From NCBI GenBank assembly GCA_965219345.1, contig OZ244732.1, positions 320,001-384,000 of the forward strand: a stretch of 64,000 nt of DNA, in the 5' to 3' direction. Numbering within the stretch: the stretch's first letter is position 1; every line of letters starts with the position of its first letter. The notes under the pieces were generated by a model. That model saw only the letters and a program-made list of their open reading frames with translations. It had not been told where the DNA came from and ran no database searches. The position numbers and the translations under genes were made by a program. Below are positions 1 through 64,000 of the stretch, one piece after another. This DNA comes from Nitrosopumilus sp. Lineage in GTDB: Archaea > Thermoproteota > Nitrososphaeria > Nitrososphaerales > Nitrosopumilaceae.

Positions 1-105
1 TTAGAAGAAAAGAAACGAGAACTCGGATGGTATGACGAACAAGAAAAATTAGAAGAGAATTCAAATTCTAGTGATAAATCCTGCTTTTTGTTTTGGTGTT
101 GGTAA
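1..105 (+). CDS. 3' end of hypothetical protein (partial, runs off window)
   Basis: Open frame from base 1 ending ...KSCFLFWCW-TAA at 103-105. Confidence 0.55.
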   Translation, partial: LEEKKRELGWYDEQEKLEENSNSSDKSCFLFWCW

Positions 106-834
106 ATAAAGTATGTAATAATTATCACAATAGCGTTTGTCTTACTATCCCCAGTTGTTGTTTATGCTGAAAGGAGTGTTTCGAATAATATAGAGATTTT
201 TCTAAAGTGTTGGCTTGAATCTACATGTACTGATAAAGCATTTTTTGATTTTATGCGAGTTGGAATTAGAGATGGTTTATAGAATGGAGAAATCTATCAA
301 CATGGAGAGAATAAATATCCTTCATGGGTCAAATTAATCATATATTGGCATACGCAAGATGAATTAACTGATTTAGAAATTACTAATGCGATTCAAAATC
401 TTTTAGATCGTCAAATGATACGAGTAACTTGTATAGATTCTTGTAATGTAACTATCGATTCATCACAGGAATGTTCAGGTGATGCCTGATGTATCACTGG
501 AACTGTAACAAAAATTACTGATGGTGATACATTAGATGTTGATGGCCAAGCAATTAGATTTGCATTAGCATCAGCACCTGAAATGAATAAACTCAATGGA
601 CCAGAAGCAAAAGAATTGATAGAAAGTCTATGTCCTGTTGGATCATCTGTTCTAGTTGATGAGGATGATGGACAAACTGAAGGAAGTTATGGAAGAATTA
701 TTGGAGTGATTTACTGTAATGGAATGAATCTCAATGAAGAACTAGTAGATTCAGGATTAGGATATTTATCATCAGGATTTTGTGATAAAAGTGAATTTTC
801 TAGTCATACTTGGACACAAAAACACGGATGTTGA
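106..834 (+). pseudogene. Secreted thermonuclease (SNase)-domain protein, disrupted
   Basis: Signal-peptide-like IITIAFVLLSPVVVYAE; SNase motifs KITDGDTLDV..IRFALASAPE..SYGRIIGVIY..NEELV; in-frame stops at 280-282 and 487-489. Confidence 0.8.
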
Positions 835-1083
835 TGAATCAATCATCTTGGGTTAAAGCAGTTGATAGCACTACAGTAGTGTAGCTTGTCATATTCATTT
901 TAGGATTTTTTGCCTTTGATACTGATTTGATAGGAATAGAGTCAACAATTATCACATTTCCTGAAGAACTAGAACTTCCTTGGTTTATCAGGGTATAAAG
1001 CATACAAGAAATCAAAGAGGTTCAAAAAATAGATCAAATTTTTTTCGTATCTAGTGCAAAGTTATGATCTAAAGTGATAATCA

Positions 1084-1212
1084 ATGAAAAATTACATGAA
1101 CAGTATGGTCGACTCAAGATGTGAGCATTATTGGATTCCAAATGGAGCTTATTTTTGCATACATTGTGAAGCAGGCAGTGATACAACGCCTGTTAAAACT
1201 ATGCAGAACTAG
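1084..1212 (+). CDS. Small Cys/His protein (CEHYW...CIHC)
   Basis: 43-codon ORF read manually; putative metal ligands. Confidence 0.35.
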   Translation: MKNYMNSMVDSRCEHYWIPNGAYFCIHCEAGSDTTPVKTMQN

Positions 1213-1308
1213 GCAGTTTTTTGGATATTTTTTTAATAAGAGCTGTATCTAGTCTGATTGAAAAGACTCCTCATAACTAATTACTGAAAGAAGCGGTTGT
1301 ACTAATTC

Positions 1309-1784
1309 ATGTCTGAAACAGATTCAAAAAAAGGTGGACCTTACACAGAAAAAGAACAAGAAGACCGCAGAAAACAAGTTTATGAACTTCATTTTGAGAA
1401 AGGATTCTCCGCAGTAAAAATTGGGGAGATGTTAAAGGTAAATCGCAATCTGGAATAATGGCTGACTAATCCGATACACGTTCTTTGGTAAAAATTGGGG
1501 AGATGTTAAAGGTAAATCGCAATACAATAAACAAGAACATCAGAGAATGGTATGCAAAAGTTTCTGAAGAATTACCAGAGTATAATGCATTGTTATTGTT
1601 AAAACAGATCTACAGACTAGAAATGCAGCAAGCAAGACTGTTGGAAAAATTAGATGAATGCACAGATATGAAGGAGGAAATTGCCATATAAAAATTACTG
1701 TATGGGGTTTATTCAAAAATGACAACTGAAACTAGCAAGATTATATTTAATCGAAGTGACGTGCTTAGAGTATTACGAAATTAA
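1309..1784 (+). pseudogene. HTH-containing thaumarchaeal hypothetical protein, disrupted
   Basis: MSETDSKKGGPYTEKEQ...SAVKIGEMLKVNRNTINKNI HTH; broken by a 74-bp insertion (36-bp duplication + 38 bp) and TAA at 1689-1691. Confidence 0.75.
1414..1523. repeat. Perfect 36-bp direct repeat pair separated by 38 bp of unique sequence
   Basis: GTAAAAATTGGGGAGATGTTAAAGGTAAATCGCAAT at 1414-1449 and 1488-1523. Confidence 0.95.
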
Positions 1785-1923
1785 TGAAATAACCAAGATG
1801 TTGGCTTCTTGTTGCTATATGAGAAAGTTTGGGATTTGAAAATAGCCAAGATTTGAACTCAAAAGACAAATCTATATTAGAAATTTAATGATCAAATCTC
1901 AACAGATTTGAACAATTTTTAAT

Positions 1924-3351
1924 TTATTTATTTTTTCTAAATGAAAAGCCTAACCTATCTTTAATTGATTTTCCTTTCTTAGATTCCTTTAATTCTTGAG
2001 AAGCATGATCTTTACAGTAACACAAATCTTGTTCATCCACAAAGATATCGTCTTCACATTTTGCAATACCACATGTTTCACATACTGCAAATGTATGCTT
2101 CTTTCTCAATAGATGTTTACATTCAGAAATCTCATCAATTAATGTAATATCAGATGCAGGCAAAAGCTTTCTTACATAACTATAGTCTTTTGAATCAAAA
2201 ACAATCTCTAGTTTTGGAACATGTGTTATTTTTGATTGTAATTGGATAGAATTATAGTTTGGAACATGAGTAAATTCTTTTTCTACCTCTTCTTCTCGAG
2301 ATTTTCTCACACAATATGGAATTATGGCTTTGTTATCTTCTATGATCTTTTTCTTAACTGTAAATTCAACATCTTTTTTATTCATACTTGCTTTATGAAC
2401 AACTACATTAGAATTGTCTATTTTTTGAATTTCTACGATTTTATAAGGTTCAATATTCATCAAATCTTCAATAACTTGTTTTTGTTCAGAATTTTTTTCA
2501 TAAAATACATCACCATTATCATCTGAACAATACAATATTTCTCTAGTTAATCCATCTACTACATATTGACCAGAATTAAATTGTGAATGAATCTGTTTAT
2601 CAGGAGTTTTGAATTGTTCTCTAAGAGTAAATTGTATTATGTAATACGGATGAAAAATTAAATCTCTTCGAGCAATTCCAACATTACTTTTATTTTTTAG
2701 TAGGATTTCAGAGTAATTCTCCAATGTGTCTCGAGGATTAAGACAATCAGGGATTTTAGTTAGTTGTCCACTTGTTCTTCCTAAAACAGTTGCTTGAAAA
2801 TTTTCTGTTAGTTTATTTCCATTCCACAAGTCAATTTGTTTCATTTGAGGATTATTCATTGCCCAGCCAATTGCATCTTGAGAAAAAGTCGATGATGTAA
2901 TGAATAGTCCTCTTTTGATATCTAAATCATCTAGCTTTGCACTAAAATCACGAATTTCTTTAATTCCAACTTTATTTGATTCAGCATAATTTTTACATTC
3001 GACTGCTATGACAATTCTATTTCTCTTTGCAATTATGTCAATTTCATTTAATTGTCCAGAGGTTCCTCGAAGTTTTGTTCTAGATTCAGTAGAAAAACCT
3101 CGATCTTGTAGAATCTTTTCTGCCATATCTTCCAAATTTGTTCCAAGCTCTCGGGTGGTTTTTGCTACAAGAGGTTCTTCTAATATATTCTCATCAAATA
3201 TTGATTCTTTAGAAATATTATTTTCAACCACAATTTCTTTTTCTATCTCTTTCTCAATTTCTTGAGTCAATGTGTTAATATTAAATCCACATTCAGGACA
3301 AAATTTTGTACTCCCTTTTAGATCTCCACCACATTCTGCACAGAATTTCAT
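1924..3351 (-). CDS. Mrr-like restriction endonuclease with N-terminal zinc ribbon and C-terminal Cys cluster
   Basis: CxxC...CPECG; EIDIIA...VECKNY...VGIKEIRDF...GLFITSSTFSQDA (Mrr_cat signature). Confidence 0.85.
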   Translation of the reverse strand: MKFCAECGGDLKGSTKFCPECGFNINTLTQEIEKEIEKEIVVENNISKESIFDENILEEPLVAKTTRELGTNLEDMAEKILQDRGFSTESRTKLRGTSGQLNEIDIIAKRNRIVIAVECKNYAESNKVGIKEIRDFSAKLDDLDIKRGLFITSSTFSQDAIGWAMNNPQMKQIDLWNGNKLTENFQATVLGRTSGQLTKIPDCLNPRDTLENYSEILLKNKSNVGIARRDLIFHPYYIIQFTLREQFKTPDKQIHSQFNSGQYVVDGLTREILYCSDDNGDVFYEKNSEQKQVIEDLMNIEPYKIVEIQKIDNSNVVVHKASMNKKDVEFTVKKKIIEDNKAIIPYCVRKSREEEVEKEFTHVPNYNSIQLQSKITHVPKLEIVFDSKDYSYVRKLLPASDITLIDEISECKHLLRKKHTFAVCETCGIAKCEDDIFVDEQDLCYCKDHASQELKESKKGKSIKDRLGFSFRKNK

Positions 3352-4523
3352 GATTCATCTTTATCCTTTTTTTTCTCTTTTAAACCCAGATCTACTTCTA
3401 AATCAGTAATCATATTACTACATGCAACAGTGATTGCTTTTGAGTTATTTTTGACAGTTTTTACAGTTACTAGATGAGTACTTAATGTATTTTGTAATTT
3501 GGTCAATTTTTCATTTAGTTCTATATCTACTACATCATCAGCTTTAATCCGTTGTAATGCCCAACTACAACCAAGTCGAATCATACGTTGTTGAGCTTCA
3601 TGTGTGTCAGACTCAGATAATGTAATGAATAGAATATCCTTAGATAGTTCATTAAACATCCCAGCTTCAGGAATGGTAAAATCATCACTGTCACAATAAA
3701 TATAAACACAATAACTCGCAGCCCGATTCTGAAGAGCAATACGAGAATATTCTAAAATTTGTTTAGTGGTAGGATCTTTTGACAAATTTTTAGCTTCAAT
3801 AACAATTTTTTTGTTGGTATCTTTTTCAGTTAATACAAAATCTCCTTTTTTAGAATTTTTTGCACCGCTAATACCTGAAATACTGCTAGTGTTTTGAAAA
3901 TTACAATTAAAGAAGGGAGAGGAATCTGCTAATATTAATGCCACATAATCTTCAAATTTAGCTCCTTTCTGTGTTGATTTTTCTTCAACTTTTTTCATTC
4001 CTTCTTGGATAGCCATAAAGGTTGAAACAGTGTTAAATTTTTCTTCAAGAGATTTTTCTAATTTTCTAAAAGGACTATTTTCATTTTCATGATCTAGCAT
4101 TGAATCAATTTGTTCCCGATATTCTTCCATCAACTCATTAATTTTTTGACTGTATGCTCCATCAGTACCAAATGTTTCTAACAATTCTTTTGTAAAACTT
4201 CCATCTGCACCTAAAAAATCATCAATTTTATCTTTCATGGATGTAGAAAAATCAAATTCGATTTGATGTTGTAGATCTTGTTTTAATTTACTAAAGCTTG
4301 ATTCCACATAATCCACTTTCTTATCAATTTTTACTGAATTGTCTGCCAGATATCCAAGAAATAATAAATGAATAATTTTATCACGTAATTGAGATGAATT
4401 TAGATTTTGTTTTTCTTGTAATTCAAGAAAATATGCTAATAATTTTTCATCATCAATCAAAAAATCATTTATTGTAATGCCAGTAGGTTCCACAATGACA
4501 CTATTTTTATGGGCATATTCCAT
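3348..4523 (-). CDS. Coiled-coil protein with C-terminal PD-(D/E)xK nuclease-like domain (RmuC/DUF2130-like)
   Basis: KGAKFE...KGDFVL...IVIEAKN motif after long coiled coil; 4-bp overlap with the Mrr-like gene. Confidence 0.7.
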   Translation of the reverse strand: MEYAHKNSVIVEPTGITINDFLIDDEKLLAYFLELQEKQNLNSSQLRDKIIHLLFLGYLADNSVKIDKKVDYVESSFSKLKQDLQHQIEFDFSTSMKDKIDDFLGADGSFTKELLETFGTDGAYSQKINELMEEYREQIDSMLDHENENSPFRKLEKSLEEKFNTVSTFMAIQEGMKKVEEKSTQKGAKFEDYVALILADSSPFFNCNFQNTSSISGISGAKNSKKGDFVLTEKDTNKKIVIEAKNLSKDPTTKQILEYSRIALQNRAASYCVYIYCDSDDFTIPEAGMFNELSKDILFITLSESDTHEAQQRMIRLGCSWALQRIKADDVVDIELNEKLTKLQNTLSTHLVTVKTVKNNSKAITVACSNMITDLEVDLGLKEKKKDKDES

Positions 4524-4982
4524 AATAAGTTGTGAAGAACATACTAATTAATTAAAGAGATCACAGCATAAAGAATTTTTCTCATTAAATATATAATACT
4601 GAGTAATACAACATAAAGAAAAATAAGATAACAGCAAGAATTGGATTATGTTTACAAGTGGAGTTGTAACAATTTCAAGTGAGTTAGCTTTATCTAAACA
4701 ATTAACAAATTCTAGCCCATACATAATTTGTGGATATGGTATTGTGTCAATAGTAATTTCATTATTATTTCTCAATCAAAACTATCAGAAACCCAAACCA
4801 CATGAATTAAAGAAGAAATAAAAGCAACAAACTAATTCAAACTGTCGAAATTCTGGGAGAGGGAATCTAGATAATCTATACAAAATTATTCATTGAATCA
4901 TTTGGATTTACATTACCAAGATTTGAACTAAATTACAATAATTATGATAAAGTTAATGTATTAGAATATTACATTATAATTG

Positions 4983-5255
4983 ATGAATAAAGATACAATC
5001 GTTGGAGAAATCGAAGCTCGTGTTATGTCTGAAAATCATAAAGATTACACGATATGGACTATTGGGGTAACCGATGACCCAAATACTCGTAAGAGCAAAC
5101 ATGAAAGTGACGGTAAAAACGTTGATTTTTGGACTCAATGGAATGCAGATAATGAAAAAGATGCAAGAGATATTGAATCATGTTATCTAGAACAGAAAAA
5201 AATGAAAGGTGGAACAGAAGGCCCTGGAACCGCAGATTATGTCTACATTTTCTAA
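4983..5255 (+). CDS. Small hypothetical protein, GIY-YIG-like
   Basis: WTIGVTDDPNTRKSKH...ARDIE pattern resembles the GIY-YIG core. Confidence 0.6.
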   Translation: MNKDTIVGEIEARVMSENHKDYTIWTIGVTDDPNTRKSKHESDGKNVDFWTQWNADNEKDARDIESCYLEQKKMKGGTEGPGTADYVYIF

Positions 5256-5266
5256 GAATCAAAATT

Positions 5267-5740
5267 ATGGAAAATAAATTAGAAAATACGTCTGATGTTC
5301 ATCATTGTAGATGTTTTAAGATATCTGAAAATGATATTAAAACTTGTAAAACTAAACTTGAAGAATTAGGTTTTGAAAAACAACCTGTCGGTGAACAAGA
5401 TCATGGTCAAGTTTTTGGATTAAGATACAGACTAAAGAAATTATTACAAATACATTGGAAAGTACTACCAACAGGAACAATTGAATCTGAAATGGAGCCA
5501 CCACCAGAATATCCAGGAGCACATGTAAATCCAACTCATAGTTTCCCTCCTCATAAAATAGTTGAAGAATTATTGAATAAAATGAAAATTAAATGTGATA
5601 TACTAACCCCTGTACCTAAAACATGCATAGAGCCTGAAATTATTGAACCGAATCATCCTCTTGAATGGCAGAAAATGTTAATTTTAGGACTATTAGGTGT
5701 TGTAGCAGCATTCATTATTATCAAAGCAGCAAAGGGATAA
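5267..5740 (+). CDS. Hypothetical protein with C-terminal TM anchor
   Basis: ORF 5180-5740, probable start ATG 5267; hydrophobic C-terminus. Confidence 0.65.
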   Translation: MENKLENTSDVHHCRCFKISENDIKTCKTKLEELGFEKQPVGEQDHGQVFGLRYRLKKLLQIHWKVLPTGTIESEMEPPPEYPGAHVNPTHSFPPHKIVEELLNKMKIKCDILTPVPKTCIEPEIIEPNHPLEWQKMLILGLLGVVAAFIIIKAAKG

Positions 5741-5821
5741 AATGTTTCTTTTGTATTGGTTTTACGAAACTAAGTAACTTTAGAATAATTCAGTCTATAC
5801 TTAGAATCAAAATATTAATTT

Positions 5822-6313
5822 TTACAAAGAATATTTCTTTCTAAATTTAGATATTTTTGTTAAAGCCAAAATAACATCTTTTCTTGAGAACTGAGGTTTC
5901 TCTTTAAACATAATAGATACAATTCGTTCTCTTTCATTTTTTGAAATTTGACTTTTAGACATCAAATACCATAATGATGCACATAGTTCTAAGTAAGAAG
6001 GATTTTTGATGTTTGTTCCTAACAACATATGAATTCTTTTCTGAATATCTATTTCAGAGTCAGATAATTTAGGAGGTTTTTCATAGGTCCCTTTTTCTTC
6101 ATGGAAAAATAATGTTGAAGCCAATTTTGAAGAGTACGGGCCTTTAACATACCACGAAAAATAATATGGCTCAGATTGTTGAATTTTTTGAATCAAGAAT
6201 CCAAGTTTTTGTAGAGATAAACGATCATTGAAATCATTTAGTTTTATAGTTTTGATATTACTTATTACTCGTAATAACGAGTCAGAATTCTCCAATTTAA
6301 TATTTAACATCAT
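5822..6313 (-). CDS. DUF4065/SocA (Panacea)/YwgA-like protein
   Basis: RLSLQKLGFLIQ...YYFSWYVKGPYSSKL...LELCASLWY motif. Confidence 0.7.
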   Translation of the reverse strand: MMLNIKLENSDSLLRVISNIKTIKLNDFNDRLSLQKLGFLIQKIQQSEPYYFSWYVKGPYSSKLASTLFFHEEKGTYEKPPKLSDSEIDIQKRIHMLLGTNIKNPSYLELCASLWYLMSKSQISKNERERIVSIMFKEKPQFSRKDVILALTKISKFRKKYSL

Positions 6314-6317
6314 AATA

Positions 6318-7580
6318 TCATTTATCCTTTTTCATGTGTTGTTTTATCACCATTTGTAAATGTTGAATGAATTTATTTTTATCATCAAACATGGTCACGC
6401 TTGATCCAAATGGATGGGTGGTATTTCCTTCATCAATATGATCAATTTTAGGATGATAAACAACTACATCACTAAAATTATCATTTGCTCTTCTAATTTC
6501 GGCTTCTACACCTTTAGATAATTTACCATTAAAATATGGCCTATACACTGCAAGATGAGTTGCTGTGTCTACCAAAGTATAATCACGTGATTTTATTTGA
6601 TTGCTAATATCATTGCCAACTTCCTCTATTTCCGATGAGGGAATTTTTATAGGCCATTTTACTTTCTTGGCATTCAAATTTGTAATATTTAATGGCCATC
6701 GATCTTTCTCTTTAAAATCGAGTTTCGTAAGTTTTTTATTTTTTTCTTTTTGTTTTTTTAGTGCAAAAACCATTGCTAATTCATCAATTGCTACAGGATC
6801 AAATATCACAGCATTTTCTTTTTTTCCAAAAGCATGCATAGATTTGCGAAATTGATTAATCTCATCAATACCTTCTTTAGTTTTTCTAGACTCAGATATA
6901 TGATATGAAAGATAAATTCTAGATTTAGAATCTTTGAAGATTAAATTATGGAAAGTTTCATGAGGATGTCTTATTGACACCATCAAGTGATTGGCACGTT
7001 GACTTCCTTCTTCAGAAATGTTAACATATTCTTTTAGTGCTTCTCCGTGTAAAAATTCTAATGAACGCCATACCAGAATTTCTCGTAAACTAAGTTTGGT
7101 ATTTAGAAATCCTGCAGAAGTCTCTCTATCCGATATTTTTTTCGATATAACAAAAATATCATCAATGAGTGTAACTATTCGAATTTTTGAATTAGGTAGT
7201 TGTGCAAAAATTTCTTTGAAATACAGAGGTATGAAAGGTGGATAAAATTCACTATTTTTATAATAACTTAGATGCATGTTCAAAAAAATTTCTGTTATGG
7301 AGGTTTTTCTTTCACGAATTTTTTTACCAATCCAACTAAAATTACTTGAAAATACTTGGAGTTTTAATGCACCATTAGGACTGTTTAAGAACGTGGGGAT
7401 GTTCGGGATAGGATTTCTAAGACCGCGTTCTTCTTTGATCAACTCATCTTCAAAATTCAATACCAAAACTTTTCCATCCATTTTAGATTTTTTGATCAGT
7501 TTATTGAGAAAATCTTTTTTATCAATCCCGCTTATTCCAGTAAAAATTGTTATTGTAGGATTTTTTGTTGTTGACATCAC
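6318..7580 (-). CDS. P-loop nucleotide-kinase-like domain fused to nucleoside 2-deoxyribosyltransferase-like domain
   Basis: N-term IFTGISGIDKK; C-term IYLSYHIS..FDPVAIDE..RDYTLVD..SKGVEAEI. Confidence 0.6.
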   Translation of the reverse strand: MMSTTKNPTITIFTGISGIDKKDFLNKLIKKSKMDGKVLVLNFEDELIKEERGLRNPIPNIPTFLNSPNGALKLQVFSSNFSWIGKKIRERKTSITEIFLNMHLSYYKNSEFYPPFIPLYFKEIFAQLPNSKIRIVTLIDDIFVISKKISDRETSAGFLNTKLSLREILVWRSLEFLHGEALKEYVNISEEGSQRANHLMVSIRHPHETFHNLIFKDSKSRIYLSYHISESRKTKEGIDEINQFRKSMHAFGKKENAVIFDPVAIDELAMVFALKKQKEKNKKLTKLDFKEKDRWPLNITNLNAKKVKWPIKIPSSEIEEVGNDISNQIKSRDYTLVDTATHLAVYRPYFNGKLSKGVEAEIRRANDNFSDVVVYHPKIDHIDEGNTTHPFGSSVTMFDDKNKFIQHLQMVIKQHMKKDK

Positions 7581-7705
7581 AAGTTGAATATATTTTTGAA
7601 TTAATTAACTTGTTTCTTAAATGATGATAGAGTAAAACTATGATTAACATAATATTAATGGAAATAAATCAAAAGGGAATTTCCAAATAAACCTTAAATA
7701 GGTAT

Positions 7706-8347
7706 ATGAGTTTCATATCATATCATATGGGAGATTGGATACTTGATTGTGATTGTTGTAAACAACAAATTAAAAAAATAAAAAATCAAGATTTTTCTTA
7801 TACAAACTATAATCTAGATGATACTGAACATGAAAAACATTTGAAAGTATGGGTTGCTTCTGTAGCAAGTTTTTTTCACTTTGATAAAACATTTAAAAAA
7901 TTAGATCCTGACTCGAAGGTAGGTGGGTTAACAATTGAGGACCTTGATTCATGGATAGAGTTTAAATTGAATTTGAAATTTGGACAATACTATCATGGTC
8001 AAAGTGAATTTAATGAAATTTGGCTCCCTCCAAAGAAATTCAATCATAAGGGGATTGATTATTTTATTTCTGGAAAGGTAGATGGTGTAGAAGATGATGT
8101 TTTAATTGAATTAAAAACAACATGGGTTTCTAGCAAAACAAAAATGCAAGGAGTTATTGAAAAAGCTAAAACTCAATCAGACATTTATGCATGGATAGGA
8201 AATTATAAAGAAGCAAAAATCATTGTTAAAAACATGGTAAAGCCAGAACTGGATGAAACTGTAGCATATCGTCCAGATACATCACGAGTAGAAGAAATGG
8301 TTGCTGTATATATTGATGAAAATAAAAGTTCGATCAATAGATATTAA
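7706..8347 (+). CDS. PD-(D/E)xK nuclease (Cas4/RecB-like fold)
   Basis: FGQYYH..ISGKVDGVEDDVLIELKT..QSDIYAW. Confidence 0.75.
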   Translation: MSFISYHMGDWILDCDCCKQQIKKIKNQDFSYTNYNLDDTEHEKHLKVWVASVASFFHFDKTFKKLDPDSKVGGLTIEDLDSWIEFKLNLKFGQYYHGQSEFNEIWLPPKKFNHKGIDYFISGKVDGVEDDVLIELKTTWVSSKTKMQGVIEKAKTQSDIYAWIGNYKEAKIIVKNMVKPELDETVAYRPDTSRVEEMVAVYIDENKSSINRY

Positions 8348-8431
8348 TAATTAAAAGACATCTTGATTTTGGTTACTCAAACATTAGAATATTTTGTGTT
8401 ACAATAATACATGTTTTAAAAGAAAAAAAGA

Positions 8432-9919
8432 TTAGATTGCAGGAACTACTATTCCTCTATCTATCATCTTAAGTGCAGTATCTGCTTTTAGGCACATAGC
8501 TACACCGTTTGATGCTTTCATTACAAGACTAAATCCTTCACGACATTCAATGTCTGCAGCATCAATACCTGCATTCATTTGGTGACGTGGTGAAATCCAA
8601 GCTAGTTGGAGATCTTTTGCCTTTTCAATGAATTCTGCCCTAAGTTCTTGTTTTTCCTCGTCTGATAGTTCTGATGATCTCTCACGAAGTTCCATCTTGA
8701 AAGCCTTCATCTCTGCTACTCTATCTTTGATTTCAGATTTGCGCTCATCAGATATTTCGATCTTCATTAAAGCCATATGGTTTTTGAACTTTATTTTGAG
8801 GTCTGACTTTTGTTTATCAGTCCAATCACCGTGCTTTTCTTGGTATTTCATTCTGATTTCATCTGTTCTGTCATCTGAGATATCATGCTTTTCCATGATC
8901 ATTGCCTTTAGACGTGGAGACATGTCAGACATCTTCATCTTGTCATGAACTTTGTCTTTCATGGTATCATGATGTTTCATCTTGTATTCCTCTAGCTCTT
9001 CAGGTGTCATATTACACCATTCTGAGAGTCTATCAAGTTTTGCAGAGTCTGTAATTTCTGCTGCTCTATCAGATTCAGCTAGTCCACATAGTCTATCATA
9101 ATCCATATGTTTTTTGTTTGTCATAACATCACGCATTTTATCTTTCATGTAATCTCTGTATTCGTCTCTGTGTTCAGCGATAAAGTCTGCTTTGTCAGTT
9201 TCATTTAGAGTACAAAATCTGTCCATCTTTGCTGCTTTGTCTGCAGTTTTATCATGTTCAGCTATGTATTTTCTTTTATCTTCATCAGACATTTCACAGT
9301 ATCTATCCAGTTTGTGTCTCATGTCTTTGTTAATATTCATTATGTATTCGTGTTCATGTTCATCGATGTATGCATCACGTTCATCTTCAGACATTTCACA
9401 GTATGCATTCATTCTATCAACATGTTCTTCAGTTTTTTCATGTTCAGCAATTAGCTCTGCTTTTTCCTCGTCAGTCATCTCACAGTATCTATTTAGTTTG
9501 TCTTCAAGAACATCATCATAATCTCTTTCTTTAGGGAAATGTTCTCGCATAAATTCGTCAATTGCGCCGTCTCTTTCATCTTCAGATAATTCACAATGGT
9601 GTACAATTCTCTCTCTGAATTGTTCAAGTCTTGGATGATCTGCAAAAAATTGGCGTTTCTCCTCGTCAGTCATATTACAGAAAGCTTCTAGTCTGTCATC
9701 AAGTCCATATTCATCGTTATCGTCTTCTCGTTCATCGTCTTCTGTAGTTTCATCAGTGGCATCATCCATAGTATCTTCAGAGTCTTCTGCTGTGTTTACA
9801 GTAACTTCTACTGAATCAGATACACCAACATCGTCTGTTTGTGCATATGCAGAACCTGCAGATACACCTAATACCATGATTAGAGATAAAACAATACTTA
9901 GAAGTTCTCTGCTTCGCAT
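8432..9919 (-). CDS. Secreted Cys/His/Met-rich helical-repeat protein with thaumarchaeal C-terminal Cys motif
   Basis: Signal peptide; repeated (L/M)xxYCEMSxEEK units; C-term CREGFSLVMKASNGVAMCLKADTALKMIDRG. Confidence 0.85.
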   Translation of the reverse strand: MRSRELLSIVLSLIMVLGVSAGSAYAQTDDVGVSDSVEVTVNTAEDSEDTMDDATDETTEDDEREDDNDEYGLDDRLEAFCNMTDEEKRQFFADHPRLEQFRERIVHHCELSEDERDGAIDEFMREHFPKERDYDDVLEDKLNRYCEMTDEEKAELIAEHEKTEEHVDRMNAYCEMSEDERDAYIDEHEHEYIMNINKDMRHKLDRYCEMSDEDKRKYIAEHDKTADKAAKMDRFCTLNETDKADFIAEHRDEYRDYMKDKMRDVMTNKKHMDYDRLCGLAESDRAAEITDSAKLDRLSEWCNMTPEELEEYKMKHHDTMKDKVHDKMKMSDMSPRLKAMIMEKHDISDDRTDEIRMKYQEKHGDWTDKQKSDLKIKFKNHMALMKIEISDERKSEIKDRVAEMKAFKMELRERSSELSDEEKQELRAEFIEKAKDLQLAWISPRHQMNAGIDAADIECREGFSLVMKASNGVAMCLKADTALKMIDRGIVVPAI

Positions 9920-10100
9920 TACAAAATTTCAATTCCTTTACATATAAAGAATATTGAAGAAGGTTCTGTAACATCTTCGGGTGTTATCGCTTAAATATGA
10001 ATTTTCTTCAAATTGGGATTGATGCCTAGGCCCTCACATAGGTTCTGTGTAGTCTTCGAGTGGTAAACATGTATTTTCTCCAAATTGAGGCTTTGCCAAG

Positions 10101-10247
10101 TTATCGGGGTGTAAAACATTTTTTAACATTCCACAATTTTGTTTTACATTTAGGGCATATTATTGGAAGCGGAGCATCCCTTGTTCTGGATGTCCATTCC
10201 CAATAACATCTTTCACATTTGTAACCCTGTATGTTGATTATCCCCAT
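10101..10247 (-). CDS. Small zinc-ribbon protein, divergent from transposase
   Basis: MGIINIQGYKCERCYWEW...CPKCKTKLWN; probable start 10247 within the longer ORF. Confidence 0.7.
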   Translation of the reverse strand: MGIINIQGYKCERCYWEWTSRTRDAPLPIICPKCKTKLWNVKKCFTPR

Positions 10248-10281
10248 TACTGATATGGTGATATTTATCCAAATAAAAGAC

Positions 10282-10328
10282 TTTACCTTAAAGGTAATGC
10301 ATATGTTATGGATTGCCTTTAAGGTAAA
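10282..10328. promoter_or_regulatory. Double palindromic operator (17-bp inverted repeat) in divergent promoter
   Basis: TTTACCTTAAAGGTAAT (10282-10298) and ATTGCCTTTAAGGTAAA (10312-10328), 1 mismatch; each arm is itself palindromic. Confidence 0.6.
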
Positions 10329-10329
10329 T

Positions 10330-10412
10330 ATGAAATATGCAATGATGAAAAATAAAATCAGAGGCATGGGAGTGCCAATGATGGACTTGTTACGAACTGA
10401 GCATACTTTCAT
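10330..10412 (+). ncRNA. C/D-box guide sRNA, predicted target 16S rRNA U1498 (E. coli numbering)
   Basis: C box ATGATGA 10342-48; D' CAGA 10359-62; GGCAT-GGGA-GTGCC hairpin; C' ATGATGG 10378-84; 12-nt guide ACTTGTTACGAA; D box CTGA 10397-400; terminal stem ATGAAATATGC/GCATACTTTCAT. Confidence 0.8.
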
Positions 10413-10442
10413 CTCCCACTTTATAATTTTTGAGGTATTACC

Positions 10443-11623
10443 ATGAACGCAAGACACAGAGAGCCAAACAGTAAGCGGTAGGTGAAGCATCATTCTTTCT
10501 GATTAACTCTAAAGCAACCTTGACGTGCTTGCAGTCGGATTTTCTTTCCTGGTGATCCGAACACTCACAGACCAGACCGTTATCACTTCTTGAAATTATG
10601 TATGATTTTGTAGGATCGGTTTGTGATTTTATTTTGATTTTGTTGTTTCCAATGAACTTTGCAAAGTCTGATAATTCCATAACCTGTTTGGCTCTCTGTG
10701 TTCCTGCGTTCATAGATACTTGTTTACGTGGCAACACTTGGTGGTCAAAAGCAGGCATTCAGAATCATGGAAAGATCACTGATCAGGGTCTGCAAGTCCT
10801 GTGATTCAGGCAGTATTGTCAAAGCTGGACTAGAGAAAGATAAGAACAGGACTTTGCAGAGATTCAAGTGTCAGGACTGCAAGAAAGGATTTGCCACTAA
10901 TTTTGGATTTGAAAAGGTGAGGTCAAAAGATGTTATCGTAACTAGAGCCTTACAAATGTATTATCAAGGATTGAGTGTCAGAGATATTGCAGATAACCTT
11001 GAACAAGAAGGAATTGAAATATCCCACATGACAATATACAGATGGATTGACAAATATTCCAAACTAACTTCAAAATATCTCAATGGTATAGTTCCAAGAG
11101 TAGGCAACTGGTTCAGGGCAGACGAGGTATGGGTAAAGATTGCAGGAAAGCAGAATTACCTGTTTGCCTCAATGGATGATGATACCGAGTATTGGCTGGC
11201 TTCTGATATTGCAGAAACTAAATTCCAGCATAATGCAGACAACTTATTACAGTTAACCAAAATACAAGCAGGAAAGAATCCTAGAAGTTTCATTACTGAT
11301 GGATTACAAGCCTACAAGAAATCAAGTAAGTCTTTGGTACAAAAACTAACCACGTCAGACATATTTACATTCAAAGAGACATGAACAATAACAAGATGGA
11401 AAGATTGAACGGTGAAATCAGGGACAGGGAAAAAGTCTTCAGAGGCTTGAAAAGAATGGACACAGGCATTTTAGATGGCATGAGAGTTTACTATAATTTT
11501 ACAAAGAAACACGGAGCCTTGAAAGGCAAGACTCCTGCACAGGCCTCAATGATCGAAGTGGATGGTTTGAACAAGTGGAAGACCATAATTCAAAACGCCT
11601 CGTTAAGCAAGGATTCTCAATAG
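10443..11623 (+). pseudogene. IS6-family DDE transposase with N-terminal SWIM and IS1-like zinc ribbon; SWIM part inverted, frameshift near 11330
   Basis: CKSCDS..CQDCKK; HTH; WFRADEVWVKIAG; FITDGL; NNNKMERLNGEIRDREK in a second frame; SWIM (CECSDH..CKH) encoded on minus strand ~10488-10713. Confidence 0.85.
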
Positions 11624-11711
11624 ACACAAAAATCAATTTGAATAAAATTCATATTTCATGTCCATATCCCCATAACGTTACAGAACCCTTGATCGATATG
11701 GTTATTTACCA

Positions 11712-11722
11712 CCCCCCCCCCC
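11712..11722 (+). repeat. Poly-C (11) tract just upstream of the cargo gene start
   Basis: TTATTTACCA-C11-GTAGATAGTAAGTG. Confidence 0.8.
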
Positions 11723-11733
11723 GTAGATAGTAA

Positions 11734-13086
11734 GTGACACTAAAAGAGAGAGACAGCACTATTGCGGCAGTCCTGATGGCTGTAGCGATAGCAGCAACAA
11801 TGACTGCAGGCTACTATGCGTATGGCCAGTCAGTCAATGATGCTGACGTGGAGATTCTTCCAACACTGAGATACGATGTCGAATATGGTACGATTGCCCA
11901 TGATCTGTCCCTGGTAACAGAACGAGTTAACTTTATTCCTATACTTCATAATGCTATTGGTTACAATGTCACTGGAAATCCCTGGATTGCCGTATTTCCC
12001 GACCCCCTGACCACTGAAGAGGGCGGCAGCCTTGTGGCATCCGGAGATCCCATAAAACCGTACGATTACAGCAATGACGCTAATCCCGAACTTGCCATAA
12101 CCTGTAATACGAATGACTTTGGCCACGACCCCACAATGCTTGCCGAATTTGACTACATCCCCGGTGCCACATATACGGGCATCGATACGTTTGACATTGT
12201 CATAAAAGAGTTCACCTATACCGGTAATGCCGGGAATGCGACCTGTACTACTACCGGGGCAACCAAGACCATACCCGTGGAGATTACGGTAGGTGAAAAG
12301 CCATCCGTAACGTTCAGGGATGACTTTACAAAGTTCTCCAACAGTTCCGGCGTAGTCGTGCTTGACCGTGATGATGACCTGATTGGTTTGCAACCTCCCG
12401 GTGATGGCTTCTTCGACTTCGCGGTTCCATTTCCCTCCTTTGATCTCCCTGTAAGTAATGCAATAGTCGGACTTGACCTTCCTGAGACGACAGATGACGG
12501 ATCAGCCATAACTCCCGTAACCTTGGAAAATGGTACCAAATATTATGTCATCAGAGGCGTGTTTAGTAATGACTCTTTTTCATACAATGCGACTGCCAGT
12601 CTGCCTTACGGTACCGTTGCTGCAAACGGCACTATCGTAGGGTCCCTAAACGAGATTGCATCAAAAACAATTGACGTCACGCTGGATGCCTCTGGCGCTA
12701 CTGATGTTCCTATATGCTCAGCTGACATAATATCAGGTGATCTGGACTTTGGCAGCCTGGCATATGGCGATATTTCGGATACAAAGAGAATTGTATCCAA
12801 GAATACTGGCACTACTTATGCTGTTATGTTAATATCTGGCACTGACTGGCTGGACAGTCATGATACCCCAATCATGGATGTGGGGCAGACAAGGTACACT
12901 GATGACCTGGACTTTGCATACGCGAATATACTATCAATATCTGAAACAGACACAGTGTTTACCAGTTTTGTCATTCCTGACAATGAAAGAGTCCTCTGGC
13001 TGCAAGTTCAAATTGGTGGCGACATCAGTCCAGACTTTACAGGTCAGATTACACAGACTGTGACTATATCTGTGTTCTGTCCCTAG
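11734..13086 (+). CDS. Secreted beta-rich surface protein with Ig/cadherin-like domain
   Basis: N-terminal hydrophobic segment; FDYIPGATYTGIDTFDIVI (Ig/Big-like); Thr/Asp/Gly-rich; codon usage unlike host genes. Confidence 0.75.
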   Translation: MTLKERDSTIAAVLMAVAIAATMTAGYYAYGQSVNDADVEILPTLRYDVEYGTIAHDLSLVTERVNFIPILHNAIGYNVTGNPWIAVFPDPLTTEEGGSLVASGDPIKPYDYSNDANPELAITCNTNDFGHDPTMLAEFDYIPGATYTGIDTFDIVIKEFTYTGNAGNATCTTTGATKTIPVEITVGEKPSVTFRDDFTKFSNSSGVVVLDRDDDLIGLQPPGDGFFDFAVPFPSFDLPVSNAIVGLDLPETTDDGSAITPVTLENGTKYYVIRGVFSNDSFSYNATASLPYGTVAANGTIVGSLNEIASKTIDVTLDASGATDVPICSADIISGDLDFGSLAYGDISDTKRIVSKNTGTTYAVMLISGTDWLDSHDTPIMDVGQTRYTDDLDFAYANILSISETDTVFTSFVIPDNERVLWLQVQIGGDISPDFTGQITQTVTISVFCP

Positions 13087-13366
13087 CCTTTCTTATTTAT
13101 TTTGTAAAAATCCGTCATTGTGAATTAAAAGGGATGCCGGCTGCGTAGCCATTGTCTCTGGCATCATTATGTATCGGCCTTCGCTACTGCTGCTGTTGCT
13201 GCTGCTGCTGCCACACGGTACAGTGGTGATTTTCCATTGGATGAAAGGCCGCAGCGGGGATTCCCGGCATCAAAGACTATTGGCATGGATTGCTGACTTG
13301 CAATGCTTGTTACTGTTTACCCACCATGTAGACTCTGGCATCTGCTATTGGCTTATCTGCTACCTT

Positions 13367-13816
13367 GCAGCAGAAAGAAAGGGCAGAAAATAGATAGGCT
13401 GCGACATATCAGAGAGGACCTATTTGCTGATTGAGCAAAGGCTCAGGAAAGATGCAGGGATTGCCAAGTTTATCATAGGGGCATCGGATATGGTGATGCC
13501 GGAGACCGTAAGGGTCAGGAAAGATGCAGGGATTGCCAAGTTTATCACAGATGCGGGTAAAGTCATACAACGAACGGACATACCAAAAAGAAAAGGCGTT
13601 AGATCCAAAAACATCAAGCACGTCTTGTATGGTATTCAGCAGGGGTATTGCAATGGTTGCAAATACCACTGCCAGTTCAAGGATCTTGAGGTTGACCATA
13701 TAGTACCCAGAATAAAAGGCGGGCTTGATGATGACAAGAACCTCCAGCTGCTTTGTGGCAATTGCAACAGGAGAAAGGGGGCAAGCTTACAATGTCCGAA
13801 CTGCATGCACTGTTAA
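13367..13816 (+). pseudogene. 3' remnant of DNA methyltransferase-HNH endonuclease fusion
   Basis: AAERKGRK*IGCDIS (MTase C-terminal motif, TAG at 13391-93) then CNGC..EVDHIVPRIKGG..NLQLLCGNCNRRKG. Confidence 0.8.
13443..13547. repeat. 33-bp perfect direct repeat pair (36 bp with 1 mismatch) separated by 39 bp of unique sequence
   Basis: TCAGGAAAGATGCAGGGATTGCCAAGTTTATCA at 13443-13475 and 13515-13547. Confidence 0.95.
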
Positions 13817-14077
13817 TCAGTGAAGGCATGAAGTTTGGCAAAGGTAGATCCAATTAGTAAATTTTAGACATGAATTTGATTTTGGAGAAGTTCCATATCT
13901 CACCACCCGAAGATGCAACAGAACCAGATTTAGTTAATCTTATATTGCTATTTTTGTAAACTTAATACAGTCATATGCGGATTGTCTCCTCATTTGACTA
14001 AATTGTCTGGCTAGAGGCAAAACTCTGTGAAAGCTCGTCAGGCTTCATTTTATATTAAACAGCATCTTGGTATAACC

Positions 14078-14162
14078 GCAGATGTAGCTCAGCCAGGTAG
14101 AGCGATTGCCTTCTAAGCAACAGACTTTCACAGGTTCGTAAGTTCAAATCCCGCCATCTGCG
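14078..14162 (+). tRNA. Degenerate tRNA-Arg(TCT)-like gene/pseudogene
   Basis: Acceptor GCAGATG/CATCTGC, D arm GCTC..GAGC, anticodon loop CTTCTAA, T loop TTCAAAT; T stem mismatched, expanded variable region; TATA-like TTTATATT ~25 bp upstream. Confidence 0.6.
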
Positions 14163-14193
14163 CCTCCTAGCACCCAACAACGTTACAGAACCC

Positions 14194-15792
14194 AAATTAT
14201 ACATTTCAGCGAAGAAAATCTCATTCTAATGTTGCCTCTCAATACATTCAACACGATTATGACCTTGCAACTATGCAATCTGATTTTGAAGAATTACTAA
14301 ACAAATTCTCAGATGATTATAAGATAGTTTTTATCATTGATGAACTTGATAAATTAAAAAACCAAGTGGATTTTGTACTAGCTATTAAAATGCTGATTAA
14401 TCAAAGCAATGCACGATACATCTTCATTTCTGACCCAACTATGTTGCCCGCAATCACCGTGCCCAAATCTAAAGAATCCACACTTTTCTCTCAATACCTC
14501 TTCTTAAAACACCCAACATTTGATGAAATAGACGAATTTCTAAACGAGATTATAAGCGATACGAATTTTGATACAAATGATTCAGATTTCGAAATTTTTA
14601 AGAAATTTTTATTGTTTGAATCCCGTTCTCATTTCTTTTCATTATACGCAGTAATTCGAGATCATGTACACAAAACTACTGGTGATGGAAAGCCAGTACT
14701 TGAATTTGAAACCAATCAAAGTATAACAATTAAAGCAAACCTCCAAAAATCTATTGAATGGATATATGATAGGCGTAAATCACCTTATAATTCCCAGTGG
14801 GAAGAAAACAATACTCTTCTTACACATTTGTATGAAATTGCCCACGAGTTGACTGCAACTCCCACTGGAACAAATTTTACTGTTGAACGTGGTTCTGTAA
14901 AGCTTGGAAGAGACATATCTCTACTGGTGCAACATTGACGATGCAAACTGCTTGTTCTGACTTTTTGCAATTCCTAGTCCCACAGGGCTATATTAAAAGC
15001 ATTCAAGAAAATAATACCTATTCAACAGTAGGAGAATTCAATAAATTCAATCCTAAACCAGGAGGCATATTTATCAAAGAACAAAAAGTCTTTGCAAAAC
15101 ACTATGAAGAATTAATTGAACTGGCAATTAATTTTGTAAATATCTTTAATTATTATCATAATGAAGCTGGAACAGTTTTCGATTTAGACAACATACATTC
15201 AAAGTGGGAGGATGCATAGAATATCAATGGCCATATTCCTTTTAATTCCTACGCTGCATGTCGCGACATGTATCTAAATATCAAAAAAGATTCTTCAGCA
15301 TACTATACATTAGCAGAGCTACAGCCTAAAATCTCAGAATTGCAAAATTTTTCATCAGAGTTACAAAATAATTTGTCAAACATAATGTACACGGTATTAT
15401 CTAAACAAATACCACATGTTGGTTATTCAATTTATCCCGATACCAATTCTAGCCCCATATTGAATTCCATAGGAATGCCTAATAGAAATTGTAATCATTT
15501 TGTAATGGATTTTTCATCTGCCAAGCCTTTAAAAATAGACCGAGCCGTTTTTGTGATAAATCCAGATTTGGATTTGCCTAGATTGATCAAAAACTCTTCA
15601 TTACAGAAAACATTAGTGATTTTCTTATCAAAAAAACCGTTTCCTGTTTCACATATCCATTCATCAGTAACAAAATTAAAACAGGCATTAAAAGCACGTG
15701 AATCGTCAAATTATTATCTGAAGATGAAAATCCCAATTGATTTCAATGAGTTTGACAATCTAATTTCAATCATAACTACTATAAGCACCTAA
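14194..15792 (+). pseudogene. 5'-truncated, frameshifted KAP-like P-loop NTPase
   Basis: Walker B IVFIIDELDKL without Walker A; three consecutive ORF pieces; starts right at the IS6 end. Confidence 0.7.
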
Positions 15793-15948
15793 CTTAACAC
15801 CAAAAGCGCCTAAATTAACAGGCGTGTGAAAAGTGATGGAGATTGAACAGAGTGAAAAATTGTACAAGAATATAACACAAGGAAACAGATCGATAAAATT
15901 GCTCTAGATTTTTTTAATTATATGTTTTGGTTTAATATGAATTCCTTT

Positions 15949-16332
15949 CTAAAATTTTACTTTCCATAATTCACTTAATTTATTTCTCATTGATTGAAGT
16001 TCTTCAATTCCTTTTATTTCATTATTAATTAAGATGTCAAGTGCCTTCTCAAATTCAATTCCCTCAAATTTTGTGGGATTACCAGAATTAATGATGACTA
16101 TTCCTTTATTTTGTAATTCATTCAATAAATGATAAGTTTGGGTCCTAGGAATTTTTTGACTTAGAGCAATTGTTTTTGCTTTTGTTGATCCGTTCCTATT
16201 AAGATAGGCGTATACCTTTGATTCATTTTTTGTTAATCCCAATTTCCTTGGGATCTCTTGTACTGAATTTGAAATCTTTGCAGATCTATCAATATTGTCA
16301 TCATCTAACTTTGAGACGTTCATTATTTGCAT
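15949..16332 (-). CDS. TrmB-family HTH transcriptional regulator
   Basis: LGLTKNESKVYAYL..IPRTQTYHLLNELQNKGIV. Confidence 0.85.
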   Translation of the reverse strand: MQIMNVSKLDDDNIDRSAKISNSVQEIPRKLGLTKNESKVYAYLNRNGSTKAKTIALSQKIPRTQTYHLLNELQNKGIVIINSGNPTKFEGIEFEKALDILINNEIKGIEELQSMRNKLSELWKVKF

Positions 16333-17416
16333 GATTAGTGTAAGTTAGATTTTGACATAAAGATCATGGAATTTTATGCGTAAGATCGGATCCAAAATGG
16401 AAAATGCCCAATATTGGCACTATTCAAAGCCATAGGAATTTGAGCAGAAATGCCTGAAACACAGACAAGATCAAACAGTCCATATCATATGTAAACAATA
16501 TAGATGAATGAACAAATAATGAAATTTATACAAAAAAACACACAGATGTTAGTTTGTTATTGGATCTAGTTTATTATTGAATTTAGCATAATGTTAATGA
16601 AGACTGAGGCAACATATTCCCCCAGAATATTCCACTATCGTGTTGCGTGGTACCGGCTCTTTCGTATTACGTAAAGGATGGTTACAATTCTTCAGTCTTC
16701 TAAATTTCTTTAATGTTTACTAAAAGAAGATATACCTGATTTTGGACATTCTAATTATGAAACCACAAGAAATCACCAACATCTTTTATGGCATTCTTGG
16801 AATAGGGATTCTGATATACGCAATAAATCATATTTCAACATGAACATTCATTGGCCTATAGTCAATTAATCAAACCACTTGAAAATTATAACTAATGCTA
16901 CTACTCCCAGCATTACTGGTAGAAAAAACCATGGAAGATTCCTAGGCTTCACAGAAGAGAATATAGAATCTTTTGTTGTATCTGGTTTCATACCATTATT
17001 TAGTAAGAATAATCTTTAACATTTTCTAAACTCTTTTTGTTTTCACTATAACCTAGTCTTTCAGCATTAATCTTTCCCGGTAATTATTCTCATGATTTGT
17101 AATATGTTAGGGTGTAATACTGAAGCTTATACTCAGGTTATGTTCTACCACTTTGAAGAGTGGAGTCGAAATTCCTACTGTAAACAAATCATGAGGTTTT
17201 GTGTTAACCATACTAAATTGATTTGTAGGAATAGGAGTTTTGTCAGGATTCAGGCGTTAAATTGAGAGAGATTGAGGTTAGAGTCAAGGACATAGACTAT
17301 TTTGATTTTCTCTCTATTTGTATCGAAGAGGAACTCTCAGTGGAAAATAAACTCAAAAATATCATTCGATATCATTTGATAACTTATGGAAATAGAAGAA
17401 AAAGAAGAATGAGAAA

Positions 17417-18094
17417 TTACTTTGATTTTTGGTAAATTCTGGGTCGGTTGTTTCTTTCAGTTTTTATAGAAAGACAATCAGGACACAAACCTTGGCAATT
17501 ATTTAGATCATTATTACTTTTATCCCCATCAAAATAGTCATATTTCCACTTCGGAGGTGAAGTAAAGCACATATTGCATTTATCATATTGTCTGTTTCTT
17601 ACTTGTTCTTTCTGAATACTAGTCCAACCTCGTCTTTGAAAAATTTCTAATTTTATCTTCTTTGAAAGTACACCAATAATACTACCAACAATTCCAATTA
17701 AAGCAAGTGTGATGATTCCAATAATTGTAGTTTGGTCATCATTAAGGATTATTTCTTCTGTTTCTGGAATAGTTATCCAGGAATCTGATTTAGTTTTCTC
17801 TGAATCCAAATCAATAATAATTGCTGATTCAGGTTTTAGAATTTGGTTGGTTAGAATATCTCTACATGCTTCATTTCCTTGATTATCCAAACCGTGGTAA
17901 GCACCTTTTGGACAGTCAAATTTAACAAGATCAGATTGAGCAAATGCTTCTACGACAAAGTATGAAAAACAACTTGCAATAAGTAATGACAGACCAAGAA
18001 TAATCGCTACTCTGTCCATTCTCTTCTGAGACTTTTCAAGGATTTTCTGTGATTTCTCATCAAACTTCATACAGGTGGCCATTTCTACCAACAA
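17417..18094 (-). CDS. Membrane-anchored protein with degenerate HNH-like C-terminal domain
   Basis: Two hydrophobic segments; CNMC...DGDKSNNDLNNCQGLCPDC. Confidence 0.7.
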   Translation of the reverse strand: MLVEMATCMKFDEKSQKILEKSQKRMDRVAIILGLSLLIASCFSYFVVEAFAQSDLVKFDCPKGAYHGLDNQGNEACRDILTNQILKPESAIIIDLDSEKTKSDSWITIPETEEIILNDDQTTIIGIITLALIGIVGSIIGVLSKKIKLEIFQRRGWTSIQKEQVRNRQYDKCNMCFTSPPKWKYDYFDGDKSNNDLNNCQGLCPDCLSIKTERNNRPRIYQKSK

Positions 18095-18151
18095 TTTATA
18101 CCTATTGGTAATGAATGGTAATGATAGGTTACAAATGCCAATGTTTATAAA

Positions 18152-18451
18152 ATGAGGCCAATTGCACTCCTCATGGGTTCGTATGGGGCTAGATGCAGAC
18201 TGTGTCAGATCTACTAGTAGCTACAGAGCAGTCAGGACTAGGGAATCAAGACAGCACATCTTCTGACAAAAGCAAATCTCTCACATTCAAGATTAACAAA
18301 ATTTATTGAAAATTTGACAGGTGCTGGTTTGATAAACAAAATTGAATTCGATGGAAAAAATACCTCTGTGATTACACCAAAGGGTAAGCAATACTTGGAG
18401 TCATATGAAAAATTCTCTAATTTAGCTGGATCATTTGGATTAGAACTCTAA
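18152..18451 (+). pseudogene. Winged-helix regulator remnant
   Basis: HLLTKANLSHSRLTKFIENLTGAGLINKIEFDGK..ITPKGKQYL; 5' end scrambled/frameshifted. Confidence 0.7.
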
Positions 18452-18630
18452 ATCATTCTAAACTCTTTTTGTTTTTCTAAAAATGACCAAAATGGACTAG
18501 AAAATATAAGGAAAATTCCACTCTTCTTATGTTTCAAACTCATATAGTTAATGTACGAACGTCCTAATTCGTAAAGAATATTCGTTGGACAGAATAGAGC
18601 GTGTTTCAACGATGGCCTTTTTTCATATAA

Positions 18631-18795
18631 TCAAGTATATTGATTATGTAACCATTCGTGAATTGTGATTTTTGGCATTATACATGGTGTTGTGATACAG
18701 TTGAATGTTTCAAATTCATCTATTAACGGAACAAAAAATATTACAATTAATGCAAAAATTACAGTTCCAATGATAATTACTATATTTCTGTTCAT
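18631..18795 (-). CDS. Small membrane protein with CITTPC motif
   Basis: 55-codon ORF MNRNIVIIIGTVIFALIVIFFVP...CITTPC directly downstream of the DedA gene. Confidence 0.6.
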   Translation of the reverse strand: MNRNIVIIIGTVIFALIVIFFVPLIDEFETFNCITTPCIMPKITIHEWLHNQYT

Positions 18796-18797
18796 AA

Positions 18798-19331
18798 TCA
18801 AAGCCCCATGGCTTCACCAAAGTAATATCCAGACAGAATTGTTCCAGCGGACCAAATACAGGAACCCGCAAATGTGTACATTACAAACTTTGGAATTCTC
18901 ATTTTTAGCAGCCCCGCTGGAACTGAAATCATTTCTCTCATTACTGGAATCATTCTCCCTACAAAAACAGCTTTATCTCCATATTTTTCAAACCAGATCT
19001 CAACTCGTTCGAGTTTTTTTTCTGATACCTTGACATTTTTTAGATAACGAAGTAAAACTACTCTTCCAAGTTTTAGTGCTATAAAATAAATTGCTGAAGT
19101 TCCAATGGTAGCGCCAATTCCACCAAGAATAATCATAGGGATTACACCAATTAATGATATCCCTTGTTGTGATGCCAAGAATCCTGCTGTTGGAAATATA
19201 GCAAGAGTAGGGATTGGCGGAATTATTGTTTCAATTAAGGCAGCTAAAAAGATTCCTTCGTAGAGATGTTCACCTAAAAATTCCGTGACCCATACCAAAA
19301 ACGAATCAAATGGTTCCATTTCTTCTGGCAA
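18798..19331 (-). CDS. DedA family membrane protein
   Basis: ETIIPPIPT..WFEKYG..VFVGRMIPVMR. Confidence 0.9.
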   Translation of the reverse strand: MPEEMEPFDSFLVWVTEFLGEHLYEGIFLAALIETIIPPIPTLAIFPTAGFLASQQGISLIGVIPMIILGGIGATIGTSAIYFIALKLGRVVLLRYLKNVKVSEKKLERVEIWFEKYGDKAVFVGRMIPVMREMISVPAGLLKMRIPKFVMYTFAGSCIWSAGTILSGYYFGEAMGL

Positions 19332-19450
19332 TTAGATCCTACTAAATTACCTTGTGGGTAGAAACTCATACAGATTAGTTATATTTTATGCCTAAGGATT
19401 GGGGTTTAATTTGGTAAATTTGATATATACTAATTTCATATGGCACAATC

Positions 19451-20140
19451 ATGAACAAGTCTTTACCAATTATTGCAGTTATAATAGTTGGAGCAATTTC
19501 TGCATATGCACTTTCCCCATACTTTACTGAATCAACAATAGATGAAGCAGTTCCAACTGGCGCCCTCATTCACTCAGAGATTGAGGAGGCTATGGAGGAA
19601 ACTGTGATGGAGGAAACTGTGATGGAGGAAACTGTGATGGAGGAAACTGTGATGGAGGAAACTGTGATGGAGGAAACTGTGATGGAGGAAACTGTGATGG
19701 AGGAAACTGTGATGGAGGAAACTGTGATGGAGGAAACTGTGATGGAGGAAACTGTGATGGAGGAAACTGTGATGGAGGAAACTGTGATGGAGGAAACTGT
19801 GATGGAGGAAACTATTCCAATATCTTATGCTGGAACATTCATCGGTGTTGGTGATGGAATTCATGATGCACAGGGAGACGCATATACAATTCCATTAGAA
19901 GACGGAAGTACTGTACTAAGATTAGAGAACTTCCAATCAACTAACGGTCCAGACTTGTTTGTCTACTTATCAACAGATGATAATGCATCAGAGTTTATCA
20001 ATCTAGGAGAATTAAAAGCAAACAAAGGAAACCAAAATTATGAAATTCCAGACAATGTTGATCTTGGCAAATACGACAAAGTTCTGATTTGGTGTAAAGC
20101 ATTTAGTGTTTTGTTTGGAAGTGCAGAATTATCAACATGA
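19451..20140 (+). CDS. DM13-domain protein with MEETV tandem-repeat linker
   Basis: LRLENFQSTNGPDLFVYLS..LKANKGNQNY..VLIWCKAFSVLFGSAEL. Confidence 0.9.
   Translation: MNKSLPIIAVIIVGAISAYALSPYFTESTIDEAVPTGALIHSEIEEAMEETVMEETVMEETVMEETVMEETVMEETVMEETVMEETVMEETVMEETVMEETVMEETVMEETVMEETVMEETIPISYAGTFIGVGDGIHDAQGDAYTIPLEDGSTVLRLENFQSTNGPDLFVYLSTDDNASEFINLGELKANKGNQNYEIPDNVDLGKYDKVLIWCKAFSVLFGSAELST
19592..19813 (+). repeat. Perfect 15-bp VNTR (ATGGAGGAAACTGTG) x14 plus partial
   Basis: Direct inspection. Confidence 0.95.
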
Positions 20141-20173
20141 ATAAAATATATAGTCTACAAAAATGCGAATAAT

Positions 20174-20338
20174 ATGGCAGAAGCAGGAATTGCGGCGTTT
20201 AGTGCAACAGTGGGAGTTGCAATTTCATTAGCAATTGTTTGTTTTGTACTAAGAGGTAGAGGACATGCAAATGGAACTCATAATCATGATTATGATAAAG
20301 TTACAACAGATGATTCTCATGTACATGTTGATAAATAG
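20174..20338 (+). CDS. Small membrane protein with His-rich tail
   Basis: MAEAGIAAFSATVGVAISLAIVCFVL...HNHD..HVHVDK. Confidence 0.6.
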   Translation: MAEAGIAAFSATVGVAISLAIVCFVLRGRGHANGTHNHDYDKVTTDDSHVHVDK

Positions 20339-20433
20339 ATAAAGAATTAGAAGATCTGTTACAAATAATTTGGCATAATATGGCAAAATAATTCCGTCTA
20401 AATTAATAATCAGAAAGATCCCAAAATCTACAA

Positions 20434-20850
20434 TTGAGCTACAAGTTTCTAGATCATGCAACTGATGCAATAATTGAGGTTACAGCAAAAGACCTGAAAG
20501 AAGCATTTTTAGTCACAGCTGATGCAGTGATAAATCTAACACTTGATCAAAACAAAGTAGAAGAAATAGATCAAAAAGAGTTTTCTGCACAAGGAAAAGA
20601 CCTGAGCTATCTTCTATTTAGTTGGCTAGAAGAGATTACTTTCGTTCTAATCACTGAAGGATTTGCAATAAAGAGAATTGAGTTAGATATTGAGAAAGAT
20701 GAGATCTATAAAATAATTGCAAAGGCATATGGCGAGCCTCTTGATTTTCACAAACACAATTTTAAAGTGGAAATCAAGGCACCAACATTTCATGATATGG
20801 AGATTAGGCAAGAAAAAGGCGTTTTTATGAGATTTTTGCTTGATTTGTGA
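20434..20850 (+). CDS. Archease
   Basis: YKFLDHATDA..EIKAPTFH..FLLDL. Confidence 0.95.
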   Translation: MSYKFLDHATDAIIEVTAKDLKEAFLVTADAVINLTLDQNKVEEIDQKEFSAQGKDLSYLLFSWLEEITFVLITEGFAIKRIELDIEKDEIYKIIAKAYGEPLDFHKHNFKVEIKAPTFHDMEIRQEKGVFMRFLLDL

Positions 20851-20928
20851 TTTTAGTGAATTATTCTTTGCAATAAACAAGAAGAAGTTATACGCGTTTT
20901 TTAAAAATGAACTCTGAGAATTAATATT

Positions 20929-22545
20929 GTGCGAACAAAAATAGGATTATTTGCGATATTTTCGTTATTTGCATTAATGATATTACCAGTCTATGCAGAG
21001 GTTACTACACTCACTTTGGAAAAAAATTTTTACATTGTTAATGAAAAGATTTCATTTTCTGGAACAGAAAATGAGGGAAGAAAAATAGTCACAGTAATTA
21101 TAAAAGATAATAATGGAAATACACAACTGCTTGGTGGTTTTTCAGATTCTGAAGGAAAGTATGAGACAATCCCACAAAGTGTAGGAAGTATTTTTTCAAT
21201 AAATGGAATTTACAATGTAACAGCATTTGATACAGAAGATAGAATTGAAGAAGGAGTATCAATGCAACTAGAGTTTGATGGAGAGAAAGTTTTTGAGGCT
21301 CCTGACTTTGTGTTACAACTAAGAGTAATTTCAGACTATTCAGTTGAAGTAGAAAAAACAATTACATTTACAGCTAGTCTTGTAGATAGTTCAGTTGAGG
21401 ATGCAGTATTTAGTTTAGATAAAGCACCTTCAGATGCTACAATAGATCCAAGTTCTGGAAAATTTGTTTGGGCTGTATCTAAATCATATGGAAGTTTCAA
21501 AGACCAGTCATATTCTTTTGATATTGTTGTAAACAGTGGAGCTCAAGAAGATAGAGAAAATATCACAATTACTGTAAAGCAGACATATGTTGAACCAAAA
21601 ATAACAGAGTCTGAACCAGAAACAAAAGAATTACAAGTTCCAGCTCCATTTGTTGATGAAACAAAGGAACCACAGAGCTATGTTGATAGATACAACAATG
21701 AGGCAAGTTACAAAAAGTGGTTTGATGATAATTATCCAGAATATGCCTCAATTTATGAGGCTGTAGGGTTAGAAGAACCATTACAAGTTCCAGCTCCATT
21801 TGTTGATGAAACAAAGGAACCACAGAGCTATGTTGATAGATACAACAATGAGGCAAGTTACAAAAAGTGGTTTGATGATAATTATCCGGAATATGCCTCA
21901 ATTTATGAGGCTGTAGGGTTAATACGACCATTACAAGTTCCAGCTCCATTTGTTGATGAAACAAAGGAACCACAGAGCTATGTTGATAGATACAACAATG
22001 AGGCAAGTTACAAAAAGTGGTTTGATGATAATTATCCGGAATATGCCTCAATTTATGAGGCTGTAGGGTTAGAAGAACCAATAATTGAAGAACCAGAGTT
22101 TGGTGAATGTGGTGAAGGAACAAAGCTAATTGATGGTAAATGTACAGTTGTTGTAACAAAAAGTAAGGGAGGAGGTTGTCTAATTGCAACTGCCGCATAT
22201 GGCTCCGAGATGGCACCACAAGTTCAATTCCTCAGAGAAATTCGTGACAACCAGTTAATGAATACTGATTCTGGTGTATCGTTCATGACAGGTTTCAATC
22301 AAGTCTACTATTCTTTCTCACCAACAATTGCTGACATGCAAAGGGAAAACCCAATATTCAAAGAAGCAGTAAGGATTGGAATAACCCCACTATTATCATC
22401 ACTGTCAATCATGTCACATGCTGAATCTGAGTCAGAAGTTCTAGGATATGGTATTGGTGTAATTTTGATGAACATTGGAATGTATTTTGGAGTACCAGCT
22501 ATGTTGTTTTACGGAATTAAAAAAGTTAGACGAGTTAAGTTTTAA
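20929..22545 (+). CDS. Secreted CFI-box-CTERM protein with Ig-like domain and three 50-aa repeats
   Basis: Signal peptide; GGGCLIATAAYGSEMAPQVQFLREIRD; C-terminal TM. Confidence 0.9.
   Translation: MRTKIGLFAIFSLFALMILPVYAEVTTLTLEKNFYIVNEKISFSGTENEGRKIVTVIIKDNNGNTQLLGGFSDSEGKYETIPQSVGSIFSINGIYNVTAFDTEDRIEEGVSMQLEFDGEKVFEAPDFVLQLRVISDYSVEVEKTITFTASLVDSSVEDAVFSLDKAPSDATIDPSSGKFVWAVSKSYGSFKDQSYSFDIVVNSGAQEDRENITITVKQTYVEPKITESEPETKELQVPAPFVDETKEPQSYVDRYNNEASYKKWFDDNYPEYASIYEAVGLEEPLQVPAPFVDETKEPQSYVDRYNNEASYKKWFDDNYPEYASIYEAVGLIRPLQVPAPFVDETKEPQSYVDRYNNEASYKKWFDDNYPEYASIYEAVGLEEPIIEEPEFGECGEGTKLIDGKCTVVVTKSKGGGCLIATAAYGSEMAPQVQFLREIRDNQLMNTDSGVSFMTGFNQVYYSFSPTIADMQRENPIFKEAVRIGITPLLSSLSIMSHAESESEVLGYGIGVILMNIGMYFGVPAMLFYGIKKVRRVKF
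21631..22080 (+). repeat. Three near-identical 150-bp tandem repeats
   Basis: Units begin TTACAAGTTCCAGCTCC at 21631, 21781, 21931. Confidence 0.95.
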
Positions 22546-22569
22546 TCACAATACTTTTTGATTGTCATT

Positions 22570-22716
22570 ATGGGAAGACTAGACAAAAATCTCCGAATTT
22601 GTGGTGAGTGTGGTATTGTATATACTTCTGTTAGCTTTACAAAATACATTAATCAGTGTCCCATGTGTAAATCAAGAAGATTTGAGGCAGTTATTAGAAA
22701 ATCAGATAGTGATTAA
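22570..22716 (+). CDS. Small zinc-finger protein
   Basis: CGECG...CPMCKS, 49 codons. Confidence 0.6.
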   Translation: MGRLDKNLRICGECGIVYTSVSFTKYINQCPMCKSRRFEAVIRKSDSD

Positions 22717-22760
22717 TTTTTTAACATAGATTTTTTAGTATAACTGATTTTTGAGATATA

Positions 22761-23162
22761 ATGTCCGAAGATCCAGAAATTGAGAAAATAAAGCAGAGAA
22801 AACTTGAAGAGATGCTTAGACAGCAGAATCAGCCAAGAATTGAGCCTGGAATAGTAGATTTGAATGACTCCAATTTTGACCAAATAATATCAGCTGAGAA
22901 TCCAACATTGGTGGATTTTTGGGCAGAGTGGTGCGGTCCATGCAAGACGATGCATCCAGTTTTTGAGAGTCTGTCAAAAAACTATCCAAAAATTAAATTT
23001 GCAAGAGTCAATGTTGATAATAATCAAAACATTTCAATGAAATTTGCAGTTCAATCAATTCCTACATTTATCATGTTCAAGTCAGGACAGGTTGTAGATA
23101 AAATGATGGGAGCAGTTGGAGCACCTGGAATTCATATGATTTGTAAAAAGTATTCAAACTAA
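22761..23162 (+). CDS. Thioredoxin
   Basis: WCGPC. Confidence 0.95.
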   Translation: MSEDPEIEKIKQRKLEEMLRQQNQPRIEPGIVDLNDSNFDQIISAENPTLVDFWAEWCGPCKTMHPVFESLSKNYPKIKFARVNVDNNQNISMKFAVQSIPTFIMFKSGQVVDKMMGAVGAPGIHMICKKYSN

Positions 23163-24940
23163 TAGGCATATGCCGGTTCTTTTTCTCGTTGAATCCTAAC
23201 TATTTCATTTAGAATTTTTTGTTCTTCAGGATTTAGTTTATGCATGAATCTGTTGAGTAGTTGTCTTGCCTCATGTGATGGTGGAAATGTATAGTATACT
23301 TCTTCTTCAAAGATTTGTCTGCCGATTGTGACATCTTGAACGGAACAAGCAACCTCATCTCCTGTTTTTGCAGTACTTACTGTCTTTTTATCAAGCTGAA
23401 GCTGATGAATACTTCCAACCTTTCTTCCAGCCATATTCATAAATGGGATTTTATGCTTTAGAGTTCCTACATCCACACGAATTCCAAAGACTGCAGGATT
23501 ATTATTTCGAAAAACCATTCCTTTAAGGAAAGTAAATTTTGAGATTGGAATTAATTCTGAAAAGATTGCATCATCTTCATTTGCAGTGTCTTCTTCAACC
23601 CAAGCAGTATAATTGTCAATTAAACTATAGATAACTTTGTCTTCAAACACTTTGATATGACTATCTTCTGATTCTTCTTTTGCATTAGGCAGAACCTTTA
23701 CATTAAATGACAAAACAACTCCAAGATGCCTATCTTTTTCTTTGATTGCTTTTGCCTCTACTACATCTCGTCTATTAACAGGACCAATATCGGCTTTGGC
23801 AACAGGAACTTGGGAGCGTCTAAGCATCTCGAGTATAGCTTCAAGTGAGCCTATAGTATCACATTTGAGGATAATACCATCAGTTTCAGTGTCAATAAAC
23901 ATAGATTTCATCTCAGATTCGATGAGTTTGGTAAATTTTTCAATCTCTTCATCATTTGATGCAACATAAAGAGTACTTCCTGGAAGAACTCCTTCAAGAT
24001 CAGGGGATGCAATTTTGAGTCCAGCAGCTGCATCTACTTGTGCAACTGGTTTGAATTTGTCCCGAGGATCTCGCATCTCATCAAGAGGTTTTGGTAAAAG
24101 TAACGCCTTTGGTTTTATAACAACTACCGAATCTCTTTTAGCTACAACAATGCTATTTTCTTTTTTGACTGTTCCATCAATTAGAATGATATTTGCCGTT
24201 TGCCCTAATCCGACCTCATCCTTTACCTCTAAGACAATGCCGCGTGGATCTTTTTCTTCTTGGTTGAGTCTTTTTTGAAGATACTGTTGTGTCAGTCCTA
24301 CTAGCACACTAAGCAGTTCTGGAATTCCAACTCCAGATCGTGCAGAAATTGGAACTATTGCAATTTCTGATTTAAAGTCCTTAACACGATAAAATGCTTC
24401 GGATTGATATCCCAAAATAGAAAGGGTACCCACTACATCGTAGATCTTTTGATCAAGATCAGCTTGAATTGATGCATCTTGGTCTTTTATTGCCTGTGAG
24501 ATAAACAAAGATTCAGATTTTCTCCACCCAGAAATTTGATCACATTTGTTAAGTGCAACTACAAATGGAACTTTTCTATTCTGTAAAATTTTCAAGCTTT
24601 CATTTGTTTGTGGTTGAAATCCGCGATTAACATCAACTACAAGAATTGCAATGTCAGCTGCTGAACCTCCTCTGGAACGAAGATTTGTAAAAACTTCGTG
24701 TCCAGGAGTATCAATAACTAAAATTCCTGGAACCTTGTTTTCAGATTCCTCAAGTTTCTTGTATAAAATACCACATGTTTCTTTGATGGTTTCAGTTGGA
24801 AGAAAGCTAGCACCAATATGTTGGGTTATTCCGCCTGCTTCTCTACCTTGAACTCCCGTACCACGGATTCTGTCTAAAAGAGATGTTTTACCAGAGTCTA
24901 CGTGACCAAGAACTGCCACTATGGGCTGACGAATTTGCAA
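23159..24940 (-). CDS. infB: Translation initiation factor aIF5B (IF-2)
   Basis: GHVDSGKT, GGITQHIGA, DTPGHE, NKCD. Confidence 0.98.
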   Translation of the reverse strand: MQIRQPIVAVLGHVDSGKTSLLDRIRGTGVQGREAGGITQHIGASFLPTETIKETCGILYKKLEESENKVPGILVIDTPGHEVFTNLRSRGGSAADIAILVVDVNRGFQPQTNESLKILQNRKVPFVVALNKCDQISGWRKSESLFISQAIKDQDASIQADLDQKIYDVVGTLSILGYQSEAFYRVKDFKSEIAIVPISARSGVGIPELLSVLVGLTQQYLQKRLNQEEKDPRGIVLEVKDEVGLGQTANIILIDGTVKKENSIVVAKRDSVVVIKPKALLLPKPLDEMRDPRDKFKPVAQVDAAAGLKIASPDLEGVLPGSTLYVASNDEEIEKFTKLIESEMKSMFIDTETDGIILKCDTIGSLEAILEMLRRSQVPVAKADIGPVNRRDVVEAKAIKEKDRHLGVVLSFNVKVLPNAKEESEDSHIKVFEDKVIYSLIDNYTAWVEEDTANEDDAIFSELIPISKFTFLKGMVFRNNNPAVFGIRVDVGTLKHKIPFMNMAGRKVGSIHQLQLDKKTVSTAKTGDEVACSVQDVTIGRQIFEEEVYYTFPPSHEARQLLNRFMHKLNPEEQKILNEIVRIQREKEPAYAY

Positions 24941-24946
24941 ATCAGA

Positions 24947-25348
24947 TCACTCAAATGCTACCCTCGATTCGTGATCAAAACTTTCTTGTGAATCTGATGC
25001 ATGAATAATATTTTCGCTAAATCCTAGTCCAAAGTCTCCCCTGATGGAACCAGGTTCTGCTTCAAATGATTTTGTTGCGCCAACCATAATTCTAGTTGTA
25101 GCAATTGCATTATTTCCTTCAATGATTGCTGCAACTACAGGTCCCGATGTGATATATGACATCAATTCACCAAAGAATGGTTTGTCTTTGTGAACATCAT
25201 AGAATTTCTCTGCCTGTTCTTGAGTAAATGTAAACATCTTCAGTTTCAAAATTTTAAATCCTTTTCTTTCAAATCTTGAGACAACTTTGCCAACTAGATT
25301 TCTATCTACTCCATCCGGCTTTACAATGAACAGGGTTTTTTCAGACAA
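24947..25348 (-). CDS. ndk: Nucleoside diphosphate kinase
   Basis: KPDGV..PGSIRGDF..NIIHASDS. Confidence 0.98.
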   Translation of the reverse strand: MSEKTLFIVKPDGVDRNLVGKVVSRFERKGFKILKLKMFTFTQEQAEKFYDVHKDKPFFGELMSYITSGPVVAAIIEGNNAIATTRIMVGATKSFEAEPGSIRGDFGLGFSENIIHASDSQESFDHESRVAFE

Positions 25349-25350
25349 TT

Positions 25351-25551
25351 TTACTTCTTTCTAATTCCGCCTTTAACGTGTTTTTTGGTCCATTTTAATT
25401 TTCTTGGATCACGTTTTAGAACTAGTGCGTTTTTTTTGCATTTAGAAGAACAAAACCACAAAACAGTTCCATCATTTTTAGCAAGCATAGTACCAGAACC
25501 TTTTGGAACTGGTTTGTCACAGAAATTACAAGGTTTAGCTAAAAGACTCAT
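25351..25551 (-). CDS. rpl24e: 50S ribosomal protein L24e
   Basis: CNFC..FCSSKC..PRKLKWT; conserved operon context. Confidence 0.97.
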   Translation of the reverse strand: MSLLAKPCNFCDKPVPKGSGTMLAKNDGTVLWFCSSKCKKNALVLKRDPRKLKWTKKHVKGGIRKK

Positions 25552-25559
25552 CTGTTCAC

Positions 25560-25772
25560 CTATTTGATCTTCTTTGCTTCTCTCTCTGTTTCTCTTAGCA
25601 TTAGAATCTCTCCTTCTCTAACAGAACCTTTGACATTTCTTGTAAGAATTCGTCCTTTATCATTTCCTGTAAGAACTTTGACTCTAACTTGAATTACTTC
25701 ACCAGCAATACCAGTTCGTCCAACAATTTGAATAATTTCAGATTGAACTACCTGATCAGTTGTAGAACTCAT
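25560..25772 (-). CDS. rps28e: 30S ribosomal protein S28e
   Basis: [25 protein letters not shown]. Confidence 0.97.
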
Positions 25773-26155
25773 TGATCAGTCTTGCCACCTTTGATTTTAG
25801 AAATTGTTTCTACAATTTGATCTACTATGTGTTGTGCATCACCAGCATCCAAAATAGCTGCAGCCGCTGAAGTAATCTCAATTCCTAATGAACTACCTAA
25901 TTCTTGCTTAGTTGGAACAAATACAAATGCTGCACCCTGTTCCTCACATAGAATTGGAAGATGAGCTACTACCTCAGGTGGTTCAACGTCTTCGGCTATA
26001 ACAATCAGTTTGCTTGAACCACGTTCGATTGCTTTGGTGGCTTCATTGGTTCCTTTTTTGACTTTACCGCTGGTAGCTGCTACTCTAAGTGCCTCTAAAA
26101 TTGGACTTACAAGGTCCTCTGGCGTCTCAAATTTAACGTAATAAGGTTTTCCCAT
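25769..26155 (-). CDS. rpl7ae: 50S ribosomal protein L7Ae
   Basis: [29 protein letters not shown]. Confidence 0.98.
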
Positions 26156-26200
26156 ACTTCGTCACCCTAGGGTTCATTCTCCATTCCATTCATCGATTCG
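26156..26200 (-). promoter_or_regulatory. Putative K-turn autoregulatory leader of rpl7ae
   Basis: Minus strand TCG-ATGA...ATGA-ACCC-TA-GGGT-GA-CGA before ATG; L7Ae 5'-UTR K-turns are established in archaea. Confidence 0.45.
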
Positions 26201-26216
26201 TTTGGTATTAAAAGTG

Positions 26217-27575
26217 TTATCTGGAAATTATAGACTTTATCTTGTTGAGATATTCAGACATCAAAGTGTCTAGTTGCTCTTGACTTTCAGCTTCTGCATA
26301 AATTCTAACAATCGGTTCTGTTCCGCTAGGTCTAATCATTACCCAATTTTTAGGATCAGTTGTAATTTTGATACCGTCAGTTGTATCGGAACTTGGGAAT
26401 TCTTCTTTTAGTGAGGAAATCAGTTTTGAAACATTTTCAGGAGAACATGAAACCTTGTCTTTGGTAGTGAAAGAAGGAGGCAAACTGGCAATTTCATCGG
26501 ATAGAGATGTTCCTCTAGTCAAAAGGTCAAGCATTAATGCCAAAGTCATACAACCGTCTCTAACTTGATTGTGCCTTCCATACATGTAACCGCCATTTTC
26601 TTCAAATCCTATTAACGCATCAGTGTGAATCATTTTTCTTGATACTTCAACGCTACCTATTTTGGTGCGAATAACTTTTGAATTAAATTTATCAGCTAAA
26701 ACTTCAATATTAGAACCTGAATTCAAACAAGTAACAATCAAAGAGTTTTGATTTTTCTTTAATATATGCTGAGTAAGAACAAGTGCAGATTTATCGCCAG
26801 TTAATATATTACCTTTATTGTCACAAAAAATACTTCGATCTCCATCTCCATCAAATGCTATTCCAAAATCAGCATTGTTTTCTGTTACAGTCTTGGAAAG
26901 TTCAGAAAGATTTTGTGGTGTTGGTTCTGATCCACGTCCTGAAAATTTTCCATCAATACTCTGATTGACAAGAAGGGTTTCACATTGCATCATTTTACAA
27001 AAATCAGGTGCAGAAACTGCCTGTGCACCATTTCCTAAATCCAAAACAACTTTGAAATTTTTTGATTCTATTAATTTAGAATCAACTTGAGATACAATTC
27101 CTTTTAGATACGTTTCAATTGCTCTTTCTTCTTTTCCTGTAGTACCCCAATTTTTGGTATTCTTAATCCAACTTTTTTGCAGATAGATATCTTCAATTAT
27201 TAATTCATCTTCTCGTGAAATCTCAACCCCATCTTTGGCAGCAGGTTTGATTCCATTGTATTGAGGAGGATTGTGAGAAGCAGTAATCATAATTCCACCA
27301 GAATATCCCAGAGTCTTTACTGCAAATTGAAGACAGGGTGTTGGAATAATTCCTGTAACATTACAATCAATTCCTATTGAACTAAGAGCAGAACTTACAA
27401 CTTTGGAAATTGCTGGACTTGATTCTCTTCCATCAAAACTAATCAGTACTGGTCCCCTTTCAAAATAGGTTCCAATAGCTAGAGTCATATCATGAACAAA
27501 TTCTAATGTAAAGTCTTCAGAAAATACTCCACGAATTCCATTAGTTCCAAAAAATTTTGCCATGATGTTACTCAA
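26217..27575 (-). CDS. glmM: Phosphoglucosamine mutase / phosphohexomutase
   Basis: FGTNGIRG, TASHNP, DGDGDR, RPSGTEP. Confidence 0.9.
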   Translation of the reverse strand: MSNIMAKFFGTNGIRGVFSEDFTLEFVHDMTLAIGTYFERGPVLISFDGRESSPAISKVVSSALSSIGIDCNVTGIIPTPCLQFAVKTLGYSGGIMITASHNPPQYNGIKPAAKDGVEISREDELIIEDIYLQKSWIKNTKNWGTTGKEERAIETYLKGIVSQVDSKLIESKNFKVVLDLGNGAQAVSAPDFCKMMQCETLLVNQSIDGKFSGRGSEPTPQNLSELSKTVTENNADFGIAFDGDGDRSIFCDNKGNILTGDKSALVLTQHILKKNQNSLIVTCLNSGSNIEVLADKFNSKVIRTKIGSVEVSRKMIHTDALIGFEENGGYMYGRHNQVRDGCMTLALMLDLLTRGTSLSDEIASLPPSFTTKDKVSCSPENVSKLISSLKEEFPSSDTTDGIKITTDPKNWVMIRPSGTEPIVRIYAEAESQEQLDTLMSEYLNKIKSIISR

Positions 27576-27599
27576 TAATAGATAAATTTGTGGGTATCT

Positions 27600-27900
27600 A
27601 TCTAGACCATATAACGTTAAAAAAATGGCGCCAAGTACATCATCAGTTTTTATCCACAGGTAAAAAATGCCAAGAATCCTGATGTAGTACTTTTCAGACT
27701 GACACTTTCAAAAGACGGACTAAGGAGACTCTCAAAGATTGCCTAGTCAGACGATGTTGTGGTAATTGAGTAGTTACAATAATCAGATAAGAGGAGTTAA
27801 GGTACTATGAAGCAGAGTTTAAAATATCATCAATTATTTTTACATAAATCAGTCGATCTGTAGCATAAGAAGAAATCAATCGAATACGTAGCAAAACTAT
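27600..27900 (+). pseudogene. Heavily degraded gene remnant, possibly response-regulator receiver domain
   Basis: Fragments resembling KNPDVVLF..KDGL..FLHKSVDL; boundaries approximate. Confidence 0.25.
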
Positions 27901-28027
27901 ATTTTTCATATTTAGGGTCATACTAAGGTCAGCAGTAAGGTGTCGATGGTAAGAAGTAAAAGAATTACAAGCACAGTTACAAGCAAATGAAGAAAAAATG
28001 CAAACCCAGGAAGAGAAAATGTAGGCA

Positions 28028-28198
28028 ATGGGAGATGAGAAGAAAACTCGTGACGATAAAGAAAAACACGAGATGGCCGCAAAGATCGCAAATTATGAAA
28101 AAGACTCTAAGAAAATTTTACAAAATAATTGGGAAAAGATTAAATCTGAATATCAAACTCAATTAACAGAATACAACAAGGAATATTTTTACAGTTAA
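28028..28198 (+). CDS. Small charged hypothetical protein
   Basis: 57-codon ORF MGDEKKTRDDKEKHE... Confidence 0.45.
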   Translation: MGDEKKTRDDKEKHEMAAKIANYEKDSKKILQNNWEKIKSEYQTQLTEYNKEYFYS

Positions 28199-28238
28199 CT
28201 AGCATAGAATTGAACAAGTAAATCATTCATGATTTAGA

Positions 28239-28454
28239 TTACAATAATTCAAGAAACTCTTTTTTTGTCAATCTACAATCAGAAATTATTTGTAATATCA
28301 ATCCCTTTCCAAGTTCTTTTTTTCTGGGAACTGAAGCTCATAACCCATTACCATTTTCAACTATAATGTGACTTCCAGATTGTCTTATAGGATAAAAATC
28401 TCTTTTTCGTAATGCTTTGAGTATCTCTCTGTACTCAATAACAGGAAGACTCAA
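28239..28454 (-). pseudogene. HicA-family toxin with in-frame stop
   Basis: LPVIEYREILKAL..RQSGSHII..NGL*ASVPRKKELGKG..; TGA at 28338-40; TTG start overlaps hicB stop. Confidence 0.8.
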
Positions 28455-28660
28455 AGTGACACGGTGACTAATTTTGAAGCCAAATTTTTCTTCTTATCTT
28501 CAAGATATGACTTGCACAATTTGATTGCCTTTTTGGTATCTATAATTGCTTCTTGTTTTGTGCCGCCTTGTCCTCTAGCTTGTGTAATTTCCAGACAGTA
28601 ACCAACATAAAATTCCCCATCTTTCTTGACTAGAATGTTGCAATCCTTCTTTTTACTCAT
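28451..28660 (-). CDS. HicB-family antitoxin
   Basis: YVGYCLEI..ARGQGGTKQEAI; probable start 28660. Confidence 0.8.
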   Translation of the reverse strand: MSKKKDCNILVKKDGEFYVGYCLEITQARGQGGTKQEAIIDTKKAIKLCKSYLEDKKKNLASKLVTVSL

Positions 28661-28771
28661 ATTTTTCATACGGCTTTTAATTATGTAAAATAGATCTGAA
28701 ATCCGTATTAAAAATTTGAGTTTAACTATTGTCTCACAACAGTTAACTTTGTGTTTAATGGCATGTCCGTT

Positions 28772-28856
28772 GCGGGAGTCGCCCAGCCTGGTCAAAGGCG
28801 TAGGGCTTAGGACCCTATCTCTTAGGAGTTCGTGGGTTCGAATCCCACCTCCCGCA
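28772..28856 (+). tRNA. tRNA-Leu(TAG)
   Basis: Cloverleaf GCGGGAG..CTCCCGC-A, anticodon arm TAGGG-CTTAGGA-CCCTA, long variable arm. Confidence 0.97.
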
Positions 28857-28911
28857 CCTTTCTGATTTCTGTGAATGATTAATAATGAGAAAATATCCAA
28901 CAAACAAGGTC

Positions 28912-29754
28912 ATGAAAAAGACAGTAATTGGAATTACAGTAGTTGGGAAAGACAGAGAAGGAATTGTAGCTGCATTTACAAATTTTGCATTTTCAAAAAG
29001 TGGAAACATTGAGAAAGTAAACCAAAATGTAATCAAAGGTCTTTTTGGAATGTATCTGGAAGTATCCTTTTTAAAAACAGTTAACGTAAAGAGATTTGAT
29101 GCTGAGATACAAAGTTTAGCTAAAAAAGAAAAGATGGATGTAAGTACACATCATGAAACAAATTCACAGAAAAATATTGCAGTATTTGTAACTAAAGAGA
29201 CACCTTGCCTTAAAACAATTCTTGGTAATGCAAAATCACTCAAAGGAAAAATTTCAGTAATAGTTGGTACAGAAAAGACACTTGCGCCATTAGCAAAGAA
29301 GGCAAAGATTCCATTTATGGTAATACAAGAGAGGGATCAACAAAAGGCAGAAGAAAAAATTATTGAAATTTGCAAAAAATATGAGATCGATTTGATTTCA
29401 CTTGCAAGATACATGAGAATTCTTAGCCCTAACTTTGTTTGGAGATATCCAAACAGAATAATCAATATTCATCCAGCATTATTACCTGCATTCCGAGGAG
29501 CACTGGCATATGAACAAGCTTACGAAAGAGGTACAAAAATTGTTGGGGTAACTGCTCATTATGTCACAGAAAACTTAGACCAAGGACCAATTATATTCCA
29601 AGATTCGTTCAAAGTGGATCCAAATGATTCGTTAGAAAAAATCAAGGCAAAAGGACAAAGATTAGAAGCAGATACATTGCTTAAGGCAATGAAGATGCAT
29701 CTGGAAAACAAACTAGAAGTTCGTTGGAGAAAGGTTCACATCAAATCTAAGTGA
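28912..29754 (+). CDS. purU: Formyltetrahydrofolate deformylase
   Basis: ACT domain; LARYMRIL, INIHPALLPAF, LDQGPII. Confidence 0.93.
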   Translation: MKKTVIGITVVGKDREGIVAAFTNFAFSKSGNIEKVNQNVIKGLFGMYLEVSFLKTVNVKRFDAEIQSLAKKEKMDVSTHHETNSQKNIAVFVTKETPCLKTILGNAKSLKGKISVIVGTEKTLAPLAKKAKIPFMVIQERDQQKAEEKIIEICKKYEIDLISLARYMRILSPNFVWRYPNRIINIHPALLPAFRGALAYEQAYERGTKIVGVTAHYVTENLDQGPIIFQDSFKVDPNDSLEKIKAKGQRLEADTLLKAMKMHLENKLEVRWRKVHIKSK

Positions 29755-29759
29755 ATTAA

Positions 29760-30482
29760 ATGGTAGATATTCAAGCCCAATTTGATCCTAATCTTAGAAA
29801 ATCAATTAAAAAGAAAAAACAAGTGGCAGTAATTCCAATTGGTTCAATAGAACAACATGGTCCACATTTGCCCATATCAACTGATTCAGATATTATAACT
29901 GAAGTAGCAAAAAGACTATCTGAGACGAATGGATTTCTTCTCCTTCCTACACTTACCTATGGAGTTTCGTTTGAGCACGCACCATTTTTTAATTTGAGTA
30001 TCAAAGAATCAACCTTACGTGCTATTCTAACTGATTTGTGCTCGTCACTTTTAGCAAATAACATCAAAACAGTTTTCATAATTAATGGACATCATGGAAA
30101 TCTAAAATCAATCAAAAATATCGATCTGAAACTCCAAAAACTCTCAAAAAACAAGCTCAAAGTGTTTCCATTATCATATTGGCATTTTATGAACAGAGAA
30201 TTTGATCATGCAGGATTTGTAGAGACATCACTAATGTTGGCAATTTCAAAAAATGTCAAAATGAAATCAGCAAAAAAAGGATTAATCACTGATGGAATGA
30301 CAAAACAAGAAATCAAAACACTTGGAAAACTAGCTAATCAATCATTTCCTAAAGCTACCAAAAACGGAATTTGGGGAGATCCTACAAAGGCTACAAAAAA
30401 GGATGGGCAGGTAATTTTAGCTGAAATCCTTAAAAATCTGGGAAGAAAGTGTCAAACTTGCCTTACTGAGCGAAGCTCATAG
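29760..30482 (+). CDS. Creatininase family protein
   Basis: PIGSIEQHGPHLP..TD..NGHHGN..DHAG..ETS. Confidence 0.92.
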   Translation: MVDIQAQFDPNLRKSIKKKKQVAVIPIGSIEQHGPHLPISTDSDIITEVAKRLSETNGFLLLPTLTYGVSFEHAPFFNLSIKESTLRAILTDLCSSLLANNIKTVFIINGHHGNLKSIKNIDLKLQKLSKNKLKVFPLSYWHFMNREFDHAGFVETSLMLAISKNVKMKSAKKGLITDGMTKQEIKTLGKLANQSFPKATKNGIWGDPTKATKKDGQVILAEILKNLGRKCQTCLTERSS

Positions 30483-30539
30483 TTTCACCAATGAATGTTT
30501 AATATAATCCCTCAATATCAAAGCCAATAAGTGAAATAG

Positions 30540-30776
30540 ATGTCCGTTGATATGGCAGTAAAAGTATTGGATGAGAGTATCAATCAAGTTGTACTGATAA
30601 AACTCAAAGGAAGTAAGACAATTAGAGGTAATCTGCTTGGTTTTGACCAACACATGAACCTGCTACTCGACTCTTCAGAGGAGATCCCTGCTGAAGGCGA
30701 TTCTAAAGGCCTTGGTACCATTGTAGTAAGAGGAGACAATGTAGTTATGATATCTCCCCCACCGCCAGAGAAATAG
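30540..30776 (+). CDS. Sm-like (Lsm/SmAP) protein
   Basis: [17 protein letters not shown]. Confidence 0.95.
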
Positions 30777-30786
30777 GTGATTTGAG

Positions 30787-30954
30787 ATGGTTAAAGGTAC
30801 AACTTCGATGGGTGGTTTTACAAAGAAAAAAGTTCACATCAGATGCAGAAGATGTGGTAAAAACTCGCTTCATAAACGTCACCACCAATGTGCAAGTTGT
30901 GGATTCCCAGAGGCTAAACGCAGAAAGTATTCCTGGATTAAATGGTATACATAG
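30787..30954 (+). CDS. rpl37e: 50S ribosomal protein L37e
   Basis: [24 protein letters not shown]; read manually, different frame from ORF 30782-30988. Confidence 0.95.
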
Positions 30955-31914
30955 ATGCAAGAAATTGTCCTTATTCTTAGTTCATTAGCTGGAGTAGCTA
31001 CAGCCGTTGCTGCACGAAAAATGCCAAGAGGTAAAAATCAATTACTCAGCCTTGGAGCTAGTTCACATATTAGAAGCCAAATTAATTCCCTAAAAATTGA
31101 AAAAGACATTCTAACTAAAACAATTACAAGACTGTACCAAGCAGACTCTGAATTTTCTAAAATTCAAAAGGATAAACTGTTACTAAGATATCAACATCAA
31201 CTAGGAATTGTTTTAGCTAAACTAGAAAAACTTGAGCAAGCAAGTGAACATCCAGATTTGGGTCCAGTAGGTGATGGTTTGATTACCTTGATGGATCAAA
31301 AATTATCAAAACTAGATGATAGATTATATGAGATATCATCAAAGATGGCAAATACAAAAACTGAAACATCAAAGACAAAAGAATCAGGAGTAAAAAATCA
31401 AGAATCAAAACCATTCAACTTTGAAAAACCAAAAGAAACAAAGATGGAATCAATTTCAATTCCTCCAACAAAATCAGGACAGTCATTTGAATTAACTACT
31501 TTGACAAATATTTCTAAAAAGGAATCAAAATTCCCATTATTGATTGATGTAGAATCAAAACAAGAGATTGTAAATCCAATGCCACAACCAAAGGTAATTC
31601 AGTCTGAAATAACTAAACCAAAAGAAGAGATTGTACAAAAAATTATTCAACCAAAAACAAAAGTTGAAGGTAAAATTGAGACTATTCAGTCATTTACACC
31701 AAAACCAGAACCAGTATTAGAAACCAAGCCTGACATTGACAAAGAAGTTGCAAAGATTACAGAACACAAAGCACTTCCAGAACCAGAATTAGAACAAAAA
31801 TCAGGACCAATAGCATTAGATGATGACTTTGATGATGATGCAGATGATTTAGATAAAATTAAAGAAAACATTATGAAAGTTATGTCAAAGCTTGATCAGG
31901 CAGAGGTGGAATAA
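30955..31914 (+). CDS. Membrane-anchored coiled-coil hypothetical protein
   Basis: 319-aa ORF in operon, N-terminal hydrophobic segment. Confidence 0.85.
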   Translation: MQEIVLILSSLAGVATAVAARKMPRGKNQLLSLGASSHIRSQINSLKIEKDILTKTITRLYQADSEFSKIQKDKLLLRYQHQLGIVLAKLEKLEQASEHPDLGPVGDGLITLMDQKLSKLDDRLYEISSKMANTKTETSKTKESGVKNQESKPFNFEKPKETKMESISIPPTKSGQSFELTTLTNISKKESKFPLLIDVESKQEIVNPMPQPKVIQSEITKPKEEIVQKIIQPKTKVEGKIETIQSFTPKPEPVLETKPDIDKEVAKITEHKALPEPELEQKSGPIALDDDFDDDADDLDKIKENIMKVMSKLDQAEVE

Positions 31915-32589
31915 TTGTCCTATGATAGTGCCATTTCGGCATTATCAAATAATGCACTAAAACTTGTTAAGGATGATTACGTTGTTGGGTTGGGCAGTGG
32001 TAGAGCGGCTACTGTACTTGTAAAGTCACTTGCAAAATTAATCAAACTAAAAAACTACAACATTAAAGGAATCCCAACTTCGCTACAAATCAAATTGATT
32101 GCAGAAAAAGGAGGAATACCTCTAGTAGAAACTGATCAAGTAGATCACATAGATGTTGTATTTGATGGTGCAGATCAAATTAATTCTCAAAAATTTGTAA
32201 TCAAAGGTGGAGGGGGTGCTTTACTACGAGAAAATATTTTGTTTAGTCTTGCAAAAAAAGTGGTAGTTATCGCAGACAAGACAAAGTTTGTAAAAAATTT
32301 CACAAGGACTGTTCCAGTAGAAGTTCATCCACTTGCTAGAAATTCAGTAACAAAATCTATCAAAAAACTAGGAGGAAAAGCACAACTACGTTCACTAGAT
32401 AGAGGCTATCCATTTTTTACAGAAAATGGCAACATAATTTTAGACTGTGATTTTGGAACAATAAAGAATCCAAAAGTACTTACTCAAAAAATCAAACAAA
32501 CAACAGGAGTTCTAGAATCCGGAATTTTTCTTAGAAAGCCAGATGTAATTTACAGAGCCAAAACAGGTGGCAATTTTGATATTCTATAA
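31915..32589 (+). CDS. rpiA: Ribose-5-phosphate isomerase A
   Basis: GLGSG, DGADQI, KGGGGALLRE. Confidence 0.96.
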   Translation: MSYDSAISALSNNALKLVKDDYVVGLGSGRAATVLVKSLAKLIKLKNYNIKGIPTSLQIKLIAEKGGIPLVETDQVDHIDVVFDGADQINSQKFVIKGGGGALLRENILFSLAKKVVVIADKTKFVKNFTRTVPVEVHPLARNSVTKSIKKLGGKAQLRSLDRGYPFFTENGNIILDCDFGTIKNPKVLTQKIKQTTGVLESGIFLRKPDVIYRAKTGGNFDIL

Positions 32590-32604
32590 AATTTTTCATA
32601 AAAT

Positions 32605-33270
32605 CTATTTTTTGCCAAATTTTCCAAGAAGTGGAACAAAAACATAGTTTGATTGGTTTTTAATTTCAATAATTCCTTTAGAGGTCTTTTTTAACAAAAT
32701 TAGAGACTGAGATAAGTCGCCTACAGGAGCGATTATGAGTCCATTTTCACCCAATTGTTCAAGCAATGGCAAAGGAATTTCTGTGCATGCTGCAGTAACA
32801 ATGATTCTATCATATGGAGATGCATTTGGATAACCTAGACTACCATCATCTAAAATCACATGAACATTGTCTATTCCTAATTTCTCCAAATTTTCTTGTG
32901 CAAAGTCTGCAAGTTCTGGATGTCTTTCAACAGAATAAACAGTTCCTGTTCCTACCAGGTAAGAAAGAATTGCAGATTGCCAACCAGAACCAGTACCAAT
33001 TTCAAGAATTTTTTGCCCATCTTTGATATCTAGCCATTCAGTCATTCTTGATACAACTCCTGGTTGAGAGATAGTCTGATCTTTCATAATTGGAATAGGT
33101 TCATTGCAATATGCTCCATCTAATTCGGATGTTGGAACAAACTCATGTCTAGGAATATTTCTGAATGCAGATTCAACTTTACCATCAGTGAGAAATCCTG
33201 AATCTTTTAGAGAATAGATCAAATCATTTAATGCAATATCATATTTTTTTTCAATACTAATTCTGTTCAA
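32605..33270 (-). CDS. pcm: Protein-L-isoaspartate O-methyltransferase
   Basis: QTISQP, LEIGTGSGWQ, PYDRIIVTAA. Confidence 0.95.
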   Translation of the reverse strand: MNRISIEKKYDIALNDLIYSLKDSGFLTDGKVESAFRNIPRHEFVPTSELDGAYCNEPIPIMKDQTISQPGVVSRMTEWLDIKDGQKILEIGTGSGWQSAILSYLVGTGTVYSVERHPELADFAQENLEKLGIDNVHVILDDGSLGYPNASPYDRIIVTAACTEIPLPLLEQLGENGLIIAPVGDLSQSLILLKKTSKGIIEIKNQSNYVFVPLLGKFGKK

Positions 33271-33322
33271 CTAATATAGATAATACTTTTAATGATTTAA
33301 ATCCAATTCGTTATTTTAAGAA

Positions 33323-34714
33323 TTAGTTAATTTTTCGTTCAACTAGTTTTCCATGACCAAGTTTTCCAATCACTTCAAAGTCATCAGCAACTATTTCTCC
33401 TCTAACAATTGTTTTAACAGGCCATCCTTTTAGATTTCTTCCTTCATACACGATATAATCAGAAAAACCTCCAAACAAATCAGATGTTACTTTTTTTTCT
33501 TTTTTCAAATCTATCATAGTTATATCTGCATCAGAGTTCTTTTCCAATGTTCCTTTTTGCGGATACATTCCAAAAATTTTAGCAGCATTTTGACTTGTAA
33601 ATTGAACAAACTGTTCAAGTGTGATTCTGTTCTGATTTACACCATCATTTAGTAATATTGGAATTACGGTTCCGATTCCTGGAAATCCAGCCAATGCCCC
33701 CCAAACATCATCTCCAGCTAGTTTTAGTTTAAGTTGATTCGCAACATGATCTGTACCAATAGTATCAATTCGATTCTCAGAAAGAGCATTCCAGACTGCC
33801 TTGTTGTCATTTTCTGTTCTTATTGGAGGCATAACTTTGGCAAGATATCCTTCTTGTTTGTCAAAAGATAATGAAAGATAGTGGGGACATGTCTCAACAA
33901 AAATTTTTGTTCCGAGTTTTTTCTCTTCTTCAATTTGTGCTAGTGCCAGCTCTGAGCCAATGTGAGCAAAGTAGATTACACAGTCATAATCTCTTCCATA
34001 CTTTGAAATAGTCTTGATTGCCTTTGCCTCAAATTCAGGGGAACGACTGTTAGACCAGGCAGATAATCCATCTTGATTTTTTTCTTTTGCAGTTTTAATT
34101 CCACATCCACATGATTCATAGTCTTCCGCATGAACAAGTACCGGACAGCCAAGCGGAGCTGCAGTCTTTACAGTCTGTTCAACTATTTCATCAGTTACAT
34201 TTACTTGGGATTCAACAAGTTTGGAGGAATTTGGTGGCATGTCCATGTATACATGACCAACTTCACCACCTAGATTCATGTAAATTTTGAAAGATGTGAT
34301 TCCTTTTTCAACACAAAAATTCATCTCGTTGATTTGTTGCGGAGTGAAAACAGATGCATGAATTGCATAGTCAATATAATGACTTTGGGATGATGCATCA
34401 AGCTGAGCTTGTAATAAGCTAGAAAATGGACCTTCCAATCGAAGCATTCGCATCATAGTAGTTATTCCACCAATTGCTGCGGCATGGGATTCAGTTTTTG
34501 CTGCTTTGTTTATCGGGGAATATACACCATAGTGAACATGAGTGTCTATTGGACCTGGAACAGAGATCAATCCATTGCCATTGATTTTGTTATCACACGC
34601 TGGAGTATCATTTGTAAACCCAACAATTTTTCCCTCATCAATTAGAATATTTTTGTCTAACATTCCCTGAGGAAGTATAATGTGCGAATCTGTAATCACA
34701 GTATCATACGTCAT
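33323..34714 (-). CDS. Cyclic amidohydrolase (dihydroorotase/hydantoinase family)
   Basis: DTHVH, HAED, ETCPHYL, GTDH. Confidence 0.9.
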   Translation of the reverse strand: MTYDTVITDSHIILPQGMLDKNILIDEGKIVGFTNDTPACDNKINGNGLISVPGPIDTHVHYGVYSPINKAAKTESHAAAIGGITTMMRMLRLEGPFSSLLQAQLDASSQSHYIDYAIHASVFTPQQINEMNFCVEKGITSFKIYMNLGGEVGHVYMDMPPNSSKLVESQVNVTDEIVEQTVKTAAPLGCPVLVHAEDYESCGCGIKTAKEKNQDGLSAWSNSRSPEFEAKAIKTISKYGRDYDCVIYFAHIGSELALAQIEEEKKLGTKIFVETCPHYLSLSFDKQEGYLAKVMPPIRTENDNKAVWNALSENRIDTIGTDHVANQLKLKLAGDDVWGALAGFPGIGTVIPILLNDGVNQNRITLEQFVQFTSQNAAKIFGMYPQKGTLEKNSDADITMIDLKKEKKVTSDLFGGFSDYIVYEGRNLKGWPVKTIVRGEIVADDFEVIGKLGHGKLVERKIN

Positions 34715-35020
34715 CTGAAAATTTTATACTTGGCAGTCTATTATGCGTTGAGATGATTTATTCTTGCATTTCCATTTTAATTATTCGTTCATCAGAGTCT
34801 TCTTCATCTGTTGTTCTTCTACATGGCTTAATGGGAACAAAGAGTATTGCCTTGTGGCTTATCATACTAGTAGAACGTATGTGCATAACATAAAGACTGA
34901 GGAATTTTTTCTATATTCTTTGACCCAAAGTGGCATTTCCATGTTTTATGAACAAAAACATCTTTGTTATTGTGTTTATCAAGAAAATGAATAAAAAGAC
35001 AACTAAAAGAATGGATTCAA

Positions 35021-35092
35021 GGGCCGGTGGTTTAGGGGTATAATGCCTCGTTCGCAACGAGGATGTCGAGGGTTCGATTCCCTCCCGGTCCA
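35021..35092 (+). tRNA. tRNA-Ala(CGC)
   Basis: Cloverleaf, G3:U70, anticodon arm CCTCG-TTCGCAA-CGAGG. Confidence 0.96.
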
Positions 35093-35135
35093 CTTTTCCA
35101 GAAACCATTATACATAAACAAAAAATACTTAGGCC

Positions 35136-35495
35136 ATGGAAGTTTTTGACGGTAAAAAAGCTGCACAAGACTACATGTCAACACATACTCTGGCATTCTC
35201 AACTCCGGAATTAACTCTAATGAGATTTGCGTTTTGGTTAGGGGATTCAGTTCCAGATCCAAAAAACGAAGGAAAAGGATTTCCAAGAATGATGACCTTT
35301 TTGACAGAGCAAGATTATGAACCTGTCTTAATCGATGATGATAAATACGAACCATCTGGCGCAGTTAGTAGTTCCGCATTTGTTGGAAACGCCTACAAGG
35401 AAGAAAAGAATGACGGAAAGTTTTGTTCTGAATGTGGTGCAACTCTTTCAACAACAGCAAAGTTTTGTCCTGAATGTGGTACAACACAAGAATGA
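35136..35495 (+). CDS. Zinc-ribbon domain protein
   Basis: C-terminal CSECG..FCPECG. Confidence 0.85.
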   Translation: MEVFDGKKAAQDYMSTHTLAFSTPELTLMRFAFWLGDSVPDPKNEGKGFPRMMTFLTEQDYEPVLIDDDKYEPSGAVSSSAFVGNAYKEEKNDGKFCSECGATLSTTAKFCPECGTTQE

Positions 35496-35520
35496 GAAAA
35501 TAATTTTTTAATTTCTAATT

Positions 35521-36063
35521 TTATGCTTTAGCTCCACACTTTGTGCAGAACTTTGCATTTGATCTTAGTTCAGCGCCACATGAAGAACATTCATTTCCAC
35601 TGGGTGATGTAACAGTTGTTCTTGGCATCAAACGTGGATCTGGTGACGGTAAAGTTCCAACATCCCCAAATGATTCTTGTGCAGAGACAATTCCTGGCGG
35701 GCCACCAACTGGATTTTCTGCAGTTCCGGCTCTTGGTGGCACTCCCATTCCACCTGCCATCATTCCAGGATTTCCCATTCCTGGCATCAAACCGGGAGAC
35801 TGTGTGTTTCCAGGACCTGAACCTATTGCTTTTTTCATTTCAAATATTACTTTGATAGCTAGAAATTCTAATGCAGAATATGCTACTACATAATCACCTA
35901 GTTTTTGGAAGAATTCTTTGTCGCTGAGTTGACCTTTCTTGTACATGTTGTTAGTATCTAGAAATGTTTCATAGTATCCTTGAGATTCATCAAACAAACT
36001 TTCCAGTTTATCAGATAGCATGTTTAGCGTATCTACTTCACCAAATGACATAAACTCACTCAA
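35521..36063 (-). CDS. Zinc-ribbon domain protein
   Basis: Gly/Pro/Met linker, C-terminal CSSCG..FCTKCG. Confidence 0.85.
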   Translation of the reverse strand: MSEFMSFGEVDTLNMLSDKLESLFDESQGYYETFLDTNNMYKKGQLSDKEFFQKLGDYVVAYSALEFLAIKVIFEMKKAIGSGPGNTQSPGLMPGMGNPGMMAGGMGVPPRAGTAENPVGGPPGIVSAQESFGDVGTLPSPDPRLMPRTTVTSPSGNECSSCGAELRSNAKFCTKCGAKA

Positions 36064-36118
36064 TTTTAGGAATATTAATTACTTTAGGAACAAAAAAGAG
36101 GAAAAACGAGTTCGGGAC

Positions 36119-36445
36119 TTATGCTAGTGCTCTATCAATCATACTTTTGTATGATTCTTTAGAAGCAGCGCCTACCTGCTGGCTAACTATTTCACCTTTG
36201 TTAAGGATAATTAAGGTTGGAATACTAAAGACATTGTATTTTGATGCCAATTCATTAGCCTCATCAACATTGACCTTAACAAATTTTACTTTACCTTCAT
36301 AGTCATTTGCCAATTCTTCTACTACAGGACTTACCATTCTACATGGACCACACCATTCGGCCCAAAAGTCTACGAATACAGGAATATCAGAGTTTACCAC
36401 ATCGACTTCCCAAGACTTTGCATCTGATACTTGTGTAATTGCCAT
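36119..36445 (-). CDS. trxA: Thioredoxin
   Basis: WCGPC. Confidence 0.95.
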   Translation of the reverse strand: MAITQVSDAKSWEVDVVNSDIPVFVDFWAEWCGPCRMVSPVVEELANDYEGKVKFVKVNVDEANELASKYNVFSIPTLIILNKGEIVSQQVGAASKESYKSMIDRALA

Positions 36446-36560
36446 TGTACTATTGTTTTATTGTTCATACCTAAAAATGTTCACCAGAATTAACACCATA
36501 TTTTTTGTTGGAAAATTAATTTTGATACATACTTAAATGACGTTTTGATAAATCTCATAC

Positions 36561-37283
36561 ATGAGTTCAGAACTTAGACTGAAAAAATTAAGAGGTTCCG
36601 GAGGCTATGTTATGGCCAAAGTTACTGATGAACAACAGGTGAAAGGAAATCTTGGCGGTCCTGATCTGTTTTTAGCTCCAATTGGTAGATTAGACTCAGA
36701 AACAATAACTAAACATTTTTGCAATACTTGTGAAAAAGAGTTTGAGGGTCCTCCAAAGATAGAATTTGAGAATCCCAATGAACAAGTTGCAGAAAATCTA
36801 ATTCTTGCAGAAAAAGGACAATACATCTGTAATTCATGTAATTCTGCAATTGCAGAATATAGAGATTTCAAGAAACAAGATGAGACAGAGGAAATTGGAA
36901 ACGCAAAACCAATGGAAGAAGTTCAAAGTGCACCGCAGAAAGTTGAAGAGTCATCAACACAAACTCCACAGGAAGCAGTTACAGAGCCAGGTCCAGCAAC
37001 TTCAGTCAGTTCAATTGAAGGTAGAACAGTATATGATGAAAATGCCAACAAGATTGGAATTGCAAAACAAGTAGGTATTGATTCTACGCAGTCAATGGTT
37101 CTAGTATTAACTAAAAATGATGGCACTGAAGGCAGTATTACATGGAAGAGTATCAAAAAGATTGGCGAAGTAATTCTTCTAGGAAATCCAGAAGCTGTTT
37201 CTCAACCAGGAAAGTGCTCTAATTGTGGATTTGGGAATAAAGAAGGATCCAAATTCTGTGAAGAGTGTGGAACCAAGCTCTAA
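36561..37283 (+). CDS. Zinc-ribbon/PRC-barrel-like protein
   Basis: Several CxxC pairs; GRTVYDENANKIG PRC-like segment. Confidence 0.85.
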   Translation: MSSELRLKKLRGSGGYVMAKVTDEQQVKGNLGGPDLFLAPIGRLDSETITKHFCNTCEKEFEGPPKIEFENPNEQVAENLILAEKGQYICNSCNSAIAEYRDFKKQDETEEIGNAKPMEEVQSAPQKVEESSTQTPQEAVTEPGPATSVSSIEGRTVYDENANKIGIAKQVGIDSTQSMVLVLTKNDGTEGSITWKSIKKIGEVILLGNPEAVSQPGKCSNCGFGNKEGSKFCEECGTKL

Positions 37284-37324
37284 TAGCTAACAAATTTAAT
37301 CAATGAATATAGGCGATGATATAA

Positions 37325-38038
37325 TTGGCAAAAAGATCTATCTCAAAAGGAGTTATCAAAGATATTGTTATCGTTGGGGTAGGTGTTTTAGTAATTTGGT
37401 TAGGATTAACATTAGCATTTGGAACACAAAATCCATTTTATGTAGTTGCAAGTGGAAGTATGATTCCAGAATTAGAAGTATATGATGTTTTGATAGTTCA
37501 AGGACATGAGCCTTTTGAAGAAATTGAGATAGGTGATGTCATTGTATTTAATCGACCTTCAGATCATAACAGGGTAATTGTACATCGAGTAGTTTCAATA
37601 ATTGATGATGAACCTAAAACACTTAGAACGCAAGGAGATGCAAATCCAGCATCAATTCCTGGAACTGACTTTCCAATTACTAAAGAAGAGTACATAGGAA
37701 AAGTAGTACACACACTTCCACAAGTAGGATATGTCACACAGTTAGTAAAACCACCAATAAACTATGTCATAATTGTAGTTGTCATAGGGATAATGGTTGT
37801 AAAACAGATAACAAAGAAGAAAAAGGAGAAAGAGTCTACACTTTCAAATCTATTTGATTCAGAACCAGTAGATTCAGAAAATAAAGACACAGTTGGAGAG
37901 TTATCAGATATTAGTAAGATAGAAAAAGATTCTGAATATTCTGAGCATATAGAAAAAGCAGAGATTGTAGAAGACGAATTAGACATAGAAGAACCTGAAG
38001 AAGAAACTAAAACAGACGATAAAAGTAAAGAAGAATAA
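37325..38038 (+). CDS. Signal peptidase I (S26, SEC11 type)
   Basis: VASGSMIP..GDVIVF..IVHRV..TQGDAN. Confidence 0.95.
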   Translation: MAKRSISKGVIKDIVIVGVGVLVIWLGLTLAFGTQNPFYVVASGSMIPELEVYDVLIVQGHEPFEEIEIGDVIVFNRPSDHNRVIVHRVVSIIDDEPKTLRTQGDANPASIPGTDFPITKEEYIGKVVHTLPQVGYVTQLVKPPINYVIIVVVIGIMVVKQITKKKKEKESTLSNLFDSEPVDSENKDTVGELSDISKIEKDSEYSEHIEKAEIVEDELDIEEPEEETKTDDKSKEE

Positions 38039-38262
38039 AATAAATCCGCCAAGATTCATGCAAACAGGTTCACATTATGCCAAGAAAAGAGCAATAGATC
38101 GTCCTGTTTGCTTGGTGATATTATTGCGTAAAATTAACTAAAAAAGGATCCTCAGAAATCATCAGTTCCAAGAGTAGAATCATTTATCAGCTGGCACAAA
38201 AAAAATTTCGAATTTAAATTTTATAATCAGATCGTATGAAGACTAAAAAATTATTTCAGAGT

Positions 38263-39789
38263 CTATAGAATAGAATCTTTTGTTTGGAATATTCGTTTAA
38301 AGTAATCAGAAGGTTCCGATGGTTCTTCAATGTCGTTGGTGATGCCAGCTAGCTTCTTTGCAAGATTCTTTTTGTAACCAATCTGCATCTGTCTTTGAAT
38401 TTGGATTCTTTGTGCTTGTGGAGAACCTGCACCATGCATAGATTCTGTAAGATACCCCACAGAATTTCTTCCAAGAGTCATGTTTTCAATTAGTCTAAGA
38501 ATTCTCATTCTGTTTTCAACGTCAACACCTTTTCTTCCTACAAGGAATCTTTTGAGTAATGGTCCAGCTACTGGATGTCTAAAGTCCTTTTCAGATGGAA
38601 GGGTTACTACCAGTCCACCTGCAATATCTTGTGCAAGCCTACTAATCTCATATGGGAATCGAGTAACGTTGTGTTTGCAAACTTGTGCGAGCATATCTTC
38701 ATTTAGATATACACCTGACTTCATCTTATGTCCTAGGTGGGAAGATGCGATTCCTGCAGCAAAGATTGTTTCATTAAGATGTGTCATCTCAACAATTTTG
38801 TCTTTGATATGAGATACCTTTGGTACTCCATTATAGTCAGCAATTGTAGCTGCTGCACCAATGAGTACATCACCAAGTCCTGTTTTGCACACATAACTAC
38901 GTCTATGATAACAAGTAAAACGCTCTATCAGCATAGATGCAAATTCATGTTCCCCATGCATGAAAACTTTGTCCCATGGAATAAACACTCTATCTAAAAT
39001 CATCAAGGCTTCTTGTCCACCATATTTTGCGTTACCATCATCAATGTCACCTTCTTCCATGCTTCTAGTGTCACAAGACTGTCTACCATAGATGTAAGTG
39101 ACTCCTTTTGCATCTGCTGGTATTGCACCGACAATTGCCCAGTCTTTGTCATTTTCTGTTAGTCTAACAGTTGGCATCAAAATTATCCAATGTGAGTTAA
39201 TACAACCAGTTTGGTGTGCTTTTGCACCAGATACATAGATTCCTTTATCATCAGTCTCTACTACTCTAGTAAACATTTCTGGATCATCTTGTTCTGCTGG
39301 TCCTTTACTTCTATCACCCTTAGGATCAGTCATTGCACCGCCAATTACAAGATTTTCTTGTTGAACCATCTTTACAAAATCTAATAATCTTTGATGATAG
39401 TTTGTTCCATGTTTCTCATCTATTTCAAAAGTAACAGAGTGTAAAGAATTCAATGCATCCATTCCAACACATCTCTGGAAACATGTTCCAGTGTTTTGTC
39501 CCAATGTTCTTTGCATCTTATTTTGTAAAACTAAATCTTGTGCACTTTCTGCAATGTGTAAAAATCTGTTAACTCTCAATCCAGTAATTGATGAATCAGC
39601 TGAAGCTAGAGCTTCGTCACGCATTGCAAGATCATAAGTTTCTGCAACTGCGTTAATTGATGGTCTAATCATTGGATGATCTACTGGTTCTTTCACTAGT
39701 TCTCCAAATAGGTAAACTACGAGATCACGACCTCTAAGACTTTGGATATAATCATCGCCACTTCTAATTGTCTTTAAGACATTAGCCAT
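38263..39789 (-). CDS. 4-hydroxybutyryl-CoA dehydratase (HP/HB cycle)
   Basis: CFQRCVGMD, AMTDPKGDRS, YHRRSYVC, HGAGSPQAQ. Confidence 0.96.
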   Translation of the reverse strand: MANVLKTIRSGDDYIQSLRGRDLVVYLFGELVKEPVDHPMIRPSINAVAETYDLAMRDEALASADSSITGLRVNRFLHIAESAQDLVLQNKMQRTLGQNTGTCFQRCVGMDALNSLHSVTFEIDEKHGTNYHQRLLDFVKMVQQENLVIGGAMTDPKGDRSKGPAEQDDPEMFTRVVETDDKGIYVSGAKAHQTGCINSHWIILMPTVRLTENDKDWAIVGAIPADAKGVTYIYGRQSCDTRSMEEGDIDDGNAKYGGQEALMILDRVFIPWDKVFMHGEHEFASMLIERFTCYHRRSYVCKTGLGDVLIGAAATIADYNGVPKVSHIKDKIVEMTHLNETIFAAGIASSHLGHKMKSGVYLNEDMLAQVCKHNVTRFPYEISRLAQDIAGGLVVTLPSEKDFRHPVAGPLLKRFLVGRKGVDVENRMRILRLIENMTLGRNSVGYLTESMHGAGSPQAQRIQIQRQMQIGYKKNLAKKLAGITNDIEEPSEPSDYFKRIFQTKDSIL

Positions 39790-39862
39790 GTAACAATATA
39801 GTCATTTATGATGTATAAATATTCTAGATTGGCCATAGTAAAAATTTAGGAACAAATTATTT

Positions 39863-41959
39863 TTAGAGTCCTATTCGGACATCTAGAATGCGACAACCCT
39901 TTCCCTTCTCCATTACTAATACAGGATTCATATCTAATTCTTTGATCTCTTTAAAGTCAGAAACTAATTGAGATAGTCTCTGAATACATTCAGAGAGTTT
40001 TGATATGTCTGAAGGTTTTTCGCCTCTCACACCTTGTAGGATTTTTTGTGTCTTAATTGATGCTATCATGTCGTCTGCTTCTCTTTCAGTTACAGGCGCT
40101 AGCTTGAATGTTACATCTTTGAGAACTTCTACATAGATTCCTCCCATTCCAAGCATAACCACTGGACCAAATCCAGGCTCGAGTTTTGAACCAATGATTA
40201 GTTCTTTACCACCCTTTACCATCTCTACAATCAAGACACCTTTGATCTCGGCTTTCTTGTTGTAATTTTTAGCATTTTTGATAATTATTTTGAATGCATC
40301 TTTGATCTCAGATTCATTTGTCAAGTTTACTTTAACACCACCTGCATCAGATTTATGAATAATTTGAGGTGATGCAATCTTCATCACTACTGGATAACCA
40401 ATCTTCTTTGCAATTTTTACTGCTTCAGCTTCTGTTGTAGCAAGCGCACTTGATGGTAGCGGTAAACCATATGCTTTGAGAATTTCTTGTCCTTCTTCTT
40501 CCAGTAGATTTGGTCTCTTTTCTTTTTTAGCTTGATCAAAGATTTTCTTGACTTTTTCTTTGTTTACTTTGAATTTGGTAATTTTTCCAGTTGGAGCTTT
40601 AACCCAGTTTGAAAATCTAATCATTGCCGCAAGGGTTCTGATTGCTCCCTCGGCATATGTATAATATGGAACATTTCCTTTTGCCAAAATTTCTCTGTTG
40701 GTAATTCCTTCATCTAATCCCATCAAGCTTGCAAGCATGGTCTTTTTGTATTTCTTTGACATCTCAACAATAACTTCTGCAAGTTTATCATAATCTAGAG
40801 TTCCAGAAGGAGTACACATTGTGATAACAGAACCAACTTTTGGATGTTTGAGTACACGGTCCAAAACATTATTGAATCTGTTAAAATCAGCATCACCTAC
40901 AATGTCAACAGGGTTTCGGGAGCTTCCCCAAGGTGGAATTACCTCGTCAATTTTTTTTCTAATACTTGTAATGTCTGCCATCTTGATTTTTGTCTTAGAA
41001 CATGCATCAGTAGAGATGATTGCAGGGCCACCTGCGTTTGAAACAATTACAAGATCACCAGCTGATGGTAGTGGCTGTTTAGAAAATGCTGTTGCATAAT
41101 CAAAGAGTTCTTCCATAGTATCAACTCTGATTGCACCAGACTGTTTCAGCACAGCATCATAGATTTCATCAGAGCCCATCAAGGCTCCAGTATGAGACAT
41201 TGCAGCCTTTGCGCCTTCTGGGCTACGTCCTGATTTAAGAACAAGAATTGGTTTTTTGAGTTTTTTAGTAATATTTTTACAAACTTTAAGGAATTCCTGA
41301 CCATTTCCCATGTCCTCGAGATACATTACAATAACTTCGGTTTGTTTATGATTTGCAAGTATCTTTAGAATGTCAACTTCGCTCATTGAAGCTTTGTTTC
41401 CAAGACTAATTACTGCAGAAAAGCCAATTCCTTGAGCGCTAGCATCCTCAACCAATGCGGCACATATTGCACCACTCTGAGATACAAGTGCAATTTTTCC
41501 AGATCTTGGTGTAATTTTAAGAAATGTTGAATTCATCATTGTCTTTGGATCAAGATTCATGACACCAAGACAGTTCGGTCCAATGATTTGGACTTTGTAT
41601 TTTTTAGCTATGTCCTTGAGTTCTTGTTCACGTTTTGCGCCTTCTTCATCAACTTCTTTGAATCCAGCTGTGATGATAATGACACCTTTAATTTTTTTCT
41701 TGCCACACTCTTCCACCACTTGTCCAACCAGTGTATTTTTGATAACAATAACTGCAAGATCAATTGGTTTAGGAACATCTAAGACACTCTTGTATGCTTT
41801 TTTGTAAAAGACTGTGTCTCTTGAGGGACTAATTGGATAAACAATTCCTTTGAAACCATTCATAATGTTTGAGGTAATGGTAGCTCCAACACTTCCTCTC
41901 TTGTCAGATGCACCAATTACTGCAATTGATTTTGGTGATAAAAAGACAGATTCAGCCAT
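39863..41959 (-). CDS. ADP-forming acyl-CoA ligase, probably 4-hydroxybutyrate-CoA ligase
   Basis: CoA-binding + SHTGAL + ATP-grasp (HKSDAGGV); adjacent to the dehydratase. Confidence 0.9.
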   Translation of the reverse strand: MAESVFLSPKSIAVIGASDKRGSVGATITSNIMNGFKGIVYPISPSRDTVFYKKAYKSVLDVPKPIDLAVIVIKNTLVGQVVEECGKKKIKGVIIITAGFKEVDEEGAKREQELKDIAKKYKVQIIGPNCLGVMNLDPKTMMNSTFLKITPRSGKIALVSQSGAICAALVEDASAQGIGFSAVISLGNKASMSEVDILKILANHKQTEVIVMYLEDMGNGQEFLKVCKNITKKLKKPILVLKSGRSPEGAKAAMSHTGALMGSDEIYDAVLKQSGAIRVDTMEELFDYATAFSKQPLPSAGDLVIVSNAGGPAIISTDACSKTKIKMADITSIRKKIDEVIPPWGSSRNPVDIVGDADFNRFNNVLDRVLKHPKVGSVITMCTPSGTLDYDKLAEVIVEMSKKYKKTMLASLMGLDEGITNREILAKGNVPYYTYAEGAIRTLAAMIRFSNWVKAPTGKITKFKVNKEKVKKIFDQAKKEKRPNLLEEEGQEILKAYGLPLPSSALATTEAEAVKIAKKIGYPVVMKIASPQIIHKSDAGGVKVNLTNESEIKDAFKIIIKNAKNYNKKAEIKGVLIVEMVKGGKELIIGSKLEPGFGPVVMLGMGGIYVEVLKDVTFKLAPVTEREADDMIASIKTQKILQGVRGEKPSDISKLSECIQRLSQLVSDFKEIKELDMNPVLVMEKGKGCRILDVRIGL

Positions 41960-42024
41960 GTAAGTTGGATCTAAGGATTTTATATAATAAAGTTATTCAT
42001 AGAAATTTCCGATCTATGATTTTT

Positions 42025-42381
42025 TTAGCTTCCCAACATTTTTCCTGCCAGATTCTCTTTTCTAGGAATCCATACAATTGAAAGATTAGAAAATTTTCCC
42101 ATAATACCCCAAGCCTCTCGTGCCAGAATTCGAAGTTGTTCATTATTAATTGCAAATTCATGATTCAATTGATTTACAGTATTTTTAGAATCACTGTAAA
42201 TAATAATTCCATCATTTGAATCAACAAACTTGTTTAACGCAGAGATTATTGCCAAGTATTCAGCTTGATTGTTTGTTAGCTCTGGTTTTTTTTCATAAAA
42301 TGATTCTCCTGTATCTTTTACAAAGTATCCGTACCCACTATCAGGACCTCCAGAACCATCAACGTAAACGCTAATTCCCAT
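42025..42381 (-). CDS. Ribonuclease HI-like protein
   Basis: YVDGS, TNNQAEY, YSDS, WIPRKENLA. Confidence 0.9.
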   Translation of the reverse strand: MGISVYVDGSGGPDSGYGYFVKDTGESFYEKKPELTNNQAEYLAIISALNKFVDSNDGIIIYSDSKNTVNQLNHEFAINNEQLRILAREAWGIMGKFSNLSIVWIPRKENLAGKMLGS

Positions 42382-42814
42382 CTTTATACAACCTCACTAA
42401 CTTTACATTCAGATTTGCCACTATCAAAAAAATCATTGCCGATATACTTTGTGATATAATTGATGCCATATATGGATCATAGTCTATAGTCAGAAAATAG
42501 TACTGCAAACCCCATCTCGCAATAGTATAAACAACTTCAGCAATTCCAAGAGAGGTAACTAATTTTATGATATCACGTTTTAGTTTTACAGTATCTGTAC
42601 CACCAGATTCAATGCGATATTTTTTTCTGTTATCGAAATAGTATAACGCACAAAAAACTGAAAAGTAAATGGAATAATCTGCAATTGTGGTATATGTTGA
42701 GTTTAGATAGTCTTCTTGATCAGATAAAAGTTGGGCAATTGCTGCAGAAATAATTATTGATGTTAAAATTGCGATTAGAATATTTTTGTTAAGTTTAAGA
42801 TAATCTTGTAACAT
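42371..42814 (-). CDS. Hypothetical membrane protein
   Basis: Multiple TM segments. Confidence 0.75.
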   Translation of the reverse strand: MLQDYLKLNKNILIAILTSIIISAAIAQLLSDQEDYLNSTYTTIADYSIYFSVFCALYYFDNRKKYRIESGGTDTVKLKRDIIKLVTSLGIAEVVYTIARWGLQYYFLTIDYDPYMASIISQSISAMIFLIVANLNVKLVRLYKDGN

Positions 42815-42849
42815 AATTTTAATTATTTTTTGTCACAATTAAACTAAGA

Positions 42850-43134
42850 TTAGTCCAAGGTAATCTTTAGGAATATTATCAATCCTGCAAGTTCTGCAAT
42901 TCCTACTCCTAACATATATGGGAAAATTTCATTAGAGAAAATCATCTCTATTGAGAAATAAGCTAGACCACCAATGACATTATGCAAAAACAACATAACA
43001 GTAACAACAATCATGCCTAATGGAAGCTGTGCCCGGGTCTTGCCATACATCTTTCCAAATATAGCAATTAGAATTCCAAGTATGCCCATATTTGCAATTG
43101 AGACAATAGACAAGACTAGTGAGGTAGGTTCCAT
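42850..43134 (-). CDS. Hypothetical membrane protein
   Basis: Three hydrophobic helices. Confidence 0.75.
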   Translation of the reverse strand: MEPTSLVLSIVSIANMGILGILIAIFGKMYGKTRAQLPLGMIVVTVMLFLHNVIGGLAYFSIEMIFSNEIFPYMLGVGIAELAGLIIFLKITLD

Positions 43135-43159
43135 TTAGTGAAAAACACCTCTTGAGCTT

Positions 43160-43462
43160 TTATTTACTTTTGTCCAATTTTAGTTCAATTTCTTCAAAAG
43201 CCTCCATATTTACTTCAAGGAAGGTGGAAATGAAAAATGTAATGCCGTATTTTTCCCCAACCTTAGTGATCATGTTATTTTTTTCAAGTACCCTAACATG
43301 ATGTTGAATAGCCTTGTAATCTAGGCCTAGCTCTTTTGCCAGTTGATTAGTATTAAGTGGATTTTCCTTTAATTTTGAGATAATTTTTAATCGATTCAGT
43401 CCTCCCCGTGAAGCTGCAAATACAAACCAAAGCAGTCTTTTTGAGTCAGGATCATTTGCCAT
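43160..43462 (-). CDS. ArsR-like winged-helix regulator
   Basis: RGGLNRLKII..NTNQLAKELGLDYKAIQHHVRVL. Confidence 0.9.
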   Translation of the reverse strand: MANDPDSKRLLWFVFAASRGGLNRLKIISKLKENPLNTNQLAKELGLDYKAIQHHVRVLEKNNMITKVGEKYGITFFISTFLEVNMEAFEEIELKLDKSK

Positions 43463-43564
43463 GAGTAATGAAAATTCTTCTAGTTTACTACTAAAAGGTA
43501 TTTTGTGGTTGAGTCAAAATAGAAACTATAAAAAACATAATCAAGCAAATTTCTTTGAAATTAA

Positions 43565-44446
43565 ATGATGTTAAACTATGATGCCCCATTGTATAGGCCA
43601 CCTTCAGAATCAAGATCATTGATTTTCCAAATAACATTAGGTTGTTCATTTAATGAATGTTCTTTTTGTGATATGTATAGATCAAAAGAGTATTCTGAAA
43701 GAACATGGGATGAGGTAAAAGCAGAAATTGATATGATGGCAAATTATTTGCCTGACACTAAAAGAGTATTTCTTGCAGATGGTGATGCATTGAATCTTGA
43801 TTCTGAGTACATGATAAAAATTGTAAAATACATTAAAGAAAAATTTTCAAAGCTTGAAAGAATTTCATGTTATGCAATGCCAATGAATATTCTAAAGAAA
43901 ACACCTGAAGAATTAAAGAAGATGAATGAAGCTGGGCTGGACATGTTCTATCTAGGAATTGAAAGTGGTTCTGACATTGTTCTGAAAAAAGTAACAAAGG
44001 GAGCTATTGCAAAGACAATTACAAAATCTGTCAACAAGGCAAAAGACGCAGGTTACATAATGTCATGCATGGTAATTTTGGGATTGGGTGGAAGAACATA
44101 TTCTAAAGAACATATCAAAGGTACTGCCGAAGTGATCAGTGCATGTTCACCACAGTATGTGGGAGCTTTGACCCTATATCTGGAAAAGGGAATAAAGCAA
44201 GAATTTCTTGACAAATTTGAAGAACCATTCATTAGAATTAATGATGATGAATCATTAGAAGAACTTCATAATTTGATTAGCCAGATCAAAACTAAAGACG
44301 AGATTATTTTTAGAGCAAATCATGGTTCAAATGCATATACAGTTAAGGGTACTTTCCCACAGGACAAACAAGAAATGTTGGATAGAATAGAATGGATGAA
44401 ACAACATCCAGAAATTATGCGTCCAGAGGGATTACGAGGATTTTAA
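43565..44446 (+). CDS. Radical SAM protein
   Basis: CSFNECSFC motif; YRPPSE. Confidence 0.92.
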   Translation: MMLNYDAPLYRPPSESRSLIFQITLGCSFNECSFCDMYRSKEYSERTWDEVKAEIDMMANYLPDTKRVFLADGDALNLDSEYMIKIVKYIKEKFSKLERISCYAMPMNILKKTPEELKKMNEAGLDMFYLGIESGSDIVLKKVTKGAIAKTITKSVNKAKDAGYIMSCMVILGLGGRTYSKEHIKGTAEVISACSPQYVGALTLYLEKGIKQEFLDKFEEPFIRINDDESLEELHNLISQIKTKDEIIFRANHGSNAYTVKGTFPQDKQEMLDRIEWMKQHPEIMRPEGLRGF

Positions 44447-44447
44447 A

Positions 44448-44705
44448 TTAAAGATTATCAATTATGGGCTTGAGATTTTCTGGCAGTTCTGGTAATTCAG
44501 TATGGCTTTCGTTGTTTTGAAGGTTTTCAGGTCCTATGCGTCTAACTCGCTGAGTTCCAATTAGAGTGTCAATATTTCTTTGAATGTCTTTTTCAGATAA
44601 AATATCCTTTAATTTTTCAATGACAGTTTCTTCATTTTCATATTTCTTTATTCCATATTGAACAAGAATCATTTTCTCTTCTGAGGAAAATTCTGTCATA
44701 TTCAT
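44448..44705 (-). CDS. Hypothetical protein
   Basis: 85-aa ORF with host-like composition. Confidence 0.7.
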   Translation of the reverse strand: MNMTEFSSEEKMILVQYGIKKYENEETVIEKLKDILSEKDIQRNIDTLIGTQRVRRIGPENLQNNESHTELPELPENLKPIIDNL

Positions 44706-44758
44706 ACTAAGAGTTTAAGGCTAATAATCGTTGATTAGTGAAAAATAATTAAAATACT

Positions 44759-45271
44759 ATGAATGACAAATTACCATACTTGGAAAGTAAATTACAATTA
44801 ATCTCAAATGTTTTGACTACGAAAAGATATGCCGCAATTGGAGTAATTAGCGGGGTGGGATTAGGAATAATCTATTACTTTTTGACAATGTCAATGCTAC
44901 CTACTCACTTTGATGCTACAATAAAGATAATGCCTTCTTACATTGCTACATCAATTGGGGTAACTATAGTAATTTCAGCCTTGGCTGGAATCAATTTTGC
45001 GTTAATGGCTTTTAAGATAAAGAAGATGAAGATGATGAATTCTGTGAAATCAAACTCTTCAGCTGTATTAGGAGGGGCTTTTGTAGCATTTACTCCAGGA
45101 TGTCCTGCATGTACTGCACCTCTAGCAGTAATTTTAGGCGCAGTTGGAGGATTGTCATTGTTTCCAATGCTGGGATTAGAGTTGAAATTCATCTCAGTAG
45201 CAGTTCTCATATTTTCTATTTATTGGATTACAAGAGGACTGCAAAGCAATAGTTGTTGTAAGATTGGATAG
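44759..45271 (+). CDS. Membrane protein with CPAC motif
   Basis: 4 TM segments, GCPAC, C-terminal CC. Confidence 0.8.
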   Translation: MNDKLPYLESKLQLISNVLTTKRYAAIGVISGVGLGIIYYFLTMSMLPTHFDATIKIMPSYIATSIGVTIVISALAGINFALMAFKIKKMKMMNSVKSNSSAVLGGAFVAFTPGCPACTAPLAVILGAVGGLSLFPMLGLELKFISVAVLIFSIYWITRGLQSNSCCKIG

Positions 45272-45526
45272 ATTATCACATGGGAATTTTATTTAGATTT
45301 GAACAAAAATTAATCATAGAAAGACGGTAAACACACCGTTCAATCCTTGAGAGAGGCATTGAATGAATTTATTTTGAATATGTTACCGATCTTCTATTGT
45401 TCATTTGTGAAAAATTAATAAGTTAATCTAAGTTAATGCGGGATCCCTTTTATGATAGAATTGATCGCTAAAGCATCCCGCATTTGGAGATATATTGTTA
45501 TATTGTACAAGTAATAATATCATATT

Positions 45527-45670
45527 ATGAGTAGACGTGTTACAATCATGATTGATGAAGATCTTGACAAAAAACTTAGACTCCGTCAAGCAAAAATGAT
45601 TCAACAAGAACAATCATCATATAGCTATTCTAAAGTATTGAATGAAACCCTTCGTAAAACTTTGAAATAG
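45527..45670 (+). CDS. Small ribbon-helix-helix-like protein
   Basis: MSRRVTIMIDEDLDKKLRLRQAKMIQQEQSSYSYSKVLNETLRKTLK. Confidence 0.75.
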   Translation: MSRRVTIMIDEDLDKKLRLRQAKMIQQEQSSYSYSKVLNETLRKTLK

Positions 45671-45819
45671 TTTTTCAAATCCTTACAGGTTTGAACTTTT
45701 ATTGATAAGGGATACTTTTTGACGTACAAAATATGGTTAATTTGTTCCAATATAGGGGATGGGCCCCACGGGGATTCAGCCACCTTTTTGGGGATAGAAA
45801 TGGACGCAAATAACTGTAA

Positions 45820-46845
45820 TTATGAAAAAGTATCAGTTTCAGATAGCTTAATTTCTTTCAAACGTTCATAATTTTCAGTTGGTTCATTCCAATAATTAAA
45901 TTCCCAAAAATATGAAAATTGTTTTGCATAATCTTTTTCATCTATCTTATCAGCAGTACTGGATGTTACACAAAATGGAGAACCTGATGTTCGATACATT
46001 GGTTCTAAACCCAGAGGACATGCAATAAGATCCAGCATTGTTGATAGTATTCGATTTCCTGATTGTTGATATGTAGATTGTTCTTTCAGGGATGGAATTT
46101 TTATATCGTTAGGATAAATATCTGGTTTAAAATCATCTTCATTCCATCCCCATATTGAACTTTGTATCCCATCTACCTTGTATACATTAGGCATTATGCA
46201 TGAATCAAATTGTAATTGATCATGATACTTTAGATATAACAAAACTTCTTCTCCGATTTCTGGATCTATGAAATAACCATGTGAAAATTGTTGGCTGTAG
46301 AGTTTAGATTTTTCAATTCCAAACACATCGATTTTATTTTGTGTAACATTTCCTTTGTAAACTGTATCTACCATCATTTCTATCCTAAATGGAATTTTTA
46401 ATTCACTATTTTGGAGAAAATCTTCATTCTCTTTTATTTGTGTAGTAACTCGATCTGGCATATACCACTCCATATGAATGTCCCACCAATAATTTTTCAA
46501 AGATTCAGAAAATGCGGGTTCTAGTAACTTTTCAATATGTTGTAATCTTTCAGACAAAGGTATTGTTTTATTTGCTAACATTGACACAAATTCTTCATTT
46601 GCAGTAAACAAATTACATGGATTTTCTGAATTTGTATCATTATAGTGAGATAATGCATCAGCACCATATGATTTACCAATAATTTTTCCTGATACTATGG
46701 TATCAGACTGAAACCAAATTTCTGCAGACAATACAGCATCACCTGGTGCTCTACACGGATAAGGACCAGCACATCCAGCATCTACATCTAGAATTGGAAA
46801 TAATGCAAATAGAACTAATGGAATTACTACCCAAATTAGTCTCAT
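45820..46845 (-). CDS. Secreted hypothetical protein with thaumarchaeal C-terminal Cys motif
   Basis: Signal peptide; CPLGLEPMYRTSGSPFCVTSSTADKI. Confidence 0.75.
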   Translation of the reverse strand: MRLIWVVIPLVLFALFPILDVDAGCAGPYPCRAPGDAVLSAEIWFQSDTIVSGKIIGKSYGADALSHYNDTNSENPCNLFTANEEFVSMLANKTIPLSERLQHIEKLLEPAFSESLKNYWWDIHMEWYMPDRVTTQIKENEDFLQNSELKIPFRIEMMVDTVYKGNVTQNKIDVFGIEKSKLYSQQFSHGYFIDPEIGEEVLLYLKYHDQLQFDSCIMPNVYKVDGIQSSIWGWNEDDFKPDIYPNDIKIPSLKEQSTYQQSGNRILSTMLDLIACPLGLEPMYRTSGSPFCVTSSTADKIDEKDYAKQFSYFWEFNYWNEPTENYERLKEIKLSETDTFS

Positions 46846-47047
46846 CCTATTCCCTAACCTCGTTCAATTAATGATACTTTCGTATTTTGTATCACACAAT
46901 TTAGCCTCCAACACTCCCTCCAATGTGTCTTGCACTTTTCACACCATCAATACTCTCAAAACTTTTAGTTAATAGTTCCTCATCTTTCCAAAAGCCACTA
47001 ATGGTGATAATATACAGGTTATCAAGTGTTTCATTATTTGTGAATGT

Positions 47048-47344
47048 TCATACTTGCAGAGGATGAGGTAAATTATTTTTATAATCAAAAGCGGATTCTA
47101 TCTTAATTATCTTAAATTTTTCATCATAGATGGTAGTAGTTCCAGAAAACATTTTTTCTAATTTATCTTTTGGAAAAGAGATCATATCATATTCTACAAG
47201 CCAACGTTCTGTATGATGGATTATCTCATCAGACTCTATTGGAATAGCTGAAAAATAAATCCCAATTCCTCCAACTACAAAAATGGCAACAAGTGGAACT
47301 AAAATCAATAATGTTTTCAAGATATTATCAAATTTAACAATCAT
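47048..47344 (-). CDS. Membrane-anchored hypothetical protein (possibly truncated)
   Basis: N-terminal TM; downstream fragments. Confidence 0.5.
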   Translation of the reverse strand: MIVKFDNILKTLLILVPLVAIFVVGGIGIYFSAIPIESDEIIHHTERWLVEYDMISFPKDKLEKMFSGTTTIYDEKFKIIKIESAFDYKNNLPHPLQV

Positions 47345-47407
47345 TTATTCATAAAGTATACTATTTTTGCGTGATCTAACTACAGATTACGAAGAAATCA
47401 CATCAGA

Positions 47408-47872
47408 CTAAAGATAAGGACCACAATCAGGATTACAGAAGACAAATGCCACAGCATAGTAATTTCCTTCATATGTAATATGATATCCAAATGCCTCAGG
47501 ATTTTCAATATAATTTTCTGATATATTCTCAAATGCTATAATTAATTCTCGAGCATCAGAATTTTTTAAACTAGTAATAGATGCAGAAATAATTTCTCCA
47601 TATCTTTGTGATTCTGGCATACTTTTAACATCATCCAAACTATCTCGAAGTATTGGATAATTTCTTACCAAATTATCCACTTGAACGTATTGTTTAGTTG
47701 AATCGTATTTGGCTTGATCAACTAATAGATGTACAGTGCTAAAATAATCAACAGGAGTAAGAGACCCTAGTATGTATCCCATGAATAATACTGAAATTAT
47801 CACAGACGCTAAAATTATTATGATTGAAATTTTTTTCTTAGACATCATATGTGCTAACTCCTTTAATTTCAA
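47408..47872 (-). CDS. Membrane-anchored hypothetical protein
   Basis: N-terminal TM helix. Confidence 0.6.
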   Translation of the reverse strand: MKLKELAHMMSKKKISIIIILASVIISVLFMGYILGSLTPVDYFSTVHLLVDQAKYDSTKQYVQVDNLVRNYPILRDSLDDVKSMPESQRYGEIISASITSLKNSDARELIIAFENISENYIENPEAFGYHITYEGNYYAVAFVFCNPDCGPYL

Positions 47873-47908
47873 TTAATCGTGATTCAGGTATAAAATTGAT
47901 TAATAATT

Positions 47909-48785
47909 TCATGAATTATTCTCCTTTCTAGCTTTTAATTTTCTTTTAACAATAAAGACAACAATTCCTGCAACTAATAGTATTGGCATTACAAGTATTA
48001 CAAAATAGGATCTGAGAAAAAAATTCAAGCCATTAACTGCTAAATACATATACCAATCATCAGGTTCATCTTTATACTGAGAAAGATCTATTTCTTGAAT
48101 AATATACAAATCATTTTGGCCAAACGAAGTTATAGAAAAATAACCAAAATCAGTATTCATACTTCCTCCAATCATTCCATCGCCTATGAATAAACGTACA
48201 TCTACATAGTTTGGATCTCTTGACGTACCTTTCCAAAGGGAATCAACTACAGAATGCTTGTTTACAGTAATTGATTCACCAAACATATTAAACAAAATTG
48301 TATCAGAATCAAACGCAGTCATATTTACTTTAGCAAATTCATGAAGATTCATATCAGAAGATAATGCTACGTTTTTAGTTTCATTATTATAGATGAATAG
48401 TTCAGAAATTCTCTCAGGAATAATAAAATTTGGTTCAAGAATTACATCATAAGAATCAGTTGGAAACTGACTTTGTATTTCATTTCTAGATAAATAATAA
48501 CTGTATACATTACGATTTTCTCTTTTATCTGTTACCCATTCTTTAAGTACCTTTTTCTAACGCTTGATTCATTTCAATTTTTTTTGTTTCCATCCAATCT
48601 GCACCTTTGTAATCATAATATCCATACCATGCATTATAAAATTCAGAGTGACTAAATGGATTTGTATCAATGCATGGAGCAGATGGCCAATCTTTATCCT
48701 CTACACACAATGCAAAACCATCTTGCATTCCAATTATTCCAATCAAAACCAATGAAATTACTAGCCAAACTAATCTAAATTGCAT
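47909..48785 (-). pseudogene. Split secreted/membrane hypothetical protein
   Basis: Signal-peptide fragment (48543-48785) and C-terminal TM fragment (47909-48352) separated by disrupted frame. Confidence 0.5.
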
Positions 48786-48943
48786 AATATGATCCTCTAG
48801 TTTTACATCATAATTTTTGATACAATTTAATTTTTACCAATCTAAAGTTCTAATCTTTAGAGGTTTGAACCATTTATGGGGAATAAAGTGGACATCATTG
48901 TTTAATTCCACATCACGGGAACCACCTATCTAGGCAATAATTT

Positions 48944-50077
48944 TTAGTTTGAAAAAATTTCTTTGATTAAGAAGATCTGTTCAACTGGTGTTTGATTGAG
49001 AATATTTTTGTTAAAATTAAGATCAGGCATAGAATTAAGAAGATTTATTCTTAATTCATTTTTATCATCTGCATCATATCCAAGAATTTCTAAATATGAT
49101 TTCATTACAGATGAAATTTTGGCAACTATTTCATTTTTTGAATTAGACTCATCAAAAAATTTTTGTAAATAAACGGTATAAAACCATACCAACAAAATAT
49201 CAGAGATATGTTCAGTTTTTTTGTAAGGTTGAGATGTATTGAGATATGTACCTTTGAAAGAACCAAAGATTCCTACATATTCAGTGACAGTAGTAATCTG
49301 AGCATCAAATGATAATAAACTAGGAATTGAAGACTGAATTGTATCAAGAATACTTTTTACATCGTAACGTCCATTATCATAGATTTGGGATTTGAATGTA
49401 GTAAGATTCAAAAAAACCTGAAGAGATTCATCAATATCTTTTTCAGAAGCAAATTTCAATAATGATGCTATATCGTATACTTGTTTTGGAATATCATCGG
49501 ACAAATTTCCAATTTTTGGTTTTAATAATCCAATCTTGTTTAGAGATAAAGTAGTTATTTTATCTCCAATTAATGCACCACGAGTTAAAATCTTTGAAGA
49601 ATAATCAATTTTGAATTCAATTACTTCATCACCATTTGCAGTTGATTGGGTGGGCAGTTCTAAAGGCATATCGCACATATAATCAACTTTTACTGTTTCA
49701 TCACTTCCAAAACAAGAATGGTATTTTACATAATACGTAACTAAATTTGGAATAGGTGCAAGATTTTTAGGATTATGTTTTTTTATATTTACATCAGGTA
49801 AGTTTGAATCTAAGTTTTGCATAATTGATTCAATTTCATCAACTTGTAATCTAGTAAGTAAATCAATATCTATACTTAAACGTCTAATTCCTAACGCAGT
49901 ATGAAAAGGAACACACATACCTCCTCTCAATGTACTATCAATTTCTTGTGATATATGATAATTCATTTCAAAATCCATAATAAATTTCTCAACATATATA
50001 GGATTTGCAAAATTAAATTTAGTTGTAATACTTTCAATATTATTTTTCTCAAGCTCATTTACAAAATGATATACCAT
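48944..50077 (-). CDS. AbiEii-family nucleotidyltransferase (type IV TA toxin)
   Basis: VEKF..LRGGMCV..RRLSIDIDL..KVDY..GDKI..KQVYDI. Confidence 0.85.
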   Translation of the reverse strand: MVYHFVNELEKNNIESITTKFNFANPIYVEKFIMDFEMNYHISQEIDSTLRGGMCVPFHTALGIRRLSIDIDLLTRLQVDEIESIMQNLDSNLPDVNIKKHNPKNLAPIPNLVTYYVKYHSCFGSDETVKVDYMCDMPLELPTQSTANGDEVIEFKIDYSSKILTRGALIGDKITTLSLNKIGLLKPKIGNLSDDIPKQVYDIASLLKFASEKDIDESLQVFLNLTTFKSQIYDNGRYDVKSILDTIQSSIPSLLSFDAQITTVTEYVGIFGSFKGTYLNTSQPYKKTEHISDILLVWFYTVYLQKFFDESNSKNEIVAKISSVMKSYLEILGYDADDKNELRINLLNSMPDLNFNKNILNQTPVEQIFLIKEIFSN

Positions 50078-51987
50078 CAGTCAACATTTCCAAAGTATTT
50101 TTCTAGATCAGTTAACACGTTCTTGTGTCTACCCATTATTTCTAATCTATGTTGATTTGTTAAGTTATTTTCTAGTAAATAATCTAAAATATTTCCTAAT
50201 TCATCATTCCGAATATGATATGAACCACGTTTAATTTCTAAGAATAAGTCCAACCAAGCTTTATCAGGTGAAGCCCAAGTATCTTTTGACACTCTAGAGT
50301 ATTCTCTTATTACAATAAATTTTGTTTTTTCAGAATATTCTAATGCTTTTTTAATATCTTCGGATTTTGGATTTAGAAGAATAGTAAATTCCATTTCACC
50401 ATAATCAAGTATCAAATCATAAAGAAGTTGTCCAGTATTTCTAACTGCATCAATATTGTATATCATTTTGTTATAGGCATTTTGTAAAAATGGAGAAAGG
50501 GTACTTAATGCTGTAAATTGAAAATTAAATTCAAATTTTTCTTTTAAAAATTCATGTAATTCTCCGAGTTCATCAACCAAAGAATATTTTGGTAATGGGA
50601 TTACTCGTTGAGGTTTTCTTTTTGTTATTTTTTCAGGTTTTTCAGACCAATCCATTACAAACTTATTCCAAGAGGAATTTCTTTCCTTCAAAAAATCTGC
50701 ATATTTTCCATGCTCATTTATGATAGTTTTGACTTCTAATTCGATTAATCCTATCAAAAATAATGGATTTCCAATTACAGTAAAAACAGGACTTTTTCGA
50801 TTTATGATAATTTTAAGTCCATTAGGAATTCTTTCAATGTGATATAATTCATCATTGGAGGTATTCTCGAATTCAAATTGAATGTTTTTTGACTCATATT
50901 GAGTGCTAAAGGATTCAGCTTGATTTAGTAAATATTTTGAATTTGTATTACTCATTCTAAGTTTAATTTTTCCTTTAGTTTTATCATTTCCAATATAATT
51001 GAGAACTGATTGTATTGATGTTGTTGAAGGGTTTTTACTTATTGAGCTTCGTAATACATCAACAACTTCAGAGTTAGTTCTAAATGCATCTACTGCTTCT
51101 TTGTATTCTAAAGATTCTTCAATAAATCCAGTTTTATGAAAATTTACTGGAACATGATCAAGATGCAATTCACCTGTAATTTTTGCGACTTCAGGGTGAT
51201 TTCGAATACCAAATTTATCAAATGCTTTAATCAATCTTTGATTTTTATACAAATGAATTCCATAATCACCTTTTATCGAACGTTTTTCTAATAATCCAAT
51301 CCATCCTTTTAGATAGTAATCATGAGTTAGTTCAATGTCAATTTCTTGTTTACTTCCTTCAAGTATACGAAGTTCAACTGGTTTACATTCTCGTGTGTTA
51401 ATGTATAATGATATTTGGTTTGATTTTATGTAAGAACCATATCTTATACCAAAATTTTTTCTTAATCGAGTTGTTTGATTTGGGTATAATGGAACATTCA
51501 ATTTTGAGATTTTAATGATTGTTCCATTCCAAGGTTGTGTTTTTTTACTGGTCTCAATTTCAAAATTTTTCCATGTTTGAGATGAATCTTTTAACCATTC
51601 TTCTTCATCATAATGAATAAAATATTCTAGATCAGTATTATTTTTGGATGTTGTAATTGTGAATTCTCTTCCAAGAGTTGAACAAGCACTTTTCATTCCT
51701 AATCCAAATTTTCCTAGTTTTTCTTTTTCCAGTTTTGTTCCTTTCGCTATAGTCAATCCTTTTTCTAATTCTTCAAGGTTCATTCCTTGTCCATCGTCAG
51801 ACACTGAGATGGTTTTTCCTCCATAGTCTAACATTACATCAATTCGTTCAAGCTCGTGTGGAATTCTGGCATCTATAGAATTATCTAATAATTCTGAGAT
51901 AGCCTCAGCTGTTCTATATCCAGTGAGTCCTAATTTTTGGATTAGACTTTTGTCAGGTGTAATATCCACGGTTGTTTTCTCTGTCAT
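50077..51987 (-). CDS. GHKL (MORC/HATPase_c_3) ATPase with C-terminal AbiEi-like domain
   Basis: ELLDNSIDA, DDGQGM, GKFGLGMKSA, GTIIKI, VNFHKTGF; C-term ASPDKAWLDLF; TGATG-coupled to abiEii. Confidence 0.8.
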   Translation of the reverse strand: MTEKTTVDITPDKSLIQKLGLTGYRTAEAISELLDNSIDARIPHELERIDVMLDYGGKTISVSDDGQGMNLEELEKGLTIAKGTKLEKEKLGKFGLGMKSACSTLGREFTITTSKNNTDLEYFIHYDEEEWLKDSSQTWKNFEIETSKKTQPWNGTIIKISKLNVPLYPNQTTRLRKNFGIRYGSYIKSNQISLYINTRECKPVELRILEGSKQEIDIELTHDYYLKGWIGLLEKRSIKGDYGIHLYKNQRLIKAFDKFGIRNHPEVAKITGELHLDHVPVNFHKTGFIEESLEYKEAVDAFRTNSEVVDVLRSSISKNPSTTSIQSVLNYIGNDKTKGKIKLRMSNTNSKYLLNQAESFSTQYESKNIQFEFENTSNDELYHIERIPNGLKIIINRKSPVFTVIGNPLFLIGLIELEVKTIINEHGKYADFLKERNSSWNKFVMDWSEKPEKITKRKPQRVIPLPKYSLVDELGELHEFLKEKFEFNFQFTALSTLSPFLQNAYNKMIYNIDAVRNTGQLLYDLILDYGEMEFTILLNPKSEDIKKALEYSEKTKFIVIREYSRVSKDTWASPDKAWLDLFLEIKRGSYHIRNDELGNILDYLLENNLTNQHRLEIMGRHKNVLTDLEKYFGNVD

Positions 51988-52179
51988 GTCAAGATCTTAC
52001 GGCGCTATTTGTAGCATATTTTAGCAATATAACATATACATTATAAAATTTGACAAATGTTATATGCTAAATTGATCACAGATTAGCAATGTAAGATCTT
52101 GATCACAATGTATAAGCAGAGTTATAATTCTTAGCTCATTTGTATAATCAGGGAATTAAGCCTGATTTAAGGAATAAAA

Positions 52180-53007
52180 ATGCGTAAAATACAAATTTGT
52201 ATTTTACGCAAAAATAGTATGGATGTTGAGCTCAAAAACAGATTATTAGAAATTTTTTTCGATAGCTCAAACCGTCCAAAAAAGACTCCAAGACATGAAT
52301 CATCCATACAGATAATGTTAGAAAAAAGATATTCAGTAAGTCAGGTAAAAAATGCACTAAATAATTTAGAAGAAGTAGGAATTCTGCAATCTTTCAAGTA
52401 TGATATTAGAGATGTAGGTAATGCAAGATTCTATTTTCCAGCAAAACTATCAATGGAATTTGTGGAAAAAAATATGGTAAAAAAAATGGAAAAAGCAGCA
52501 TATTGGATTTCCAGATACTCTGATGTCAAGACAGTAAAGATGGTAGGTGAACAGCTTCATTATCTTGTTAAAAATGAGTTACGTGCAAATGGATTTGAAA
52601 TTCTGAAAGAAAAACATGCTAGATCATACAGAGGAAAAGAATGGTTTAGAACTAAACACACATTAGATATTATTGCAGAACATAAAATAAAAAAAATAGC
52701 AATAGGCGTAGAAATAAAAAATATGTTAAGTCAAACGCCAAAATCAGAGATTGTCGCTAAATTAGAGATGTGTAAAGTTTTAGGAATATATCCAATATTT
52801 GCATGTAGATGGCAAGAAATACATCTAGATATAATTCAGGAAGAAGAAGGATTGTTATGGCAATTTAAAGATCAGATCTATCCATTTGGACAAGAAAATT
52901 TAGTATTAGAATTACAAAAAAGATTTGAATTACCAGTTATTGTTAAAGGGGAACTACCAAAAGAGTCAATAGATATTTTTCATAAATGGATGAAGAAATT
53001 TGAATAG
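52180..53007 (+). CDS. wHTH + PD-(D/E)xK nuclease-like protein
   Basis: VGEQLH..LRANGF..LDIIAE..GVEIKN. Confidence 0.75.
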   Translation: MRKIQICILRKNSMDVELKNRLLEIFFDSSNRPKKTPRHESSIQIMLEKRYSVSQVKNALNNLEEVGILQSFKYDIRDVGNARFYFPAKLSMEFVEKNMVKKMEKAAYWISRYSDVKTVKMVGEQLHYLVKNELRANGFEILKEKHARSYRGKEWFRTKHTLDIIAEHKIKKIAIGVEIKNMLSQTPKSEIVAKLEMCKVLGIYPIFACRWQEIHLDIIQEEEGLLWQFKDQIYPFGQENLVLELQKRFELPVIVKGELPKESIDIFHKWMKKFE

Positions 53008-53182
53008 AGTATAGATAAAAAAAAGAAACATACCTAGGTACCTTCAAAATTACTTCGTCACAAGAGCAGAAGAGTTGTTTGAATATGAATCCCATCTACA
53101 AAATGACACTCCTTTTTTTATAAAGAGGGGGGTGGGGGTGTTTTGTTGTCGTTTTAACAATAGGACTAGTTTTTTGAAATCA

Positions 53183-53743
53183 TCATGTGCCTTTATTTGT
53201 AAATATCACTAACCGTCCATTACATTTCTCTTTACAAAATGGAGATTCAGAACATGTTATCATCTTAAGTGCACTATCAATGATTTGTGAACCATGCCTA
53301 AATTTCTTGTAGCATAGATAAGTTATGGAATCTCGTGCATCATTGTAATCCAATTCATTATCAATTGAAGGTCTATCACCACACGGTAAAAGACGCTCAA
53401 TCAAATACAATTCTGTTACTTGAGATGCTTCTCTGTTTGCATCTATCTGCTCGTTTGGTTGTGTTTCTTTGTTTATTTTCCCCTCTTCCTCTCCCAGAGA
53501 TGCAGAAACCCATTTTTTGTTAGAGATTATTTTATCATGTGCAATAGTCTGTAATTCTGCACTGTATTTCTTGAGTTGATTGCATCTAGCATGGGACCAA
53601 GCTAGATTCCAGTCAGGATCATCATCAATGAAGGGCTGATCATCAAATATGCAAGTATGTTCTGCATTACTAGAATAATCACGTTCAATAATTATAGGAG
53701 TAAGTTTTGCTTTTTTGTTTAGTGTTAGTTGCTTAGTATTCAT
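53183..53743 (-). CDS. Integrative-element protein with partially deleted HNH-like motif
   Basis: CIFD..WNLAWSHARCN. Confidence 0.55.
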   Translation of the reverse strand: MNTKQLTLNKKAKLTPIIIERDYSSNAEHTCIFDDQPFIDDDPDWNLAWSHARCNQLKKYSAELQTIAHDKIISNKKWVSASLGEEEGKINKETQPNEQIDANREASQVTELYLIERLLPCGDRPSIDNELDYNDARDSITYLCYKKFRHGSQIIDSALKMITCSESPFCKEKCNGRLVIFTNKGT

Positions 53744-53764
53744 GACGCATTACTTGTTTTTGTC

Positions 53765-53956
53765 TTAGGGGGAAAAATTTGAAAGAATTAGTTTTTTCTG
53801 AATGATAAACATCCGAAATTCTTCATTAGATTCATTTGTAAAACAACTTTTGCAAATCTTTAAGATTTGATGATCAACATCAGAACCACAATTGTAAGAA
53901 ATTTTAAAATCTGCATCATTATTGCAAGTTTTTAGTTGGCAATAATCACTCGTCAA
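53765..53956 (-). CDS. Small Cys-rich (zinc finger) protein
   Basis: CQLKTC..C..CKSC. Confidence 0.6.
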   Translation of the reverse strand: MTSDYCQLKTCNNDADFKISYNCGSDVDHQILKICKSCFTNESNEEFRMFIIQKKLILSNFSP

Positions 53957-54131
53957 TTTCTTCAGAGTCAGTAATATTTGGAATTAAAGAACCATGTACA
54001 ATATCAAGTGCTGTTCTTAACAAGATTTGACATGCTTGACTTTTAGTTAGATAACCGCGTTTAGAATTAATTTCTTTAACTAAATTTGGTGGAAGAGAAA
54101 TTGTAATACAAATAGATTTATTGTTATTCAA
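53946..54131 (-). CDS. RHH/CopG-like DNA-binding protein
   Basis: ITISLPPNLVKEINSKRGYLTKSQ. Confidence 0.65.
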   Translation of the reverse strand: MNNNKSICITISLPPNLVKEINSKRGYLTKSQACQILLRTALDIVHGSLIPNITDSEEIDE

Positions 54132-54144
54132 TAAAAAATAAATT

Positions 54145-55371
54145 CTACTTAGAATTTATGTATATTGATTTTAAGAAATGTTTAAGATATTTACTTTTTT
54201 CGGTCTTAAGACTTCTTAATTCAGTAAATTTTTTCATAAGTTTAGTTTCAATTTCTTTTATCGATTGTTTTTTCCAAATTGAAAATTCAGTTGAAATTTT
54301 TTCTAATTCAATTTGTTTTTGTGCAGCAGCAGAAATAGTCAGAAATGGAATTGCCTTTTGATATTCTGGAAATCGCTCAAAATCTTCTTCCTGATAGCGT
54401 TCATAATGCTTTTCAAGCCCAATTTTATGACCCATCATATCTTCCTTATCCAGATAGTCTACTTTTGCGCGTCTAAGCATTGTATTGAAATATTTTCTGA
54501 ACCCATGGTCAAGCTGGACTTCATGTCTTCTTACCCCAAGAGGTAATTTAGGTCTCAAATCAATATCAGTTACAATTTTGTCTATTCTCTTTCTTACTCC
54601 TTTTTGAGCAAGTCTTCTAATCACAGGAGTTGCTACTGTTTTGATTAAAGGATCATCTGGTTTTGGATATACACTAATGTCAATCTTCCATCTTTCTCTA
54701 TAAATCTCAAGTATCTTACAAGTTTCAGGAGTGATAAATGTGAAATAACTTTCAGGATCTCCTCTGTAAATTAACAGTGCAGCACCTTTGTATGTTCCAT
54801 CATCATTTTTGAAAAAGATAACATCTTTCCATGTAAAATAATCCCAAGATTCCAGACGAAATCCTCCAGATAAAAACATCAAGATTAAAACCTTGTCTGT
54901 AATGTCATTTGCAACTTCGATCATCTGTTGAATTTCCTCCTTTGTGTATGCTCTGTCTTTTGATTTTGCTTCTATGCGTGGAAGTAATTTGTTTAATGAC
55001 TTCCAATGGATCGGAACACGATTTGCGTCAAGTAGAACTTTGATTGGTTTGATATGGTTTAGAATTGTTTGAGAACTAATCTCACCTAAAGTTACGCGTT
55101 TTCGATCTTCTTTGATAAATGTGGCAATAACATCTAATGCCAAATCCATATCTTTTCTTGCAAGTTCTATAAAGAATTTTGCTAGAGTTACAGCATCTCT
55201 GTTCTTTGGAGTTTTACCAAGTGAGTCTGTATAGATTTGATTTGGAATTAATTTAAGAAATGAATGGAGATGATTCTTGTAACGTCTAAGAGTTGCAGGA
55301 CTTCGAATTGAATCTAAGAATAATTAGTAAGGATCAGAACGAGTTTTGATCTTATCAAGTGAAATTTCCAT
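54145..55371 (-). pseudogene. Tyrosine integrase with nonsense codon at codon 16
   Basis: SGGFRLES, HGFRKYF, MMGHKIG..Y; ATG 55371, in-frame TAA 55324-26, downstream ORF 54145-55149 in the same frame. Confidence 0.85.
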
Positions 55372-55415
55372 ACTATAGGCATGAATGCATCCTATTTGAG
55401 TCCCAATATAGAGGA

Positions 55416-55490
55416 TGGGCCCACGGGGATTTGAACCCCGGACCTTCGCCGTGTAAGGGCGACGTCATAACCGACCTGGACCATGAGCCC
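55416..55490 (-). tRNA. tRNA-Val(TAC)
   Basis: GGGCTCATGG...TCGCC-CTTACAC-GGCGA...GGTTCAAATCC..GGGCCCA. Confidence 0.97.
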
Positions 55491-55569
55491 AGAGACTTAC
55501 CTTGTTAAAATCCATTTAAACTTTGAGACACAGGAAAATCTAGAAATTTGACAAAAAGTTAAGAAATTC

Positions 55570-56586
55570 ATGAATGTTTTTGATTTTTTTTCTAGTCCAA
55601 TTGGATTAGGTCATGTCACTCGAGATATCGCAATTGCAAACAATTTTGAGAATAATTCAACAAATTTTGTGTCAGGCAGTGGAGCTGCAAAAATTCTAAA
55701 AAATTTAGATTTCAAAGTACAAGATGTATACAAGCCACCTTCGTTTATTGTTGAAAATGGTACATTAAAGAGCCCAGCAAAATGGCTATGGAATTATTAT
55801 CAATACTATAAAGATTGTAAAAAAATTTCACAAAAGATTCTTCAAGAAGATAATCCAAATTTGGTAATTAGTGACGAGGATTTTGCATCATTAACTGTTG
55901 CACAAAAAATGAAAATTCCAACTGTACTTATCACAGATGTTTTAGAGACTCGCTTCACTAAAGGATTAATATCATTTATTGAAAAAAAGATGAATAAATC
56001 AATGCAAGAAATTATAAAAAAATGTGACATAGTTATTCTTCCTGAGAACGGAAATGATGAAGACAACATCAAAAAAGTAGGACCAATAGTTAGACAAACA
56101 AACTTTTCAAGAGAAGATCTACGAAAAAAATTTTCGTTTGAGAAAAAAACAATAGTTATTTCAATTGGAGGAACTGATGTAGGATTATTTCTTATTAAAA
56201 AAGCATTAGAATCTATTTCAAAAATCAATCAAGACATCGAAGTTGTTCTAGTGTCAGGTCCAGCAATTAGTAAAAAATTTGAGAATGTTAGAAATTTTGG
56301 ATTTGTTGATAATTTACACGAGTTGATTTTTGCTGCAGATTTAATAATTTCTCTGGCCGGAAAATCAACCATAGATGAGGCTAACGCCTATGGGACCCCT
56401 GCAATATTCATACCCATAAAGGGTCATTTTGAGCAAGAAGACAACGCAAGAGAAGAAGGATTTGCTTTTGATGATATTAAAAGACTGGATGTGCTAATTT
56501 TAGAAAAACTTGAACAAAAAAGAAATAGAGTAAACACTAATGGTGCAAAAAATGCATCTAATATAATTAGAGAATTGATGAATTGA
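55570..56586 (+). CDS. Glycosyltransferase (GT-B, family 28 C-terminal-like)
   Basis: PIGLGHVTR, SIGG, AGKSTIDE, HFEQ. Confidence 0.88.
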   Translation: MNVFDFFSSPIGLGHVTRDIAIANNFENNSTNFVSGSGAAKILKNLDFKVQDVYKPPSFIVENGTLKSPAKWLWNYYQYYKDCKKISQKILQEDNPNLVISDEDFASLTVAQKMKIPTVLITDVLETRFTKGLISFIEKKMNKSMQEIIKKCDIVILPENGNDEDNIKKVGPIVRQTNFSREDLRKKFSFEKKTIVISIGGTDVGLFLIKKALESISKINQDIEVVLVSGPAISKKFENVRNFGFVDNLHELIFAADLIISLAGKSTIDEANAYGTPAIFIPIKGHFEQEDNAREEGFAFDDIKRLDVLILEKLEQKRNRVNTNGAKNASNIIRELMN

Positions 56587-56631
56587 CGATCAAATGCTTA
56601 ATAGATAGCCATTGAATTTTGATAAAGTACT

Positions 56632-58047
56632 ATGACAAAGCTGGTAGTAGTCAAATTTGGCGGAAGTGCAATAGGTTCAGATGGAGCATCTATTCCAGAA
56701 ATTGTTAAACGAATTAATGATTTAAAAAAAGATTCTAAAGTAATTGCTATTTTTTCAGCTCCATTAACAATGCATAATGAAAAAATGCGTTCTCTTACTG
56801 ATGTGGTTTTAGAACAAGGCAGAAATGCAGAGAATGGAATTAATCCATCAATAGATATTGTAAAATCAACTTATCAAAAAATTCTGGAAAGGGTAAATTC
56901 AGAAAATAAAGAAAAATGTAAGAATATTATTGACTCACATCTAGAAAAGACACAAAATGCACTGGATGAGGCATTTGGAAACAAAGAATTTGCAGATGAG
57001 ATACGTTCAAGAGCATTAGCATTCTCTGGAGAGATCTTGATGTCTCATGTGATGAACTATATCCTGAGGAGTGATGGCATAAAGGCTGATGCTATAGAAT
57101 TTGATGATTGGCCAATTATTACAGATAACAACATAGAATCAACAAATTTTCTCACATCAGAATCTAGGGAAAAAATGGGTAAAACAGCAGAATTGGTAGA
57201 AGAAAATGAGGTAGTTTCAATTGGCGGGTTCATTGGGAAAACAGTAGATAGTGTTACAACTACATATGAGCGAGGAGGCTCGGATAGGACTGCAGCAGAT
57301 CTAGGAATATTATTTCATAAAAAATATGAAACCAGTATCGACTTTGAGAAAGATAGTGCAGTAGTTTCTGCCGATCCAAAAATTGTGAGATCTGGATTAA
57401 GTGAAGTAATTCAATTGTCATACAATGAAGCAAGATTAGCAGGAATGTTTGGAATGAAAATTTTAGATCCTATTGCAATAAAAGAAATGGTAGAAAATGG
57501 AGTAGATATGCCAATTACCGTTACAAACATGAAAAATCCGGAAAAAGTAACCACAATTAAGAGAGTATTAGATGAACAAAAGGGACATCCAATTAAGATA
57601 GTTACAGGAAAAGAGAATTGTGCAATTTTTAGAATTGAAACAAGCTGTATTCAAAAATTGTTAACATCGTTAGAAAAAGACAAACGTTACAGTGAGTTTA
57701 TAATTTTATCACCATTTACAAAAGATGGAATTGAATTCTCTAGAATATTGTTCTTAGATGGGGATTATGTTAAAAGAAATGAAAAATATTTGTTAGGATT
57801 TGATTCTCTTGCTACAATTACATACAATAGGGGAGTAATTACGTTAATTGGAGACGAGATGTGGAGAGTTCAACAAGTTGCTTCAAGAACTAGTACAAAG
57901 ATTGGTGAGTCAGGATTAAACATTTTGAATATGGATGCACAAGAAGAAACATCACGAATAATTATTGTTGTAGAAGATGCAGAAGACAACATAAGTAAGG
58001 CCATCAATGCAGTACACGAAGAAATTTCAAAAATAAATTTTGTTTAA
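56632..58047 (+). CDS. Aspartate kinase
   Basis: VVKFGGS, RGGSDRTA, SADPKIV, C-terminal ACT-like domain. Confidence 0.9.
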   Translation: MTKLVVVKFGGSAIGSDGASIPEIVKRINDLKKDSKVIAIFSAPLTMHNEKMRSLTDVVLEQGRNAENGINPSIDIVKSTYQKILERVNSENKEKCKNIIDSHLEKTQNALDEAFGNKEFADEIRSRALAFSGEILMSHVMNYILRSDGIKADAIEFDDWPIITDNNIESTNFLTSESREKMGKTAELVEENEVVSIGGFIGKTVDSVTTTYERGGSDRTAADLGILFHKKYETSIDFEKDSAVVSADPKIVRSGLSEVIQLSYNEARLAGMFGMKILDPIAIKEMVENGVDMPITVTNMKNPEKVTTIKRVLDEQKGHPIKIVTGKENCAIFRIETSCIQKLLTSLEKDKRYSEFIILSPFTKDGIEFSRILFLDGDYVKRNEKYLLGFDSLATITYNRGVITLIGDEMWRVQQVASRTSTKIGESGLNILNMDAQEETSRIIIVVEDAEDNISKAINAVHEEISKINFV

Positions 58048-58054
58048 TGGAAAG

Positions 58055-58146
58055 ATTGGCATTACGGGCTTTCACCGTAAACGCCATCATGGGTTTGTTC
58101 TTGGACCATTATCTAGATTCAGTCCGGCGTTACCCAAAACACGCGA
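58055..58146 (-). ncRNA. Candidate structured ncRNA (unassigned)
   Basis: GC-rich island between convergent genes with several complementary segments; TATA-like element ~27 bp upstream on minus strand. Confidence 0.45.
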
Positions 58147-58196
58147 TACTTTATGTTGAATTTTCTAGTATTTAGAGCTGATCTATATAGATCATC

Positions 58197-58418
58197 TTAC
58201 ATACGCTCAGCTACATACCAAAGAATTATTCCAATCCCAAGAAATGCATACCATTTCAAGTTCTTCTTATTCATGAAAATATTTGCTGAGGCCAATTCTT
58301 CATCTTTGTATGTAGTCAAGCGAATTTTTCTCATTTCAAATGCTTGACCAACCAAGCCTACTATAAGAAGAACTATTGCAGAAAAACCCAAAATCCATTC
58401 CACATTATCATTTGTCAT
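58197..58418 (-). CDS. Small membrane protein
   Basis: Two TM segments. Confidence 0.75.
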   Translation of the reverse strand: MTNDNVEWILGFSAIVLLIVGLVGQAFEMRKIRLTTYKDEELASANIFMNKKNLKWYAFLGIGIILWYVAERM

Positions 58419-58500
58419 TTGTATGATATGTAGTTTCCAAATTTAGAAAAACTAGAATAAAAAATAATTCTTTAAATTAGCATAGTCTTTTCTCTCTCCT

Positions 58501-59415
58501 ATGAAAGAGATTGGTAAAATTTGGATGAATGGGAAGTTAGTACCGTTCAAAGATGCCAAAGTTCATGTACTAACTCACGCATTACACTATTCAACATCAA
58601 TCTTTGAGGGAATCAGATGCTATAACACACCAAATGGCTCTGCGATGTTTAGATTGCCAGAACATGTTGATAGATTCTTCAAATCTGCAAAATTATATTC
58701 AATGAAAATGCAATTTTCAAAAAAACAAATTTCAGACGCCATAGTAAAAACTACAAAGTCTAGTGGACTCAAAGAATGCTACATTAGACCACTGGCATAT
58801 TACGGTTATGGGACGATGGGACTTACTCCTACTCAAAATAAAGTAGACGTTTCAATTGCATGTTGGGCATGGAAGATGGGAGAATCAAAAGCTGGTAAAT
58901 TTTCTGGAGCGAAATGCAAAATATCAAATTGGATAAAAATTGATTCAAGATCTCAACCAATGCAAGCAAAAGCGGCAGCAAATTACTCAAATGCAGCACT
59001 TGCAAGAATTGAAGCATTAGATAATGGATATGATGAGGCAATTATGTTAAATTATTTTGGAAAGATTGCAGAAGGAAGTGCTGAAAATATCTTTGTTATA
59101 AAAGACAATATTATTCAAACACCGCCTCTTTCGGCGGGAGGATTAGAGGGAATTACAAGAGACAGTGTAATTCAAATTATTGAAGAAAACGGTGGCTTTG
59201 TAATAGAACAAGATCTAGAAAGAGATGATCTCTATGCAGCTGATGAAATTTTTATGACAGGAACCGCTGCGGAGGTTAAATCAGTAACGCAGGTAGACAA
59301 AGTGAAGATTGGAAATGGAAAGATGGGAAACATTACAAAAGCATTACAGAAATCATTTACCAAGGCAGCTATGGGTGAAGATGAAAGATTTTTGCCATGG
59401 TTGACATTCATCTAA
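58501..59415 (+). CDS. ilvE: Branched-chain amino acid aminotransferase
   Basis: HALHY..FEGIR, AKAAANY, EGSAENIF, LEGITR, GTAAEV. Confidence 0.96.
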   Translation: MKEIGKIWMNGKLVPFKDAKVHVLTHALHYSTSIFEGIRCYNTPNGSAMFRLPEHVDRFFKSAKLYSMKMQFSKKQISDAIVKTTKSSGLKECYIRPLAYYGYGTMGLTPTQNKVDVSIACWAWKMGESKAGKFSGAKCKISNWIKIDSRSQPMQAKAAANYSNAALARIEALDNGYDEAIMLNYFGKIAEGSAENIFVIKDNIIQTPPLSAGGLEGITRDSVIQIIEENGGFVIEQDLERDDLYAADEIFMTGTAAEVKSVTQVDKVKIGNGKMGNITKALQKSFTKAAMGEDERFLPWLTFI

Positions 59416-59456
59416 TTTTCCACGAAGTTTTTTACCCACAAATATGACTAGAGACT

Positions 59457-59618
59457 ATGGATTCATGTGCTACGGGTGATACCCAGGAAATCTGCTGGTT
59501 TTGCAGAAAAGGGCGTCATGAGGACTGTATGAAAGAGATTCCGACACATGGAAAATCGGATGGGCCAGATGATTGTACTTTTGATACAAAACTTGTTCCA
59601 TGCAAGTGTCAGCACTAA
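59457..59618 (+). CDS. Small Cys/His-rich protein
   Basis: MDSCATGDTQEICWFCRKGRHEDC...CKCQH, 54 codons. Confidence 0.7.
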   Translation: MDSCATGDTQEICWFCRKGRHEDCMKEIPTHGKSDGPDDCTFDTKLVPCKCQH

Positions 59619-59658
59619 ACAATTAGTATCAAATACAGCTATGTTTGAAAAATTCTAT

Positions 59659-60213
59659 ATGAATTACAATAAAGAATTTTGGAATAAATATGCAGATGAG
59701 AATGAAGTAAGATACAATGAAGAATTTGCAAAATATACAAGGGATTTGGCTACTTCTTTAAAATGTACAAGTATTCTAGAGATTGGATGTGGAACTGGAA
59801 TTGACTTGAGATTATTTACTGATGAATGCCAAATTCATGGAATTGATCTAAACGATAATGCTTTGAATATGGCAAAAGAAAAATGTCCCATTGTAAATTT
59901 TAAGAAAGGAACTATCACTGATTTGCCATTTGAAGATTCGTCTATAGACTTTGTTTTTACACACCAATTATTGAATTATTTAGATGATGATACATTAGAA
60001 AAAGGAGTTGCAGAAATGTATAGAGTAGCTGGAAAATACATAATGAATTGTGAAAAATTTGAAGAAACAGAAAAACAAATTGATGAGAATCACAAATTTC
60101 GTAACATGTACAAAAGATGGATAAATTATAAGGTAAAAATTGTAAGTGACGTAGATATGCATGAAGATATAGAACCTGACAAAGCTAGATTTACTCTATT
60201 AAGAAAACTGTAA
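59659..60213 (+). CDS. Class I SAM-dependent methyltransferase
   Basis: ILEIGCGTG, GIDLN, LPFEDSSIDFV; probable start 59659. Confidence 0.9.
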   Translation: MNYNKEFWNKYADENEVRYNEEFAKYTRDLATSLKCTSILEIGCGTGIDLRLFTDECQIHGIDLNDNALNMAKEKCPIVNFKKGTITDLPFEDSSIDFVFTHQLLNYLDDDTLEKGVAEMYRVAGKYIMNCEKFEETEKQIDENHKFRNMYKRWINYKVKIVSDVDMHEDIEPDKARFTLLRKL

Positions 60214-60219
60214 TTTTAT

Positions 60220-60905
60220 TTATTTTTGAGTTGATACAGATAACATTGATATAGATTTTGGCAGTTTAATGGTAAAAGTAGTAGGATTATTTTTTATAGA
60301 AATTTCACCCTGATGTTGCTCTATAATGTTCTTACAGCTTGCCAAACCAAGACCGGTACCTCTTTGTTTAGTAGTAAATAGAGGCTCAAACACTTTAGCA
60401 AGATTATCATTAGGAATCCCTTCGCCGGAATCAACAAACTGCAAAATTACCATATTATTTTTTTCATCAATTTTAATCTCAATTTTTCCACCTTCATGCA
60501 TTGCCTGAATTGAGTTTACAATAAGATTAATGAATACAGCATCCAGTTTGTCTACATCGCAATCAGTTTGTACATCATTACTAGAAATAGTAAATCCAAC
60601 ATCATCTGGAACATTAATTTTTTGCATAGAATTTTCAACAAGTTAGCGTACAGAAACAGTTACTAATTTTAGTGGAGAAGTTCGTACATATCCCAAAACA
60701 TCATCTACTTGATGAGATATTCTATCAATGCTTTTTTCTATTAAATTAATACGATTAACTATTGTTGGTTCAGAGATTTTTGAATCTGCAGAGGTTTGTT
60801 TAATCATATCTACAGACATTTTCATAACAGATAATGGATTTCTCAAGTCATGTGCAAGACGTCCAGATAATTCTCTAATTGCCGATAAACGTTCTGATTT
60901 TAATA
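60220..60905 (-). pseudogene. Sensor histidine kinase remnant (no sensor domain, in-frame stop)
   Basis: RLAHDLRNPL (H box), NLIVNSIQA, DSGEGI, GTGLGL; TAA at 60643-45. Confidence 0.85.
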
Positions 60906-61186
60906 CCTTGTTTTTTCAGTGTTTTAATATCTTTATTTGGAATAACTATTGAATTGAGACTAACGCCTCTAAAAGGGATATTTGAATCTATGAGATATGA
61001 AAGTGTCTTTTTTTTATCCTCATCACTTGCAAAAGTGACAGTAGATGCTCCGTTTTCTATTATATTCATAATATCAATTATATTTCTTATAATCATTATA
61101 AAACCTTGTTCCCTTTTGGGAACATAAATTACGCCTAAACTAAACGATCTAGACATAATATTAAAACAATATAATATAATTTTCAA
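60875..61186 (-). CDS. Hypothetical protein
   Basis: 103-aa ORF overlapping the kinase remnant in another frame. Confidence 0.4.
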   Translation of the reverse strand: MKIILYCFNIMSRSFSLGVIYVPKREQGFIMIIRNIIDIMNIIENGASTVTFASDEDKKKTLSYLIDSNIPFRGVSLNSIVIPNKDIKTLKKQGIKIRTFIGN

Positions 61187-61457
61187 ATTAGATTCATAAT
61201 TTAAGAAGATTATTCAGGATTAAACCTTCTGTAAAAAATAGATCATATAAAATAGAGTTAAGAATTAAAAGATCAAAAATGTCCACTTTGTAACTGTAAT
61301 AGTATCAGAGAAATCACCATTAGAAACAGTAATTACATTAGAATCAAGTTTATTAACCAAATCAACCCCACGAACCATTAACTTGTTAGAACTTACAATT
61401 TTAGAACAATTAACAAAAACACTACATCCCTGTAATCATTATTTTAAGAATTAAAAA

Positions 61458-63518
61458 ATGAAACCTGTAATAATTATTGCAATAGCATTTGTCATTCTGT
61501 TTGTGCCGATTACCACTTTTGCAGAAACTGAATCATTTACAGTTGCTGCAAGAAATTATTATGATTATCAAATTTTTATGAATAACGGAGACGAGATAAG
61601 TTTTGCAATGGTAGTAAATGGTGGCTCTAATGACGATATTTATTTTACACTTTACTCCCCAACTGGTTCAAAATTAATTGATGGTGTTGTCTATGATTAT
61701 TTTTCAGATAATTTTCCAGCCATTAATTCTGGAACGTACACTTTTAGATTTGACAATACTGGTTCTATAATATCAAACAAAGGTGTAGAGTTTTCCTATG
61801 AAGTTCAAACAAACACATACTATGTCTATGTAAATCCATTACCTAGTTTGAATCATTATGCTGGAGATGCTGTTTTTGATTCCACCGAAGCATGGAAAGA
61901 TGCAAATCCCAATCTAAATTTCTATAAAGCAGATACCCCTCAGGATGCAAATCTAAAAATACAATGGGTTAAGGAATTTGGAGTAGAGCATGTTGGTTAT
62001 GCATATGGTAGTCATTTTATCGAAGTTGGATTAGGGGATAGTAATTGTACTGGTGATTGGCAACCATTTTCAGCTAATCATATTAATTGGATAATGAAGC
62101 ATGAAATTGGGCATGTTTTAGGGTTGGAACATAGTTCTGATCCTTCATCCATAATGTATCCAACTGCACCTAGTGCACAATATGGTCTAATAGAACAACA
62201 AGTTACAATGACAGAAGGATATGTTCAATTTGTTCCCTTTTGTAATAGTAAAACCATTACTGATTTTAGTTACAACGTAAATTCAGATGATCCTACATAT
62301 GGTTTTGATGTGTATGTAGTGCCATCAGTAAATGAATTCCATAAAGCAGTAGATGGAAATTCTTTTAGTCATTATTCATCAAGTGAATGCTTTGGTGAAG
62401 GGTATTTGGAATATTCTGGGACATGTAAAGGACTTTCTCAAGGAAGTGGGTTACTTGTTGTCCTCGATAATAGGCAAACAAGTGGTCTGACAACATTAAC
62501 TATCAAACAGCAAGAAGCATCAATATCTTCAACTAGTTTGCAATTCACAAAAACTGCAACTATTTCATATGATTATCCTACAGTTTATGAAGAAAATCAA
62601 CAAGCATTAGAGGATATATTTTCTCAATTACAAGATGAACAAATTAACGCTGAAAATGAAAAAAAGATCCTAGAAGATAAACTTGCAAAGATATTGGAAG
62701 AGAAAGAAACACCTGCACCAAAAACATCTAAACCAGAACTAGAAATGATTTGTGAAGACTTTACTTTTGGTAAATATACTGACCTTGAAGATTATTCATT
62801 GTTATCTGAACTAGCCTTCCAAGGATTAACAGAAAGTAATCTAGACACTAGTGAAATTTTAGTTGAATATGAAGGAAATACTTTATACGATTTTGAATGT
62901 CAAACTTTTTACAAAAAGTGGAAACAAGTTACAGCCGAAGCAGAAAGATGGAATAATTCATGTTCCCATTTAGGTAAATTTCCTAATGCAGATAAAATTA
63001 GAGAAATGTATAATTTCTTTCCTGTTTGTCGGTTTGCGGATCTTGATCAATTAGCTGATCCAGCACCGACACAAAAAAATGAGATAGTTTGTGGATCTGG
63101 AACAATAGAAAAGAATGGTCAATGTGTTCCAGATACTAAATCTAAAGGCGGTGGTTGTCTAATTGCCACTGCAACATACGGCTCAGAACTAGCACCACAA
63201 GTACAACAACTACGAGAGCTTAGAGATAATTCATTACTAAACACAGAATCAGGATCTGCATTTATGGAATCATTCAATAATTTTTACTACTCATTTAGTC
63301 CAATTATTGCTGATTATGAACGTGAAAATCCAATATTTCGAGAAGCAGTAAAAATTGCAATCACTCTGATGATTACTAGTTTATCTATTTTGAATTATGT
63401 TGAAATGGATTCAGAAGCTAAAGTGTTAGGGTATGGGGTATTTTTGATTTTATTGAATATTGGAATGTATTTTGTAACACCAATTGCAATATTCTTAAGA
63501 ATTAGAAAATTAATTTAA
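61458..63518 (+). CDS. Secreted GOLD-like + matrixin (M10) metalloprotease + CFI-box-CTERM protein
   Basis: GTYTFRFDN; HEIGHVLGLEHS..SIMYP; GGGCLIATATYGSE; C-terminal TM. Confidence 0.9.
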   Translation: MKPVIIIAIAFVILFVPITTFAETESFTVAARNYYDYQIFMNNGDEISFAMVVNGGSNDDIYFTLYSPTGSKLIDGVVYDYFSDNFPAINSGTYTFRFDNTGSIISNKGVEFSYEVQTNTYYVYVNPLPSLNHYAGDAVFDSTEAWKDANPNLNFYKADTPQDANLKIQWVKEFGVEHVGYAYGSHFIEVGLGDSNCTGDWQPFSANHINWIMKHEIGHVLGLEHSSDPSSIMYPTAPSAQYGLIEQQVTMTEGYVQFVPFCNSKTITDFSYNVNSDDPTYGFDVYVVPSVNEFHKAVDGNSFSHYSSSECFGEGYLEYSGTCKGLSQGSGLLVVLDNRQTSGLTTLTIKQQEASISSTSLQFTKTATISYDYPTVYEENQQALEDIFSQLQDEQINAENEKKILEDKLAKILEEKETPAPKTSKPELEMICEDFTFGKYTDLEDYSLLSELAFQGLTESNLDTSEILVEYEGNTLYDFECQTFYKKWKQVTAEAERWNNSCSHLGKFPNADKIREMYNFFPVCRFADLDQLADPAPTQKNEIVCGSGTIEKNGQCVPDTKSKGGGCLIATATYGSELAPQVQQLRELRDNSLLNTESGSAFMESFNNFYYSFSPIIADYERENPIFREAVKIAITLMITSLSILNYVEMDSEAKVLGYGVFLILLNIGMYFVTPIAIFLRIRKLI

Positions 63519-63522
63519 TTTA

Positions 63523-64000
63523 TCATTTTAATTTTTTTACCAATTCTTTCAATGAAATAATCTCATGTTCATCTAACATTTTCTTTATTTGTTCTTTGAG
63601 ATCATCAGACATTGAAAAACAAAGACCTTCAGTACACAATTTTGTGTCAAAAACACCTTCCATAGCTTCACTTCGTAATTCAGTAAGTTGATGTAGATCA
63701 CCTTCACTTCGTTTTAGAATTTCTAGTTGAATGCTTTGCTTGAATCCTCCTATTTCCTCATAAGCTTTTTCCTGTTCACTAGGTGAGAATGTTTCTGCAA
63801 GTTTTGATAAAGCTCCAATTCCTGTTGGCCCGTCTGATGTTGTTAGTTTATCTTGTAATGTGGAAGAAAGATTTAGAAGAGTCAAATATTTTTTTATTGT
63901 AGAAACAGAAACTCCAGTTTCTCGTGCAACTTTTGTATAATCATTATATTTTTCATAAATTGTTTTATAGGCTTTAGCTTTATCGAGTGGATTCATATCT
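63523..64000 (-). CDS. ParB-like protein, C-terminal part (partial)
   Basis: MNPLDKAKAY..VARETGVSVSTIKKYLTLL (ParB HTH); frame open to window end. Confidence 0.75.
   Translation of the reverse strand, partial: DMNPLDKAKAYKTIYEKYNDYTKVARETGVSVSTIKKYLTLLNLSSTLQDKLTTSDGPTGIGALSKLAETFSPSEQEKAYEEIGGFKQSIQLEILKRSEGDLHQLTELRSEAMEGVFDTKLCTEGLCFSMSDDLKEQIKKMLDEHEIISLKELVKKLK

Follow-up and report, generated by a model that had tools for sequence, protein, structure and literature searches.

Can an insertion sequence carry its own guide for ribosomal RNA modification? C/D guide RNAs are usually regarded as housekeeping chromosomal genes. The question is raised by positions 10330-10412 of the window (the whole 64,000-nucleotide stretch of DNA that was analysed, from a Nitrosopumilus, a marine ammonia-oxidising archaeon), where a first-pass annotation had placed a box C/D small RNA (sRNA) inside an IS6-family element. 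On the evidence set out below, we consider it probable that this segment is a true gene for an archaeal box C/D guide RNA, built into the Nitrosopumilus element as cargo.

Table 1. Features of the sRNA and of the IS6-family element around it (window coordinates).
Feature	Position	Strand	Basis or remark
Box C/D sRNA	10330-10412	+	sequence, covariance model, covariation, guide complementarity
sRNA 5' terminal-stem arm	10330-10340	+	pairs with 10401-10412
C box ATGATGA	10342-10348	+	sequence
C-to-D' spacer, 10 nt, A-rich	10349-10358	+	sequence
D' box CAGA	10359-10362	+	sequence; second position degenerate
Internal hairpin GGCA/UGCC	10363-10366/10373-10376 (hairpin 10363-10376)	+	4-bp stem
Hairpin loop UGGGAG	10367-10372	+	sequence
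C' box ATGATGG	10378-10384	+	sequence
D guide, 12 nt, ACTTGTTACGAA	10385-10396	+	sequence
D box CTGA	10397-10400	+	sequence
sRNA 3' terminal-stem arm	10401-10412	+	11 bp with 5' arm, one bulged C
3' trailer CUCCCA	10413-10418	+	pairs with hairpin loop UGGGAG, pseudoknot-type contact
Left terminal inverted repeat, starts GGTTCTGTAAC	9962-10028	+	pairs with 11621-11687, ~80% complementary
Second, direct copy of left-end repeat, GGTTCTGTGTAG...	10041-10065	+	77% identical to 9961-9986
Small zinc-ribbon ORF, 48 aa, MGIINIQ...	10101-10247	-	divergent from sRNA
Palindrome, 22-nt arms	10282-10328		91% complementary; flanks putative sRNA promoter
TATA-like ATATGTTAT	10301-10309		~29 nt ahead of terminal stem; putative promoter
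T-rich tract TTTATAATTTTT	10420-10431	+	conserved in nearly all copies; also TATA-box-like
Shine-Dalgarno-like GAGGTA	10432-10437	+	6 nt before ATG 10443; complementary to 16S 3' end CACCUCC
Inverted SWIM-like segment	10443-10713		29-nt inverted repeats 10443-10471 and 10684-10713
IS6-family DDE transposase	10767-11623	+	split by frameshift near 11330-11342
Transposase ORF pieces	10728-11384 and 11381-11623	+	tblastn matches in two frames
Right terminal inverted repeat, ends ...AACGTTACAGAACC	11621-11687	-	inverted-repeat pairing and sequence

The C/D scaffold and its relatives

The boxes, spacer, hairpin, guide and terminal stem described in the first-pass annotation were all located where it had put them (Table 1). 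Both box pairs have the geometry of a k-turn, with a 3-nt bulge followed by GA dinucleotides. In the C/D pair the bulge is A-A-U, ahead of the GA of box C; the C'/D' pair has the same 3-nt bulge and is closed by a 4-bp stem. The GGGA tetraloop that had been proposed for the hairpin is a possible reading as well, with a 5-bp stem in which a U.G pair closes the loop. The C'-to-D spacing is exactly 12 nt, as it is in most of 20 aligned relatives, and the C-to-D' spacing is 10 nt, against the canonical 12. The D' box is CAGA or CAAA in the window sRNA and the aligned relatives, and box C (RUGAUGA) and box D (CUGA) are retained in the great majority of the 20 best relatives. No rRNA match of at least 9 nt was found for the D' spacer, which bears out the earlier description of this guide as low in complexity and without obvious target; with its 10-nt, A-rich spacer, the D' side is probably non-guiding. 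The spacer has a 12-nt perfect complement at 10624-10635, but 2.1 kb of A-rich sequence contains ten such pairs, of which this is one, and it was treated as chance.

Could the boxes themselves have come together by chance in AT-rich DNA? The predicted fold of the sequence by itself is energetically unexceptional (z = -1.2), and an Rfam scan of 9000-13000 with E up to 10 returned sub-threshold eukaryotic snoRNA models only (SNORD27, 22.7 bits, E = 1.8), both of which would suit this explanation. However, a strict C/D scan of the whole 1.9-Mb genome on both strands (3.8 Mb) yielded just four candidates, three of them directly upstream of IS6 transposase copies. Furthermore, a covariance model (R1) recovered approximately 40 relatives in 19 of 151 Nitrosopumilus genomes, several of which hold multiple copies, and scores the window sRNA at 112.8 bits. 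Across the relatives, in an alignment that was fitted to the covariance model, both-side changes occur in 14 of the 15 pairs of the terminal and hairpin stems (all 11 terminal pairs and three of the four hairpin pairs), and 88.9% of cells are paired, compared with 68.3% when shuffled and 32-50% when the partner is slid. Given that strict candidates are few genome-wide and that the relatives keep their boxes and covary, the C/D arrangement exceeds chance, and a fortuitous origin is next to impossible in our estimation.

Among the genomes searched, the sRNA family is confined to one genus; R1 gave a single weak match in 145 other-genus genomes from an order-level draw of 151. Pattern scans for the hairpin plus C' motif returned 12 stretches in metagenomes, all of them unrelated chance matches, and none in viral contigs.

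The D guide and its predicted ribosomal targets

Within the D guide, CTTGTTACGA is perfectly complementary to positions 1426-1435 of the host's own 16S rRNA, with 10 contiguous Watson-Crick pairs; the match to E. coli 1495-1504 that had been claimed from the window letters thus holds in the host. The base opposite the fifth nucleotide upstream of box D is host U1429, equivalent to E. coli U1498, which is the target that the first-pass annotation had predicted from this register. The same guide can also form 11 bp (10 Watson-Crick and one G.U) at a second 16S site, host 1408-1418, where the fifth-base target is host U1412 (E. coli 1481). We regard this second site as plausible.

The D guide falls into four classes across the family, on a scaffold that is retained. 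Class 1, to which the window copy belongs, is aimed at 16S U1498; the predicted targets of other classes are 23S A2450/A2451 (host A2543/A2544), in the peptidyl-transferase centre, and 23S 2560 (host U2653), on the 3' strand of the A-loop helix 92, and there is a weaker guide match near 23S 2172. Classes 1-3 each form at least 10 contiguous Watson-Crick pairs with their own 16S or 23S, a level that 1.08% of genomic 12-mers reach. None of the nine columns of the class-1 guide core varies among six distinct copies, compared with 9 of 11 and 9 of 12 columns in the stem arms, and conservation of the guide core within a class equals that of box D. Variants in class 2 maintain pairing to an unchanged 23S target via G.U. 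Classes 1 and 2 each keep to a single target register, and class 3 shows two, A2450 or A2451. The nearest scaffold neighbour belongs to a different guide class in 14 of 20 copies, and the scaffold of the window copy shares 94% identity with that of a class-2 copy (G007). The comparison of homologues that had been proposed as a check therefore finds boxes retained, stems covarying and a guide that switches between rRNA-matched classes. Since the scaffold is kept and the D guide exchanged, the insertion sequence would appear to spread programmable rRNA-modification guides.

The matches of class 4 and of the compact sister sRNAs to rRNA and tRNA do not rise above background, the criterion being one that 106 of 400 random 12-mers also reach. 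No co-variation of guide and target between hosts is visible, because the 23S target is identical in G007, G151, G112 and G156.

The first-pass annotation had itself raised the possibility of a core chromosomal sRNA captured only once. We rejected it: no other sRNA with a class-1 or class-3 guide was found in the 151 genomes of the genus. The class-1 guide pattern has 15 matches in these genomes, against approximately 21 for the reversed control, and those outside the insertion sequence lie in coding sequence and have no C box. The class-3 pattern has 37 matches, against 4 for the control; among 12 loci inspected, the single sRNA-like one is an IS-linked copy already known, and the remaining 11 are coding-like sequence without C/D architecture.

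A variable segment within a conserved non-coding RNA that immediately precedes a transposase gene might instead guide the transposase to DNA, in the manner of the IS110 bridge RNA or the TnpB omega RNA, rather than direct RNA methylation. Other IS families are known to have guide RNAs in such a position. Moreover, the accessible text of PMC11213020 discusses a link between IS110 and Nop5. Nevertheless, the longest stretches common to a guide and its flanks measure 3-6 nt, no more than expected by chance; one guide is found in two copies whose insertion sites are unrelated; and the guides match rRNA, with no examined copy lying inside rRNA genes. IS6 DDE transposases are not known to have an RNA partner. 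We consider DNA targeting by the 12-mer highly improbable. Membership of the IS110 bridge RNAs or IS605 omega RNAs was likewise rejected, the guide having no match to the flanks beyond chance.

The IS6 element and the 5' region of its transposase

The claim that the sRNA lies inside an IS6 element is confirmed by the inverted repeats that enclose it. Pfam DDE_Tnp_IS240 matches the window transposase fragment with E = 1.6e-9 and the intact protein of genome G036 with E = 1.3e-13. G036 has two copies (L011 and L012), both with the sRNA and with unrelated flanks, whose identity of 99.96% covers 2560 bp and runs exactly from the left inverted repeat (IRL) to the right one (IRR). Of 32 model matches, 16 are followed on the same strand by an IS6 transposase that begins 27-66 nt further on, as is the sRNA of the rearranged window copy. 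The small zinc-ribbon ORF of the window has a weak match to Pfam Zn_ribbon_8 (E = 5.6e-4, below cut-off), and a homologous 47-aa ORF lies on the opposite strand, 66-102 nt upstream of the sRNA, in 7 of the 32 matches. IRL-like ends are found upstream of the sRNA slot in the G000 sister copies, and the host genome holds many diverged copies of the IS6 element. No matching direct repeats indicative of an 8-bp target-site duplication were found around the window copy, L011 or L012; IS6 copies are often without a target-site duplication after cointegrate resolution or recombination. The idea of a transposon encoding its own guide is supported in that the sRNA sits within the mobile unit and, in many genomes, is again found ahead of IS6 transposases.

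In the window copy, the sRNA is intact and the transposase is broken by an inversion and a frameshift. Segment 10443-10713 has the opposite orientation to all other copies, and its SWIM-like ORF, with a CxCx9CxH motif and no Pfam match, reads on the minus strand at 10441-10713. Among the contigs of four DNA-type sequencing runs, one spans 10420-11384 and has the window's orientation of the inverted segment. The run contigs and the window differ by 1 nt at 11544. The ATG at 10443, which had been taken as the transposase start, is indeed the start of the ancestral SWIM-transposase ORF; in the window copy, however, it opens just 12 codons because the segment is inverted.

Such damage would be expected if the window sRNA were a silent relic, i.e. 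an unexpressed passenger of a dead IS copy that has yet to decay. Two further observations point in the same direction: the promoter-like box ATATGTTAT is less TATA-like, and weaker, than those of the relatives, and a second copy in the same genome is truncated mid-sRNA. However, the boxes, both stems, the loop-trailer pair and the perfect 10-nt guide are all intact, and so are the inverted repeats, and the near identity of the scaffold to that of G007 also argues against decay. We judge a relic to be quite improbable.

The layout on either side of the sRNA bears on how it may be expressed. Upstream is the palindrome that the first-pass annotation had noted, and in the relatives TATATA or TTATAT stands approximately 30 nt upstream of the sRNA, with flanking short repeats that differ between subgroups. 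Downstream, the T-tract is probably an archaeal termination or attenuation signal for the sRNA; it is only 22 nt from the ATG, whereas the TATA of sRNA-less copies is at -30. Of the transposase 5' regions compared, 20 of 20 with a small RNA have a Shine-Dalgarno-like motif and one of seven without a small RNA has it (three artefact rows having been dropped from this comparison). The other six lack it, and a TATA-like box stands 29-30 nt ahead of the ATG in the three small-RNA-less regions that were measured. The presence of a T-tract and a Shine-Dalgarno motif after the sRNA therefore suggests that the sRNA and the transposase are co-transcribed.

The sRNA is further distinguished by the helix between its hairpin loop and its 3' trailer. 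In MAFFT alignment A7, 87.4% of the cells of this helix are paired, with both-side changes in three of the five core pairs, compared with 30-55% paired when the partner is slid by 1-3 columns. The helix ends immediately ahead of the T-tract. Pairing of this kind is foreign to canonical C/D sRNAs and may compete with RNP architecture. A translational switch in which the trailer pairs with the Shine-Dalgarno motif was also considered, and dropped because the trailer varies with the loop while the Shine-Dalgarno motif is invariant.

An alternative is that the segment acts in cis, as a double k-turn, pseudoknotted, L7Ae-binding leader of the transposase mRNA that sets how much transcription or translation reaches the transposase. 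Its rRNA complementarity would then be secondary, e.g. a means of tethering to the ribosome or pre-rRNA, or an inheritance from a captured sRNA. The closeness of the sRNA to the transposase ATG, 27-30 nt away, with a conserved T-tract and Shine-Dalgarno motif between them, favours such a leader, as do a covarying loop-trailer helix that stops right before the T-tract and a D' spacer too short and too low in complexity to guide. In addition, the same slot holds other C/D sRNAs in sister copies and tRNA genes in two of them, and the tRNA genes suggest a slot whose use lies in transcription or processing and is not tied to one target. L7Ae is described in the accessible text of PMC5539422 as regulating mRNAs via 5' k-turns in Sulfolobus, and the Shine-Dalgarno and T-tract layout lends some support to the L7Ae-dependent control of the transposase leader that had been listed among the possible roles. 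On the other hand, a pure leader has no need of a variable segment matched to rRNA. Three guide classes with at least 10 contiguous Watson-Crick rRNA pairs, where only about 1% of genomic 12-mers have as many, a guide core as conserved as box D whose changes keep RNA pairing via G.U, and a guide of exactly 12 nt with a constant register in classes 1 and 2 are all better accounted for by a guide. We consider the leader explanation unlikely, although the two are not mutually exclusive.

Our preferred reading, an rRNA guide carried by the insertion sequence, may work as follows. A TATA-type promoter of its own, approximately 30 nt upstream, would drive the sRNA, which would form the promoter-proximal section of a transcription unit shared with the transposase; its terminal stem is followed in order by the loop-pairing trailer, the T-tract, the Shine-Dalgarno motif and the transposase ATG. 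Judging from this layout, the T-tract would end most transcripts and so release the sRNA, and the transposase mRNA would arise by read-through. Sequence and covariation show that the sRNA folds into a terminal C/D k-turn and an internal C'/D' k-turn, both stem-closed. The host genome encodes L7Ae (PF01248), Nop5 (PF01798) and fibrillarin (PF01269), all above cut-offs, and these proteins are expected to bind the sRNA. The D guide would then pair with its complement at 16S 1495-1504 (E. coli numbering), which would place U1498, at the top of helix 44, for 2'-O-methylation by fibrillarin.

Relation to known systems and significance

The IS-borne sRNA shares with the archaeal C/D sRNAs of Sulfolobus, Pyrococcus and Pyrobaculum, which assemble with L7Ae, Nop5 and fibrillarin, the C/D k-turns, the C'/D' boxes, the 12-nt D guide and an rRNA complementarity whose target is at the fifth base upstream of box D. 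It differs from them in length (approximately 83 nt, compared with 50-60 nt), in a D'-C' stem-loop that pairs with the 3' trailer, in the 10-nt, A-rich D' spacer, in lying inside an autonomous insertion sequence where it is probably co-transcribed with the transposase, and in matching no Rfam family at threshold. The class-2 and class-3 targets in 23S fall in or beside predicted archaeal methylation hotspots in helices 90-93 of domain V, according to the accessible text of PMC7994747 and PMC4644070. For 16S helix 44, with the U1498 target of the window copy, the accessible text of PMC4644070 gives sparse archaeal predictions, including the equivalent of G1494.

Mobile C/D RNAs have precedents. 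The MITE-like C/D elements of Pyrobaculum calidifontis (Lui et al. 2018, PMC6009581) likewise multiply in an inverted-repeat mobile element, and their guides differ between copies. As the accessible part of that report describes them, they are short, non-autonomous and degenerate in C'/D', and their guides are orphan or directed to non-conserved tRNA sites in one species. In contrast, the Nitrosopumilus case involves a full IS6 element with its transposase, found in 19 of 151 genomes, and conserved guide classes whose rRNA sites are universally conserved. The v-snoRNA1 of Epstein-Barr virus (bioRxiv 10.64898/2026.05.13.724956) is likewise a C/D guide of a mobile element, for which host machinery methylates host rRNA near the A site. 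It belongs to a eukaryotic virus and, in the accessible text, comes with experimental proof, whereas the Nitrosopumilus case is that of an archaeal transposon and rests on sequence inference. The sRNA derived from the 5'UTR of IS200 tnpA in Salmonella (PMC5435999) similarly comes from the 5' part of a transposase transcript and acts on host targets, but the accessible text presents it as a bacterial regulator of the antisense type, not a k-turn RNP methylation guide, and without an exchangeable guide.

The first-pass annotation knew of no IS-encoded C/D guide, and we too found no description of one in the accessible literature, which included passages of archaeal and thaumarchaeal IS surveys. 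The closest parallels on record are one viral snoRNA and the protein rRNA methyltransferases that resistance elements carry. The mobile resistance genes erm, cfr and armA/rmt alter rRNA methylation at the decoding site or peptidyl-transferase centre, and they encode protein enzymes of fixed specificity. With the IS-borne sRNA, specificity would instead reside in a 12-nt RNA segment and the catalyst would be host-owned. A role for it in resistance is pure speculation, and roles in protection from antibiotics or ribotoxins, or in addiction, are speculation as well.

In these archaea, a whole family of C/D sRNAs travels in an autonomous insertion sequence, each member apparently sharing the transposase transcription unit, with exchangeable guides that point to the ribosome's most conserved functional nucleotides. 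The RNAs, if active, would give mobile DNA an RNA-programmed way of rewriting rRNA modification. A broader reading, that an autonomous archaeal transposon family with a plug-in small-RNA slot spreads guides which re-aim host methylation at the catalytic nucleotides of the ribosome, we advance tentatively and regard as doubtful on balance. The sites that it names are U1498 of 16S in the decoding site, the A-loop helix, and the ribose of 23S A2451, the 2'-OH of which is involved in peptide-bond formation. If this broader reading were true, gaining an IS copy would alter how, or whether, host ribosomes work, and guide swapping between copies would let the element change its target. The possible outcomes would include protection against drugs or toxins of the decoding site or peptidyl-transferase centre, selfish damping or re-tuning of translation, and an addiction-like dependence. 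[quoted passage not shown]

The family offers a natural system for studying how guides originate and spread, how transposase expression may be tied to a stable RNP, and whether methylation of U1498 or A2451 is tolerated, protective or toxic. Finally, the IS-borne sRNAs make up most of the recognisable C/D sRNAs of the host genome, as the strict scan showed. Transposons may therefore be one of the main suppliers of guide RNAs to these abundant marine archaea.

An IS6 element carrying a box C/D sRNA

All of the C/D elements that the first-pass annotation had listed at 10330-10412 (+) were found when 10000-11400 was read, and the C/D sRNA in the window is confirmed. Both C/D and C'/D' have k-turn geometry, with a closing stem, a 3-nt bulge (A-A-U) and then the GA of the C or C' box. 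An Rfam scan gave only sub-threshold C/D-box matches, and the single-sequence fold energy of the sRNA is nothing exceptional. The A-rich D' spacer (10349-10360) has a perfect 12-nt complement at 10624-10635, within the inverted segment described below; with ten such pairs within 2.1 kb, this one is probably chance.

Features of the IS6-family element and its sRNA in the window
Feature	Position	Strand	Remark
Terminal inverted repeats, starting GGTTCTGT	9962-10028 and 11621-11687		bounds of the IS element
Second left-end-like repeat	at 10041		
Small zinc-ribbon ORF	10101-10247	-	
Palindrome	10282-10328		between zinc-ribbon ORF and sRNA
5' stem arm ATGAAATATGC	10330-10340	+	read from sequence
C box ATGATGA	10342-10348	+	read from sequence
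Spacer AAAATAAAAT, 10 nt	between C box and D' box	+	read from sequence
D' box CAGA	10359-10362	+	read from sequence
Hairpin GGCA-UGGGAG-UGCC	10363-10376	+	read from sequence
C' box ATGATGG	10378-10384	+	read from sequence
Guide ACTTGTTACGAA, 12 nt	10385-10396	+	read from sequence
D box CTGA	10397-10400	+	read from sequence
3' stem arm GCATACTTTCAT, 11 bp with one bulged C	10401-10412	+	read from sequence
SWIM-like ORF	3' of sRNA	-	
DDE transposase, IS240/IS6 type	3' of SWIM-like ORF		split by frameshift

That the sRNA is borne by the IS, as had been proposed, is borne out in another Nitrosopumilus genome (G036), where two copies share 99.96% identity along a 2560-bp stretch that begins exactly with GGTTCTGTAACG... 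and ends exactly with ...CGTTACAGAACC; the sRNA lies between these element ends, and the flanks are unrelated. A covariance model made from four copies, together with BLAST, gave matches in 19 of 151 Nitrosopumilus genomes, the window's own included, with up to five copies in some; among 145 genomes of other genera, from an order-level draw of 151 genomes, there was one weak match. An IS6 transposase starts 27-66 nt downstream on the same strand in 16 of the 32 model matches examined, and the window copy, with its rearrangement, is a 17th transposase-linked match; among the others, one lies at a contig end and several are weak. In metagenome and viral contigs, scans with exact patterns yielded chance matches at most.

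In the window copy, the segment 10443-10713, which is flanked by 29-nt inverted repeats and encodes a SWIM-like N-terminal domain, is inverted relative to every other copy examined in the host genome and its relatives. Those copies encode a single 375-aa transposase that begins with this domain, its ATG being equivalent to 10443. A contig of one public run covers 10420-11384 in the same orientation as the window, and contigs of another run break at the repeat; the inversion may reflect a single recombination event or be an invertible switch. The transposase frame also shifts near an A5 run (11330-11342), and at 11544 the contigs of three of four public runs are one base shorter than the window sequence. 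Given the inverted segment, the transposase of the window copy is disabled; the sRNA and both inverted repeats are intact. At 11688-11900, an 11-C homopolymer (about 11712-11722) directly past the IS end is followed by the start of a 450-aa secreted-looking protein, the first ~200 nt of whose gene recur at least 10 times across the genome (75-88% identity), in many cases beside IS fragments; it may belong to a variable surface-protein family.

Conserved structure and layout towards the transposase

Across the related IS copies, boxes and stems are retained with covariation, and the guide is constant within one class and swapped between classes. Both sides change in 14 of 15 stem pairs in a model-fitted alignment of the 20 best matches, where 88.9% of cells are paired, against 68.3% when shuffled and 32-50% with partners slid, although fitting to the covariance model tilts these statistics somewhat towards structure. 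A trailer, CUCCCA (10413-10418), lies 3' of the terminal stem and is complementary to the hairpin loop UGGGAG (10367-10372). This contact was unexpected. When 19 copies are aligned with MAFFT, the core of the helix (five pairs) is 87.4% paired, versus 30-55% in slid controls, and in three of the five pairs both partners change (GGCAG/CUGCC, GGGAC/GUCCC, GGGAA/UUCCC, GGGGA/UCCCC). To our knowledge, canonical C/D sRNAs have no such contact.

A TATA-like box is found ~30 nt upstream of each sRNA. Between the sRNA and the ATG lie, in this order, the trailer, a T-rich tract that is conserved (TTTATAATTTTT) and a Shine-Dalgarno-like motif (GAGGT or GGAGG). Among 30 distinct transposase 5' regions (three artefact rows left out), the Shine-Dalgarno-like motif is present in 20/20 with a small RNA gene versus 1/7 without. 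In three measured copies without a small RNA, the ATG follows the start of a TATA-like box by 29-30 nt, the spacing expected of leaderless mRNAs; in the cargo-bearing copies measured, the T-rich box is only 22-27 nt from the ATG. Transcription starting there would miss the Shine-Dalgarno motif. The simplest reading of this layout is that the sRNA promoter would be common to sRNA and transposase, with the T-tract as a putative leaky terminator between them and the sRNA defined by C/D RNP assembly.

Guide classes and predicted rRNA targets

The complement of the window guide, TCGTAACAAG, lies at 1426-1435 of the host's own 16S rRNA (C1:1381785-1383255), and the fifth base upstream of box D pairs with U1429. 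Alignment to E. coli rrsH makes this U1498, the very position predicted by the first-pass annotation. Helix 44 of the same 16S also holds a near-duplicate, UUCGUGACAAGG (1408-1419), 17 nt upstream of the universal motif UCGUAACAAGG (1425-1436), and hence the guide has two possible 16S sites; at the second (1408-1418), it forms 11 bp (10 Watson-Crick and one G.U), with U1412 (E. coli 1481) as the fifth-base target.

Relatives carry four classes of 12-nt segment before box D. Class 1, (A)CTTGTTACGA(A), is that of the window copy and has 16S U1498 as its predicted target; class 2, GTTTRATAGGCT, pairs with the host's 23S 2650-2659, on the 3' strand of A-loop helix 92, with target U2653 (E. coli 2560); class 3, GCCTGTTAT, pairs with 23S GAUAACAGGCU, A2451 being the target of three distinct copies and A2450 that of two; class 4, ATCTGGCGTTAC, has imperfect matches only, of which the best is close to position 2172 of E. 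coli 23S. Three of the four classes form 10 or more contiguous Watson-Crick pairs with the host's own 16S/23S, a level reached by only 1.08% of genomic 12-mers. Within six distinct class 1 copies, none of nine guide-core columns varies, versus 9/11 and 9/12 stem columns. Class 2 variants are A-to-G changes that retain pairing with 23S as G.U, and their 23S target is identical across four host genomes. No other sRNA with a class 1 or class 3 guide was found in the 151 Nitrosopumilus genomes.

The nearest scaffold neighbour belongs to a different guide class in 14 of 20 copies, and the window scaffold is 94% identical to a class 2 copy of G007, another Nitrosopumilus genome. Given that guide class does not track scaffold relatedness, guides have been exchanged repeatedly. 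In reviews, archaeal methylation hotspots surround the peptidyl-transferase centre (helices 90-93), and predictions in helix 44 are sparse, the G1494 equivalent among them (PMC7994747 and PMC4644070). Peptide-bond formation is said to depend more critically on the 2'-OH of A2451 than on any other rRNA group (PMC2919715), which makes class 3 guides in the A2451 register puzzling.

Other cargo and relation to known systems

In the host genome (G000), IRL-like ends lie upstream of the position just before the transposase ATG where the window copy holds its sRNA (the slot). In other full-length copies, this slot contains compact 50-nt canonical C/D sRNAs with other guides (three copies), a class 4 relative (one), a tRNA-Leu(CAG) gene (two) or nothing (two). 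When the whole genome was scanned with strict C/D criteria, four candidates resulted, three of them in the slot. The compact sRNAs (C1:212581(-), C1:1035555(+) and C1:1717119(+)) lie about 50-130 nt upstream of the transposase ATG and have 12-nt spacers, an 8-bp stem ATGAGGGC/GCCCTCAT and six different guides, none of which matches rRNA or tRNA above background.

The slot tRNA-Leu(CAG) genes (C1:1220105-1220191 and C1:1730533-1730619) are followed by T-rich tract, Shine-Dalgarno motif and ATG, as with the sRNA; a third lies elsewhere (C1:491458-491544). Both tRNA-Arg(CCT) genes of G000 are directly 3' of IS6 transposase copies, at C1:1718374-1718456 and at C1:1235416-1235499 (locus L002), the latter between a transposase remnant and the right inverted repeat, and several odd tRNA-like calls adjoin IS fragments. 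L002 also holds a second sRNA of the window's type (C1:1234893-1234934), which breaks off past the 5' arm of the hairpin and runs into a fused transposase gene fragment (the 3' third); upstream are a zinc-ribbon ORF and a DNA methyltransferase gene, arranged as in G007. Locus L065 of another Nitrosopumilus genome has, at ~2330-2470 and upstream of an IS6 transposase, a minimal C/D-like unit (TGATGA ... CTGA, with GATGTC/GACATC closing it) between two pieces that resemble tRNA T-arms; the layout recalls an sRNA within a tRNA intron, or a split tRNA.

No description of an IS-encoded C/D sRNA was found in the literature searched, nor in passages of two IS surveys. The closest archaeal precedent is the MITE-like sRNA elements of Pyrobaculum calidifontis, which are non-autonomous, with degenerate internal boxes and guides that are orphan or tRNA-directed (PMC6009581). 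Functional analogues are a virus-encoded snoRNA methylating host rRNA and an IS200 5'UTR-derived sRNA.

Fibrillarin, Nop5 and L7Ae are all encoded by the host, whose best L7Ae gene (PF01248, 89.9 bits) is at window 25829-26101 (-), ~15 kb from the sRNA. The sRNA is predicted to assemble with these proteins, the short D' spacer and the loop-trailer contact being possible obstacles. The interpretation offered at first pass, an IS-borne C/D guide aimed at 16S U1498, holds as far as the sequence evidence goes, and U1498 (or 1481) is the predicted methylation site.
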